Source: Torpedo marmorata
Taxonomy: Eukaryota
DNA length: 64,000 nt
Reading direction: 5' to 3'
Assembly (NCBI GenBank): GCA_977017645.1
Contig: OZ360236.1
Span: 63,922,001 to 63,986,000, forward strand
Shown: piece by piece, positions 1-64,000 of the stretch
How the letters are laid out: each line of letters opens with the position of its first letter
Position numbering within the stretch: position 1 is the first letter of the stretch
Made by a program: the position numbers and the translations under genes
The notes under the pieces: model-generated
Told to the model about the DNA's origin: nothing
Databases searched by the model: none
Seen by the model: only the letters and a program-made list of their open reading frames with translations

Positions 1-503
1 CGAAGGAGCTGGGCGCGGATCGGAAGCAGCGAAGATGCGGGAGGGCTGTGGGGTTGCGGGCGCAGCTGGGCCCTCGAGGCGATGGAGCCGTGGTGGCTGC
101 GGAGTTGCACCGTTCAGCATTGATTGGTCCATAAGCAGTGGCGCTAGGGAGGCATCTGCAGGTACAGCCTGGGGAAGGGGGTCGGCAGGGACAAGGTAGG
201 GGTGGGTGGGGGTGAAGAGGGAGTTGGTGGCTGAGCTGGGGTGGAGAGGGAATTGGTGCATTGAGAAATCCCTGCAGCATTGAGAGATTGACTTGTATTT
301 TTGAGTTGGTAAAGTTATCTAAAAGATGGGTGTCAGATGTTTGGACAGGGAGGCAATTTCAGTGCATGCCATAGGCGCTATTTTCTGCAGATACGCCACT
401 GGGTGGGTGGGCATGGCCCGCGAATGCCCCCCCATGATGCCGACCCTGGGGGGCCTTACTGAAACTCAGCCTAGGGGGCCGGGCGGTAGTTAATCCACCA
501 CTG
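1..503. mobile_element. Right-hand part of a GC-rich hAT-like non-autonomous DNA transposon
   Basis: Ends in TTAATCCACCACTG (490-503), similar to the TTAATCCGGCCCTG end of the 7830-8769 element, and abuts a Penelope fragment. The left end is outside the window. Confidence 0.5.
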
Positions 504-1090
504 CCTCTGTGGCCTTCTCTACATCGAAGAGACTGGGCGCAGATTGGGAGATCACTTCGCTGAGCACCTTCGCTCCGTCTGCACCAGTGACAGAGACCTC
601 CCAGTAGCCAACCATTTCAGTTCTGTGTCACACTCCCATACTCACATGTCTGTCCATGGCCTTATGCACTATCCCATCAAGACCACCCGCAAATTGGAGG
701 AACAACACCTGATTTTCCGTCTGGGCACTACAGCCAGGTGGCATTAATATCGACTTTACTGGTTTCTGCTATCCTGCTCTCCACTTCCCCCTCCCCCTTC
801 CCTTCCCCTCCCCTTTCCAGTTCTCCTCCCTCCCTTCCCCCTCTATCCACCTAGCCATCCCTCCTCTCCTTGATCGACGCTGTCCCCTCCCTCCCTTCTT
901 CACCTTTCACCTCCCCCCTACTCTTTTGTTCGGACCCCTGCCGCCATTTTTCCATACCTTGATGAAGGGCTCAAGCCCGAAACGTCAGTTATGTATTTTT
1001 ACCTTTGCTATATAAATGACACTGCTTGATCTGCTGAGTTTCTCCAGCATTGTGTTTTTACTTTAACCATGGTGTCTACAGATTTTCGTG
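504..1090 (+). mobile_element. Penelope-like element 3' fragment (GIY-YIG endonuclease C-terminus, pyrimidine tract, hammerhead-like motif)
   Basis: Translation ...CGLLYIEETGRRLGDHFAEHLRSV...PVANHFSS...RKLEEQHLIFRLGT matches the PLE endonuclease pattern; TTGATGAAGGGCTCAAGCCCGAAACGTC at 959-986. Confidence 0.8.
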
Positions 1091-1381
1091 TTTTATCCCC
1101 TGTTAGACTAATCAGGGACTGCTCCGACATCACAAAAAGTTTTTTTGCACTATTGCAAAGTCACTTTTTTTTATACTAGAATAACTAAATATTTATTATC
1201 TATCTACTTTTTGTATTTATTGTCTCTTTTTAATTCAATTAAGTATACTATTGTGGTTGTTTTTCGGTTATTTTGTAGGTTTTGTTTTACAAAATACCTG
1301 TTTGACTGCAGTAAGTAACAATTTTGGAGCATCTATACATTGTACGATGTGTATGACAACACTTTTCTTCCTGCATTGTAG

Positions 1382-1485
1382 GAACTTCCATGTCTGGATC
1401 GAGAGTTGGATGGAACGAAATGACCTGAAGTCAAACTATGATGGATGGCAGGTACTGGACCCAACACCACAGGAGAAAAGTGAAG
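1382..1485 (+). CDS. TGM2: Transglutaminase 2-like, exon equivalent to human exon 8 (catalytic His and Asp)
   Basis: AG|...|GT boundaries, 104 bp; encodes (W)[34 protein letters not shown] with the NFH and LDPTPQE motifs. Upstream exons are outside the window. Confidence 0.9.
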
Positions 1486-2221
1486 GTAAAGACTGAAATA
1501 AAATGATAGCATTGGTTATAAATATAAAAGTGAGTCAACAGTGAAATATCAACACATAGTTTAGTTGCAAGGTCTTAACAAATGCACCCAGCAGATCTTC
1601 TCTTTGCATGCACTACAAAACTGCTCTACTCCCCGATCCCTCCACTCGAATAATTTCAAGATCACTAACACTGTTCTTTAAATCATGTTGCCTTTTCTCC
1701 ATTCTAACTGATCTCTCTCTGAAACTCTGCATTCTGGCCTGCATTTTATTTGCTGTACTTATGTATGGGTTGATTTCCTGAATAGCAACAAAATGAACCT
1801 TTTTGCTGTACCTCAGTACACAAGACAATTAATTTGAACTTATATGATAAACAATAATAGTTCTCCTCAAGTACTTCACACCTATTTTTATTATGTTGAT
1901 TTAATTACTGCTTTATTAATAGTAATTTTGGCTTGGATTACATAACATTACCTTCTCAAAGGAATATACAGTAGCTATTGAGATAGTGTAATAAATTTCA
2001 AAACCTAATTTATTCACACCAATTTTTCTGCTTCTGATAGTGCGGGTGCATGATTATTTCAGCACAGTTGCCTGGCAGTAAAAGTGAAGCACAACAATAG
2101 TTATAATTTCACAGAACGGTATCATTTTTGAACACTGTGATGTGGCAGTTAGGGATTCTGGAAGAGATTTATTTAACAGTGGGTGATTGTTTTTTTTCCC
2201 ATCATTTCCTTTGCTTTATAG

Positions 2222-2464
2222 GAATTTATTGCTGTGGACCTGCTCCACTCCAAGCGATCAAAGAAGGGGCAGTGGACATGAGGTATGATGTTCCCTTTGT
2301 TTTTGCGGAGGTCAACGCAGATGTGGTAACTTGGATATGCCACAGGGATGGCAGAAAAGTAAAGAAATCTATCCAAACTCAACATGTGGGTCAACGCATC
2401 AGCACCAAGAGTTGTGGCAGAAATAGTTGTGAAGATATCACCCACAATTACAAGTTACCTGAGG
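2222..2464 (+). CDS. TGM2: Transglutaminase 2-like, exon 9 equivalent
   Basis: 243 bp, AG/GT bounded, phase 1-1; GIYCCGPAPLQAIKEG...YDVPFVFAEVNADVV...ISTKSCGR...EDITHNYKLPEG. Confidence 0.92.
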
Positions 2465-2742
2465 GTATGCAAAAGAAACATTTGTTGGAAAATATACTTC
2501 TTAAAATTTCTTATTGCTCTGTTATATCACAATACTGAATTGCCATCATGCTTTATAGCAAGGCTAGAAAAATTGCATAATTTTTTGATGAACTGCACAG
2601 CAATTTGATAGTTAAAATATTGTATTTAATTAAACATTTGGATTAAGAAACCATAATTTCAAAATTAACAGCAGAAAAATTAAGACATTAATTATTATTT
2701 ATATTTTTTATATTATTGAACCAATATTTTCAATATATTTAG

Positions 2743-3015
2743 GGACTCATAAAGAAAGAGAAGTGTTTAATGAAGCTCAATTCAGAAGTAACTTGGAACC
2801 AATGCAAGAAGAGAAACTTAATGTGCAAATAAAAGCTGATGAATCAATAAAACACGGATCCAATATTCATGCTCTTGTGAACCTCACCAACAACAGTTCA
2901 GAGATCACAATTTGCAAACTTCACCTTAAAGCTCAGATCCTGAAATACACTGGAACACCTGTGAAAACAATTATGGCATTGAGCATGGATAAAGTTGTAG
3001 TGGAAGGCAATAAAG
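2743..3015 (+). CDS. TGM2: Transglutaminase 2-like, exon 10 equivalent
   Basis: 273 bp, TTTAG|GG...AAAG|GTAAT; GTHKEREVFNEA...LTNNSSE...KYTG aligns ungapped to human TG2 GSSEEREAF...ITNNTAE...SYNG. Confidence 0.88.
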
Positions 3016-3194
3016 GTAATGAAAGTACTATTGATCATACCTCATATCTGCATTCCTTTGCCATGTTAAAAGATAATCTGTTTAAGATTTGATTGTCTCT
3101 GCCTTGATACCAGAACACCATCTGAAAATATCTGACTTACTAAATTTATATTATTTATTAACTAATTGCAGTGATATTTAAGGGCGACATGGAA

Positions 3195-3705
3195 TATTAT
3201 TTTAATTCCACACACCATTCCCACACCGACATGTCTATCCATGGCCTCATGCACTGCCAAACCAAGGCTACCTGTAAACTGGAGGAACAACACCTAATAT
3301 TCCCTCTAGGCACCCTCCAACCAGACTGCATTAACATCGACTTCTTCTTTTTCCATTAAACCTTTCCTTCCAAGTCTCTCTCTTTCCCTATCCCTCTGTG
3401 TCCTTTCCTCCTGCTCCCCACCTCCTTCCCTTCCCATTCAGAGCGACACCCTCCCTCTATCACTTCTCAGCTTTTTTCTCTTCTACCCTCCCACCCTTAT
3501 TCAACTCTTAGCTTGTGATCTTCCTCCTGCCGCTTACTCCCTCCTCTCCCCTTCCCCCTACCCACCCAGTCCCCCCAACCTTTTTATTGAGGTGCCTGCC
3601 TGCTTTTTACTCATAGTTGATGAAGGGCTCAGGCCCGAAACTTTGGTTATCCTTTACTTCCTATAGATGCTGCATGACCTGCTGAGTTCTCCAGCACTTT
3701 TGTGC
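3195..3705 (+). mobile_element. Penelope-like element 3' fragment
   Basis: HFNST-like/CKLEEQHLIFPLGTLQPDCINIDF translation, pyrimidine tract and TTGATGAAGGGCTCAGGCCCGAAAC (3617-3641); similar to 504-1090. Confidence 0.8.
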
Positions 3706-4099
3706 ATTGCATGAAATTAAATATCCCAGATCTATCCATCAGTGCAGTACTTGTAGCAAATTTTATTTACACCTGATTAAATGTATTTGTGTGCAAATTT
3801 GTCACACTTTCCTACTGAGTTCAAATCTTAAATCACGCATTCACTCTCTTTTATTTCTCCTGTTGTTCATACATTCACTGCAACTCTCTGCCCTCCATGT
3901 TCATCCCCCCCATCTATCACGACCAAACCATTTGTGTTGAATCCAGATTGCATTTAGGTTTTCTTCTGTCTTTAGCCAGTTGAATGCTCACAGAGCACAA
4001 CAGACTGAATACGGTTAACACATAAGTTCTGAGAAAATCTGGATGTTGACGAGCTACATTTTTTTTCCTTAAAGCAACGAAGGTTGTGATTTCAAAAAA

Positions 4100-4750
4100 T
4101 AGACTGATACAGTGTAGTAGTGGTCGAGTGTGTTGGCTCCTCTGGTCTCGCATGTGACGTGTTGGTGGTAGTTCGTTAGAGTCTTCTTCAGGTTGGCCTG
4201 ATTGAAGTCCCTTACAATGATTGGGAAGGCATCAGGATGTGCTGTCTCATGGCTGCTAATCACAGTGCTCAGTCCCACCAGTGCCAGCCTGACTTTAGCC
4301 TGGAGCGGAATGTGCACTGCGACCAGGATGATGGCGGTGAAATCCCTCGGCAGGAAGAATGGGCAACACTTGATTTGCCAGATGTTCCAGGTCGGGAGAG
4401 CAGGACTGGGACATGACCATCACGTCTGTGCACCACAATGAATTGATGATGGCACAAATGCCGCCTCCCCTGGTTTTTCCTGAAGCCGGTGTCCGGTCAG
4501 CGCGATGGAGGGTGCAGCTCACAGGCTGTAGCGTCGTGTCCGGAATGTCCTCGTTTAACCATGTTTCTGTGAAGCACATCACACAGCACTCCCTGATGTC
4601 TCTCTGATGTTGTAATCTGGCTCGGAGTTCATCGGGTTTGTTCTCCAAGGATTTTACATTGGCCAGGAGGATGGTAGGGTGCGGAAGCCTCAGGGCCCGG
4701 TGTCTTAGCTTAATCAGTAGCCCAACTCTGCGTCTACGTGGTCAGGTCTT
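4100..4750 (-). mobile_element. Rex1/Babar-like LINE, AP-endonuclease region, degenerate
   Basis: Minus-strand translation NKPDELRARL...CFTETWL...RADRT...GKTRGGGIC...DFNQANL...TLDH; frameshifted. Confidence 0.8.
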
Positions 4751-4851
4751 CTTTAAGTGGCCTGTGGATCCGCTGCTGGTAACACCAGCAGTGTTTAAAT
4801 GGTCCGTGCGATGTCTCTTTAAATCTCCCGTGGTGTTTAAATGGACTGAGC

Positions 4852-5340
4852 CAGTGGCGTAGCTGGGGTGGGGTGCAGTGCAGTGGTGCAGGGGGAGCAA
4901 CCACTCCCCCTGAGCACATTTGTTCAAAAGTGGCGCCTGTTTTTGAACTGTGAAACCACGGCATCTGATCTGCCCTGCCGTCTCCTTGTGTGTTCTCCCT
5001 GCTGATTGAGCTGTTAGCTGGTGTGGATCGCATGCCGCACATGAGTGAATTGCCGCGAACACAAGGTGCGAAAAGAATTCGATATTCAAACAGTAAATCT
5101 GAGAGGGAGAGCCCGAGAGGCGAGAGCTGTGAGTAAAATGTTTGTTTTATTTAAAAACTGAATTGCAAATTGTGCCCCACAATTCAGGTAGGCCGAGGGG
5201 AGGGTTCAGAGTCGGGCGTCGGGAGCTCCGGTGACCGGAGCTCCCGACCCCCGACTCCGAACCCTCCCCTGTGTGTCGCCCTCGGCCTCACGCACACCAG
5301 AGTCTGGTGTGTATGTGCGGGAGTAGGCTGAGGATGTTTG
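4852..5340. mobile_element. Left portion of a hAT-like non-autonomous element with GC-rich interior
   Basis: Begins CAGTGGCGTAGC (hAT-type terminus); contains the palindromic GTCGGGAGCTCCGGTGACCGGAGCTCCCGAC near 5218-5248. No matching right TIR seen; end coordinate approximate. Confidence 0.35.
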
Positions 5341-5456
5341 TTATCTTGGTACCATGCCATTAGGCTTCAGGCTCAAGGAATCATCCCAAACACTTCTGCA
5401 GAAAGATTGCTTTGCCCTGTATGATAGATCATTCAATGTAAGATGATGCCACGGCT

Positions 5457-6187
5457 TCCCGTGACCAATGAGGCAGAGGAGCGTCTGCAGGACCACTTTG
5501 AATCGGTGGACTGGACCGTATTCAAGAACTCATCCTTAGACTCGAATGAATATGCAACATGAGGGTCAAGAACTTCAAATTTCTGGGTGTGAACATCTCC
5601 GAGGATCTGTCCTGGAGCCTCCATGTCGATGCAATCACGAAGAAGGCTCGCCAGCGGCTATACTTTATGAGGTGTTTGAGGAGATTCGATATGTCACCGA
5701 AGACTCTCGAAAACTTCTACAGGTGTACCGTGAAGAGCATTCTGGCTGGTTGCATCACTGTCTGGTACAGAGGTGCCAACGCTCAGGACAAGAAAAATCT
5801 CCAGAGTGTTGTTAACTCAGCCTGCGACGTCACGGGCACCAAACTTCACTCCATCGAGGACATCTACAAGAGGCGGTGTCTTAAGAAAGCAACCTCTATC
5901 CTCAAGGACGCCCACCACCCAGGCCATGCCCTCTTCACTCTGCTACCATCGGAAAAAAGGTACAGAGCCTAAAAACGAGCACTCAGTGGCAAAGGACAGC
6001 TTCTTCCCCGCTGCCATCAGATTGCTGAATGATCAATGAACCAAAGACAGTGCCTTACTTTGACTTTTCATGCACTATTTTTATTTATTGTTGTAATGTG
6101 GTTTATATGAATGTTTGCACTGTGATGCTTGCCGCAAAACAATGAATTTTGTGACTTGTTCATGACAATAAATTCTGATTCTGATCT
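5457..6187 (+). mobile_element. Rex1/Babar-like LINE 3' end (RT C-terminus), internally deleted
   Basis: VKNFKFLGVNISEDLSWSLHVDAITKKARQRLYF...DSFFPAAIRLLN; 3' tail GACAATAAATTCTGATTCTGAT; highly similar copies at 17990, 32725 and 63225. Confidence 0.85.
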
Positions 6188-7044
6188 GATACCTCACTTA
6201 ATGCATGGATATGTTGAAAGCAATAAGACAATTCATAGAATCAGTGCTAAAATGGTCATTATGTATACAGGTATAGAGAGGTGCAGGTAACTGCTGCGTG
6301 AAAGACTGCGATCAAACCTCTATGCTCCCCAGGCTGTCTGCTCGAATTTGGGAGCATATCCCTGCTTTCTCCATTGCTGCTTTGTACTGTGATGAGAACC
6401 TGGTGTGAATCCAACCCGTGGCTCAGTGTGCCGTGGCTGTCTGCGAGGACTGGTGTTAGATAGACCAGAGCTGCTTTGTGGTGACTCTGCACAGAGTTGT
6501 ACGGCTCGTCAGGGCTGCACCCTGTCTGTGTCAATGAGCGCAGACCTTGGATGGGGACTGGGTGCCCAGGTCTCTGTGTTGACAGATCAGTACGGTCTCT
6601 CTCATCACTGGCTGTTGGATGAGATGAAAGCTGGTGCCTTCAGCACACATTTGCCTGCACAGATCTTCCCACCCCAAATATTTCTCAATGTTAATATGCA
6701 CAACAATGGTGGCTGGCCATTTACACTCATTTAGACACTGGCTAGTTCACTGATTGTGTAAAATGTAAATTTCTTCCATTTTGCTTTCCAAGTTGAAAAT
6801 TGCTGCATTAAGTTTTCTAGAAATTATGGGAATATTCATCATTGACATTGACTTTTGTTCATAAAACACTCAGAACCTGTTGTTTATAATATGAAAAATT
6901 AACTTCTGAACCATTTCCAACAGCACCAAAGAAGCCAGTGTCAGTTTTAAGCACAAATCACCTCTCTTTCTGGCCCATTTTCTGAGCCATTCACTTACTC
7001 TGATTTTCCCCAATAATACTGAAGTCAATTAATCTTAGCATGAT

Positions 7045-7395
7045 ATATATGGTAGTCCTTCGATTTGAAGAAGACACGTTGTTGTGAAGTTCATCTGTGG
7101 ACACGAAGGTGACTCTGCAGTCCCAGTCTGGAAGTGCAGAGTCTAGCACAATGGGGGCACTGGAAGTCCGTTGTTGTAATAACTGTGGCTGCTGCTTTGT
7201 GATGCCATTCACGGTTTTCCATCAGTTTTTGTCAGCGCCTGTCTTCAAAACTGGTGTACGCTTCATAGCACAGGGCTGACCAGCGGGTTCTGTCAGCAGC
7301 CGCAGCTTCGAGTTCTCTTGGCTCGATGTCACAGTAGCGTCTTTATGGCGCTTGCGTGGACGACCTTGAGGTCTCCTTCCGGTCTCCATTTCTTA
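7045..7395 (-). mobile_element. RTE-clade LINE 3' fragment with terminal C2H2 zinc finger
   Basis: Minus strand METGRRPQGRPRKRHKD, then after a frameshift ...AAADRTRWSALCYE...FQCPHCARLCTSRLGLQSHLRVHR*. Confidence 0.75.
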
Positions 7396-7829
7396 GCATG
7401 ATAGAATCTGGCATTCTATCATGCCTTTATCATTGCCAAACTAGTGCTATATATTAACACTATCTTAGCTTTCTGCAAATCTCCAATTTAACGGAAACTC
7501 CAACGTGCAACTCTGCCATCTGTCACAAGCACAGGACACATCTAATCTGGGTGGTTTATGCTCGATCATTAGCAGTGGGGCTGGGTCTTGTATGCAGCTC
7601 TTATTCATCCATAACCTGGTCATCAATGCCTAGTTTGGGTTTTGCGAGGACCATTCAGACCTCATCACAGCCTTGTCTGGATGTGGATAAAACAGCTATC
7701 TTCTATTGAGAGTCAACGCCCTTGACATCAAGGCAGCAAGTGCCCAAGTGTGGCTTCAAGGAGCCCAGTAAAACTGAAGTCAATAGGCATCAAGGGGGAA
7801 CCACTCCAATAGTTAGAATCATACACGCA

Positions 7830-8769
7830 CAGGGCCGGATTAACCTAGTAGCAAAAGTAGCATATGCTACGGGCCCCGCATTTTCAAGGCCCTGCGCTAA
7901 ATGCTTGCAAGCTATCAATTCAAGTACAAGGACATGCTGCGCTTCGCCGTGGCCCAGTCTGAGGCAGCCCGCCAGATGGGCGACCCGGATCACATCACCG
8001 AGGCCTACCTCAACCTGGCACGGGGCCAGGAGAAGCTGTGCGAGTTCTCCGAGTTCGTGGCCTACTGCAGGACGTGCCTCGGCGCCGAGGGCGGCCCGCT
8101 GCGCCTGCAGTTCAACGGGCAGATCTGCCTCAGCATGGGCAACACCTACCTCGGCCTCAGCGTCTTCCAGAAGGCGCTCGAGTGCGTCGAGAAGGCGCTG
8201 CGCTACGCGCACGGCAACGACGACAAGATGCTGGAGTGCCGCATGTGCTGCAGCCTGGGCGCCTTCTACATGCAGCTGAAGGAATATGAGAAGGCGCTCT
8301 TCTTCCCCTGTAAGGGCGCCGAGCTGGTCGCTGACCACGGCAGGGGCTGGAGCCTCAAGTACAAGGCCATGAGCAGCTACCACACTGGGACCTCGGGTCA
8401 TTGGGGTGGGGGTGACACTGGGATAGGGTGGCCATTTCAAACTTACCAAAACGGAGGACATGCAGGGGTCAGCGTCAGAAACTCTCTCCGGCTGGGGGGG
8501 GGGCGCCGTCACACTTCCCCCTCATTGCGCACGCGTGAGTCGGCACTCGCTCATGCGCGCGAGAAGAAACATGGCCACGCACGCAGGTAAGTGCCCTTTC
8601 TGCCACTTAATTTGTCCTCCATTTGGGGGTGTAGGGTCTACACCCCCAAATGGAGGACAAATTAATGTCAGGCTCGAGGTTTATGCGTTTTAATATTTGT
8701 GTATTTTTAAAATTTAGGGCCCCTTTATAACATATGCTACAGGCCCCGCACTAGCTTAATCCGGCCCTG
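7830..8769. mobile_element. Non-autonomous hAT-type DNA transposon carrying a captured RAPSN fragment (Pack-hAT)
   Basis: TIRs CAGGGCCGGATTAACCTAGT (7830-7849) and ACTAGCTTAATCCGGCCCTG (8750-8769), 19/20 match; subterminal direct repeat CATATGCTAC[G/A]GGCCCCGCA (7861-7880, 8731-8750); 8-bp flanks TACACGCA (7822-7829) / TACATACA (8770-8777) differing only at a CpG. Confidence 0.88.
7921..8384 (+). pseudogene. RAPSN: Intronless internal fragment of rapsyn (43 kDa acetylcholine-receptor-associated protein), TPR region; lies within chimeric ORF 7901-8590
   Basis: [22 protein letters not shown]...[14 protein letters not shown]...GQICLSMGN...[30 protein letters not shown]...[14 protein letters not shown]...[12 protein letters not shown] is clearly rapsyn (about residues 58-211). 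It lacks the myristoylated N-terminus and the RING domain; no stop or frameshift. Confidence 0.92.
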
Positions 8770-9120
8770 TACATACACAAAGGATGATGGTTGTTGTTGG
8801 ACGTTAAGCAACGCTGCCCTGGGACATCACTGTAAGAATTCCTCAGGGCAGTATCTGAGATGCAAATATCTTTGGCTGTTCATCATTTATCTTCCTTCCA
8901 TCATAAAGGATGTTCACTGATCATTGCACAATGTTCTATTTCATTGACAACTCTCAGCACACAAAGCATACCATTCTTAGATAATATTCAGACATAGGCT
9001 GAAAAATAATCTTCCCAATCTTATTTCATAGCTTAAAATCCTTTGTGTAACATTGAGGATTGTATATGTGAAATGATTAATTATCCATTTTAATGTTCCC
9101 TATTTTTATTATTCTTTCAG

Positions 9121-9281
9121 TTACGACAGTGCCTCTAGAAGTGCCTTTCTCAGATTTTGGCAATTACCTGGATAATCATCAGTTGATCAAGCTGATAGCA
9201 ATATCAGTTGATATACGAACAAATGAAAATGCTTTGGCAATGAAAGATATTTGTGTGGTCAAACCTGTTATCGAAATAAAG
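9121..9281 (+). CDS. TGM2: Transglutaminase 2-like, exon 11 equivalent
   Basis: 161 bp, TTTCAG|...AAG|GTAAT; TTVPLEV...LIKL...LAMKDICVVKPVIEIK. Confidence 0.85.
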
Positions 9282-9384
9282 GTAATAATCTTCAACAACT
9301 GTCAACTACTTTAATGCAGGCATTAAAATTAATCAGCCAGTCTACGAGGTTATATCACTATGTTTCATGACATTCAGTTATTTT

Positions 9385-9572
9385 TATTTTTTAAATTTTA
9401 ATTTAGAGATACAGCACGGTAACAGGCCTCTCCGGCCTACAAGCCCACGTTGCCCAAATACACCTATATGACCAAATAAATAACCTGCTAATCCCATGCA
9501 TCTCTGGAATGTGGGAGGAAACCAGAGCCTCTGGTGGAAACCCAGACAGACAAGGGAGAATGAACAAACTCC
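9385..9572 (-). mobile_element. V-SINE (HE1-like), 3' part
   Basis: Reverse complement of GGAGTTTG..TTCTCCC..GTCTGGGTTTCC...GGTTTCCTCCCAC core, with tail ...TGCTGTATCTCTAAATTAAA. Confidence 0.75.
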
Positions 9573-10985
9573 AGTTATCTTCCTGTACTCACATCTATTC
9601 GAAGAAAGAATATTTGTCAAATGTAACATTTTAGAGCATAAGACTGCATTTGAATTATCATGAAATTGGATTTTTTCTTTAATGAATAACATAAAAATAA
9701 GATTTTATTAGGTTTCTTCCACTTCCCAGAAATATTCAAGTTGTTAGGTTAATTATAGGCCACTACAAATTGCCTCAATTGGGTAGGTGAGTGAGAGAAT
9801 CCAGGAAGGAGGGGGGGAGGAGAATTGATAGGAATATGGAGAGAATAAAAATATGTTAGTGTAGGATTGTGTAAAAATGGGTACTGATGTTCAACATGGA
9901 CTCAATGAGCTGAAGGGTCTGTTTCCATACTGCATCTCTCTCTCTATCATCCAATTATCCCTGTTAAATCTTATGCTATTGTATTTTGCCAAGAAATTCT
10001 ATTTGTCATTCCTCTTTCCTTCAAAGCTGACCCATGTTGGGCCAGCTCACTAACACTGAAATCACTCTTGTTCATTCATCCCAATGTACAACTTCCAGGC
10101 CTCCGCTTGTTAACAAACCAATGGTTAAAATTTAGAGCACCGCGCCACCCCCCTCCCGTCTGGTATCACCTCCTTTGTTCTTCCCCTTTCTTCTCCAGTA
10201 TTCTTGCTTTGCCCTTTCCCTTCTCTTTTCCCTTCTGCTCAAACTAGAATTTATGTGCAAATAAATTGATTCAGGTTAATAAAAACAGTACACAAACATC
10301 CATTCTCATATGAATTCTACATACAGGGCTGTGGCTGGAATCACTTAAAACTAGCAGAAAATACACACGGGGGAAAAGGATTCCAAGTACATTGCTGACA
10401 TGGTGAATTCTCTGTCCAAAATAGTGATGTCACCTTGACCCGAGGCCAAGGAAGTTCAGCATGTCTTCCATGTCCCTTAACAACTTGCACAGGGGCATCA
10501 TTGAAACCCATCTCACCCCAGACACTCTCTCCTCCCTCCTTTTCCTCCTCTCTCTGCTCCTGTCGGCGAGAAGGTTCAGGAGTGTGAAATAGCGCAGCAT
10601 CAGACTTAGAGACTGTTTCTTCCCCACAGCTATCAGGTTCCTGAATGAACCTCATAACTGTATTCTCAATCTTTCCTTGCTATGTACTGATTGATCATTT
10701 CACTGTAATTCTTTACTCTAACTGTGGTCTTGCTCTTCTTCTTTGTATGGATGTATCCATGTTAGAGTTGACTTGCTAGTCTGATCACAAAGGAACCTTT
10801 AGCAGAATAATGTGACAATAGAACTTTATGCCAACTCGAAAGGCTTATGGATGGAAAGCAAATTTCCAAGTTTTCAAGTAAATATGAGAACAATCTCCAG
10901 TACTGAATACTATTCTTTTATTCTTTTGTAATCTTTTGTATGAAATAAGTAATAATTACAGCGTGTAACACATTTGTTTCCTCAG

Positions 10986-11119
10986 ATCCAGGGGTGCGCC
11001 ATTGTGAGTCGTGAGATGAATGCAGAAATCAATTTTCGGAATCCATTGTCTGAATCACTGTTTGACTGTGTCTTCAGTGTGGAAGGAATAGAATTGATTG
11101 ATGGAATAGAACAAATTAG
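10986..11119 (+). CDS. TGM2: Transglutaminase 2-like, exon 12 equivalent
   Basis: CCTCAG|ATC...TTAG|GTAAGT; IQGCAIVSREMNAEINFRNPLSESLFDCVFSVEGIELIDGIEQI (F.NPL...C.F.VEG motif). Absent from the ORF track because it is under 60 aa. Confidence 0.85.
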
Positions 11120-12979
11120 GTAAGTAGTTGCTGAACACATAATAGAGCAAACAAATCATTAGTGTTTGAATCCAAAAATCTCTCTGGCTTTCCTTGTAGT
11201 ATGTTACTGAGTTATTTCTCTCTAAAACATTTGAAAGACAGAAATCAGATTCACTTGCAGCAAATAATTTGACTTTTTCTGACATAGCATGTAATCATAG
11301 AACTGTACGGCATGGAAACAGACCCTTCCGTCCAACTCGTCCATGCCGACCAAGTTGTCCGTCTGAGCTAGGCCCACTTCCCTGTGATTAGCCCGTATCC
11401 TTCTCACCCTTTCCTTTCCATGGACCAGTCTAAATGTCTGTCTGTTAAATTGTATCTGACACAATAGTCACAAAGGAAGTCTGCAAATAAATTCGACTTC
11501 AGAAGGGGCATGATGGATGGTAAAATACCAGCCTATGAAATAGCAATTCACAAGTGGACAATCTTTATAATTAGCCAAGGAAACATATTTATTGCTTAAT
11601 TGTTAGTACTATTTGATACCTCAAAGGTTTTTTGCCTAGATTGTTTGACAACTTGTGAAGATGTAGCTGAAGAATTTACTTGCCTCTTCTGCTCATGGTT
11701 GGCATGCCCCTGAAATGTAGACAGCATTCTTCTGTTCATTACAAAGAATAAATTATCCTCTTGACTAACCTCACCACATGTTTTAATTTCAAGTCTACAA
11801 AATGCAAGTTCTGAAACTGAAATAAATTAATCAGGGAACTTTTGGCTTGATATGGAAAATTAATTACTGGATTCTTATAAATCCCAATGGGTTTATTGGT
11901 GTCCCCAGAGAAGAAATCTCTGCCTGGCCTGATAGGGGTTCAGTTATGACTCCAGTTCCATCCTCTGTGATTGACCTAATATCACACACATCATTCCAGG
12001 CCTGAGACCTTGTGAACAATGCAATAGATGAAACCTGCATCCATACAGTAATATTTGATTCAACATCAATTTAGCTACATCCTAAATCTAATGTATGATC
12101 AAACCTGTCTTCCTGCACAGTAAAATGGAGCTTGGAATGACACTAATGTCAGTGGAATGCAAATGTGTTTACTTTTATGGACCGGGAATAAATTAGCAAT
12201 GCACTCCTACAGCACTGACACGTGTTTGCACCCACTTTGGTGGTTGGAAAGTACCAGTCTGGTTCTGTGGAATAGTTCCACGTGCATCAGGTGACCCCGC
12301 TGTTGCTTAAATGTCCATTCATCATTTAGAATCGTAAATGGTGCTGACAGACTGACCAGCTCTTCATACCACACCAATGCCTATCTTCCATGCACTGAGT
12401 GGTGCTCGTTTTCCATCAAAGATCAACTCAGTATTCATGGGACTCTCATTGGATGGTCCTCTGGTGCTCCAGACACAGATTGATGGTGCTCCAATGTAGT
12501 TCTCACTTTCATAAATCATGGGGCAAAGCCAGTCATAATGACAACTTTGCACTTGTTTTTTTAATGTAATGTAGAAGCTTCTTACAAAACATTTCAGAGC
12601 CTCAAGGAAAAAAATTGACACCATTTGAAAGAAAAGTATTGGGTGGGGTGATTGATGACTTGGGTTTTCCCAGGAGCTTAAAGGAAAGGAGAAGAATTTT
12701 AAACAAACAAAATTACAAAAGGGCTAAAGGCATGGCTGGTGTTGAGATAAATATAGTGGTGGAAGAAAGGTGCTCACAATATCAGAAGAAATGTTTATAG
12801 AGTTATGAGAGGAGTAGATAGACTAGACAGTCAGAATCTTTTTCCCAGGGTAAAAATGTCAAATGCTAGAGATGAGAAGAGGGAAGTTTAAAGCAGATGT
12901 GAGGCACAATTTTTTTTTTTATACGGAGAGCAGTGGGTACCTGAGTGAAACACGATAGGCGGCAGGTGCTGTGATTGTA

Positions 12980-13342
12980 GTAAACACACCGAAATGTTGG
13001 AGGAACTCAGCCGGTCTTTTCAGCATCTAAAGGAGACAAAGATATATTGCTGACGTTTCGGGCCTGAGCCCTTATTCAAGGAAAAATCAGAAAAGGCAGA
13101 AGCAGGATATATCAGAAAGTCTCAGAATTCAAACAATGGGGGAGGAATCCAGACCAACAAAAGGTGTTAATTGAATATGATAAGGGACTACGTGAGAATT
13201 TATCATGTCTGTGCGAAAGGAGACAGGGAAAGGAGAGACGACGGGAGAAGAAGGGGGTGGGGTTTTAACGAAAGCCAGAGAAGTCGATATTAATGCCACC
13301 CGGTTGGAGGGTGCCCAGTCAGAAGGTGTGTTGTTCCTCCAA
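12980..13342 (-). mobile_element. Penelope-like element 3' fragment inserted between CR1 pieces
   Basis: Minus strand LEEQH...GTLQPGGINIDF-like sequence and CCTTGAATAAGGGCTCAGGCCCGAAACGTC motif (13052-13081). Confidence 0.75.
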
Positions 13343-13869
13343 TGGGAACCTGGTACGGGCTGCCAGAACTAATGGTGCAAGCAGATACAATCGTAGCATT
13401 GAAGAGGTTTTTGGATAAGCACAAGAAGGTGCAGGAAATAGAGAGACGTGGATCATTTGCAGACAAAATAGAACTAGTTAAATTTGATGCAAACATCATG
13501 GTCAAAGGGCCTGTTCCTGTGTATTATATTCTAAATGGAATGATTGGGGGAGGAGAAAATTTGTATAATTGAAGGTTATGAAGGCATGCATTATACTCTC
13601 AAGTTGCAGACACTGGATTTCCTTCACGCAATGTTTCAGTTTCAACTTTTCTTCTTTAATTTCAAATTCTTTCATGAATTGCCCTTCCATATCCCTTTTC
13701 TCACGTCCAGCCCAAAAGCTGTTGAGGTGTCTGAACTCTTCCAACTCTGGTCTTTGGCTGTTTGTTGAATTTAACCATTAACTCTTGGTGATTTTTTTTT
13801 CACTCTCTCCCTGAACCTCTACACTCTGGAGCCAGATTTATAGAATCATCACAAAGTGTGATGAGACCA

Positions 13870-14412
13870 CACAAAGAGTATTGTGTTCAGTTCTGGTCAC
13901 CTCATTATAGGAAGGATGTGGAAGCTATGGAGAGGGTGCAGAGGAGATTTACCACGATGTTGCCTGGATTGGAAAATATAGTAAGTCTCATGAGGCAAGG
14001 TTAGCAGAGGTGGGACTTTTCTCTTTGGAGCGTAGAAGGATGAGAGGAGACTTAATAGAGGTCTACAAGATTATGAGAGGCAGAGATAGGGTGGACAACC
14101 AACACCTTTTTCCCAGGGCAGGAATAGCAAACACCAGAGGACATGTGTACAAAGTGAAGGGAGGGAAGTTTAGGGGAGACATCAGGGGTAAGTTGTTTTA
14201 CACAGAGAGTTGTGGGTGCCTGGAATGCCTTGCCAGGGATGGTGGTGGAGGCTGAAACTAGGGGCATTTAAGAGACTCTTAGAGAGGCACATGGATGGAA
14301 GAAAACTAGGGTTACAGGGTAGGGAGGGTTAAGTACTTTTTTTAAAAAGGAATGTGGGTTGGCACAACATTGAGGGCTGAAGGGCCTGTACTGTGCTGAA
14401 GTCTTCTATGTT
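13870..14412 (+). mobile_element. CR1 LINE 3' end
   Basis: EYCVQFWSPHYRKDVEAMERVQRRFT...GLFSLERRRMRGDLIEVYKIM; 3' tail TCTATGTTCTA. Confidence 0.88.
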
Positions 14413-14919
14413 CTATATATCTATCTACACTAGTCCTAATTTATTCTTTGCACACTCCCATCAACTGTCCCTCCGATCCCAACTCTATTTTAACTTTTCA
14501 CCTACACACTGTGGAGTATTTACCAATGAACCTGTCAACCTGAACATCTTTGGGATGTGGGAGGAGAACAGAGCACTCAGGAAGAAACCCATGTAGTCCT
14601 AGAAAGAGCAAGTAAACTCCACACAGACAGTACCAGAGGTCATGATCACACTCCGGTCTCATGAGGTGTGAAGTAGCAGCTCTACTATCTGCACCACTGT
14701 GTTGTTCATCCTCTTCCTTCTTTTAAATTTATTTCTTGAAACTTTTCTCTTTTACCGAGTATTTGGTTGTCTGGAAAAGTATCTCCTTGAATATCGCAGT
14801 ATCATTTCTTGGTGTAAGTAGTTTGGTGCACCAAGGGATAAATCAGTAAAAGTTGGAGTTGTTGCTTGGAATTCTGCAGATGGTTGCTGTTTTTATCTTT
14901 GCAACAGATTTTTAAAAAA

Positions 14920-15147
14920 AATTAGACATAATTTAACAGGCCCTTTCGGCACACGAGCCCGTGCCGCCCAATTACACCCAATTGACCTACAACTCCGGTA
15001 CGTTTTGAAGGGTGGGAGGAAACTGGAGCACCCAGAGGAAACCCACGCAGACGCGGAGAGAACGTACAAACTTCTTACAGACAGTGCCGGATTCGATCCC
15101 AGGTCGCTGGCGCTGTAACAGCGTTGCGCTAACCAAGCGTGCTGCCC
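14920..15147 (-). mobile_element. V-SINE (HE1-like), near full length
   Basis: Reverse complement begins GGGCAGCACG...GGTTAGCGCAACGCTGTTACAGCGCCAGCGACCTGGGATCGAATCC (tRNA-like A/B boxes), followed by the V-domain core. Confidence 0.85.
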
Positions 15148-15230
15148 TTTTAATTTCTTTCAAAAACTAAAACAATTTTGTGATATTGCTTTTCTAACCA
15201 GTGATAGATACGGCTTTTGCTTTGTTCCAG

Positions 15231-15381
15231 GGTCAAGGAGATAAAGATGAATTTTGATGTTACAATGAACATTAAATTCATCCCCAAGAAACCAGGACTT
15301 CGGAAATTCATGGTGGATTTCGACTGCAACAGAATGACAGATGTGAAAGGATTCAAGAATATCATTGTCCGAAACATTTAA
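15231..15381 (+). CDS. TGM2: Transglutaminase 2-like, last coding exon (exon 13 equivalent)
   Basis: TTCCAG|G GTC...; VKEIKMNFDVTMNIKFIPKKPGLRKFMVDFDCNRMTDVKGFKNIIVRNI then TAA at 15379-15381; phase matches the preceding exon. Confidence 0.88.
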
Positions 15382-15616
15382 ATTCATCTGATTATCTCTT
15401 ACACATTCAATATGATTATGAACAACACTTGCATCATATTAAGCTTTTGTGCACTTGTAAACTATTTCAATCAAAACTAATCAAGATGTTTAAAACTCTG
15501 TTGTGCCCCTCTGAATTCTTCGTATCAATGATTGTGCATGAATAGGATGACCATTATTGGTGAGAAATTGAATGCAATTGTGTCCTATTTCTCAGTGTAT
15601 TGTCAGAATGCAATTA

Positions 15617-16256
15617 CAGGTTGTCCTCAACTTACGACCTATGCGAGTTATGTCCACCCGCACATACAACCAAAATTTTTTTGTATTAAAAGTACTGAAT
15701 ACTTGTTTGGAAGTAGTCATTAGACTCGGGCGTTGGGCAGGAGCGGCGGCTCAATGCAGGATCAATGGCCGTCTTCGTTACCAATAATCCCCCATGCAGC
15801 TGGAATCGCTCTGCCAGCGCCAGGGAAACGCAGAGCGGTTCCAGCTGCTTGGGGGATTATGGGTAACAAAGACATGTTCGGGTCGTCGGGAGCTTGGATG
15901 GACGGGAGGCCCAGGCAAGGATCCGCGGTCAGGAGCTCCGGTGGGCGGGTAGCCAAGGCGTCGGGAGCACGCATGGGTAGGCGGTCAGGGCGTCTGGAGT
16001 TCCGATGAGCAGGTGGCTGGTGCATCGGGAGCTCAGATGGGTGAGCTATTCCATAAGGATGGGTTTCCCTTGAATTAACTAGGACCAGAATCCAAGTAAA
16101 TACAACAACTAGAGCTGGAAACGAGGCTTTAAACTGAAAATAATGTTGATGGTGGTGGTAGCAGATATGCGCGGCAGGATGAATCCGAGTTACGACCAAT
16201 CCGAGTTACGACCACTCCTTCGGTCCCAATTACGGTCGTAAGTCGAGGACTACCTG
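15617..16256. mobile_element. Tc1/mariner (Tigger/pogo-like) MITE
   Basis: TIRs CAGGTTGTCCTCAACTTACGACC / GGTCGTAAGTCGAGGACTACCTG; TA on the left flank, GTA on the right; GC-rich interior with a long hairpin. Confidence 0.85.
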
Positions 16257-16689
16257 GTACATTTTGATCACTGAAAACTGGTATTACAGTTTAACTATCG
16301 GTATGTTGATGAGCATCTTTTAGAATTCTTTGCTAACTTTGGGAAAACCAACACAAACCATTCTTTTCTAGACTACGACAACTTAAATCATGCCAGGGCG
16401 TGATAAACAGTAGTTTGGTGTTTATCCTTGTTCTGTGCTTAATGTGGAGCTGGAAAAGTAAGAGCATTTTTGCTGTCCTCGTGGTAACTTCCATCTATTT
16501 GTCACCTCTTTCCCCTAAGCATAACCTGTAGTTGCCTGGAACAGATAATGTTTGCAAAGCCCCAGCCAGCAAATGCATCGGGGCACACTATTTACTCCAT
16601 AATTGTACAAATAAACACCAATTTTCAGCCTCCATATATAGGCATGTGGAAATGGACAAGCTGGCCATATTATGCCATCTTTCTTTTCT

Positions 16690-16916
16690 TTTAGAGATAT
16701 AGAACAATAACAGGCCCTTCCAGCCCATGAGCCTGCACCACCCAAATACACCAATTAACCTACAAACCGCAAACGTTTTTCTTGGAGGGTGGGAGGAAAC
16801 TCACGCAGGTCATGGGCAGAATGTACAAACTCCTTACAGACAGTGCCAGATTCAAACGCATGTCGCTGGCACTGTAATAGCATTGTGCTAACCGCTAATG
16901 CTAACCGTGCTGCCCT
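16690..16916 (-). mobile_element. V-SINE (HE1-like), internally deleted
   Basis: Same head and tail as the 14920-15147 copy. Confidence 0.8.
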
Positions 16917-17987
16917 AATGTAGGATGTAGCTGTGTTCCATTGGCTACTATCTTCAAGCTTGTACACAGCCAACATTTTATTTCGATAATACATTTCCAC
17001 GATTTTAAATATGAATCCAAATACTTGTGATGTTTACCTTCTGGATATTTCAACTATAGCTTTGCTTTCATTGCATATGATAATGCTAAAGAATAGCGTA
17101 GATAAAGGACACTGCTATTACTAATGAAATATCAACAATTTGAAACTGTTTTTCTATCCACAAATTTGGCTTCATTGGCTGGGAATTTCCAACATTTTGT
17201 GATTTAAGTCAAATATCTAGCATGTGCAGTATTTCACTTTCGGTTATTAATTTCCAGAGTACTGACAATTGTATTAATTGCATTTCGTTAATCAAGATAA
17301 TAAAGCTGATTCTCATTACACAATAGTAAGTATATTTGAACTGGGCTCTAATTACCTCATTATCATTGTAATGTAATTAATAAATAGTCTAGGAATAAAC
17401 ATTTGCCTTTGCAAAGACCCTGAATGGAAGAAGGTGCCAGAGGTACAAGGAAAATGAATGTTTCGCTCTTTCACCACTTAGTTTGGTTACTGCCTCTGGG
17501 AAGAGGATAATAGCAACAACCAAACCGAGTGTTTCAAAACAGGAGAATGGGAGCCATGGGCTGATTTCTTACACAAGGGAACTCAATTTGAGGATCAGGT
17601 AGTTTATGGGCTAAAGTAGTTACAGAAAATAGGGAAATGGTGAGCCAATGAAGCAATTCGTACACAAGGAAGTGGTTTTAAAATTGGGGCCACAGGGTTA
17701 TTGGAGGCATGATATACAGCAGAACTTTATGGAGGATAGGAGAGTTAGGAAATTTTTATATATGGTGAAAGATGAGAAGTCACACAACAGAACACTTCTT
17801 GAGTGAAGAGGTAGTGATTGAAGTTTTTGGATGATGAATTGAATAATTGAAGTGAATATTGAAAATTCAAGAGCAGGAAAATCTGGGAGGAGGAGGTTAA
17901 GGTGTAAAATCAACTTGGGGTGGGGGGGTCAAGTCACATGTAGAGATTGTGAAAACCCACATTCAGTAGAGATGTGGTCAAAGAGAT

Positions 17988-19377
17988 GAATCAGAATTTA
18001 TTGTCATGAACAAGTCACAAAATTCGGTGTTTTGCGGCAGCATCATAGTGCAAACATTCATAGAACAATAAATATTTTTAAAAAAATAATAGTGCACGAA
18101 AAGTAAGGCAGTGTCTTTGGTTCAGTGATTATTCAGGAATCTGATGGCAGCGGGGAAGAAGCTGTCCTTGGGCCGCTGAGTGCTCATCTTTAGGCTTCTG
18201 TACCTTTTACCCGATGGTAGCAGAGTGAAGAGGGCATGGCCTGGGTGGTGGGGGTCTTTGAGGATAGAGCTGCTTTTTTAAGACACCGCCTCATGTAGAT
18301 GTCCTCGATGGAGTGAAGTCCGGTGCCTGTGATGTCACAGGCCGAGTTAACAACCCTCTGGAGTTTATTCTTGTCCTGAGAGTTGGCGCCTCCATACCAG
18401 GCAGTGATGCAACCAGCCAGAATGCTCTCCACGATACACCTGTAGACGTTTACGAGAGTCTTCGGTGACATACCGAATCTCCTCAACCACCTCAAAAAGT
18501 ATAGCTGACGAGCCTTCTTCATGATTGCATCGACATGGAGGCTCCAAGACAGATCCTCAGAGATGTTTTTTTAAAATATTTTATTAAAAATTTTTTGTTC
18601 ATACATGCATAATTTGTACAATACATAAAATATCAATTCATTATTATTATTATTTATACATGATCACTGTCCCAACCCCCCCTCCCCCCAAACCAAAACC
18701 CCAGAAAGGAAGAAAGAAAACAAAGGAAAATAAATAAAAAGAAAAATATGAAGATAAAGTAACCTGGATGGTAAGAAGTCGCTACCTGCAACACAGTTCT
18801 AATTAGTTACTTTTAAAAAAAAATCCTAATTCTCTCAAGGAGATTAATGAGGAACTCGGGGTGGAGAAATCTATTAATTTATTCCTACTATTTGTAAATA
18901 TGGGCGCAAAATTTTCAAAAATACATCATATTTGTTTCTTAAATTATAAGTAATCTTCTCAAGTGGGATACCACTACACATTTCTGTATTCCACCGCTCC
19001 ATACCCAAATTGGAATCTGATTTCCAATTTACCGCTATACATTTTTTTGCTACTGCTAATGCGATTTTTAAGAATTCTTTTTGATTCATATTTTATTTCA
19101 ATTTGGGTCTTATCCCCTCAATATTTCCTAATAAAAACAACATTGGATCTTGTGGAAATTTAGTTCCCGGAATCTGCTCTAAAAAGATTTTTAAGATCCT
19201 CGGAGATGTTGACACCCAGGAAGTTGAAGTTCTTGACCCTCTCCACTACTGAGCCCTCGATGAGGACTGGGTCATGTTCCTCTGACTTCCTCCTGAAGTC
19301 CACAATCATCTCCTTGGTTTTGCTTACGTTGAGCACAAGGTTGCTGGTGTGACACCACTCAACGAGCTGATCTATCT
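17988..19377 (-). mobile_element. Rex1/Babar-like LINE 3' fragment interrupted by an L1
   Basis: RT C-terminal ORF (18190-18522) continues at 19194-19377 (GSVVERVKNFNFLGVNISED). Confidence 0.85.
18568..19193 (-). mobile_element. 5'-truncated L1/Tx1-clade LINE nested in the Rex element
   Basis: ORF2 C-terminus ...LAVAKKCIAVNWKS...PLEKITYNLR; A-rich tail; 17-bp TSD AGATCCTC[A/G]GAGATGTT (18551-18567 / 19194-19210). Confidence 0.88.
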
Positions 19378-19667
19378 GAAATGGACTGGAGGGAAAAGTT
19401 CAGAGGTTGGGGAAGAGAAACATGTGAAGATGATGGCTTCAGACTTCCAAATGTTTATTTTGAGTTAAACAATTGTCACCCAATCTTACATTTCATGTTT
19501 GCCTCAACTCTTAATGCTTCCTTTGTGTCTGTTGCCTGAATGTGAAATCAGTTCATTGTTGACAGAAAATGTCAGAATGGTGCAAAGATGAGGAGGGTAA
19601 TGATAGATCCTTGTAAATGTCTGTCCATTTACAATGTTCATGTAGGAAAGGAATCTATTCCTAGTGG

Positions 19668-19930
19668 AGACACAAGAGACTGCAGATGCTGGAATCTGAA
19701 GCTAAAAACAAATTGTTGGAGGAACTCAGCAGGTCAAGCAGGTTCTATGGGGGTGGGGGAGAGGAACTGTGAACATTTCAGGTCAAGATTCTGTATCAGG
19801 ATGGAGAGAGGGAAGAAAGCCAGTATAAAGAGGACAGGGGGTGGGGTGAGACAGGAACCAGTTGACAAAGGTGGACTGAGGAGGGGTGAAGGATGATGGA
19901 CAAATGGAGACGTGGGGGCGAAGTGGAAAT
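19668..19930 (-). mobile_element. Penelope-like terminal fragment
   Basis: ACAAGAGACTGCAGATGCTGGAATCT...GGAGGAACTCAGCAGGTCA, a degenerate hammerhead-like motif and a purine tract. Confidence 0.6.
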
Positions 19931-21968
19931 GGGAGACAAGGGAAAAAGGGTGTTCAGGATAAGAACAAAAACTATTTCTTGTGATTGTTTTCATTTACTC
20001 ATTCATGGATGTCAACAATTACCGTACTCTGAACAGAGTAGCTTACTTGGCCAGTTGAAAGGAGTTACCTGCAGGTGGGTCCTTAGTCATAGAAAGGTAT
20101 ATTTTCTTCCCTGAAGCACACAAAATAATCAGGCGTGTTTTTTTTCAACAATCTGATTGTCACGGTCACTGACATTTTATTTAAGATTCATTCAATTAAT
20201 TTAAACTCCACAAGGTAGAATACCAGTTCTCCTCTGTACATCAATCCATTAACTTGCCTCCCTAAAGTCAGCTCAGTTTACTCATAAATTACAATCGACT
20301 CCGAGTATTTTCAAGCTGCTGGTAGTGGTATGGCCGATGAATCTAAGGTGTCTGGAATGCGTGTGAAGTGGGGCAAGAGTGTAACTGAAAAAGAACCTTG
20401 GTCTCACTTCTAGCTACTCAGACATATTTTTTGGATGTGGCATACACTTGCTGACAATAATGTAAGACGGTGAAGGAAATGTAGTCAGAACTGCCTCCTT
20501 TGATGAAATCAGATCAAAATAAATATTATTTATGGAATGTTTGATACAAATTAATGGAAACTGCTACCTAAATGCCAAATCTGTGGTTGTTACCAGAATC
20601 ATCATTAGGGACTAACCATGGACTGTTTGTACAAATTTGGTGAAAGACAACATGGATTTGTGGAAGGTGATTGAAACACTTGAGGGGGGTCAGTAATTGT
20701 GGATAAAGTCCAGTAAGAATTTTGTACGTTTCAAAGAGATCCCATATAATTCTTCTAAAATCAGGAGAATATAGGTCCACTCTTGCTAATTACTTTTTTC
20801 AGGACAAACCTCTGCCCAAAGAATCAATCTGCTGATTCTTTGCCATACATCTTCTATCATTAGCAGGGAATTATTTTGCAAAGGAGACCAGACTTGCACA
20901 CAATATTCCACACCAGTATATTATGTAATGAATCTAGGATACCTCTACGCTTGCATTCAAACAAATCCTCTTGCAATCAAAGTTAACCTATAGTTTTCCT
21001 TCCGAATTGCTTGCAAAACTTGCATGGGAACTTTCATAGAACATTACAACAAAGAAAACAGGCCCTTTGGCACTTCTACTCTTATTCTGCCTAATCCCAC
21101 TGACCTGCACTCATCCCATATCCCTCCATAACCCCTCCCATCCATGTACCTGTCCAAATGTTTCTTAAATATTAAAAATTGAGCCCACATTCACTTCAGA
21201 TGGCAGCTCATTCCATAATCCCACCACTCTGTGTGAAGAAATTCCCTCTAATGTTCCCCTAAACTTATCCTCTATCACCCTGAACCCATGTCCTCTGGTT
21301 TGTATCAGACCTAACCTCAGTGGAAAAAGCCTACTTGCATTTACTCTATCTATACCCATCATAATTTTGTATACCTCTATCACATCTCCTCTCATTCTTC
21401 AACATTCCAGGGAATAAAGTCCTAACCTGTTTAACCTTTCTCTCGTAACTCAGTTCCTCAAGTCCCAGCAACATCCTAGTAAATCTTCTCTGCACTCTTT
21501 CAATTTTTATGATATCTTTCCTCTAGTTCGGTGACCAAAACTGCACACAATACTCCAAATTTGGCTCACAACAGGTTGTACAACTTCACCATAAGATCCC
21601 AACTCAAAACTCACTACCTTGATTTATGAAGGCCAATGTTCCAAAAGCTATCTTTACGACCCACGACGCTATCTACCCGTGACACCACTTTCAGGGAATT
21701 AATGCATCTGTATTCCGAGATCTCTGTTCTACCGCACTCCTCAGTGCCCTACTGTTTACTGTGTATGTCCTACCTTGATTTGCCCTTCTGAAATGCAACA
21801 CCTCGCACTTGCCTGCATTAGATTCGATCTGACATTTTGCAGCCCATTTTTCCAACTGGTCCAGATCCCTCGGCAAGCTTTGAAAGCCTTCCTCACTGTC
21901 TACTACACTTCCAATCTTTGTGACATCTGCAAAATTGGTGATTCAATTTCCCACTTTATCATCTAGAT

Positions 21969-22342
21969 CAGTGGTTTTCAAACTGCCCCCTAAACTCACA
22001 TTCCACCTTAAGCAATCCCTATGCCATAAGTGCTCTGTGATTAGTAAGGGATTGCTTAAGGCAGTATGTGAGTGGGAAGGGAAGGTTGAGAACCACTGCT
22101 CCAGACCCAATTGTTACTTAAATATTTTGCTTGAGAAAAATTGTCATTGGCCCATTTCCTTTGGAGTTATGAAACCGTGCACATAACGAGTCAATTAGGT
22201 ACGAATAAAACAGTGGCTTTCAAACTTTTTCTTTCCACTCACATACCACCTTAAGCAATCCCTTTCTAATCACAGAGCACCTATGACATAGGGATTGCTT
22301 AAGGTGATATGTGAGTTTAGGGGGGCAGTTTGAAAACCACTG
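21969..22342. mobile_element. hAT (Charlie-type) MITE with perfect palindromic 8-bp TSD
   Basis: TIRs CAGTGGTTTTCAAACTGCCCCC..AAACTCAC / GTGAGTTTAGGGGGGCAGTTTGAAAACCACTG; TSD ATCTAGAT at 21961-21968 and 22343-22350. Confidence 0.93.
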
Positions 22343-22711
22343 ATCTAGATCATTGATATAGATGACAAACAACAATGGACCCAGCACTGATCCTTGAGAC
22401 ACTGTACACTGCTAGCGACAGGCCTCTCGTCAGAGAGGCAATCATCCACTGCCACTCTCTGATTTCTCCCATAAAGCCAACGTCGAATCTAGCTTACTAC
22501 CTCACCATGAATACCAAGCGACTGAACTTTCCTGTCTAATCTCCCATGTGGGACCTTGTCAAAGTCCTGACTAAAGTCCATGTAGACACCATCCACAACC
22601 CTTACTTCATCAACTTTCCTGGTAACCTCTTCGAAAAACTCTAAGATTTGTTAAACATGACCCACCATGCAGAAAGCCATGTTGACTATCCCTAATCAGT
22701 CCCTGACTAAT

Positions 22712-23522
22712 TTGTGGTGGGTTTGAACACAAAGAGTTGCCGATGGTGCAGACCTGGGAAGAGTAGGGAACGGAGACGCAGCGTTCCCCTGCGGGGTGCT
22801 ACTGCCCAGTCCTACTGCCGGTGGCTCCATACAGACTTTAACAGCCTGCTAAAGGAGCAGACTGAGTTTTATTTAAAATCCTGCGACTGCGGGGTCTGGG
22901 CCCAAGATGGTGGTGCCTGCGTTCGGCAGCGGCCACGAGGGTTTGCAGACTCTGGGGGAAGAGCGGACCGGACACCAATAACAGGGAGAGCACCCCTCAT
23001 TGAGAAGGGAAAGCAGAAGAGACGACCCTATGGACGGTGACCACAGTGGCAGACCAGCAGCGAGGGGCCCTGCAGCTGAAGCACACACACAGGCTGCAAG
23101 CTGTTGGTGACGTGAGTGTGGAACCCTCACAGGCTGGGGGCTGCTGGTGACGAGGTCAAAGGACTCACACCAGACTGCGGGCTGCAGGAGAATGGCTCAT
23201 TAGAACCAGGTGTCAGAACCGGGATTTGAGAGGATGCTGAGGGCAGAGGGCTCCCGAAGGCCTCTGGGTTCTGAAGGCTTCCTCATCGTGTCAGAGATTT
23301 GCATCTGGGCTCAGGTTGCTGATGGTTCGAACTGATCTGGTGTCTTGTGCGGCTGCCGAGGCTGCGCGTGCGCTGGATGCGAATGTACAGACACTCGGTG
23401 ACTCTGGGGTGACTCTCTTTTGCCTCTCTCTCACTAAGAGGCACCAGGCAATGCTAATGGCAAAAAGGCAATTTCATGTAATATTACATTTTTGTTTTAT
23501 TACATGACAATAAATAGTACTT
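22712..23522 (+). mobile_element. GC-rich non-autonomous retroposon with a Rex/L2-like 3' tail, inserted in CR1
   Basis: Interrupts collinear CR1 sequence (CCCTAATCAGTCCCT...TCTATCCAAATACTTG); ends TTACATGACAATAAA; no recognisable protein. Confidence 0.55.
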
Positions 23523-24079
23523 GATCTGTCTATCCAAATACTTGTATATCTGATCTCTTGGAACACCTTCCAATAACTTACCTACTACTAATGTCAGGCT
23601 CACCGGCCTATAATTTCCTGGCTTATTTTAGGAGCCTTTTTTAAACAAGGGGTCAATATGAACAAGCCTCCAATTGGTGTATTTTAGCGCAGCATGGGCT
23701 CATGGGCCGGAAGGACCTGTACCGTGCTGTACGTCTAAAAATATTTCACAGCAAAGAAAAAGATAACAATATTACAGAAAAAAAGGTAGTTGGGTGTTAA
23801 TTAATCAAAATGTCACAGGTGTGACTGTATTTTTAAAATAAGGAGTGCTCAAGATACATTTGAACCACTTGCAGGTGTCTTCAAACTATTGCTGTGAATC
23901 TTAACAAGTTATTTCCCATCGAGGTTCAGTCCAAATGCAGAGAATGGTGTAAGAGACAGCCACCTACAGGTCAAATGTGGGAAAGAAAGTACTCCCTCAG
24001 CTGATGATCTGGTCTTCCAAATTACTTGGAACTACTTCAAAGAAGCTCTTATGATACCAAAGGAATCTTCTGAGGACAC

Positions 24080-25430
24080 AAAACATGGAATAGTACAGCA
24101 CAGGAACAGGCATTTCAGCCCATGTGTCTGCACTGAACATAGTGCCCAAGTTGAACTAAAACAGTTGTTTGCAGATGATCCCTCTATTCCCTGCACATTC
24201 ACGTGTCTACCTCAAAGCCGCTAAAACTCCACTATTGTATCTTCTTCCACCACTTCCCCTGACAGCCTGTTCCAGGCATCTACCATTCTAAAAACCTTCC
24301 CGTTTCCCTCCTCCTTAAACCCTGTCCACGTGACATTTTTTTCCCTGGGAAAGATACTGAACATCTACTGTATCAATGCCTCTCATAATTTTATAAATTT
24401 CTATCAGGTCATCCATCACACGGCCTCCAGAGAAAACAACCCAAGTTTGTCCAACCTCTCCTTATGGTGCATATCCTCTAATTCAGGCAACAGCCTGATA
24501 AATCTCTTTGCACCTTTTGCAAAGCTCCACAGCTCAGTGGTTAGAGCACTGGTCTTGTAAACCAGGGGTTGCGGGTTCGTTCCCCACTGGGGCCTCATTG
24601 CTGTGAGGGGTGCTGGACAAAATGGCGACTCTCTGTCTTCCTTATGGTAGACAAAATTAAAGAATTTCATGTATGTTACATTCTAAATGTAGTATTACGT
24701 GACAATAATGGAACCTTTAATGGGACGCCCAGAATTGCACACAATACAAGCGTGGCCAAACCAATTTTTTTTTTTTTTTTAATATATAGAGTTGCAAGTT
24801 TACCTCCTTACTTTTACACTCAATGGCCTGCCCAATGAAGTTAAGCATACCACATACCTTCTTTACCATCCCATCCACTTGCATGGTCAATTTCAAGGAT
24901 CTATGGACCTGAATCCTCAAATCTGTTTGCACATCAATGATTTTAAGATCCCTGCCTTAAATGTTCTTTTTACATTTGACCTCCCAAAATGCAACTACTC
25001 ACACTTGTCCAGATTAAACTTCGTCTGCAATTTCTCTGCTCACATCTGTAACTGATCCATATCCTGTTGTTTTCTTTGATAGCCCTCTACACTGTTCACA
25101 CCACCACCAATCCTAGTGTTATCTGCAAACCGACAAACCCACCCACCTATTTCATCCAAGTAATTTATAAATATATCATAAACAACAATGGTCCCAACAT
25201 GGATCCCTGTGGAACAACACTGGTCACAGGCCTCCAGCCATTTCCTCCTCTACCCCGTCTCCTATGGGCCAGTCAAATCAGAATCCAAACTATCAATTTA
25301 TAGTGGATCACATACATCGGTACCTTCTGGATGTCTACAAGGGACGTTGTCATATGCTTTACTAAATTTCATGTAGATAACATCCACTGCCTTACCTTCA
25401 TCAACCACCTTTGTCACCTCCTCAATAACT
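24080..25430 (-). mobile_element. CR1 LINE, degenerate
   Basis: RFIRLLPELE...ERLDKLGLFSLE, YCVQFW and PQGSMLGPLLF motifs on the minus strand. Confidence 0.8.
24523..24718 (+). mobile_element. tRNA-Thr(TGT)-headed SINE (tRNA-like head 24523-24595 plus ~120-bp tail)
   Basis: AGCTCCACAGCTCAGTGGTTAGAGCACTGGTCTTGTAAACCAGGGGTTGCGGGTTCGTTCCCCACTGGGGCCT closely follows vertebrate tRNA-Thr-TGT; tail ends GTGACAATAATGGAACCTT; interrupts a CR1. Confidence 0.75.
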
Positions 25431-25514
25431 CACTCAACTTTGAGCAGTCCTGAGGGGGCCATACTAAAAAACAGTTGAGAATGAATGGCTGGTCTGGACA
25501 AGAAGCAAGATTCA

Positions 25515-25742
25515 GCATGGTTAGCATAGCGGTTAGTGCAATGCTATTACAGCGCAGGTGACCGGGTTCGAATCCGGCCCTGTCTGTAAGGAGTTTGTTC
25601 GTTCTCCCTGTGTCTGTGTGGGTTTCCTCTGGGTGCTCCAGTTTCCTCCCCTCCTTCAAAAAGTACTAGGGTTATAGGTTAATTAGGGTATTTTGGCGGC
25701 ACCGGCTCGTGGACCAGAAGGGCGTTATGTCTAAATTAAAAG
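25515..25742 (+). mobile_element. V-SINE (HE1-like)
   Basis: GGTTAGTGCAATGCTATTACAGCG...GGTTCGAATCC...GGAGTTTGTTCGTTCTCCC core. Confidence 0.82.
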
Positions 25743-26282
25743 TCCATCAGAGACATCGACTATCTGTGGATCCCACCGCCTCCTCTGATTTAGCCACCTC
25801 CTGCGTCTCATTGCCTCTGCAGCTGCACAGCCTCCTGTTTCGTCTCGCGATGAACATGAGCTCAAGGCATCTAAGTCACCCTCCTAGGCCCCTACCCCTC
25901 CACCATCAGACTCAACAACAAACTCAATCAGGGACTCATTTAAGGACTTACTTTTGCACTTTACTGATTTTTTTTTCTCTGTATTGCATAGTTTGTTTAC
26001 ATTTCTTTATATAGTAGTTTTTTTTTTGCACTACCAATAAGTGGTAATTCTGCCTTGCCCAGAGGAAAGACAATCTCAAGGTTGTGTGTGATGTCATGTA
26101 TGTACTCTGACAATAAATCTGAAGCTGATCGCCAGCAGCCCATGTCCTGGTGTGAGTCCCTGCAGTTCTGCTGCTGTGGTCTACCTGTAGGTCCTCTCCC
26201 AGGCTACAGCTTCTTGCAGTTGGTGCTCTCCCCCTCTCATGCCCAGTAATGTTCTGCTGCTCCCTGTTTGTGGCCTTATGGT

Positions 26283-26609
26283 TCCCACACTGATCCCACT
26301 GCCCCGCTCTCTCCCCACAGCCCCGTGTCAGTCCCCACACTGATCCCACAGCCCTGCGTCAGTCCCCACACTGATCCCACTGCCCAGCTCTCTGCCCACA
26401 GCCGCGCGTCGGGCCCCACACTGATCCCACTGCCTCGCTCTCTGCCCACAGCCCCGCGTCGGGCCCCACACTGATCCCACAGCCCCGCGTCGGGCCCCAC
26501 ACTGATCCCACAGCCCCGCTCTCTGCCCACAGCCCCGCGTCAGTCCCCACACTGATCCCACTGCCCCGCTCTCTGCCCACAGCCCCGCGTCAGTCCCCAC
26601 ACTGATCCC
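26283..26609. repeat. C-rich minisatellite with ~29-bp and ~50-bp unit variants
   Basis: Recurrent CCCCACACTGATCCCAC(TGCCCCGCTCTCTGCCCAC)AGCCCCGCGTC[AGT/GGG]. Confidence 0.92.
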
Positions 26610-26750
26610 TACTTACAAATAAGTTTACAGGTACTCTACAGTATCCCATATAGCTTTGCTAAGTATATAATATGGTGTTCGCACAACGTTCACATCGCAT
26701 AATGCCCAATTTCACAGAACGTATCGTGGATGTTAAGCGGCGCATACCTG
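26610..26750. mobile_element. Tigger/Golem-like DNA transposon right end
   Basis: TTCGCACAACG...CAGAACGTATCG...GTTAAGCGGCGCATACCTG followed by TA; left TIR not found. Confidence 0.55.
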
Positions 26751-27869
26751 TACTTGGAAAACAATAAACCCCCCTAATCATGTTACTATGAGAACAAATT
26801 AGAAAGCAAAATAGAAGATTGCATTTTCACAAGCATCGGAGTTCTTAGGTCCATTCCATACAAACATGGAGTTGTGAAGCATGTTAAGCGGCACTGCAGT
26901 TAAAAAAAGATTGAATATCAAAATTGATAAATTCTGGAAATTCATTTAAAGTTAACTTGTTTATAATCAGCTGGACTAAACACAAAAGTACATTTTTAAA
27001 TAATTTTGCATTAAACCAATTACTGATGTTCTAATTTGTAATTGCAATATTATTTTACTATTTTAATAAAAAAATATTACATGTACACAGCTAGGATTGA
27101 ACATTTACACTTTGCTTGTAAATAAAGGAAAAACATCTATAAATACATAGTTTTAAATTAATGACCCAGATACCTTGAATGCCAGGACTATGGACCTACT
27201 GAGCAATGGGTATGCAATATCAAGACTGTAATAGTGTCTGGAAAATGTGAATATTTCACAATAAGATTTGCAGGTTTCAATGATTATTTAAAATGACTAT
27301 TTTGAGAATTTCATATCCTTTTCCTTTAATTAGAAAACCTATGATAGAGATCCAAATTGAAAATAAAAATCTGATTTTGAACAATGTCCAGGAGGATGAG
27401 CCTTGCAAGGGTTGATCAAAGACTACAGTTAATTTACTATGCCTTAATATGTAAGTGGGACTCTATTTATCAAGAAAATCTTGAGCAAAAGGAGCAACAC
27501 GTGTACTGTCATTTGATCCAAAAGTTCAGTTATGCTTTAATGCTTACAGACTTGCAAAAATAATTGCAACACAATCACAGACACACAGTGCTTAGAAAAT
27601 TATTGATTCAAGGCTTGTATGCTTATTTGCTGGAACTTTCATTTAACCAAGTTGGCTCTGTACCCATTTGCTTCAAGCAAACTATCTGAAGAGTTCTTAA
27701 GATACAAATTGTTGACTCCTACCCCTCCTGCATAAGCATCACCTTCCCTAACTTCACACAAGGTTTCTTGAATTGGACTCGAGATGTAATTTTGTCAATT
27801 TAGGAGTACATGCATAAATATTGACTAATTAAATTGGTGTATCAAAATGTGATTAAATAATTATTTTTT

Positions 27870-28066
27870 TCATTTAGAGATACAGCACCATAACAGGCCC
27901 TTGCTACCCAAATATACCCATGTAACCAATTAACCCCGCATGTCTTTGGAATGTGGGGCGAAACCAAGACACTGGGAGAACGTACAAACTCGTTACACTC
28001 AGCACCGGATTCGAACGTGGGTCGTTAGCGCTGTAATAATGCTGTGCTACTACACTAATCATGCCG
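27870..28066 (-). mobile_element. V-SINE (HE1-like), degenerate
   Basis: Shares the GGAGAACGTACAAACTC...GGATTCGAAC motifs with the other copies. Confidence 0.7.
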
Positions 28067-31000
28067 ATTTAATGTACAACCCATTTTATATATATATGCT
28101 GGCAATTTGAGTTCTATTCAATATTACTAGTTTTATTAAGGCTCCTTACAAATACATTCAAAGGTTGCTGCACATTTGCAAGGTAGAGAGATTTCCCACA
28201 AAATAAACAAATTACCTTTTTCAGAATGCTCCATTTCAGGAGACTTGGGAAAAGTATGCATGGTATTGAAAAGGCATATTCTGGAGGGTGTTACATTACA
28301 AGATTACACTACAATTTGCTTTGTTTTTCATTGCACATTAAATGGCCTTCCACACAAGGTACCATGAGACAGAACTATTTGAAACAAAAACCATTAATAG
28401 CTAATCATAAAGTTGCTGATTCCAACAAAGTACTCTTGCTTTGGGAGATAAAAAGTTGCAGTTCCCCTGAGAATATCACACATTTACACAGATCAAACAC
28501 TGACAAATGCTTAACCTTGTGTAAAATTGCCATATTTGGCAATATTAAAAATACAGCAGTGATGTAGCTTCCCAATAAATTATGCAAATACTACCTTTGT
28601 CAGATCTTCCTATTTAGAAGGTTGGTTTTGCAAAGAAAAACTTATCCTCAACATTACTAAGCATAATTTTCAAGTCAATATTTAGATAGGATGATTGCCA
28701 AATTATGGTATGTATAGGTGCTTGCTGGGACATAGAAGTTATATGCAAGTTCTTGGAACAAATTACAAATACTAATGATTTGCTTACTTATAGAAATGTG
28801 TGGTCTTTGAAGAATACACATTAAAAATGTTAAATGATAACCCTTACATAGATTGCAAAGGTAGGAATTACATTCCACAAAACTGCAAATTTAAATTCAT
28901 AAGGAAAAGGAACTATTTAGAGATATCCAAGCTGATGTGTTAGATGGTCAACCCTCAGGGTCACCCTTATTAAAATGAATGAAGTATCATGTAATCGCTG
29001 TGGTATGGCAGTCCCAAATGTTTGCCAGAAACACAATGTAAATATTGTGTGGACCAATTAAAATCTATTTATTTATTTATTTATTTTTAAAAGAGTGCTT
29101 TGTTTCTTTCTCAAATCAATAAACGTTACTCTGTGATCTGCACTTCTCACTATTACTAGTTAGAAATCCCTGTATTACAAATGTTTCCAGTTATCTGATC
29201 AGACTGCCATTAGTGATGACTGAGTAGTGCACAGGGTTAATCCTCCTAAATCACATAAACCTAATAATAATGCAAATCAACCTTCCAAAAGGAAAATGCA
29301 TGTCAAAATTGGAATTTGGGCTCTGCTATTGCATCTCGAGGCTGGCATTGTAATATTACAGCTATCAAGATACAACTACTTCTGAACATCTCCACCCAGA
29401 GTGAATACATACTTTCCTCAGTGCCTACACTGAAAATATGGACACCCTTTTTCCCTTAAAAAGTGTATTAAACACCATCTACAACTTGTGTGCAATGATT
29501 ATTACCCCACAAAGATATATCCAAGTCTATTCATACAACTTCTACAGAAAATAATGTGCTGTTGCCATGACCTAGGAAATTTATTACACTGCTTAGTCAG
29601 GGTTGCTGAAAAAAAATCATGGTCTCATCTTAGTTACTGTTGGGAGTCAAATCCAATGGGGAAGAAATAAGCCAGTTGAATTGATACAAAAGCTTGTGCA
29701 TTTACTGTGACAATGATACTTTTCAAGTCATTTGCATCTCAGCTGAATTTGTTTTCTACAACTATACTTTTAACTGAATTGTTAATGAAAGGAGGCTAGG
29801 AAAAAACAGAGTAGTCTCAGACCTTTTCAATGTAACGAAACAAACCAGCATCAGTCGCAATGCCTTTAAATAACAAGTTCAAAAATATTCAAACTTGAAA
29901 CAAAGATTTTTCTTCAAAACATTATGCCCAGTACAAGATAAAACCAAGTTTTGGTTTGCAGGATTTAATTCAGGTTCGCAGTCTTTAAAATAATGGAGGA
30001 TTTCATTTTAAAAGAAAGAAAAAGCAATTTAGTTAATGTTGATTTTGCTCCATGTCATCAAATAGCTGGAACACAACACACAGCTATGCTTTTCAAAATT
30101 ACAAATGGAGCAGATTATACCATAGTTAACATTATTCTCAGAGAGGAAACATCTGAATTATGAGCCCACAGTACAAAACTAAATTCACCAGTCACCGACC
30201 TAAACAAATTGCTTGATGCCTGAAACACTGTCAGTGTATCACAGAAAACTAAGCAGTATTCTCAGACTTACTGGAAGCACCAGTGGGAAAGCCCTGAAAT
30301 GATTTGTCCTGTACTGAGAGCTATACTTCAACACTAAAACGGCATTTCCTTTAGAAATATCCAATGTTTGAAATCTATATGAAATGGGTTTGTGCTCTTA
30401 ATGCAATTAGAAGGAAACAGCTTTTTGAAAGCAAAGGCAAAATGCTATGAACTTGCAGAATAGGAAACCCTCTCCTCATCACAGATGAAATGGACACCAT
30501 GACCAACTATACAAAATATTCATTCCAGGTTATGTAACAGCCATGGTTGAAGTTTGAGTTTCCTTATTCTTGGAGGAACATTTACAAAAAAGTTAAAATA
30601 ATTTTGCTTAAAAGGACAAAGTGATTGGTAAACAGGAGAAAGGCACATTTAACAAATTGTATTCAGGTGCAATTAATTCCTACCAACACAGAAAATGTAT
30701 GGAAGTAACCAGCAACCCTGCACAATCTTTGTCAACAATTTGCCTCAATATCCCAAATTATAATAAAGCCTGATAAAATCAGGATGTTCTGTACTATGGA
30801 CTCATGCACACAGCAGACTTTGTTCATTTGGTTGACATTTTCAGAGTAGATGTTCCTTGACATCCTGACTACAGAGCTTCCATCACTCCTGGTCTGGGAT
30901 TGACATGTGTGTTGAACTTGCAGGTGAACAGCAAAGGCTTTGAATAGTGTTTCTTCCATATGCTTCAGTCTGCTGTAAGCCATCATGTTAGGGTTACTAC

Positions 31001-31141
31001 AAGCCTAATGTAATTTGCACACAGGTGCCTTAAAACTTTGGCCTTGCTGATTTAGTTCTGCCGTATATCCCAGGTTCACTTCAAGAAGTTGCACACAGTG
31101 GGGAGGTATTGCTGTTTGACACCTGAGAGAAGGGTACAGGT

Positions 31142-31291
31142 TCAGTCACTGGAGAAGAGGTCACCAGCAGAAGGCAATGGTGCTAAACCACCAGTAACAT
31201 TTGGAAGCAATGACAGGTCTGGCAAATTCTGGATGTGAGATTTCAGCTCTTTTCGAACTTGTGTTACTTGAGCCAGTTTCTGCTTGTATTC
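31142..31291 (-). CDS. RPRD1B: RPRD1B (CREPT) last coding exon
   Basis: 150 bp, ACAG|GAA; EYKQKLAQVTQVRKELKSHIQNLPDLSLLPNVTGGLAPLPSAGDLFSSD then TGA. Confidence 0.95.
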   Translation of the reverse strand, partial: EYKQKLAQVTQVRKELKSHIQNLPDLSLLPNVTGGLAPLPSAGDLFSSD

Positions 31292-31638
31292 CTGTCGAAG
31301 AAAATGAAAGTTACAACTGAATAACCCAATGTAGTGCTTATCTGCTTTGATTGATAGATAGTATCAGGTATCATCAATGGAAATGAAACAGCATTTCACT
31401 GACAAGATCTTGGAGAAAATAAATAATTTGATCTATTAAATTTGTAAACGTGCCATAATTCTGTTTACTAAGTAGTATTTCTGAACAGTCCCAAGAGAAA
31501 TACACTGATATGAAAAAATCTCTAGTTTTGCAATGAAGTACAAGAGCTTACTTAAAGCTCAGGTCAACACATAGGATTTTAGCATGACACTGCTCAGCAT
31601 TTAAAAATTATGGTTGTAAGACAGAACAAGGTACGCAC

Positions 31639-31814
31639 TGCTAGCTTTTTCTCCTTCTCTCCTAGGATCTCCTTCTGACTATTGATATATTCAGTCAACA
31701 TTCTTGCCAGTTGTCTTCGGTCATCCAGCTCTGCTGCTAGCCTCCCATTGTATTCAGCTAACAATAAACAAGCCTCATCAACGATCTTTGACAGCCTTTC
31801 AGCAGCTGCTTTAT
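31639..31814 (-). CDS. RPRD1B: RPRD1B exon 6 equivalent (coiled coil)
   Basis: 176 bp, AG/GT bounded; DKAAAERLSKIVDEACLLLAEYNGRLAAELDDRRQLARML...EKEKKLA. Confidence 0.93.
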
Positions 31815-32724
31815 CTAGTTGTGAGAAACAGAAAAATTAACAACATTACAGCAAACTTACACTGTTTCAGGAAAAATTTATATCAATCCAATTTCTATAG
31901 GTAAATGTTTTCAGCTGCAAGAATAAATAATACCTTCAGAGATTTGTGGGCATACACAGAATGCACAACACCACATTAACAATTTAAATCAAACCCTTAA
32001 ATAACCTCAAACTGTGTGCGAAGAGCCCATGTGGTGTTTATTATACTTCACTGTGATGACAAATCTATGCTAAAATATTTGATAACTATGGGTCATCTTA
32101 AGTAAGGATCTTTAAGTTGCTCTGTGTGCATCTACATTCAATCGAACTAAAAATGGAAACTACAACATACATTCCTCCAAATTATTTGTGCTCATCATTA
32201 TAACAATAAGGTTATTATAACAAATTTTTTAAAAAAGTAACCATAAAGAGGTGTTAAAGTGGACCTGAGGTGCTCCAAAGCAAACATGAACACAGCTGCA
32301 AAAACAAACTTTTAATCACTTTGCAAGGTGTGAAAACTCCATTACAGCAAGAAGCACAGCCACGGGTTGCTAGCTAACTCCAAAGGAGACTGCCTCGTGG
32401 CTTACAAAATCACTTAATTTATAGTTTCTTATCTCTAGTTTCTGGAACATTCGAAGGGACTGCTCCTTATAAGTTCATATTCCTTACAATTCTCTTAGGA
32501 TTCATCAGTTAGTTTCACACCACTCTACCAAATAAGGAGCTTATCATCAGCTCCCAAACAGGTAACAAGAAAGGAATGTAGCCCAAAAATGCAGCCCACC
32601 TTTTTCCATTCCAGTCGCTATTTTAAACTTACATTTTCATTAAATTTTAAAACCTACTTTCTCAGAGGAACTCGTGCTAACATTTTGGGTACATGCTGCC
32701 ATTATATGGTAATATAATACAAAC

Positions 32725-33270
32725 ATGAAGAAGGCTCGCCAGTGGCTATACTTTGTGAGGTGTTTGAGGAGATTTGGTATGTCACCAAAAACTCTCAAAC
32801 TTCTACAGGTGTACAATGGAGAGCATTCTGGCTGGTTGCATCACTGTCTGGTACAGAAGTGCCAACGCTCAGGACAAGAAAAAAACTCCAGAAGGTTGTT
32901 AACTCGGCCTGCGATATCACAGGCACCAGACTTCACTCCATCGAAGACATCTACATGAGGCGGTGTCTTAAGAAAGCAGCCTCTATCCTCAAGGACCCCC
33001 ACCACCCAGGCCATGCTCTCTTCACTCTGCTACCATCAGGAAAAAGGTACAGGAGCCTAAAGATGAGCACTCAGCGGCCCAAGGACAGCTTCTTCCCCGC
33101 TGCCATCAGATTCCTGAATGATCAATGAACCAAAGACAGTGCCTTACTTTGACTTTTTGTGCACTATTCTTTATTTATTTTTGTAAGGTGGTTTATATGA
33201 ATGTTTGCACTGTGATGCTGCCGCAAAACAACAAATTTCGTGACTTGTTCATGACAATAAATTCTGATTC
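32725..33270 (+). mobile_element. Rex1/Babar-like LINE 3' end
   Basis: KKARQWLYFVRCLRRF...DSFFPAAIRFLNDQ; GACAATAAATTCTGATTC tail. Confidence 0.87.
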
Positions 33271-33339
33271 TTAATTTTCATTCTAACATTATGGATGCAT
33301 CCAGATAAAAATTGACATCCACCATTTTTTTTTTATATA

Positions 33340-33812
33340 AATGGTTTACCAGAATGTTACCTGGGTTTAAGAATCTAGAGTACAAGGAGAGATTGAGCAT
33401 ATTAGGTCTTTATTCTTTGGAGCGTAGAAGGTTGAGAGGGGATTTGATAGAGGTATTTAAAATTATGAAAGGGATAGACAGAGTGGATGTGGATAGACTA
33501 TTTCCATTAAGAGTAGGAGAGATTGAAACAAGAGGACATGAGCTAAGAGTTAAGGGGCAGAGGTTTAGAGGTAACATGAGGGGGAACTTCTTTACTCAGA
33601 GAGTGGTAGCGGTGTGGAATGAGCTTCCGGGAGAAGTAGTGGCGGCAGAGTCAATTTTATTATTTAAGAAAAAGTTGGACAAGTATATGGATGAGAAGGA
33701 AGTGGAGGGTTATGGGCAGGGTGCAGGTAGGTGGGACTAGATAGGAATGTTTGGTTCGGTGCGGACTGGAAGGGCCTAATGGCCTGTTTCCGTGTTGTAA
33801 TTGTTATATGGT
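33340..33812 (+). mobile_element. CR1 LINE 3' end
   Basis: FTRMLPGF...LGLYSLERRRLRGDLIEVFKIMKG...NFFTQRVVAVWNELP. Confidence 0.88.
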
Positions 33813-33977
33813 TAAATGATGGATGTAAATTTCCAGTTTAATTTTGATTCACATTTTGAGCATTGATACTCACTGCCACTCAAGTTACTTGTAACTTTAT
33901 GAATGTGACAGATTAGCAATCGAATAGCAAAGCAGACCATCCAACTCAAACAACCAATTATACAGCAAGCTCACTAC

Positions 33978-34104
33978 CTGCAATGTTCTCCAAGAGTGAA
34001 ACATCCTGCACTTCTTGAGGTAATGATGCAATCTTCTGACGAACAGTTGCATCCCCAGAAGCTGCATTTTCCAGGTCTTGCAGAGCTTTAATCAGATTTT
34101 CAGT
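33978..34104 (-). CDS. RPRD1B: RPRD1B exon 5 equivalent
   Basis: 127 bp, TAAG|ACT...GCAG|GTAGT; TENLIKALQDLENAASGDATVRQKIASLPQEVQDVSLLENIA. Confidence 0.93.
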
Positions 34105-34974
34105 CTTAAAATAAAAGAGTGCATTAAGAGTATACTTGCCAGTTTAAGAACAGCTAATGGTGTGCAGATTAAGATATTTAGTTGCATAAATTATAATTAA
34201 GGAAAAAGAACAAATAATATGGGATGTTAATGAAGCAGTTACCGGTATACAAAATTAATCTGATGTCATGAAGTTACTCAGTTGACTGTTTACAATGAGG
34301 TACTTGTACTTGAATTGGATGAAGGATTCAAACTTTCACAAAAGCAACAGGAAAATATCATGTGGACAATTCTGAAAATAGTGACAAACAATAACTTGTG
34401 CATGTAGCATTGCATTGTCTGGAGTAGTACTAAACAGGCAACACAACACTATATGTTTTCATACAGTCCTATACAGGACTATTAATTGAGGCAAAGCTTA
34501 AAATAATTTTATTCAAAAGCTCAGCATACTTAGCGACTAATCGCCAACATGTACAAATTTTCCATTTCCCACACTTCTGCTCTCAGCTCATCTGCCCACA
34601 GAAGTAAAGTTCCCTTTATCCTCATCGATCATAAGGTCTGTATCTGTCAACCAGCATCCAGCACATCCTTCTTTGTCATTCCCAGAGGCTGCAACACAAT
34701 TCAACCACTAGTCAAATCATCCCCTTCCCACCTTTCTGCTGGGCCACTCTCTATGTGCCTTCCTGGTTCACTCATCCCTCCCCACCCACTCTCTCCATTC
34801 CCATTTAAGCGACTATTAGATAGGTAAATGGAATGGAGAAAAATGGGAGGGTTATGCAGTTGGGAACTTCTAGGCAGTTGTTAGGGTAGGTTATTAGGTT
34901 GGCACAACACTGTGGGCCAAAGGATCTGTACTGTGCTGTAGATTTCTATGTTTTAGGTTCTAACAGTGGGATTT

Positions 34975-35556
34975 TCAAGCTAAACACAATCTGCTGGAGG
35001 AACTCAGTGGGTCAAGCAGCTTCATTGGGAGAAAAAGAATGATCAACATTGCAGGCCAGAACCCTTCATTAAGATGGAGTGTGGAGGAAAGAGAGTTGGT
35101 ATAAAGAGGCAAGGGTGGGATGGGTAGGACTGGGGCCAGTGCAGGATTGGTGAGATGTGAAGGATGACTGTCCACTCCTCCTGCAGTTCCTATCTGCCAA
35201 TCCCTCCCTTAACTGGTTCCTCTCATTGCATTCCTTTCTTATCCAATTCCATAATCTGCAGCCTTTTGTTATCTTCACTTGCTCTCTCAGCCTCTATCAC
35301 TATCTCCACCATTGCCTTCCTCACCTGGCTTTATCTCTATATCAGCCCTTCCTACCCTGGAACAACTTATCATTTGCTATTTCCTCCCTCACCCCTCCAA
35401 ACCAGCCATCTCCCCATTAAAATCTCAGCTCCAATGCAGGGTCTCGACTCAAAACATTGACGGTCCCTTTGTCTCCACCTACATTGCCTGCTGAATTCCT
35501 CCAGCAGCTTGTTTTTTTTGTTCCAAAGTCCAGCATCTGCAACCTCTTGTATCTCT
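34975..35556. mobile_element. Two Penelope-like terminal fragments in inverted orientation
   Basis: CTGCTGGAGGAACTCAG (near 34990) and CTGAATTCCTCCAGCAG (near 35492), each beside a degenerate hammerhead-like motif and a purine/pyrimidine tract. Confidence 0.55.
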
Positions 35557-35865
35557 ATTGTACAAGAGTTACATTTGTTCTGAGAGTAAATTTAGTATCA
35601 TATCCTTGAAAAGTGCCAACATCAAATCTAAGATGAATATTTAGGATGCATCAATTTTTCCATTGTAATAATCCTATTGCATTACCTAATAAAGCCTCCA
35701 AAAATAAGCAACTTATTCAAGCATGTCATCATTAGTTCAAGTATAGATGGCACATAGATATCCAGTGATAATTAAATGGCACTTGCGTAGCAAAGTACAA
35801 CCCACGCTGAAGTCTTCAGGACACTTAGCAGCATATGTAATGGCTCTTTGGCTTCATGTACATAC

Positions 35866-35975
35866 CAACATTGGACCTGCACCCGTGTCAATAGGGGAGA
35901 AGTTGACTCTATAATCGTCATCTTCTTCATCTTCAACAACTGGATAGCTACGTTTTGGTGCTCGTTTCTCTTCAC
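35866..35975 (-). CDS. RPRD1B: RPRD1B exon 4 equivalent
   Basis: 110 bp, CATAG|GT...TTG|GTATG; GEEKRAPKRSYPVVEDEEDDDYRVNFSPIDTGAGPML. Confidence 0.9.
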
Positions 35976-36150
35976 CTATGAAAATAAAGATTTTGCTTGT
36001 GATATCTTTGTAGACATAGTTAAACCAATTGGTAATGAGTAAACTGGTTAACTCCAGGTGCAATTAAAGCATTTGTAGTTGTTTCCTGGAATATAACTAT
36101 ATTCCAAATTATGGAGCAAAAATTATTGATGCAAAGTATGCAGAGTATTT

Positions 36151-37359
36151 ATTTTTCTTTTTAAAATATTTTTTATTGAGTTTCAACAATAAATATGCAT
36201 ACAGAGTAACAGAATTAAGAAAAATATTCAAAAAATCAGATGGTATTCATACATGTATATACGGTATATAAAAAAAACTAAGTAAATTCTCATAACTAAA
36301 TTCTGAATATAGGTTAAAACTCTAGTTCCGTATAATTATCTTAAAAAAAAACCCAATTGAAAAGAAAAAAAAGAAAAAACACTAATAACTAATCTATTCT
36401 AACCCCTCCCTCTAAGCAAGGTTACCTTGATGTTGAAAAAAAGAACAAAAAAAGGGTATGGATCCTGTAGCGACCTCAGGATAGTCAGTTTTGTTAATTC
36501 TTCCAATCATGATAGTATTCAATGAATGGCCCCAAGATCTTTAAAAATTGAAACTTTCTATCTTTAATATTATATCTAATTTTCTCCAAACTCAGATAGG
36601 ACATTACACCTAGCAACCACTGTCTATGTGTCGGTGACAACTCATCTTTCCATTTCAATAAAATTGCTCGTCTGGCAATCAACGTGGAAAAAGCTAAAAC
36701 ATTTTCCTGTGATGCAGACAAAGGTATGTTAAGTTCACGTGAAAAACCAAACAGAGCAATTATAGGACATGGTTCAATATTAATCTTAAAAATCAATGAT
36801 AAAGATTTAAAAATATCCTTCCAAAATCTCTTCAAATTGGGGCATTCCCAAAACATATGTATCAGTGAAGCTTCAAAAATTTTACATCTCTCACACAATG
36901 GATCTACCGGTATGTCAGTGTAAAAACGTGATAGTTTAAGTTTAGATATATGAATTCTATGTACCACTTTAAATTGTAATAAACAGTGTCTAGCACAAAA
37001 AGATGATCTGAAAATGTAACATTCAAATCACATTCCCATTCATTCTTGATCCCTGTCATTGGATTTAATAGCTTTTCTCTGGCTAGTCCTATTATAGATA
37101 ATCACCTTTTCCAGCCGTCTGTGATGGATGTAGGATTTAGGGAATGGTATAGATTGGGAATTCATAGTTTTAATGATCTTTTTATTCGAGATAGTTTTGC
37201 CACTTTCGCACAATTGGTCAATAAATTTAATCTTACTAATAGACATTTTTTAAGATATTTACAAATTAGACATTTTGTTCAGTCTAAGATTTCAGATTTT
37301 CCTCGAATTTTAAGTTCTAATTTTCTCGATTTACTTTTTAATATACTGTTCTTTTTCCA
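36151..37359 (-). mobile_element. L1/Tx1-clade LINE with inverted 5' segment
   Basis: ORF2 C-terminus on minus (36494-36967, CERC...H..WEC knuckle); upstream ORF2 segment on plus (37046-~37345); 13-bp TSD ATGCAGAGTATTT at 36138-36150 and 37360-37372. Confidence 0.85.
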
Positions 37360-39567
37360 ATGCAGAGTATTTCAAAGTTTTGACAGTGATAACTACACCA
37401 AAAAGAATACCTGAATGCACACAAGTATCAATAAGTCTCCGCTGCTATAGTTGTTCAACTCGAATTGTTGAATTTGTAATTAAGAAAATTTTGGGAAAGC
37501 ACTCAATTCTGAAAATGTTGAGTTCATTACATGTCAAGGCTAAGCTAGATGTGGAACTGTAGCACATTTATTTTTAGCTATTGCAATATGTAGGCACTAA
37601 TAATGGGTGATACGTCAATAAAGTAATGAACAAATTATGTTTTTGTCAGTGTGTTGTTTTGGATGACACATTAAGCTAATATGGAAAAAAATCCCAATGG
37701 GAACCTGTAAGCAGGAATCTTTTAATATGCTCTCAACACCTGTTGCTCCATCACCAGTTGTAAAGCAAATCATCCATAAACTTTCGGCATACCATTTTCG
37801 AGACAGAAAACAGCAGAGGAACTTAAGACTATGTATAGGAATATGGTTAATCATTTCTTACTTTGGCTTCTTGTTTCTCATCTAGAAACTGATAACCTGG
37901 CCATCTGAAAACTCTGACACAAATCAACAGATGGGGCACTTTGGGAGCAAGTGAAGCATGGTAGTGACAGATTACCAGCAATCACAAAACAAAAGGAAGA
38001 GAAGGGAAGTCTATAACTGGAGTTATCAAAGGGGAAAAGTTAAGAGATAAGAATAAAAGGTAAAGGAGGTAATAGTGTAAAAAGCAAAATCTCCAGGGGA
38101 ACAGGTGTAGAGAGCAATCTTGATTCTTCTCGCCCACAAGAAATTCCAGGAAAGGAACCCTCCTGATAACAACTCCCTTTCACTATTGTGCTTCCTAATC
38201 CAAGGGAAACAATTTACAACTGTTAAATTGAGGTTCACAAATGCCCTGTGGAAGCCAATTTAAATACATGAACAATGACATGCTGACAGTTCTCAGATAG
38301 GTGGAATACATGAACGATGCGAAGCACGCTTCTGTAAGAGAAAAGCTGTGGGCGTCTAAGACAGACTGGTCCAACATTCTTCTTTATGTTGAACCCCATG
38401 CCACCTGCCTCGAACAATGTGTGCCTGCCCTTGTGGGTGCAGAGTGAATCATCCACTAACCACCAGATGTGCAAGGAATGGTCTGAGCTGCCTCACTGAT
38501 TTTTTTTTCTGCCTGTGGAAAGACCTAATTTTCAACCCATTACCCCCTCATTCTGGAACAGCTGAAACAGAAAGTTTATTAGATGGAAGCACGTGTGAAA
38601 ATACAAACCTTGAACAGACCATGAGGCTTAATTACACAAAGTGAAATTTTAGCTCAAAGCATCATCTCTCCATCACACCAATGACATTTCTTCTTTTACA
38701 ATGTTGCCAATATTTTCCTCATTTGTTAACATTTTATTGATCATTTTGGCTCAGCGTTGGTTCTAATATGTGAATAACTGTCAGTAATTCAAGATTTCCT
38801 ACAGAATTCGTGCACATAAATCTAGTCAAACTGAGCTAGTACTGCATTTCCTGATATGTTTCTTCTTCGACTAAACCAAGTTGGGTCCTGAATGCCTCTT
38901 TTCATGTCCCTTGATCTCAATGCTGTTTGCAGGACTTTCTTGAAAGCAATTTGGTTGTTTTAGCTGTCTTCCTTAATTGTGAATATAATGTAATTTATTA
39001 GTTGAAGGACCTTTGCATGACCCAAGGATGAAAAAAAGTGCCATACAAATGTAACCCTGTCTTCACAATCCCTGCAATGCCATCTAGGCTTCTGCACTTC
39101 CACACTTCTAACCCTAATTGTAACAATGCTTAATGTAATTTATTAGTTGAAGGAACTTTGCATAACCAGAGGATCAAAGGTACCATACAAATGCAACCCT
39201 ATTGTTTTTGAAATCCCTGCAATGCCACTGAGGATTCTGCACTTTCACTAGATTGTCAGCAGAGATAACATAATAAAACCCAATCATGAAAAATAATATA
39301 CGTAGAAATATATGAAATGCATCTTTTTAAAACAAGTAATTTCAAAAGAGCACCTAACCACAATCAAGTTCTAATGTCCTATGCCACACTAACCAATTTG
39401 CATTAGGTCACAACCAACTTTATAAAAAAAGGTAAAATAATTCCATAAACATTTTAGGATGTAACTGATCTTCACAAGATCAGACACATCATGAACAATT
39501 TTATGCAATTATTTAATCTTCTTTAGAAAGAGGTAGGACTCTACAGGCTCTCTGGAAACCTACTGAC

Positions 39568-39732
39568 CTATATATCTGGCTTCAGATGAGATGTTGGATG
39601 AAGAGTCAGATGCTGCTGATTCATGACCTTTCACAATCTCAACATTACGAACTCTGTTAGATTGAGACTGTTTTTCTCTGGATGATGGGTAAGATGGTTG
39701 ATGACCGTGTACGACTTTACAACCAGCACTGT
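39568..39732 (-). CDS. Candidate additional (cassette) RPRD1B exon, 55 codons, Ser-rich
   Basis: TCTTTGCAG|AC...ATAG|GTCAGT; 165 bp, phase 1-1 matching its host intron; stop-free: DSAGCKVVHGHQPSYPSSREKQSQSNRVRNVEIVKGHESAASDSSSNISSEARYI. Confidence 0.5.
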
Positions 39733-40218
39733 CTGCAAAGATTAAATTTGCTGTCAGCAGGTAATTACTGTGGTAGAAAATATTACACTATTCATACAAA
39801 ATACTACTTTGATCCCTTATTTTGAAGCGCAGTTCTGCCAAAAAATTGCAACATAAAAAGTTATGTAAAGAAGAGGAGCTCTTAGTGAAATGATAAAAAA
39901 AAATGGTGGATGGGAAGAAACTGATACAAGGCATTGTTACTGGTTTAAAGTCCATTAATGCTTGCATTGTTAAAAATGCCCTTGGTCATTTTACCCACAG
40001 ATCAGTGAACAGTTTTCATGGCAGAGCCAACTAAAGTTACATTTCTAATGGTTGATGTAATGTGGAAGAAACAATGACAATGGTATGAAATGTTCATAGT
40101 AGTTTCCAATAAGTAATTTTGGGAAATAATCTTGATTAGTTGACATCAAGAATTTAAATTTTCCATGTGGTCAATACACTTCGCCACACACGTTTGTTGG
40201 CCAATTTTGTTTGGAATT

Positions 40219-40415
40219 AGGGCAGCACGATTAGCGCAACGCTTTTACAGCACCAGTGATCGGGACCAGGGTTCAAATCCGCGCTGTCTGTAAGGAGTTT
40301 GTACGTTCTCCCTGTGTCTGTTTTCCCTGGGGGCTCCGGTTTCCTCCCACCCTTCAAAACGTACCGAGGGCGTAGGTCAATCAGGTGCATTTGGGCGGCA
40401 CGGGCTCATGGGCCA
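40219..40415 (+). mobile_element. V-SINE (HE1-like)
   Basis: GGGCAGCACGATTAGCGCAACGC...GGTTCAAATCC...GGAGTTTGTACGTTCTCCC core. Confidence 0.82.
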
Positions 40416-40987
40416 ATAGATATACAGCAAGGTAACAGGCCCTAAAAAAAAGTTAAATTCCCAGTCCAAATCAGTCAAAACAGACCAAAAACTTTAATAT
40501 ACCACTGGCTGCGAAGCATTTGGGAGATTTCATATCAATTCATGTGAAATTTATAATTAGCTGGCTCAATATGGCAGTACAAATTTATTGAAAAGTATTA
40601 CCACATTTCATTGCATTTGGCTAGGTCAGTGCACAACCAACTTTCAAAATTCTTAACAAGTGCTGCATGTATTAGATGAGAGAAATTATTCTATTTATTG
40701 GAAAGGAAGGAAATAAACTACTCTCATTTGTAGTCTTAACAATCATCGATACAGTCATTCCTTCCATTCCCTCACTTTAAAAATCGGCTGTACATATTAT
40801 TTGTAGCAATTGTACACCTTAAATGACAGACACGCTACTTTGATTTAAATTATTATACAAGCATTATAAATTAACAACGCAAAAGGTCTGAGGATTTGCC
40901 ACCATGTTAGGTAGATGAAACAAAATCAGCATTATAATATATCAATAATGAATGGAAATCAGTCCGACGAACAACTTGGAATTAATA

Positions 40988-41578
40988 CAGGTGCCTAACC
41001 TTTTATCCGTAATTCCGAAAACTGAACATTTTTTCCAGTATATTTTCAGGTGTTTAGCTTAGTTTGAGCCAGTTAATGTTTGAAGTTTTACTGTATGTTT
41101 TACTTAAAAATAAAAAGTACGCTAGTAATTTTATGATCTATCTTTATCTCACTTCATTTACCACTCCCCCGTCCAGCGCCGCCGCGAACACCCCCGTCCA
41201 GCGCCGCCGCGAACACCCCCGTCCAGCGCCGCCGCGAACACCCCCGTCCAGCGCAGCCATGAGCACCGCCGCGAACACCACCGTGCAGCGCCACCGCGAA
41301 CACTCCCATGCAGCGCCGCAGCGAACACCCCTGTCCAACGCCACCACGGACGCCGCTGCGAACACCCCTGTCCAGCGCCGCCACAATTCCCCCCCCCCCC
41401 CCAAACAAGCGCCGCCATCCAGAAACCCTTCTAGTTGGAGTGTGTCTTTGTTTTGGCGAATCTGAAGCAACGCAATTATTTAAAAGTACCGCCATTAAAA
41501 TAATTCTATAATCCGAAAAAATCCCAATTCCGAAAAGTGTCAGGTCCCAAGGATTTCGGATAAAATGTTAGGCATCTG
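40988..41578. mobile_element. Tc1/mariner-type MITE with internal GC-rich minisatellite (41165-41385)
   Basis: TA-flanked TIRs CAGGTGCCTAACCTTTTATCCG / CGGATAAAATGTTAGGCATCTG; internal ~25-bp repeat CCCCGTCCAGCGCCGCCGCGAACAC. Confidence 0.88.
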
Positions 41579-43204
41579 TATCTCATCCTAGCCATACAAC
41601 CTTTCGTTTTGTGGTCAGTTCCCTTTTTTATTGCTAAAACTGCAATTTATTGCATAAATGGTTAATATGCCAGATAAATTATAGATCCAGTGTCATTGTT
41701 TTCAAAATAATTTTCCAGAGTCCTTTACTCCTCTCAATTACTAATATTGTCAGAGCTTACCTTTCAAAATAGTTAGTTCTGTTCTACAGCTTACAATTTA
41801 TCTGGAATTTGTACAAAGTGACATTGATTTTGCAGTGGCAATGACAGAGAAACTGAAAGCAATGTCTGGACAAAGCACAATAATAATTAAATGTTGAATC
41901 TGTCAATGATTCTGCTTCCATTCAAAAAATATTTACAACCTTCCCCAGCTTAATTTTTAGAAATTAGTGGTCTGAAAGAAATGTATTAATAAATCAATCA
42001 AAAAAGCTTCAACAACATAGTTGAACATAGTGATTATATTTACTGCCTAATTTTAGGTCATCACATCATCTTCTAAAGACTATTTATAGCAGTGTCAGTG
42101 CAGCTTCATAGATAGTACAGGTAATTTCCACATTTTCTTTTCTTTTATGATTTAAATTTTATTGAATTCTTTAAAAAAAGTTTCCCCAAACCCTTGAGTC
42201 AGTGTAAAAGTTATGTAAATCATAAGTTACAAAACCTAAACTTATCCATAAAATAGAAACAAACATGGCAGCAAAAATTATCAATATAATGAACATATGT
42301 GTCTATTTAGACCTCTAATAACAGAAAAAACTGCCATTCATTAATATGCTTCACCACTACATCCACCACTATTCCCCCCCCAGGAAACCTAGATATTTGC
42401 CCCATTTTTGAGTACAGATGTCCAATTTATCAAACTGTTTGTAAGACATGTGTTCAAACGCTGCCACTTTGGCCATTTGAGGCCCACTCCTGAAATGATG
42501 GTCCCCCCACATTTTATTTTCTTGATTCTTTTGCCCTTGCTTCAGATCACTAATTTGGATAGAGTCAGAGTTTTACAGTACAGAAACAGTCCCTTCTGCC
42601 CAATTCATCCATGCCAAAGTTGTTTACCTAATTCGCCCCATTTGCCTGCAGTCAGCCTTCGTTCCTCTAACTCTTTCTTCTCCATAACATTTGTTTTGGA
42701 ATTCTCTTTAGCTGTAATTTTTTTTTTTTTTAAACTTTAATAGTTTTGAAAAGGGATTCAAAATAGTAATTTCAACTGCAATAATCTCTGAAACAGTTGA
42801 AGCCAAATATTTTTCCAAGAATATTTTTCCTTCCAATGTAACAGGAACTTGAAACAAATTGAGATTCTAATAACCTATTTAATTTATTGGCTTAAAAATA
42901 CAATTATCAATTAACCTTCCTGTTAACTTTCTCTATTATAATTATGCAGTTCAAAGTTATTATGAACTATGAGGATAAAAAGTCATTCACAAATTCAATT
43001 GCAGCAAATGTTTATTTGCTCTATGTTACTCATTATTTAGGTGCATTTTCAGCATTACACATCAACTTCTTGTATTTAAATTAAAACCAATACATTGAAT
43101 AATTGTCAAGCAGTATGTAGTTATATTGGTTTTGCCCAACTATTAATTTAACTTCCAGTATAACTTAATTATGATTTGTGACAACCAGAAAAGTGCACAA
43201 TATA

Positions 43205-43700
43205 CCATATATACTCATGTAATAGTCGAGTTTTTTGGACCAATTTTTTTGGGTCAAATTTGTGGGGGGGGGTCAACTTTTATATAAGGTCATACTTTTG
43301 ACCGCGCTAAGTACCTGCGTCGTTCAAGGCGTTGGGAGCTTGGATGGCCAGGACCGACCGGGTGGCAAGTCCGTGGTCGGGAGCACGGACAGGCAGGCAG
43401 CCGAGGCGAGGGTCTGCGGTTGGGGCGTTGGGAGCTCCAGTGGCGAGCGGGCGGCCGGGGAGAGGGTCTGTGGCCTGGGCGTCGGGAGCTCGGATGAGCG
43501 GGTGGCCGGGGCATTGGTAGCTCGGATGGGCGGGCGGGCGGCCGGGGCGAGGGTTCGAGGTCGGGGCGTCAGGAGGTCGGGGCCAAAGGGAGTTGACATT
43601 TACATGGTCATATGGAAAACGCGATTTTTGGGCTAAAATAGGAGGGGGGGGGGGGGTGTCAACTATGACAAGGGATCGACTATTACTCGAGTATACACGG
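43205..43700. mobile_element. Tc1/mariner (Tc2-like) MITE with GC-rich interior
   Basis: TA-flanked TIRs CCATATATACTCATGTAATAGTCGA / TCGACTATTACTCGAGTATACACGG. Confidence 0.85.
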
Positions 43701-43707
43701 TACTTAA

Positions 43708-44050
43708 AACATAGAACATTAGAGTACAGGCCTTTCTGCCCTCGATATTGTGCCGACCCGTATTTTCCTAAAAAGTACTAAACCCTCCCTACCCCGTAAC
43801 CCTCCACTTTTCCTCCATCCATGTGCCTGTCTAAGAGTCTCTTAAATGCCCCTAATGTTTCAACCTCCACCACCATCCCTGGCAATGCATTCCAGGCACC
43901 CACAACTCTGTGTAAATAAACTTACCCCTGATGTCTCCCCTAAACTTCCCTCCCTTCACTTTGTACACATGTCCTCTGGTGTTTGCTATTCCTGCCTTGG
44001 GAAACAGGCGCTGCCTCTCATAATCTATTAAGTCTCCTCTCATCCTTCTA
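43708..44050 (-). mobile_element. CR1 LINE 3' end
   Basis: Close reverse-complement match to 14035-14410 (RGDLI...GIANTRGHVYKVKGGKFRGD). Confidence 0.85.
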
Positions 44051-44885
44051 CATATTTAAACTGATGTCACCATAGTTTAATGGCATCTCAACTTTTCCAG
44101 CATTCATACTTTCCATGTTTCTGCAATCATCTTTAACTTACAAAAGAAGCTGACATCATACTGCTTCTGTCCTAAACAAATTGTCAACCCAAAATTCTCC
44201 CTTCAAGTCACTTGCTTTCAAATTCACTTGCATGCAAATCAATAATGACAAAATAGTTACTAAGTCCCAAATTCAGTTTAATTGATTAAGTTCACTTGAT
44301 GTACTACATACAAGAATTGATTCCTATGCATTTTTAATTTACCACAATACTGCAGAAAATATTTAATCTCTGCTCAATTATCGTAAGATTAGTGAGAGCA
44401 TCATATCTGCATATCAGATGTAAATTGTGCCATTTCTTCTCACAACACAAATTTAGGAGCATTATTCCAAGAATTTCCCACTTCTATTATAATTCTAACA
44501 TGGAAAACATCTTATTTATTTGACTCCACATTTTCCTCTTACACATTTAGAGTAGAAACACATCCAGACCATCACCTACTAACTACAAGCCCATATAGGT
44601 GGAAGCAGTTCTGGCAACTAGTATTTCAGAACAGTGAGTACCAGATATGGCAATACCAGTGAGCTTTCTTTCATATTTATGCACCCAATGTAATTCATTC
44701 TAAATTGGCTCACTGATTATTATAAATAGCTGTTACCTATGCAAACCCATTGTATAACACTCACATTATAGTACAGTGTAGTTTATTGTAACCAAGTACC
44801 TGTAATGACATGGATAATATGACTTATTCAGATTTCAGTATGCAAGGTTCCCACCAAGTCAGATTTCAACTGATGATGTACATAC

Positions 44886-45019
44886 CTACTGAAACAGGAC
44901 TGCTGGATTCATCCACAGTTAACTTAAGTTGCTGAATAAAATCAACATCATACACAACCCTTTCTTGCCATATATTTAGGACTCGTTCCATTTGCTTCTT
45001 GCAGCTTTGTTCCGATTCT
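44886..45019 (-). CDS. RPRD1B: RPRD1B exon 3 equivalent
   Basis: 134 bp, CCCAG|A...GTAG|GTATG; ESEQSCKKQMERVLNIWQERVVYDVDFIQQLKL. Confidence 0.93.
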
Positions 45020-45877
45020 CTGGGAGAAGACGAGAAATACAAGTCAACAAAAACACCAGTAACATCATTTTGAGTGAATTCTGCCAATCTTGTGGCACTT
45101 GATAATGTAGTGTGGCACATGAAACATATTTAGCATAGAAAGAAAATCAGCAAGGTTGGCAAAGTTTACAATGAGCGCATGTTACAATCAACCTTCATAG
45201 AAATGGGTTTAAATTCTTGGCATCTTCACATCTATACTTTTGAATGAAGAAAATAAATTATGTAATTAAAAAATTTTTTTTGGAAAATATCATTTTATTG
45301 AAAAATTTACATTGCAAATATACAAGCAAACACAAAGTGCTTAAACAGCAAATGCTCACAAACATGAATACTGTTGACATGTCTCATTATAAACCATAAT
45401 GTTACTATCAGAAATCACTTCATTAAAGTGTTGAACACTGACCAGGAACAGTCAGAGTATTTACTTTTGGATTATGTCATTAAGACTACATATCTCATAC
45501 TTGGCCAAACTTAGTAAAATAATGCAAAACTGTAACATATCAAGGTGCAGACGCACATCACACCACTTTAATGTAACATAAATCTACTGAATCACACATC
45601 AATCTCACTCATCCCAAGTAAATGCACTCAAAATAACACTTTCTTCTTAAAAAGGTACTGCAGTCTTTACTTCCTTGGTTAATTATAGCAAGCCCATATA
45701 TAGTCCTAGCTATGGAAGTTGATCAATTTCACCTCATTAGAAGGGATTGTACTCCAGATTAACCTTTCCAACTTCTTTATAGACGAGAAATTCAAAGCAT
45801 GTTCCTTTTTTACTGACCAACACCCCATCACACATTAATATTTTTAAGATACAAAATATTTAGATTCTAAAATATAC

Positions 45878-46007
45878 CTGGCAACATGGGAAAATGCATC
45901 CACAAGAACTCCTTCAAATGCCTTGGTGAATTCAGGACCTTTTCTCTTACTGTTCTGAATGACATCATTAGCCAGATAGATGAATGTCAATTTCCTGCTT
46001 GGTTTAG
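45878..46007 (-). CDS. RPRD1B: RPRD1B exon 2
   Basis: 130 bp, AG/GT bounded; AKPSRKLTFIYLANDVIQNSKRKGPEFTKAFEGVLVDAFSHVAR (CID domain). Confidence 0.95.
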
Positions 46008-46487
46008 CTAGATGTGGTTTAAAAAAGTTACTGTCATACATCATTCACATAGATGACATGCTCTTTTTGTGACAATTTTTTTCCTGTTGTACATACAGAC
46101 AAATTGGGAGCATAAGCCACTCAGTCTCACAAGCCTGTTCTGACATTTAATAAGATCTTAGCCTAACTGACTGCAATCTAAACTTTTCTGTTTACTGGAC
46201 TTTATTTTTTCACCCCCTTGCTTATCAATTACACTCCATGTTAAAAAAAATTCTAACACCTTTCTATTCATTTTTGTAAGGGTTTCAAAAGACAAGCTTC
46301 AGAGAGCAAAAAATAAAACCTGCCTTGCCCATCTTAAATAGGCGATTCATCAATTTTATTCAGTGACCCTCAAATTTTAATTATTTCACAACATCAGCTC
46401 CACATCCACCCATGTCAAATTCCCTGTTTCAAAATTATAAAAGCCTCTACATTTGTTCCTAACTGTAGTTAACCTATTCAGAAGTAA

Positions 46488-46765
46488 ATCACGAAAATCT
46501 GTAGACACCGTGGTTGAAGTGAAAAACACAAATGCTGGAGAAACTCAGGTCAAACAGTGTATTTTATGTAGCAAAGGTAGAAATACATAACCAACGTTTC
46601 AGGCTTGAGCCCTTCTTCAAAGTATGAGAAAATGCCGGTAGGTGTCCGAACAAAAGAGTGAGGGGGGGGGGGGGGTGGGGGTGGCAAAGGCAGGAGATGA
46701 TAGGTGGAGAAAGGAGGGAGGAGACAGCAGCAAAGAGGGGGAGGAGGGATGGCTGGGTGGGTGGA
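46488..46765 (-). mobile_element. Penelope-like terminal fragment
   Basis: Reverse-complement homolog of 850-1090, including TTGAAGAAGGGCTCAAGCCTGAAACGTT (46593-46620). Confidence 0.78.
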
Positions 46766-48232
46766 AAAAAACTTAGTTAACCTATTCAACCTGGTAACTA
46801 TTATTGGTTGGATGTACAACTCATAATTCCACAAGGATCAATGGTAGTTAATTAGATAAGCAGTCTTTAAACTATGTGCCTTTGTTTATCATTCCTATTT
46901 TGCAGGAAGCTTAGAATGCTCAACTGAAAAAGCATCCCTAAAACTTAATTTTGCAAATATATATGTAAAAAAGAACAAAATGACCCAAACACAAATGAAC
47001 CTCAAATAGTTCTCATCCTTGAGCCAGTGTTAACAATTGCCTGCACATTCCCCTCCAAACAATAGGTTTAAATAATTGTGCCTATCTCTCAACAGAGATG
47101 TGGGGATATTTGAAATGGAGATTCTAATTCACTGGAACTCCAAAACCAGAACTGAAATTAGTTTTAATACATAGCAGCAAGTCACAAAGAGCCATAGAGA
47201 GAATAGGTGATCAGAGCTGAGAGCCAAGAGAGAACCCTAAAATGTTGATAAATTTGCTGAAATGTTCTCTCTCTAATGCCCAGAAAGCATGTCACCTTTT
47301 ACTTCGAGTTTGAATGTAAAAATAATTTTAATCTACATGGATGGAAAGACAAGAACAAAGCAGATTGACTACCACACAAACTAAAAATGAAATGGAGATA
47401 GCAGATCACAAGCAGAGAAGCTATAAGGCAAACTAGCTGTATCAGAATTGTTTTGACAATTTTATCATTGAATTATTAAAATATTAATTAGTTCCATTAG
47501 TTTCATAAATATTCCTTTTCTCATGACACTTGCACTACTACAGAATTAAAAGAAACAAAATGAACATTGCCAGGCTTGTATTATCATTGGACTACATCAA
47601 ACATTTTCTTTTTAAATGTTCCATCAAGTTTGACGACAATAAAATCCAGGAATTAATCTTTTAACAGATTCGCATCAGAAAGCAACACAAATGTTCACAT
47701 TTGACAACAATCTAGACTTTCATTCAAAAGTCAAAATATTGGGATGACGTATTTCTAGAGATTTCAGTGTGAAAGCTGAACTGATAAATCCACAGTAGTA
47801 TTGAGGAGCATCACAGGTGACACACAAAACATATTTCTTTTCAGCGGGAAAAGACGCCTTTACAGCATTTTAAAAGAATAAATGAATTTCAACGATTAAT
47901 TTCAATTTCTCCCTGTCCATACTCTCGGTTCCAATAAAACTTTAAAATGTTAACCGTTTCCTTCCCATTAGATACCAACTGGCCTTCTAACGATCACAGC
48001 GTCTGCTGGGGTTCATTTAAACATTTGTAGTACACGCACAACTTTTTGTTTCTTGCCTGTTCCCATTCAAATTGAAACAGGCGACTTGTTGCTGTGTTGT
48101 AATTAGTCCGGTCCGGAGGCTGCATTATGACTGTGATTCTGGGGTTGTCGGCGGAGGGAGGAACCGAGAGGCGGGGCTGCGGGCCACCCTCCCCGGGCAC
48201 CAGCAGCTGCCCTTGACCGGGGATCCGCTCAC

Positions 48233-48383
48233 CTATCTTCAGCTCCCGGTGCCAGACGTGCACGATGATGCCCGCGTGTTTCCGATGATGGATGAGCCAG
48301 AGGGACAGGGTCTGCACGCTCTGTTGCGAGTTGCTCAGCTCGGCCAGCTTCTTCTCAAGCGCGGATTCCGAGAAGGAGGACAT
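48233..48383 (-). CDS. RPRD1B: RPRD1B first coding exon (CTD-interacting domain N-terminus)
   Basis: ATG at 48383; MSSFSESALEKKLAELSNSQQSVQTLSLWLIHHRKHA...WHRELKI; donor AG|GTGAGC; 151 bp. 1B assigned over 1A from MSSFSES and the TTI1/TGM2 synteny. Confidence 0.95.
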
Positions 48384-48399
48384 CTCCTTGCGGGGAAGG

Positions 48400-48790
48400 G
48401 AGGCTGAAGGCCGCCAACTTGGTTACCGCCAACCAGCACCTCTCCACTCTCCCGCCTGCTGAAATGGCGGAGTGACCTCTCACCCTCCCCCTCCCCCCAG
48501 GGGTCAGAGGGTACGGCCACCCAGACCAGGCACGTGAAAGCGGCCGTCCGCGATGATCACGCGGCCTCGAGAGGGAAGCAACGGTTGGGAACGTCACCCG
48601 CGTTCGTAACATTTACTCGAGGGGAGAATCGGAGCAAAACTCAGAGTGAGGTCGCGGGGTCCATGTTAATGCGCAGGCGCGGGGAATGGGGCTGACGCGT
48701 GCGCAGTGGAATTGAGTTTTCAATGGAGTCGGAGACTGCACATCAGGGTGGACGGGGATTGGATAAAGGTGAGGGAGGGAGTAAGTGATA
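48400..48790. promoter_or_regulatory. CpG-rich bidirectional promoter RPRD1B/TTI1, with a probable non-coding TTI1 exon 1
   Basis: CpG-dense island; YY1-like AAATGGCGG (~48462), E-box CACGTG (~48531), NRF1-like TGCGCAGGCGC (48670-48680), CRE half-sites; candidate + strand donors AAG|GTGAGG (48768) and GGA|GTAAGT (48780). Confidence 0.65.
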
Positions 48791-48959
48791 AATAACCACA
48801 AAGAAATAAGTGAGGGGGAAAATAGGTAGGAGTGTGGAATAGAGGGAAAGATGTAAATATGTGGGGGGGAATGGCGGAAAGGGGTAGGAGAAGTGGAGAG
48901 ATAGAGGGGCTATATTTAGAAGGGAAGGAGTGATAGAGGTAGGGGTAGAGAGATACAGC

Positions 48960-50500
48960 TGGGGAGGGTGGTCTAGATGGGGGGAGGGTGGTCTAGATGG
49001 GGGGAGGGTGGTCTAGATGGGGGGAGGGTGGTCTAGATGGTGTGAAGGAGGTCTAGATGGTGTGAAGGAGGTCTAGATGGTGTGAAGGAGGTCTAGATGG
49101 GGGAGGGTGGTTTAGATGGTGTGAAGGAGGTCTAGATGGGGGGAAGGAGGTCTAGATGGGGGAAGGAGGTCTAGATGGGGGAAGGGGGAAGGAGGTCTAG
49201 ATGGTGTGAAGGAGGTCTAGATGGGGGAAGGAGGTCTAAATGGGGGAGGGTGGTCTAGATGGAGGGAAGGAGGTCTCGATGGAGGGAAGGAGGTCTCGAT
49301 GGGAGGAAGGAGGTCTCGATGGGGGAAGGAGGTCTAGATGGGGGAGGGTGGTCTCGATGGGGGGAAGGAGGTCTAGATGGGGGATGGGGGAGGGTGGTCT
49401 AGATGGGGAGGGTGGTCTAGATGGGGGGAAGGAGGTCTCGATGGGGGGAGGGTGGTCTAGATGGGGGGAAGGAGGTCTCGATGGGGGGAAGGAGGTCTCG
49501 ATGGGGGAAGGAGGTCTCGATGGGGGAAGGAGGTCTCGATGGGGGAAGGAGGTCTCGATGGGGGAAGGTCTAGATGGTGTGAAGGAGGTCTAGATGGGGG
49601 AAGGAGGTCTAGATGGGGGAAGGAGGTCTAGATGGGGGAGGGTGGTCTCGATGGGGGGAAGGAGGTCTAGATGGGGGAAGGAGGTCTAGATGGGGGAAGG
49701 TGGTCTAGATGGTGTGAAGGAGGTCTAGATGGGGAAGGAGGTCTCGATGGGGGAAGGAGGTCTCGATGGGGGGAGGGTGGTCTCGATGGGGGGGAGGGTG
49801 GTCTCGATGGGGGGAAGGAGGTCTCGATGGGGGAGGGAGGTCTCGATGGGGGGAAGGAGGTCTCGATGGGGGGAAGGTGGTCTCGATGGGGGGAAGGAGG
49901 TCTCGATGGGGGGAGGGAGGTCTCGATGGGGGGAGGGAGGTCTCGATGGGGGGAAGGAGGTCTCGATGGGGGGAAGGAGGTCTAGATGGGGGGGGGAGGG
50001 AGGTCTCGATGGGGGAGGGAGGTCTCGATGGGGGAAGGAGGTCTCGATGGGGGGAGGGTGGTCTCGATGGGGGGAGGGTGGTCTCGATGGGGGAGGGAGG
50101 TCTCGATGGGGGGAAGGAGGTCTCGATGGGGGGAAGGTGGTCTCGATGGGGGGAAGGTGGTCTCGATGGGGGGAGGGAGGTCTCGATGGGGGGAGGGAGG
50201 TCTCGATGGGGGGAAGGAGGTCTCGATGGGGGGAAGGAGGTCTCGATGGGGGGGGGAAGGAGGTCTAGATGGGGGGGAAGGAGGTCTCGATGGGGGGGGA
50301 AGGAGGTCTCGATGGGGGCAGGGAGGTCTCGATGGGGGAGGGAGGTCTCGATGGGGGAAGGAGGTCTCGATGGGGGGAGGGTGGTCTCGATGGGGGGAGG
50401 GTGGTCTCGATGGGGGGAGGGTGGTCTCGATGGGGGGAGGGTGGTCTCGATGGGGGGAGGGTGGTCTCGATGGGGGGAAGGAGGTCTAGATGGGGGGAAG
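48960..50500. repeat. G-rich ~19-21-bp minisatellite, about 1.5 kb
   Basis: Tandem G4-8-A[A/G]G[A/T]GGTCT[A/C]GAT units; accounts for all the Gly/Arg-rich ORFs at 49240-50539. Confidence 0.97.
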
Positions 50501-53059
50501 GATAGAAGTGAAGGAGCTATAGTGGAGGGGGATGGCTAAATATAAATGGGTGGGACATAGAGATAGGGATAGTGAAGGATGGGAGGAAAGGGGTTGTGGG
50601 AATGGATAGAGGGGAGGGAGGAGTTGAAGGTGATGGGGCAATAGAGGTGAGGGAGGGATTTGAGGTGGGTTTCAGTGAAGGGACCTGGTGCAGAAAGTGA
50701 GGTTTGAGGAGGATGAGGGGAGAACTTGGAAGTGAGCTAGAGGAAGGGACAAGGGGAATGTACTTTGGAGAAAGGGAAACATTGGGTGGACTCATGGGGA
50801 AGTTTGGGCAAGGATTAGGGTGTAAAATGGTAGAACTTTTGGGGAGTAGGGGGCAGGGTGTGAGATTTGCTTGTGTTTTGGGGAAAGGGGGTGGGTATGT
50901 TTGTGCAGTTAGTGATGGGGATGAATGCAACTGAAGGGGCAGTGCTTTAGGGTGAAGAGAATGGGTGAGGTGCTTTGGGGTGAAGGGGTGCTTGAGATAG
51001 TTGGGAGATGGACGTGGGAAGTGTGTTGTAAAGTAGATAGGGTAAAGGATGTGTGAAGTGTATTTAATTTCTTTAGTGTTTCATTGTACTGAGACACTCG
51101 GACCAGTGGAAGAGGGGTGTGCAGCAAAATCACTGCTTGTTGTAGCAGTCCAAATTTTGGTGATCTTGCCACCATTCTGTGATCTTGCAATAATTGACCT
51201 GATTTTTCCTTGGGCTGATAGTAACCCACTGAAGCTGAAAGTTCATGGAACAGAAAAACAGCAAATCCAAAATAAATAGAAAATGCCTGGAGCACACAAA
51301 TCTGGAAGCATCCATAGAATCAATGTTTTGTGTCAATGACATAATGCAAAAGTGAAAAACAAGCAGGCTTTTAGTTGCAGTGAGAGATGGAAGGAATGGA
51401 GGAATATCTGTGATTGGGTGCAGATCAAAGTTGTGAGGTATTACTATCAGTTCTCTCATTTTAAGAATGGAGGAAAGAAATTAACAATTGAAACTGATGC
51501 ATTCAACGACAAACCCTGTTTACCTGAATTATTTAATTCAATATTGAATCCCAAGTGTTGTAATGTGCCCAAGCAGATGATGTGTTTGTTCCTTTAGCTT
51601 GTATTGAGCATCATTGGTCAGAGGCAGAGAGGTCAGGGTGGGAGAGGGACAGAGAATTAATGGGACAGGTGATTGGAAGCTCAGAGTCATCCTTGTGGGA
51701 TAAATAGAAGTGTTCTGCAGAGTGAATACCAATTTGTGATTTCTGCAGTACATCATGAGATCTAAATACAATCGACTAATCTGGAAGAAGTACGGTAGAA
51801 TTCCTGCTTAAATAATGTTCTCTCTCCATGGATGAAAATTTAAATTAACATTTACTGTTGGTGTTATAATCCAATACTAATTCCTCTCTAAAGGGCTGAG
51901 GAAGTGATGGAAATGAAGACAATCCTATGCTGTAGGTACTCTCTGGTTAGTAAGGGATTACTTAAGGTGGTATGTGAGTGGGGGAAATAGGTTGATATGA
52001 CGTGATTTTTATCAGTTGAATTGACTGGTATAGGACTAGCTCAGTTATCTTTCAAAACATGCTTTCAGGTTGGCGGATTACAACCAATGCATTCACAATC
52101 TCAGTAGTCAATTTTTGAATCCAAGAATTCAGGCCAAGGGGTTTAGCCTGTGATTCCATAGTTTTGCTCAAGACCATCTCTCCAGTGATGGTATTTAATT
52201 CCACCCTGACATTATTCAGTTTTAATGGGGAGTTCATCTATAAATAAAAGCCGGTGGAGTTAAAGTACAGATTAGCCATAGTCCTAATTTCAGTTTTTCT
52301 AATTTCGCTTTCAGTTCTAATTTTTGACCATTTTGTTTTGTTCTACTTTCTGCAGAATACTTTATTTTGTAAATTATTAAAGTTTCCCAATCATTTTTTA
52401 ATGTTGTGTCATAATTAATTTGGAGATGTTGCTCATTAATTGGATGTGTGGAGCAAATTTTAGAACTTTCATTTTCACCATTTGGTTTAAAAAAAAAAAG
52501 ATTATTTAGCAGCATTAAAACCATCTTAGATTTCAAGTTAAACACAATCTGTTGAAGGAACTCAGCTGGTCAGGCAGCATCAGTGGGAGAAAAAGAATGA
52601 TCCACATTTTGGGCCAAAACTTATTTTTGAAACTAGGGATGTTGTTGTGGGTGGCTGTGGAGGCCAAGTCATTGGGTATATTTAAGACCGAGGTCGATAG
52701 GTTCTTGATTAGGAGGGGAATCAAGTGTTGTGGGGAGAAGGCAGGAGAATGGGGTTGAAAAGTATAGAAAATCAGCAATGATGGAATGGTGGGACGGACT
52801 TGATGGGCTGAATGGCTTAATTCCACTCTTATGGTCTTGTATGGAGAAGAGAAGCTAGTGTGAAGAGGTCAGTAGTCTGTATGGGATTGATGTACAGGGA
52901 GAGGTGAAACAGAGGCAGAAGATTGGCAGATGTCAGACAAAAGGAAAGAGATGCAAGAAAAAACTTTGGGTGCAGGAAGATGAATCGTACAAGTTGGAGT
53001 GAGTTATTAGAAGACAAAAGGCTGCCAGTGCTGGAAACTGGAAAGGTGATAATGCAGTA

Positions 53060-53480
53060 GAATGCAGTCATCCACTGCATTCAGTGCTTGCACTGTAGCT
53101 TCCTCTGCATTGGTCAGACCAAACACAGACTTGGGGATGGTTTCGCAGAGCAGTTTCCCTATATCCACAATGGCCATCCTGAGCACAAAGTTGCATGCCA
53201 GTTCAACTCCCTTTCCCATTTCTGCACTGACCTGTCTATCATGGGCCTTCTCCACTGCCAAACTGAAGCCCAGTGTAAAGTGCAGGAACAACACCGAATA
53301 TTCTGCTTGGGCACTCTATAGCCCAAAGGTATGAACATAGAATTTTCTAATTTCAGGCAATTGTTCCCCTCTCTCTCTCTCTCTCTTCTTCTGTACTACT
53401 TCTCTTCCCCTTTCCCCTTCCCATCCTCCTCCTTCCCTTCCCCTTTTATCCCCTTTCCCACACACCCCCATCCATTCTCA
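53060..53480 (+). mobile_element. Penelope-like element fragment (GIY-YIG endonuclease), degenerate
   Basis: CSFLCIGQTKHRLGDGFAEQ...VACQFNS...EQHRIFCLGTL, followed by a pyrimidine tract. Confidence 0.75.
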
Positions 53481-53617
53481 ATTCCCCCCCCCCCCCCTTA
53501 GTTCCATCTCCCCACTGGATTCTTCTGCTCTACTCCCCCACCTCTTCAGTTCCATCTGGTCTCTATACCACTATTGTCATCGGTTTCCAGCACTGGCAGC
53601 CTTTGTCTTCTAATAAT

Positions 53618-53867
53618 TGGGTGGCACGGTTAGCGCAATGCCTTTGCAGCGCCAGCGATCGGGACCGGACCTGGGTTCGAATCCCGCGCTGTCTGTAAGG
53701 AGTTTGTACGTTCTCCCCATGTCTGCGTGGGTTTTCTCCGGGGGCTCCGGTTTCCTCCCACCTTTCAAAATGTACCGGGGGTGTAGGTTAATGGGGTGTA
53801 AATTGGGCGGCACGAACTCATAGGACTGAAATGGCTTGTTACAGTGCTGTATGTCTAAATTTAAATT
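53618..53867 (+). mobile_element. V-SINE (HE1-like), full length
   Basis: GGGTGGCACGGTTAGCGCAATG...GGTTCGAATCCC...GGAGTTTGTACGTTCTCCCCATGTCTGCGTGGGTTTTCTCCGGGGGCTCCGGTTTCCTCCCA; tail TAAATTTAAATT. Confidence 0.88.
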
Positions 53868-55032
53868 GAATCACCCACTTCACGCTGTATGACTTGTTTT
53901 CGTGTGCCTGATCCCTTTGTGTTTGGTACCTTTCTCTCCCTTTGTCTGGCATATGCCAATCTACTGCCTCTGTCCGTCATGCTTCACCTACCCCTGTTCA
54001 ATAATTCCACATGTTCTCCTGTCCCACTTCTCTCATCTTGTCCTCTTTACACTAGCTTCTCTTCTCCACATTCCCAGTCCCCATAAAGGGTTTTGGCCTG
54101 AAACATCGATCATACTTTTTCTCCCACTGATGCTGCTTATCCTGCTGAGTTCCTTCAGCAGATTGTATTTTGCTTCCGATTTCTGCACCTGCAGTCTCCT
54201 GTGTGATTTAATTTGTGGAAGGATTAGTGGATAAGTGAAGAAGAACGTTTTCAGCTAGATGATAAAAGAGGCTAGAATTTCTGAAAAGTTGGTGGAGGCT
54301 TCCCATTTAGATAGCATTGCTTATACAGTTGAGCCATGATTTGCAGGGCAATGGACCTGGAAGATGAGATTAGGTTGATAATTTTGGCAAATAACAAGAT
54401 GGGTTGAACACAGGTCATCCTGTTTTTGTAAATTGTTGATGTTTCTATTATTCATCAATTGAAAATGAACAATATTTTGGTCGCTGCTGACTTTCTTTAG
54501 ATTTTTAGTTTTGCATTGCTTCATTCATTCATTGTTTTTTCTTGGCCATTGTAATCGGTATGAAGATATTTTTATTTCCTGCTCCTGAGGTTCAAGCCTC
54601 AATAAGCTCTGTATCTTTTACAAGAGTACTTAAAAAAAATAAATAAAAATAAAATAAAAAAAAAAGTACAGACAGTATTTTTAGATTATTCTATTGATGG
54701 TCTTATTACAAAACTTGAGGCTATATATTTAATATGCAGCCCCATTTCCAGATTTCAAACACTCTTGAGATTGCTCCATGGTAGATGCTTGTGGGCTCCA
54801 GATGATTTTCATCCTTTTAATTGGGTGCTGATGTTAGACATAATACAAGTACTGATGCTTATGGTTAAGATCTGTGCTAAGGTCACCTCTCTGTGAAATG
54901 GAATTTTTTTTCCTTCTGCATTTAGAGAACGGAACATGTGCTTTGCTCAGTAAATAATTGTATTGTCTACAGTCATCTTAACCTGGTTCTTAACCTGGTG
55001 ATACTTGCATTGGTTTCAACATGTTTTTTTAC

Positions 55033-55288
55033 ATTTAAATTTTAAATTTAAAAAATTTAAATTAAATTTAGACATACAGCACGGTAACAGGCCCTTTCGG
55101 CCCACGAGCCTGGTTCGCCCAATTACACCCAATTAACCTACAACCTCCATATGTTTTTTGAACGGTGAGAGGAAACCCATGCAGACCCTAGGAGAACGTG
55201 CAAACTCCTTACAGGCAGCGCCGGATTCGAACTCTGGTCGCTGGCACTGTAACGGCGTTGCACTAACCACGACACTAACCATGCCGCC
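55033..55288 (-). mobile_element. V-SINE (HE1-like)
   Basis: Reverse complement of the same family, with a (TTTAAA)n tail. Confidence 0.82.
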
Positions 55289-55495
55289 TAGTTTGTATTC
55301 ATTTGGTTTTAATCTCGTTTGTACCACACTAAATAATGCCACCGAACCAATATAACTGCTTAATAATACATTTGTCCATTTTTTTCTATTTCTGATTCTG
55401 TGGTGTGAAATGCCCAGCCCATTGAACGTGACACTTATATTTTTGCAGGGCAGTAGAGCAGCAAATGAAGTGTTGGAAGCAAGAAGGATTGCATT

Positions 55496-57803
55496 ATGGC
55501 CATCTTTGACACACCAACAGAAGCTTTCAAAGCCTTGCGTCCAATTTGTGTTACGATAACTAAGGAACAGACCATTAATAACATACAGTGCCTTCAGTCA
55601 CAGCTGCAGAATGTTGGAGATGCAGCATTACAAGATTTGCAAGAGTATGTACTATTTCCACTCAGATTTGCACTGAGGACACCTGGTCCAAAGCAAGACA
55701 GATTTCTGCAAAGTGTTGTGGAGTGCATAAACTTTATTATTTCAAGAACCTGTGTGCGGAGTCAGCAGCTTCTCTGTGAGCTCTTCTCTGATCTTTCCCT
55801 TTGCCTGTCCTCTCCAGGCAACCCCGGAAAGCTGGCCATAATCTCAGAGGAGCTTAAAATGGCTGCTGTCCAAGGATTTGATGCCCTACTGCATTCAGCT
55901 TATGGTGACATTGTGCTAGCTTTGTATGAGCCAGACATGCTTCCTGCCCAAGGATTTGTTGTCTCCGTTCTCTTAACCATAGCTGAACATGAAAAATCAA
56001 GACAGCTTCAAATCCATGCTCTGAAATGTTTGCTGACCCTGATTTTGCAATGTGATTGCTCAGAAATGCACTGTTCTTTTGACAATAGTGACCTGATTCG
56101 CGTTGGAGATTTATTTGCCTCGTTTTTGCCTGGCATCACTTTAGGAATGACACGCATTATCTCTGGAGATGTTAAGCAGGGTCACTTAGTAACAACCTAT
56201 GCTATACGGGTTTGGTATAAGGTGGTATGCATAGTTATGGCCAATGAACAACTATCCAACATTCAACATGACAAGAATATGAATTATGCAACCAAGAGTA
56301 AACATGCTGAACTTGTAATACATAGAAAACCAGAATGGGTAAAAAGCACTGCGAGCAAACTAGATGTGCTTTTGCACAAACTATGTAGTTGTGCTGCTGG
56401 CAACTCGCATTGGAAAGTACGGCTAGAATTAATTGAATTGGTTCACCATTTGCTGTCAAACTGTAACAAATCATTCAAGGATTCCATCAGCCATTTGATG
56501 GAGATTCTCGTGAGGCTTGTAGGTGATGAGAGACAAGAGGTGCAAACAAGATGTAATCAAGTTTTGAGACAAGTTTCTGAGCAGTGTGTAGTGTGGGAGA
56601 ACAAAGATTTCACAGATGTTCTGTCGGAGAATCTGCATGCACTTGCAACAGCCCTGCCAAGACTCATGAGAACACATGATGACCAAAGTAAATTTACATC
56701 ATTAAGTTTGTTACTTGGCTACTTAAAATTATTAGGCAGCAAAGTGAATGTTGTTCTAAATTCAACTGTTCATCTTGGGCGTCTTTCAAAAGCACTGATA
56801 CAGATTCTAGAGTTGGATGTTACAGATGTGAAGATTGTGGAAGAAAGACAGTTGACTTCTGAAGCTGCAAATCTGCACCAGCCAACACCCTGCTCATCCA
56901 GCTCAAATTATTTAATGACATGTGACAAGCCTGCTACACGGAGAAAATATTTCAAATATTTTAATGAAGAACGTATATTTACATTGCTTCAGCAGGTTTG
57001 CAGGGTTTTGGGTTACTATGGTCGTCTCTATCTGCTGGTGGATCATTTTATGGAACTATACCAAGAGTCTGTAATGTACAGGAAACAGGCTGCATTGGTG
57101 ATTAATGAACTGTTGCTGGGAAGTGCTGGATTAGATGTGTATGTTCTGCATGAAAAAGAAACTCCGGTTAGTACAGATGATTTCAAGGCAACCATCACAT
57201 CTATTGTTGAGGAATACACAAGCATGGACAACTGGCATTTGGTAACCAATCTGGAGTCAGAAAATGAAGCTGGCCTTGATAAAAATCAGCCAAAGTTTCA
57301 GGGTTTTACTGAAGGATTCCACAGCGGTTCCCAGTACTCAAGTTTAACAGTTCATACTATGAACAGTAATATATGGCAAATTTGCATCCAACTAGAAGGG
57401 ATTGGTTATTTTGCTCGAGTGTTAAATAAAGAATTCCGCCTGCTTTTAATGACAACTCTTTACCCAGTGTTAGAAAAGGTTGGAGCCGAAACTTTGCTTG
57501 TTAGTCAAATGGCCAGAAGTACCTTGGTAGATATGTGCCAAGCCTGTGGCTATGCTTCACTTCAGGAATTGATAAATCAGAATTCGGACTATTTAGTGAA
57601 CACCATTTCGCTGAATTTGAGAAGACTAGCTCAACACCCTCATACACCCCGTGTTATCAACGTCATGTTTAGCTATTCCGATGCCAGCTTTCTGCCTTTA
57701 GTTGATGATTTGGTTCAGGATGTACTGCTGTCTCTTGACCATTACCACAATGAAAAGGCTCAGCTAATTTTCACTGTCCTCCACTCATTATTAACTGCCT
57801 TGG
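55496..57803 (+). CDS. TTI1: TELO2-interacting protein 1, large first coding exon (exon starts at 55449)
   Basis: MAIFDTPTEAFKALRPICV...LQDLQEYVLFPLRFAL...FASFLPGI...HWKVRLEL...NSDYLVN; acceptor TTTTGCAG at 55448, donor TTGG|GTATGT at 57803. Confidence 0.96.
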
Positions 57804-58954
57804 GTATGTAGCATGCATTGATAAAAATATGCCTTTACTGGAATGTGGCAAGTTTGTACATGCCTTACCAAATAACTAAGATACTGTATAAAATACTGTA
57901 AGCCAATTTACTGGATCTTTTATTTTGTAAATAGCATACTGTTTCAGGTGAAAACTAGTACATGAAGTTGATATTAAGGAAATTGAGGGATATGTAGCTG
58001 ATGCAGGAAAATGGAGCTAAAATAAATCTTACTGGTGGAGCAAGCCCAAAGGGTCACATGGCTTAATTCTGTTTCAAATTACTGCGTTCTTGTGTAAAGA
58101 AGATTTCACTCTCCTATTCATCAATGCAGAGAAATAAGACCCTTTAGAGCTTAATGAAAGTACCGCTATTAAAACAAATACAACTTTTAAAATTCCATGC
58201 AAATGCAATGTGTGGTTTCACCACCAGAGAGAGATGGTACTCTACATTGATCTAGTAGCAGAAGTAGATAAAGGAGGTTCTTACCACTTTGGTTCTCTCT
58301 TAAATTTCATGGTTTAAAGTGGGCTTGAAAACATTTTGTGTGAGCATTGTTTAAATGCAGAATGTGAAGGAATTTACTGGAAACTCAGCTGGATCTTTTG
58401 AGTAAATTTATTGAGAAAATTTGTTGCAGGTCCTTTTTTTTTATGTTTGACATATTCTAGTATATATACAGATTTCTAGTATATAACGTGATGTTAAACA
58501 ATGAATGAATGTGCTTTGATGTCAGTTGTACAAAATTAATTTGTGAATCTGAGCTTCAGGGACATGAATCTGTGGGTTAAAGTAACGGATGGAGCCATCT
58601 TAAGTATAGAATTAGTGTGATCTGCCTAATACAGCGGCAAACTGTATTTAAATGGCAGAGATGATCGGCCAGCTGGAATGATCCCTAGCCTTGGGAGCTG
58701 GAAGTGCCTGTGACCCTGACCTCTTTTTTAAATGTGCCACCTGTTCTACTTAATATTAATTAAACTCTCGTACTATCACAGATGGCCACGGCTAAATTTA
58801 ATAGAGATGTGAATATAAAGATAGTTGTTCCTTTGATAATTTTCTCTCTCTAACTGTTTGGTTCCTGAAGACTTTTTAAATTTTGAAATCGCAAATTCAG
58901 TTTGTTGGATATTACTGAAATAAAATAACTTATTAAGCATTCACCATAAAACAG

Positions 58955-59119
58955 CTTGCTGGTTTCCAACTGTGGATCCTGTTCAGAAAAAGGGGAAATC
59001 TCATGAAGCCAGTAAATCTGGCGCAACAGCAGAAGAGATCCAGTATTTTTTCCAGGAATATCAGAACCTAAAACGTCTAGCAGAAGGGGACATTGAAGGG
59101 ATCGATCTGGACCAAACAG
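58955..59119 (+). CDS. TTI1: TTI1 second coding exon
   Basis: AACAG|CT...ACAG|GTACT; 165 bp, phase 1-1; ACWFPTVDP...ATAEEIQYFFQEY...AEGDIE resembles human AQWFP...TTAEDIEQFLLNY...ADGNV. The gene continues beyond the window. Confidence 0.85.
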
Positions 59120-59870
59120 GTACTGTTCTGCATAAAAGTTTCTCTTCCACATAGTGAAAGCATGTCATTTTATCCTGGATAAAATAGAAAAATGTCACAT
59201 GTCACTTGGTAGCCTGTGATCCATTCATAGTTGTGTAAAAGACTATTTTTCTTAAGATTGCATTATACAAGTTTTACCATGATACTATTTTGTTTCATTG
59301 AATTGAATGTTTTTTAACTTTTTACGTTATGTATTTGGGAAGTACTCAAAATTCAATCAAGTTGCACGAACAGTCAGCTCTTTTCAAATGTGTAAGCTTT
59401 TCCTGTGATTTAACCTATTAGCCATTGGATACAATGACTGAATAGTCTCAATTTTTGAGTGAATTATTCTCGGGCATCTCTTCATTCATCTTTTTGCTTC
59501 ATTGTGCCTCCTTATCTGCCTTTCCTTTCTCATTTTGTTTCCACCTTTCATATTTGTTTAAGCTCTTTTTATGCATTAATCCTTGAACGTCATACAATTT
59601 ATTAAATGTGATATAGAGAGAATTCTCCATATCAGGCCTGCACAGTCTCCTAATCAGCTTACCTTTTTGTTCATTTTGTCCCCCTCATCAATTACCCTTC
59701 ACGTACAATCTAATTTCAGAGGAGTATTTTTCCATTAGCTCACTGTGGATTGCTGAAAAAGAATACAAACATTGCAAATGTAATGATTCTGAGGAAAATA
59801 TATTGTCTTTATTAATGCATGGGCCTTGTTGTACTGAATATTAAATTGTGTATGATTTTAATTTTTCCTT

Positions 59871-61471
59871 TTTTTAAATTTTATTTAAAATTTTTAAATC
59901 ACACATTACATAGTTTAAAATGCAAAATTATCAAATTACATGTGATACATTTTCACCCCCCCCCCCCCCTCCCTTCCCTAACCCTCCCGAAAAAAAGAAA
60001 GAAAAGAAGAAAAAGATAAAGTAAGGAGAATGTCACTCTAAACAAAACAACTATAAACTAATTTTATTGTGGAACACAGGTTCGCCAGTCAGATCCAATA
60101 TCCGGAGATCTTCAAATCCTTAAACCGACAGTTTTTATATATGGGCTCCATATTTTCAAGAAGAAATGATATTTATTACGTAAATTATAAGTAATTTTTT
60201 CAAGTGGTATACATGAACGCAATTCTGCATGCCATCTTTCTAACCCTAAATCGACATCCGATTTCCATGTAATAGCAATACATTTCTTAGAAACAGCTAA
60301 AGCAATACGTAAAAATTCTGTTTGATACATATTTAATTTCGTTTTAACACTGATTCTTTTAATATCTCCAAACAAACATATCATAGGATCCATTGGGAGT
60401 GTAATTCTTAATACTTTATCTAAAAACTTTTTAACTTTCAACCAAAAATCATATATTTTTGTACAAAACCATGTAGTATGTACAAAAGAACCTTCCTCTC
60501 TATTACATCTAAAACATAAGCCGGATAATGTTGGATTAAATTTATTTAATTTTTTAGGTGTTAAATATAATTGATGAAAAAAATTATATTGCACCAATCT
60601 ATATCTAACATTAATAATCTTTGTCATACTTTGTTTACATAATTCTTTCCAATGTTCTTCATCTATTGTTACGTTCAAATCTGTTTCCCAATTTAATCTT
60701 GATTTATGAATTCCTGGTTTAGGCATTTTCCTCTAACAATCTATACATTTGAGAAATAAATTTATTAACACCTCCATTAGTAACTAATAATTCCAATTCA
60801 GTCTGCCTTGGTAAAATCAAACTATGGCCCAACCTTTCAACTAAAAATGCTCTGATTTGATAGTAAGTAAAGATTGTATTGTTTGCTACATTAAACTTAT
60901 CTTTCATTCTTTGAAACGTAATAAATTTACTAGCTTCAAAACAATCATTTATTTCCTTAATTCCCTTTTGGAACCAAATTTTAAATAATTGATTATCAAC
61001 AGTAAATGGGATAAGTTTATTTTGATACAGAGGCATTTTTCGAGAAATTGACCCTTTCGCTCCTATTTCTCTATCCACTCTATTCCATATTTCTAACAAA
61101 TGTCTAAAAATAGGAGAATTTTTCCCTCTTGTTAATAATAATTTAGAATTCCATTTATAAATAACTTCTTCTTTCAAATCCTCTCCTATATTATTTAATT
61201 CTATTCTAATCCAAGCAGAGAGTTTTCCTAAATCAAACATTTTGTTAATAAATTTTAGTTGGGCTGCTTTATAGTAATATTGAAAATTAGGAAGTTGTAG
61301 ACCACCCATTTCATAATTCCAAGTTAATTTCTCCATACCTACTCTAGCCAACTTTCTTTTCCACAAGAATTTCCTAATAATTAAAGTTAAATCTTTAAAA
61401 AAATTTTGAGGAATTTCATAAGGAATTGATTGAAAAAGATATTGAATTCTCAGAAAAACATTCATTTTAAT
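59871..61471 (-). mobile_element. 5'-truncated L1/Tx1-clade LINE (ORF2 C-terminal part, one frameshift)
   Basis: ORFs 60719-61465 (YLFQSIP...GGLQLPNFQYYYKAAQL) and 60112-60726 (CFRC...H..WFC); 16-bp TSD ATTTTAATTTTTCCTT at 59855-59870 and 61472-61487. Confidence 0.92.
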
Positions 61472-62005
61472 ATTTTAATTTTTCCTTAACTTAGCTTTTA
61501 AACAGTAATGCTGAACTGCTGTCTGTATAAGCAGCAAGGAGGACAGTTATAGTTGGGAAGCCAATTAACAATGTAGAAAGCCACTTTACTTGTTGACGTA
61601 CATTGACTCCGTGCCAACAAAGCCTTAAAATTGTTCTCAGTTCCTCCATGGCACCTCTTACCCCACACCATTTTAAGATATTTGCAGTCTTGCAATTGTA
61701 GTCTCTTGTCCATACTTGATTTCTTTCACTCTGCAACAGGCTTCAGAATTTTTATCCCAAACCTGTCTCTCTTTTACTCATTTTCTTTTAAAACATTATT
61801 AAAATTCATCTCATTGGCTATACTTTTGATCTACTTATGTCAGATTTTGTTTGGTCATTCCTGTGAAGTGTGCCTTGGGATGTTTTTGTATTAAAGATGC
61901 TATATAAATTCATATTATTGTTGATAAATAGCTAACATTAATATTGAAATATTTGAAACTTTTCATCATTTGATGTCTCATGAATCTCCCTATTGAATAA
62001 AAGTA

Positions 62006-62189
62006 CAGTAAAAGTCCTAAAATCCGGACTGGTCGGGGATTGGGTTGGTCCAGATTTTCCAAATTCTCGGGCAGTACATCTGTGGCGCTTGTGCAACGCA
62101 CGCACGCAGCGCACAAGCCGAGAGTTTTCGAGAAGTCCAATTCTCGGGAGGTCCGGATTTATGGCATCCACATTTTTGGACTTTTACTG
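62006..62189. mobile_element. Tc1/mariner-type MITE
   Basis: TA-flanked TIRs CAGTAAAAGTCCTAAAAT / ATTTTTGGACTTTTACTG. Confidence 0.82.
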
Positions 62190-62509
62190 TACTCTTTAAT
62201 AAAAGCTATGGATTGTATACTCACAATAAATGCTCATCAGCAGACATAAAAGCGAGTGAGAGTATACTGTTCATATTTGGAACATATTAGTTTGTTATAG
62301 AAAGCATGCACAAGAAGCTCACGTTGGTGCTCTTCCAATAGATTATGGCATACATTTCAGATTTCATTGACTATCAATGAATTTCATTGGAAAGTGTACT
62401 AATTAGTCCAATGATAATTGAATCATGAGTAAAATGAGTATTTCATCACTCTCTCCAGAACAGAATCTTTCAGCATTTCTCTGGTTCTTTCAAAAAATAA
62501 CTGCAATGG

Positions 62510-63170
62510 GTTTCCATCATATCATCCCAACTCCTGTACCTAATACTTTGATTTATGAAAGTCAATGTGCTAAAAGCTCTCTTTGTGACCCTATCTATCT
62601 GTGATGCCACTTTCAAGGAAATATGTATCTATTGCCAAATTCCTCTGTTCTACTGCACTATGCCCTACCATTTACCATGTAAGTCCTACCCTGGTTTGTC
62701 CTCCCAAAGTGCAACACCTCACGCTTGTCTGCATTAAATTCCATCTGCCATTTTGTAGCCCATTTTTCTAGCTGGTCCAGATCCCGCTGCAAGCTTTGAA
62801 AGCCCTCAATGCTGTCCTATCCTGCAGATCATTGTTATAAATGAAATCAACAATAGGCCCAGCACCGATCCCTGAGGCACATCACCAGTCACAGTCCTCC
62901 AGTCAGAGTGTAATCATCAATACCACTCTAGCTTCTACTGCAAAGCCAACGTCTAATCCAGTTTCCTTCCTCATCCTGAATACCGAGCGACTGAACCTTC
63001 TTGACCAACTTCCCATGTGGTATCTCGTCAAAGCCCTACTATGGATGTAGCATCACCTGCCATTCCTTCATCACCTTTCCTGGAAACCTCTTCAAAAAGC
63101 TATAAGATTAGTTAGACATGACCTACCATGCACAAAGCCATGTTGACTATCCCTGATCAGTCCCTGCCTT
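62510..63170 (-). mobile_element. CR1 LINE RT fragment, degenerate
   Basis: Collinear and similar to 21590-22710. Confidence 0.75.
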
Positions 63171-63224
63171 ATTGGAGCTTCTGAAAGAAATTATTTCCAG
63201 GAAAGCTTTTAAAGACCTTCAGAC

Positions 63225-64000
63225 CCTAAGGATGCGTGCTTAGCCCGCTGCTCTACTTGTTATACACCCATGACTGTAGCCAGGCACAATTCCAATGCCA
63301 TCTACAAGTTTGCCGATGACACCACAGTTGTCAGCAGAATCACAAACGGCAATGAGGAAGCGTACAGGAGGGAGATAGATCAGCTCGTTAAATGGAGTAA
63401 TGACAACAACCTTGCGCTCAACGTCAGCAAAACCAAGGAGATGATTGTGGACTTCAGGAGGAAGTCAGGGGAACATGACCCAGTCCTCATCGAGGGCTCA
63501 GTGGTGGAGAGGGTCAAGAACTTCAAATTCCTGAGTGTCAACATCTCCGAGGATCTGTCCTGGAGCCTCCACGTTGATGCAATCACAAAGAAAGCTCACC
63601 AGCGGCTATACTTTGTGAGGTGTCTGAGGAGATTCGGTATGTCACTGAAGACTCTCGTAAACTTCTACAGGTGTACCATGGAGAGCATTCTGGCTGGTTG
63701 CATCACTGCCTGGTATGGAGGCGCCAACTTTCAGGACAAGAATAAACTCCAGAGGGTTGTTAACTCGGCCTGCGACATCACAGGCACCAGACTTCACTCC
63801 ATCGAGGATATCTACATGAGACAGTGTCTTTAAAAAAAGCAGCCTCTATCCTCAAAGACCCCCACCACCCAGGCCAGGCCCTCTTCATCTGCTACCATTG
63901 GGAAAAAGGTACAGGAGCCTAAAGATGAGCACTCAATGGCACAAGGACAGCTTCTTTCCGCTGCCATCAGATTCCTGAATAATCAATGAACCAAAGACAC
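63225..64000 (+). mobile_element. Rex1/Babar-like LINE RT 3' part
   Basis: GCVLSPLLY..., KFADDTTVVSRI...NNLALNVSKTKEMIVDFRR...FKFLSVNISEDLSW. Confidence 0.9.

What the first reader, a model, noticed from the sequence alone, without database searches (positions are those of the whole stretch)
7830..8769. hAT-type DNA transposon carrying a spliced (mRNA-derived) rapsyn fragment: a vertebrate Pack-transposon with cDNA cargo
Seen: a 940-bp insert with 20-bp TIRs (19/20), a subterminal direct repeat and a CpG-decayed 8-bp TSD cleanly interrupts a CR1 LINE. About 464 bp of very GC-rich rapsyn coding sequence sits some 90 bp inside its left end. Established (from memory): human RAPSN has introns at c.192/193 (EMLK|FAV) and c.531/532 (QVK|DYEK). 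The fragment reads through both positions (DMLR-FAV, QLK-EYEK) with no intron. It is truncated at both ends and has no poly(A) or TSD of its own, unlike an ordinary LINE-made retrocopy. Inference: processed RAPSN RNA/cDNA was copied into a cut-and-paste element, e.g. by template switching during gap repair, and may have been dispersed with it. Known Pack-MULE/Pack-TIR captures are mostly genomic DNA, so spliced cargo in a vertebrate DNA transposon is unusual. Rapsyn is the abundant AChR-clustering protein of the electric organ, and the sequence resembles Torpedo rapsyn.
Basis: partly seen in the sequence, partly recalled or inferred. Interest (0 to 1): 0.92.

Follow-up and report, generated by a model that had tools for sequence, protein, structure and literature searches.

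The report
Ray transposon family carrying intronless rapsyn
This is one old, decaying copy of a small cut-and-paste transposon family of rays that picked up an intron-free piece of the muscle-synapse gene rapsyn and spread it through the genome, a rare event in vertebrates but one already seen in fungi.

Summary
Positions 7830-8769 are a 940-bp element with 20-nt terminal inverted repeats (19/20) and flanking 8-mers matching 6/8. A 465-bp open rapsyn fragment lies at 7922-8386.

Contigs of public runs from three coded organisms end exactly at 7830 and 8769 with unrelated flanks, so these are real transposon ends. About 13-28 contigs per site cover the rapsyn part at 84-90% likeness. Ten of 32 listed contigs bridge the left arm into the cargo, and two of these continue into foreign flanks. 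The cargo was therefore mobilised and amplified after capture.

The fragment is closest to ray rapsyn (Mobula/Hypanus 118/155) and groups with Mobula in a tree. It aligns without a gap across the intron sites documented in human (c.192/193, c.531/532), bird and teleost.

I could not check whether the host's own RAPSN has these introns. A catshark gene model on a 1.7-kb contig leaves room only for short introns. Direct cDNA capture cannot be told from copying a retrocopy.

This copy decays neutrally, and I found no sign of function. hAT elements with transcript-derived cargo are already described in fungi, and Pack-hATs in animals. This is a new member of a known kind, of moderate interest.

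The parts
7822..7829 (.). left copy of the putative 8-bp target-site duplication
   Evidence: 6 of 8 match with 8770-8777. The chance rate at this spacing in the window is 0.77%.
7830..7849 (+). left terminal inverted repeat (starts CAGGG)
   Evidence: Contigs with unrelated upstream sequence end exactly at 7830: 91, 226, 115 and 4 in X1, X2, X6 and X18, agreement 0.32-0.57 (table 7).
7858..7880 (+). subterminal repeat, left copy (holds a GCATATGC palindrome and GGGCCCC)
   Evidence: D2 (23 nt, 91% to 8728-8750) and I8.
7830..7921 (+). left arm of the transposon backbone
   Evidence: Summed depth is 10-100 times that of the cargo. Most family members leave this copy near 7889: 39, 108 and 91 contigs (tables 2 and 7).
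7922..8386 (+). rapsyn (RAPSN) cargo, codons about 58-212. It holds the last 7 codons of exon 1, all of exon 2 (7943-8281) and the first 35 codons of exon 3, with no intron. GC3 is 94%.
8387..8423 (.). 37-nt filler of unknown origin between the cargo and the next repeat piece
   Evidence: No rapsyn homology. Covered by the cargo-bearing contigs of X6 (table 8).
8424..8680 (.). piece of a second, much more abundant repeat, including a perfect 28-nt palindrome at 8607-8665
   Evidence: Loose ends with diverse flanks at 8424 (74 contigs in X2, 48 in X6). Other copies run on with their own consensus after 8680. Depth reaches 84,202 in X2. Palindrome: I1. Only sub-threshold Rfam hairpin hits.
8681..8769 (+). 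right arm of the backbone, with a subterminal repeat (8728-8750) and the right TIR (8750-8769)
   Evidence: Loose ends with unrelated downstream sequence at 8769: 85, 130 and 130 contigs.
8770..8777 (.). right copy of the putative target-site duplication
7560..7829 (+). left part of the interrupted, decayed LINE-like reverse-transcriptase remnant
   Evidence: Frame translations, read by eye. Many diverged contigs lie on it. Family label not tested.
8778..8985 (+). right part of the same LINE-like remnant
   Evidence: Frame translations. Pfam silent on a 25-aa piece.

Best explanation
This locus is one old copy of a non-autonomous, hAT-like cut-and-paste transposon family of rays. The family backbone is short: two arms of about 90 bp, each with a 20-nt TIR and a subterminal motif. 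A transposase supplied by another element would recognise these arms.

In an ancestor of this subfamily, the interior of one copy was replaced by a 763-bp patchwork. It holds a both-ends-truncated, intron-free piece of the host RAPSN message (end of exon 1 to mid exon 3), 37 nt of filler, and a piece of another repeat. The most likely route is break or gap repair that copied ectopic templates. The rapsyn template was processed RNA, either as cDNA or as an existing retrocopy.

Both ends stayed intact, so the composite was still mobilised and multiplied to at least tens of copies. These now differ from this copy by 10-16%. This copy inserted into a LINE remnant with an 8-bp duplication and has since drifted neutrally.

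Shown: the ends, the multi-copy state, the shared arm/cargo junction, the ray origin of the cargo, and the neutral decay. Inferred: the hAT transposase, the repair mechanism, and the RNA origin.
For: Ends and mobility: contigs of three coded organisms stop exactly at 7830 and 8769 and continue into unrelated sequence (91/226/115 and 85/130/130 contigs, agreement 0.32-0.37, table 7).

Cargo is multi-copy: 13-28 contigs per listed site inside 7928-8375 in X1, X2 and X6 (table 3), apart from five lower counts of 4-7 in X1 and X6 near the cargo's right end. The listed pieces differ from this copy by 10-16% (table 8).

Shared junction: 10 of the 32 listed pieces cross 7921/7922 with at least 31 letters on each side (X1 records 2, 3; X2 17, 18, 19; X6 25-29). 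Seven of 32 cross 8386/8387, all in X6. X6 records 25 and 26 carry 424 and 136 further letters before 7830 that do not lie on this window's flank, so they sit at other loci.

Origin: the top three of 120 listed hits are elasmobranch rapsyns. Identity is 118/155 to Mobula, 114 to Amblyraja and 112 to Mustelus, against 103-110 for 13 bony vertebrates. The cargo is sister to Mobula at 90/84 support. At 6 of 10 amino-acid sites where most other copies differ from this one, their residue is Mobula's.

No introns: the alignment is gapless across 7942|7943 and 8281|8282. Human variants c.193-15C>T (IVS1-15) and c.532-2A>G place introns there (passages). Passer isoforms have a roughly 70-aa insert exactly at the first site. 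Centroberyx X5 skips the 53 aa that start at the second site.

Mechanism precedent: DSBs in mouse zygotes captured internal, spliced, poly(A)-less mRNA pieces and patchworks of repeats (PMC4516963, abstract and passages).

Neutral decay: 10 non-synonymous against 3 synonymous differences. An open frame is expected in 44% of simulations with 30 substitutions.
Against: The host's own RAPSN gene could not be read, so introns 1 and 2 are inferred from bony vertebrates only. A Scyliorhinus torazame model (245 aa, contig of 1,721 nt) spans exons 1-3 and leaves at most 983 nt for both introns. They are therefore short or absent in a shark.

No loose ends at 7943 or 8281, which would mark the parental exon 2, appear among the listed ones. 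However, 1,180 loose ends were not shown.

No transposase, no autonomous partner and no second copy lie in the window. The TSD length rests on this one 6/8 pair, which does not fit the weak hAT target consensus as I recall it.

No listed contig bridges either end of this very insertion by 31 letters. X1 record 1 reaches only 18 letters into the element.

The only run guessed to be RNA (X18) has no depth on the cargo.
Confidence: 0.7

Rival explanations
1. Ordinary DNA-level capture. In elasmobranchs, RAPSN has lost, or never had, introns 1 and 2, so a contiguous genomic stretch was copied into the element.
For: The catshark gene model P0349 covers exons 1-3 on a 1,721-nt contig, leaving at most 983 nt for two introns. 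No elasmobranch isoform seen marks either intron site. The evidence for these introns comes only from bony vertebrates.
Against: P0349 leaves the rapsyn sequence exactly at the exon-3 end, as a genomic exon-intron border would, so the shark gene does have conserved borders. Downstream borders are conserved in sharks and rays: Stegostoma X2 joins at the exon 3/4 border, and there are 353- and 371-aa exon-skipping isoforms. The cargo's GC3 is 94%, and GC-rich genes tend to have short introns (recalled). That would explain the small contig. Intron loss is rare in vertebrates (general knowledge).
Confidence: 0.12
2. A nested LINE-made retrocopy. A processed RAPSN pseudogene inserted into a resident MITE by target-primed reverse transcription. 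Deletions then removed its poly(A), its 3' part and its own duplication before the composite amplified.
For: The cargo is intron-free. The surroundings are rich in LINE remnants.
Against: There is no A-run, no 3' exons or UTR, and no second duplication inside the element. The cargo is truncated at both ends and is followed by filler and a piece of another repeat. This is the pattern of repair-mediated capture (PMC4516963). It requires several extra deletion events.
Confidence: 0.08
3. Assembly chimera. The rapsyn piece was joined to transposon ends by the assembler and is not real at this locus.
For: No listed contig bridges either border of this particular insertion by 31 letters (table 8).
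Against: Independent Logan contigs from three coded organisms and three studies show the same arm-to-cargo junction. In X6 they also show the cargo-to-repeat junction (records 2, 3, 17-19, 25-32). X1 record 1 runs from the flank 18 letters into the TIR with 4 differences in 248.
Confidence: 0.02
4. A domesticated or functional gene piece. The 229-codon ORF (7901-8590), or an antisense or small RNA from the copies, acts on rapsyn or acetylcholine-receptor clustering.
For: The frame is open through 155 rapsyn codons, and an ATG lies 7 codons upstream. There are many copies homologous to a highly expressed muscle or electric-organ gene. Pack-MULE small-RNA effects are mentioned for plants in PMC8277862 (passage).
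Against: 10 of 13 listed differences from the other copies change the amino acid. An open frame is expected by chance in 44% of simulations, and the antisense frame is open too. The fragment lacks the myristoylated N-terminus, the coiled coil and the RING. The one run guessed to be RNA has no depth on the cargo.
Confidence: 0.03

Closest known systems
Pack-TIRs / Pack-hAT elements of animals (Tan et al. 2021, Nat Commun, PMC8277862; abstract, outline and passages read)
   Same: A TIR DNA transposon with a host gene fragment between its ends. hAT is the commonest carrier (208 of 370). The proposed origin is gap filling or template switching.
   Different: That survey found only four multicopy cases (three in a frog, one in an alligator). 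It discarded intronless captures of multi-exon genes as possible retroduplicates. Here the cargo is intron-free, the family has at least tens of copies, and it is shared by three coded organisms. No shark or ray is mentioned there ('shark' occurs 0 times). I could not see its supplementary tables, which list the species.
hAT transposons carrying a histone H3 transcript copy in Dothideomycete fungi (Mob DNA 2019, PMC6710886; passages read)
   Same: A hAT element with a 20-bp TIR and 8-bp TSD. Its cargo shows exon-exon junctions without introns, read as capture of a transcript or retrocopy. It amplified to many copies, is old and decayed, and is shared by related species.
   Different: The fungal carrier is a 9.5-kb element with a transposase domain, and its cargo is a nearly whole small gene damaged by RIP. 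Here the carrier is a MITE-sized non-autonomous element in a vertebrate. The cargo is an internal fragment, and decay is by CpG transitions.
RT-product-mediated double-strand-break repair (Ono et al. 2015, Sci Rep, PMC4516963; abstract and passages read)
   Same: Inserted pieces are internal parts of spliced mRNAs, truncated at both ends, without poly(A) or TSD. They are often joined with pieces of repeats in one patchwork.
   Different: This was shown at CRISPR cuts in mouse zygotes, not inside a transposon, and the product was not mobile. Here it is only an inference from the anatomy. Microhomology at the junctions could not be tested without the parental sequence.
LINE-made processed pseudogenes (retrocopies)
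   Same: An intron-free copy of a host mRNA.
   Different: No poly(A), no 3' end of the message and no LINE-type duplication. The mobile unit is bounded by TIRs, and its copies end at those TIRs.
Pack-MULEs of plants (recalled; mentioned in PMC8277862)
   Same: Non-autonomous TIR elements that carry and amplify host gene fragments.
   Different: They belong to the Mutator superfamily with 9-bp TSDs. Their cargo is mostly genomic DNA with introns (recalled, not checked here).

Membership tests
hAT superfamily (non-autonomous member) | 8-bp target-site duplication | tested here: inconclusive
   One pair only, 6 of 8 identical, with a chance rate of 0.77% at this spacing. Other copies' flanks were seen only as a mixed consensus.
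hAT superfamily (non-autonomous member) | short TIRs starting CAG/TAG (recalled consensus YARNG) | tested here: met
   20-nt TIRs, 19/20, starting CAGGG. The consensus itself is recalled, not from a call.
hAT superfamily (non-autonomous member) | related autonomous element with a hAT transposase and the same ends | not testable with these tools
   None in the window. No eukaryote genome collection is on hand.
Pack-TIR (transduplicating TIR element) | host gene fragment lying between the two ends of a TIR element | tested here: met
   Rapsyn fragment 7922-8386 lies between arms 7830-7921 and 8681-8769.
Pack-TIR (transduplicating TIR element) | mobilised after capture: several copies with the same junction at different loci | tested here: met
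   10 of 32 listed contigs bridge the arm/cargo junction in three organisms. X6 records 25 and 26 continue into foreign flanks.
Pack-TIR (transduplicating TIR element) | parental gene elsewhere, not flanked by the element | not testable with these tools
   The only rapsyn homology in the window is the cargo. Ray genomes do encode full-length rapsyn: Mobula, Hypanus, Amblyraja.
Transcript-derived (spliced) cargo | exon-exon junctions where the parental gene has introns | tested here: inconclusive
   Gapless across both sites. Introns there are documented in human, a bird and a teleost. The source species was not tested. The shark model P0349 allows only short introns.
LINE-made processed pseudogene | 3' end of the mRNA with a poly(A) tract and a flanking LINE-type duplication | tested here: not met
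   The cargo ends in mid exon 3. No A-run and no internal duplication.
CR1 LINE (the interrupted flank) | reverse transcriptase of the CR1 clade | tested here: inconclusive
   RT-like motifs by eye on both sides. Pfam silent on the 26- and 25-aa stop-free pieces. No other copy in the window.

The most novel reading that the evidence does not exclude
In the germ line of a ray ancestor, a break in a hAT-type MITE was mended directly with reverse-transcribed, spliced RAPSN message plus scraps of other repeats. This is RT-product-mediated repair. The mended element stayed mobile and carried the exon-exon junctions to tens of loci across several species. It would be a natural, amplified vertebrate record of RNA-derived DNA entering a cut-and-paste transposon. 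The animal Pack-TIR survey filtered this class out by design. A bolder addition, not excluded, is that the many sense and antisense copies feed small RNAs against RAPSN.
Probability: 0.4. Interest if true: 0.6.

Novelty: new member of a known kind. Interest (0 to 1): 0.45.

Why it matters
Multicopy gene-carrying DNA transposons are rare in animals. One survey of 100 genomes found four, and it removed intron-free cargo on purpose.

A ray family with at least tens of copies that carry two exon-exon junctions shows that transcript-derived DNA can enter a vertebrate cut-and-paste element and travel with it. Such cases may be under-counted.

The family also gives a dated marker for ray genome evolution. 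It is a practical warning too: these copies will appear as partial 'rapsyn-like' genes in annotations of ray genomes. I see no evidence that it changes rapsyn biology.

Tried and rejected
Second copies in the window. A TIR search with up to 3 mismatches and blastn-short of the arms, middle and cargo found only the element itself. A 12-nt match at 25571-25582 lies in a tRNA-SINE and is chance.

LINE flank. blastn and tblastx of the flanks against the window gave only self hits. Pfam on the stop-free pieces found nothing. The CR1 label and the exact empty site therefore stay untested.

Rfam on 7300-9300 gave only sub-threshold hairpin matches to the palindrome.

Protein searches.
- (155-aa query, candidates 85-271 aa) returned mainly unnamed fragments.
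- (human isoform 6 as query) listed only mammals, birds, reptiles and one teleost (Centroberyx gerrardi), so it was no use for finding the source lineage.
- (229-aa ORF, region 8-162) found the elasmobranchs, but full-length 412-aa rapsyns, Torpedo's included, were outside its length range. The Torpedo comparison was therefore not made.
- PDB holds no rapsyn, only TPR relatives.
- The protein labelled Lampetra planeri (P0342) is 314 of 337 identical to a teleost. I did not count it as lamprey evidence.

Selection. The open frame is not significant. From one search's table 3 I used 13 cargo sites. I dropped 8330, where the other letter is in a minority of contigs, and 8393 and 8401, which lie outside the cargo. 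A further 300 differences were not shown by the tool.

Print. Searches for rapsyn with transposon, pseudogene and elasmobranch found no paper holding 'rapsyn' among the 10 listed of 25. The TIR motif gave one unrelated mussel paper. A search on hAT, MITE and cartilaginous fish found nothing on this family in 12 listed of 18. A search on intronless cargo in DNA transposons gave 5 papers, 4 listed. Those of PMC8277862 list species and cases and may bear on the novelty claim.

The candidate exon at 9121-9281 had no family hit.
Full report
WHAT IS THERE

Positions 7830-8769 form a 940-bp unit. Its first 20 nt (starting CAGGG) recur inverted at its last 20 nt with one mismatch. A search with up to three mismatches finds only these two sites in 64 kb, against none in 100 shuffles.

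A 23-nt subterminal motif is repeated directly in both arms (7858-7880 and 8728-8750, 91%). The 8-mers outside the ends match at 6 of 8. In this window, 485 of 63,040 pairs at that spacing (0.77%) do as well. The two mismatches, CG versus TA, need two changes, so plain CpG decay does not quite explain them.

The flanks, translated by eye, carry decayed reverse-transcriptase-like motifs in one orientation on both sides. Pfam is silent on the short stop-free pieces, and no other copy of that LINE part lies in the window. 'LINE remnant' is therefore likely, but 'CR1' is untested.

THE CARGO

Positions 7922-8386 translate into 155 codons without a stop and give TPR hits in Pfam. GC3 is 94% in a window of 41% GC.

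A search confined to the rapsyn part of the 229-codon ORF listed 120 of 127 hits. The first three are elasmobranch rapsyns: Mobula birostris 77%, Amblyraja radiata 74% and Mustelus asterias 73%.

In a MAFFT alignment with 21 named rapsyns the identities are as follows:
- Mobula: 118/155
- Amblyraja: 114/155
- Mustelus: 112/155
- Hemiscyllium: 110/155
- Stegostoma: 108/155
- Callorhinchus: 96/153
- 13 bony vertebrates: 103-110

Hypanus sabinus reads the same as Mobula over this stretch.

In a maximum-likelihood tree the cargo is sister to Mobula (ultrafast bootstrap 90, SH-aLRT 84). Both sit inside a ray-plus-chimaera group (90/96). The cargo's branch is long, so its placement is approximate.

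The only rapsyn homology in the window is this fragment.

THE INTRON SITES

The alignment is gapless from the cargo's first codon (rapsyn residue about 58) to its last (about 212).

Papers on human RAPSN variants name c.193-15C>T as IVS1-15 and c.532-2A>G as a splice-site change. The mouse gene is described there as having eight exons (PMC6451864 and PMC10494853, passages).

Named isoforms give the same borders:
- Two Passer montanus isoforms carry a roughly 70-residue insert exactly between the residues that flank the first site.
- Centroberyx isoform X5 jumps from the residue before the second site to the start of exon 4, skipping 53 residues.

In the representative search, many short proteins match only query residues 5-7 to 120-121, the span of exon 2. 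These are unnamed, and I used only the printed ranges.

In window coordinates the junctions are 7942|7943 and 8281|8282. The cargo therefore holds 7 codons of exon 1, all of exon 2 and 35 of the 53 codons of exon 3. No poly(A) follows it and no later exons are present.

THE WEAK POINT

I could not read RAPSN of the source species or of any elasmobranch genome. Shark and ray isoforms show conserved borders further downstream but none at introns 1 and 2.

A Scyliorhinus torazame model of 245 aa sits on a 1,721-nt contig. It covers exons 1-3 and leaves the protein exactly at the exon-3 end. That leaves at most 983 nt for both introns. Short introns would fit a very GC-rich gene, but absence is not excluded.

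A protein labelled Lampetra planeri is 314 of 337 identical to the teleost. I did not use it as an outgroup.

IS IT MOBILE, AND WAS THE CARGO SPREAD?

The look-up of sequencing runs listed 20 runs of five coded organisms, all kept as Logan contigs. I laid X1, X2, X6 and X18 (organisms A, B, C, E) on 7600-9000 at 80% likeness.

Transposon ends. Contigs stop exactly at 7830 (91, 226, 115 and 4 contigs) and at 8769 (85, 130 and 130 contigs) and continue into sequence with no consensus (agreement 0.32-0.37 in the three DNA runs). This is the signature of transposon ends at many loci.

Short family members. Most members leave this copy near 7889 and rejoin near 8698-8735. The common form of the family is therefore a short MITE.

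Cargo coverage. The rapsyn part is covered in each of X1, X2 and X6 by about 13-28 contigs per listed site, falling to 4-7 in X1 and X6 near the cargo's right end. The listed pieces differ from this copy by 10-16%.

Shared junctions, among the 32 pieces listed (7,625 more were not shown):
- Ten cross the left arm/cargo junction with at least 31 letters on each side (X1: 2; X2: 3; X6: 5).
- Seven cross the cargo's right junction, all in X6.
- X6 records 25 and 26 begin at 7830 after 424 and 136 contig letters that do not lie on this window's flank, so they are other loci.

The composite was therefore mobilised after capture and is shared by at least three coded organisms. Depth figures are sums over contigs, and I did not use them as copy numbers.

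This locus itself. X1 also holds this locus's flanks at about 98.5% identity (4 differences in 248 letters, 3 in 208). No listed contig bridges either border of this insertion by 31 letters.

RNA. X18, guessed to be RNA, covers only the arms.

STATE OF THIS COPY

There are 13 listed cargo sites where most other contigs differ from the window. Of these, 10 change the amino acid and 3 do not. At 6 of the 10, the other copies carry Mobula's residue. Most differences overall are C>T or G>A (table 1).

Simulated neutral change of 30 substitutions leaves the frame open in 44% of trials. The antisense frame is open as well. I see neutral decay and no sign of selection.

THE REST OF THE INTERIOR

Positions 8387-8423 are filler of unknown origin.

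Positions 8424-8680 are a piece of another, far more abundant repeat. There are diverse-flank loose ends at 8424 in X2 and X6. Other copies run on with their own consensus after 8680, and depth reaches 84,202 in X2. This piece holds a perfect 28-nt palindrome that reaches no Rfam threshold.

A patchwork of a spliced mRNA piece and repeat scraps, truncated at both ends and without poly(A) or a duplication, is what Ono et al. saw at repaired breaks in mouse zygotes (PMC4516963, abstract and passages).

MECHANISM AND ODDS

Best reading (0.7): a non-autonomous hAT-like element whose interior was replaced during break or gap repair by transcript-derived RAPSN sequence and other scraps. It was then mobilised in trans and amplified. 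This copy is an old insertion in a LINE remnant.

Within that reading I cannot separate direct cDNA capture (about 0.4 overall) from copying an existing retrocopy.

Rivals:
- Genomic DNA capture from an intron-poor gene: 0.12
- A nested LINE-made retrocopy trimmed by deletions: 0.08
- A functional gene piece: 0.03
- Assembly chimera: 0.02

COMPARISON WITH WHAT IS KNOWN

Tan et al. (PMC8277862, abstract, outline and passages) report 370 Pack-TIRs in 100 animal genomes, 208 of them on hAT. Only four are multicopy. They state that they discarded intronless captures of multi-exon parents.

Dhillon et al. (PMC6710886, passages) describe hAT elements in Dothideomycete fungi with a 20-bp TIR and 8-bp TSD. 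These captured a histone H3 transcript or retrocopy, amplified, and decayed over about 100 My.

The present family is the same kind of thing in a vertebrate. It differs in being carried on a MITE-sized element with an internal gene fragment.

My searches found nothing in print on this family or on rapsyn copies in transposons.

hAT membership rests on the CAGGG TIRs and one 6/8 duplication. The transposase test could not be run.

VERDICT

- Observation: confirmed.
- Interpretation: partly supported, with dispersal now shown and the RNA route still inferred.
- Novelty: new member of a known kind.
- Interest: 0.45.

Noticed in passing
window 8424-8680 (palindrome 8607-8665): A piece of a second repeat family inside the element. 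It has diverse-flank loose ends at 8424 and is hugely abundant in organism B (summed depth up to 84,202) but much less so in organism A. It holds a perfect 28-nt palindrome that looks like two repeat termini facing each other. Only sub-threshold miRNA-hairpin Rfam hits.
   Followed up: partly
window 9121-9281 (+): A candidate exon about 350 nt downstream of the element: 53 open codons with AG and GT borders read from the sequence. No Pfam family and nothing usable in the ESM Atlas. If it is real, the element sits in an intron.
   Followed up: partly
protein P0342 (named Lampetra planeri rapsyn isoform X6, 33.7-kb contig): It is 314 of 337 residues identical to the teleost Centroberyx gerrardi isoform, far closer than ray to gar over the cargo region (125/155). 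It looks like teleost DNA in a lamprey assembly.
   Followed up: partly
protein P0349 (Scyliorhinus torazame, contig 1,721 nt): A gene model covering rapsyn exons 1-3 on a very small contig. It leaves the protein exactly at the exon-3 end. Introns 1 and 2 are at most 983 nt together, or absent.
   Followed up: partly
window 7222-7389 (-): A 55-aa ORF rich in R, K and P. By recall it resembles the C-terminal tail of a LINE ORF2 on the opposite strand, so the neighbourhood is a patchwork of LINE pieces. Pfam gave no real hit.
   Followed up: partly
window 48860-50355; 26284-26676; 41150-41410: Minisatellite arrays: a roughly 20-nt unit over 1.5 kb, a 31/50-nt unit, and a GC-rich 25-nt unit.
   Followed up: no
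window 5561-6080, 32717-33171, 63509-63959 (+) and 17973-18567 (-): Four copies, 88-96% alike, of one repeat with an open reading frame. It is probably the 3' part of a young LINE family.
   Followed up: no
window 15059-15134, 16818-16893, 27977-28052, 55193-55268; 25554-25689, 40258-40387, 53663-53798: Several copies of tRNA-derived SINE-like repeats. One shares a chance 12-nt match with the element's TIR at 25571-25582.
   Followed up: no
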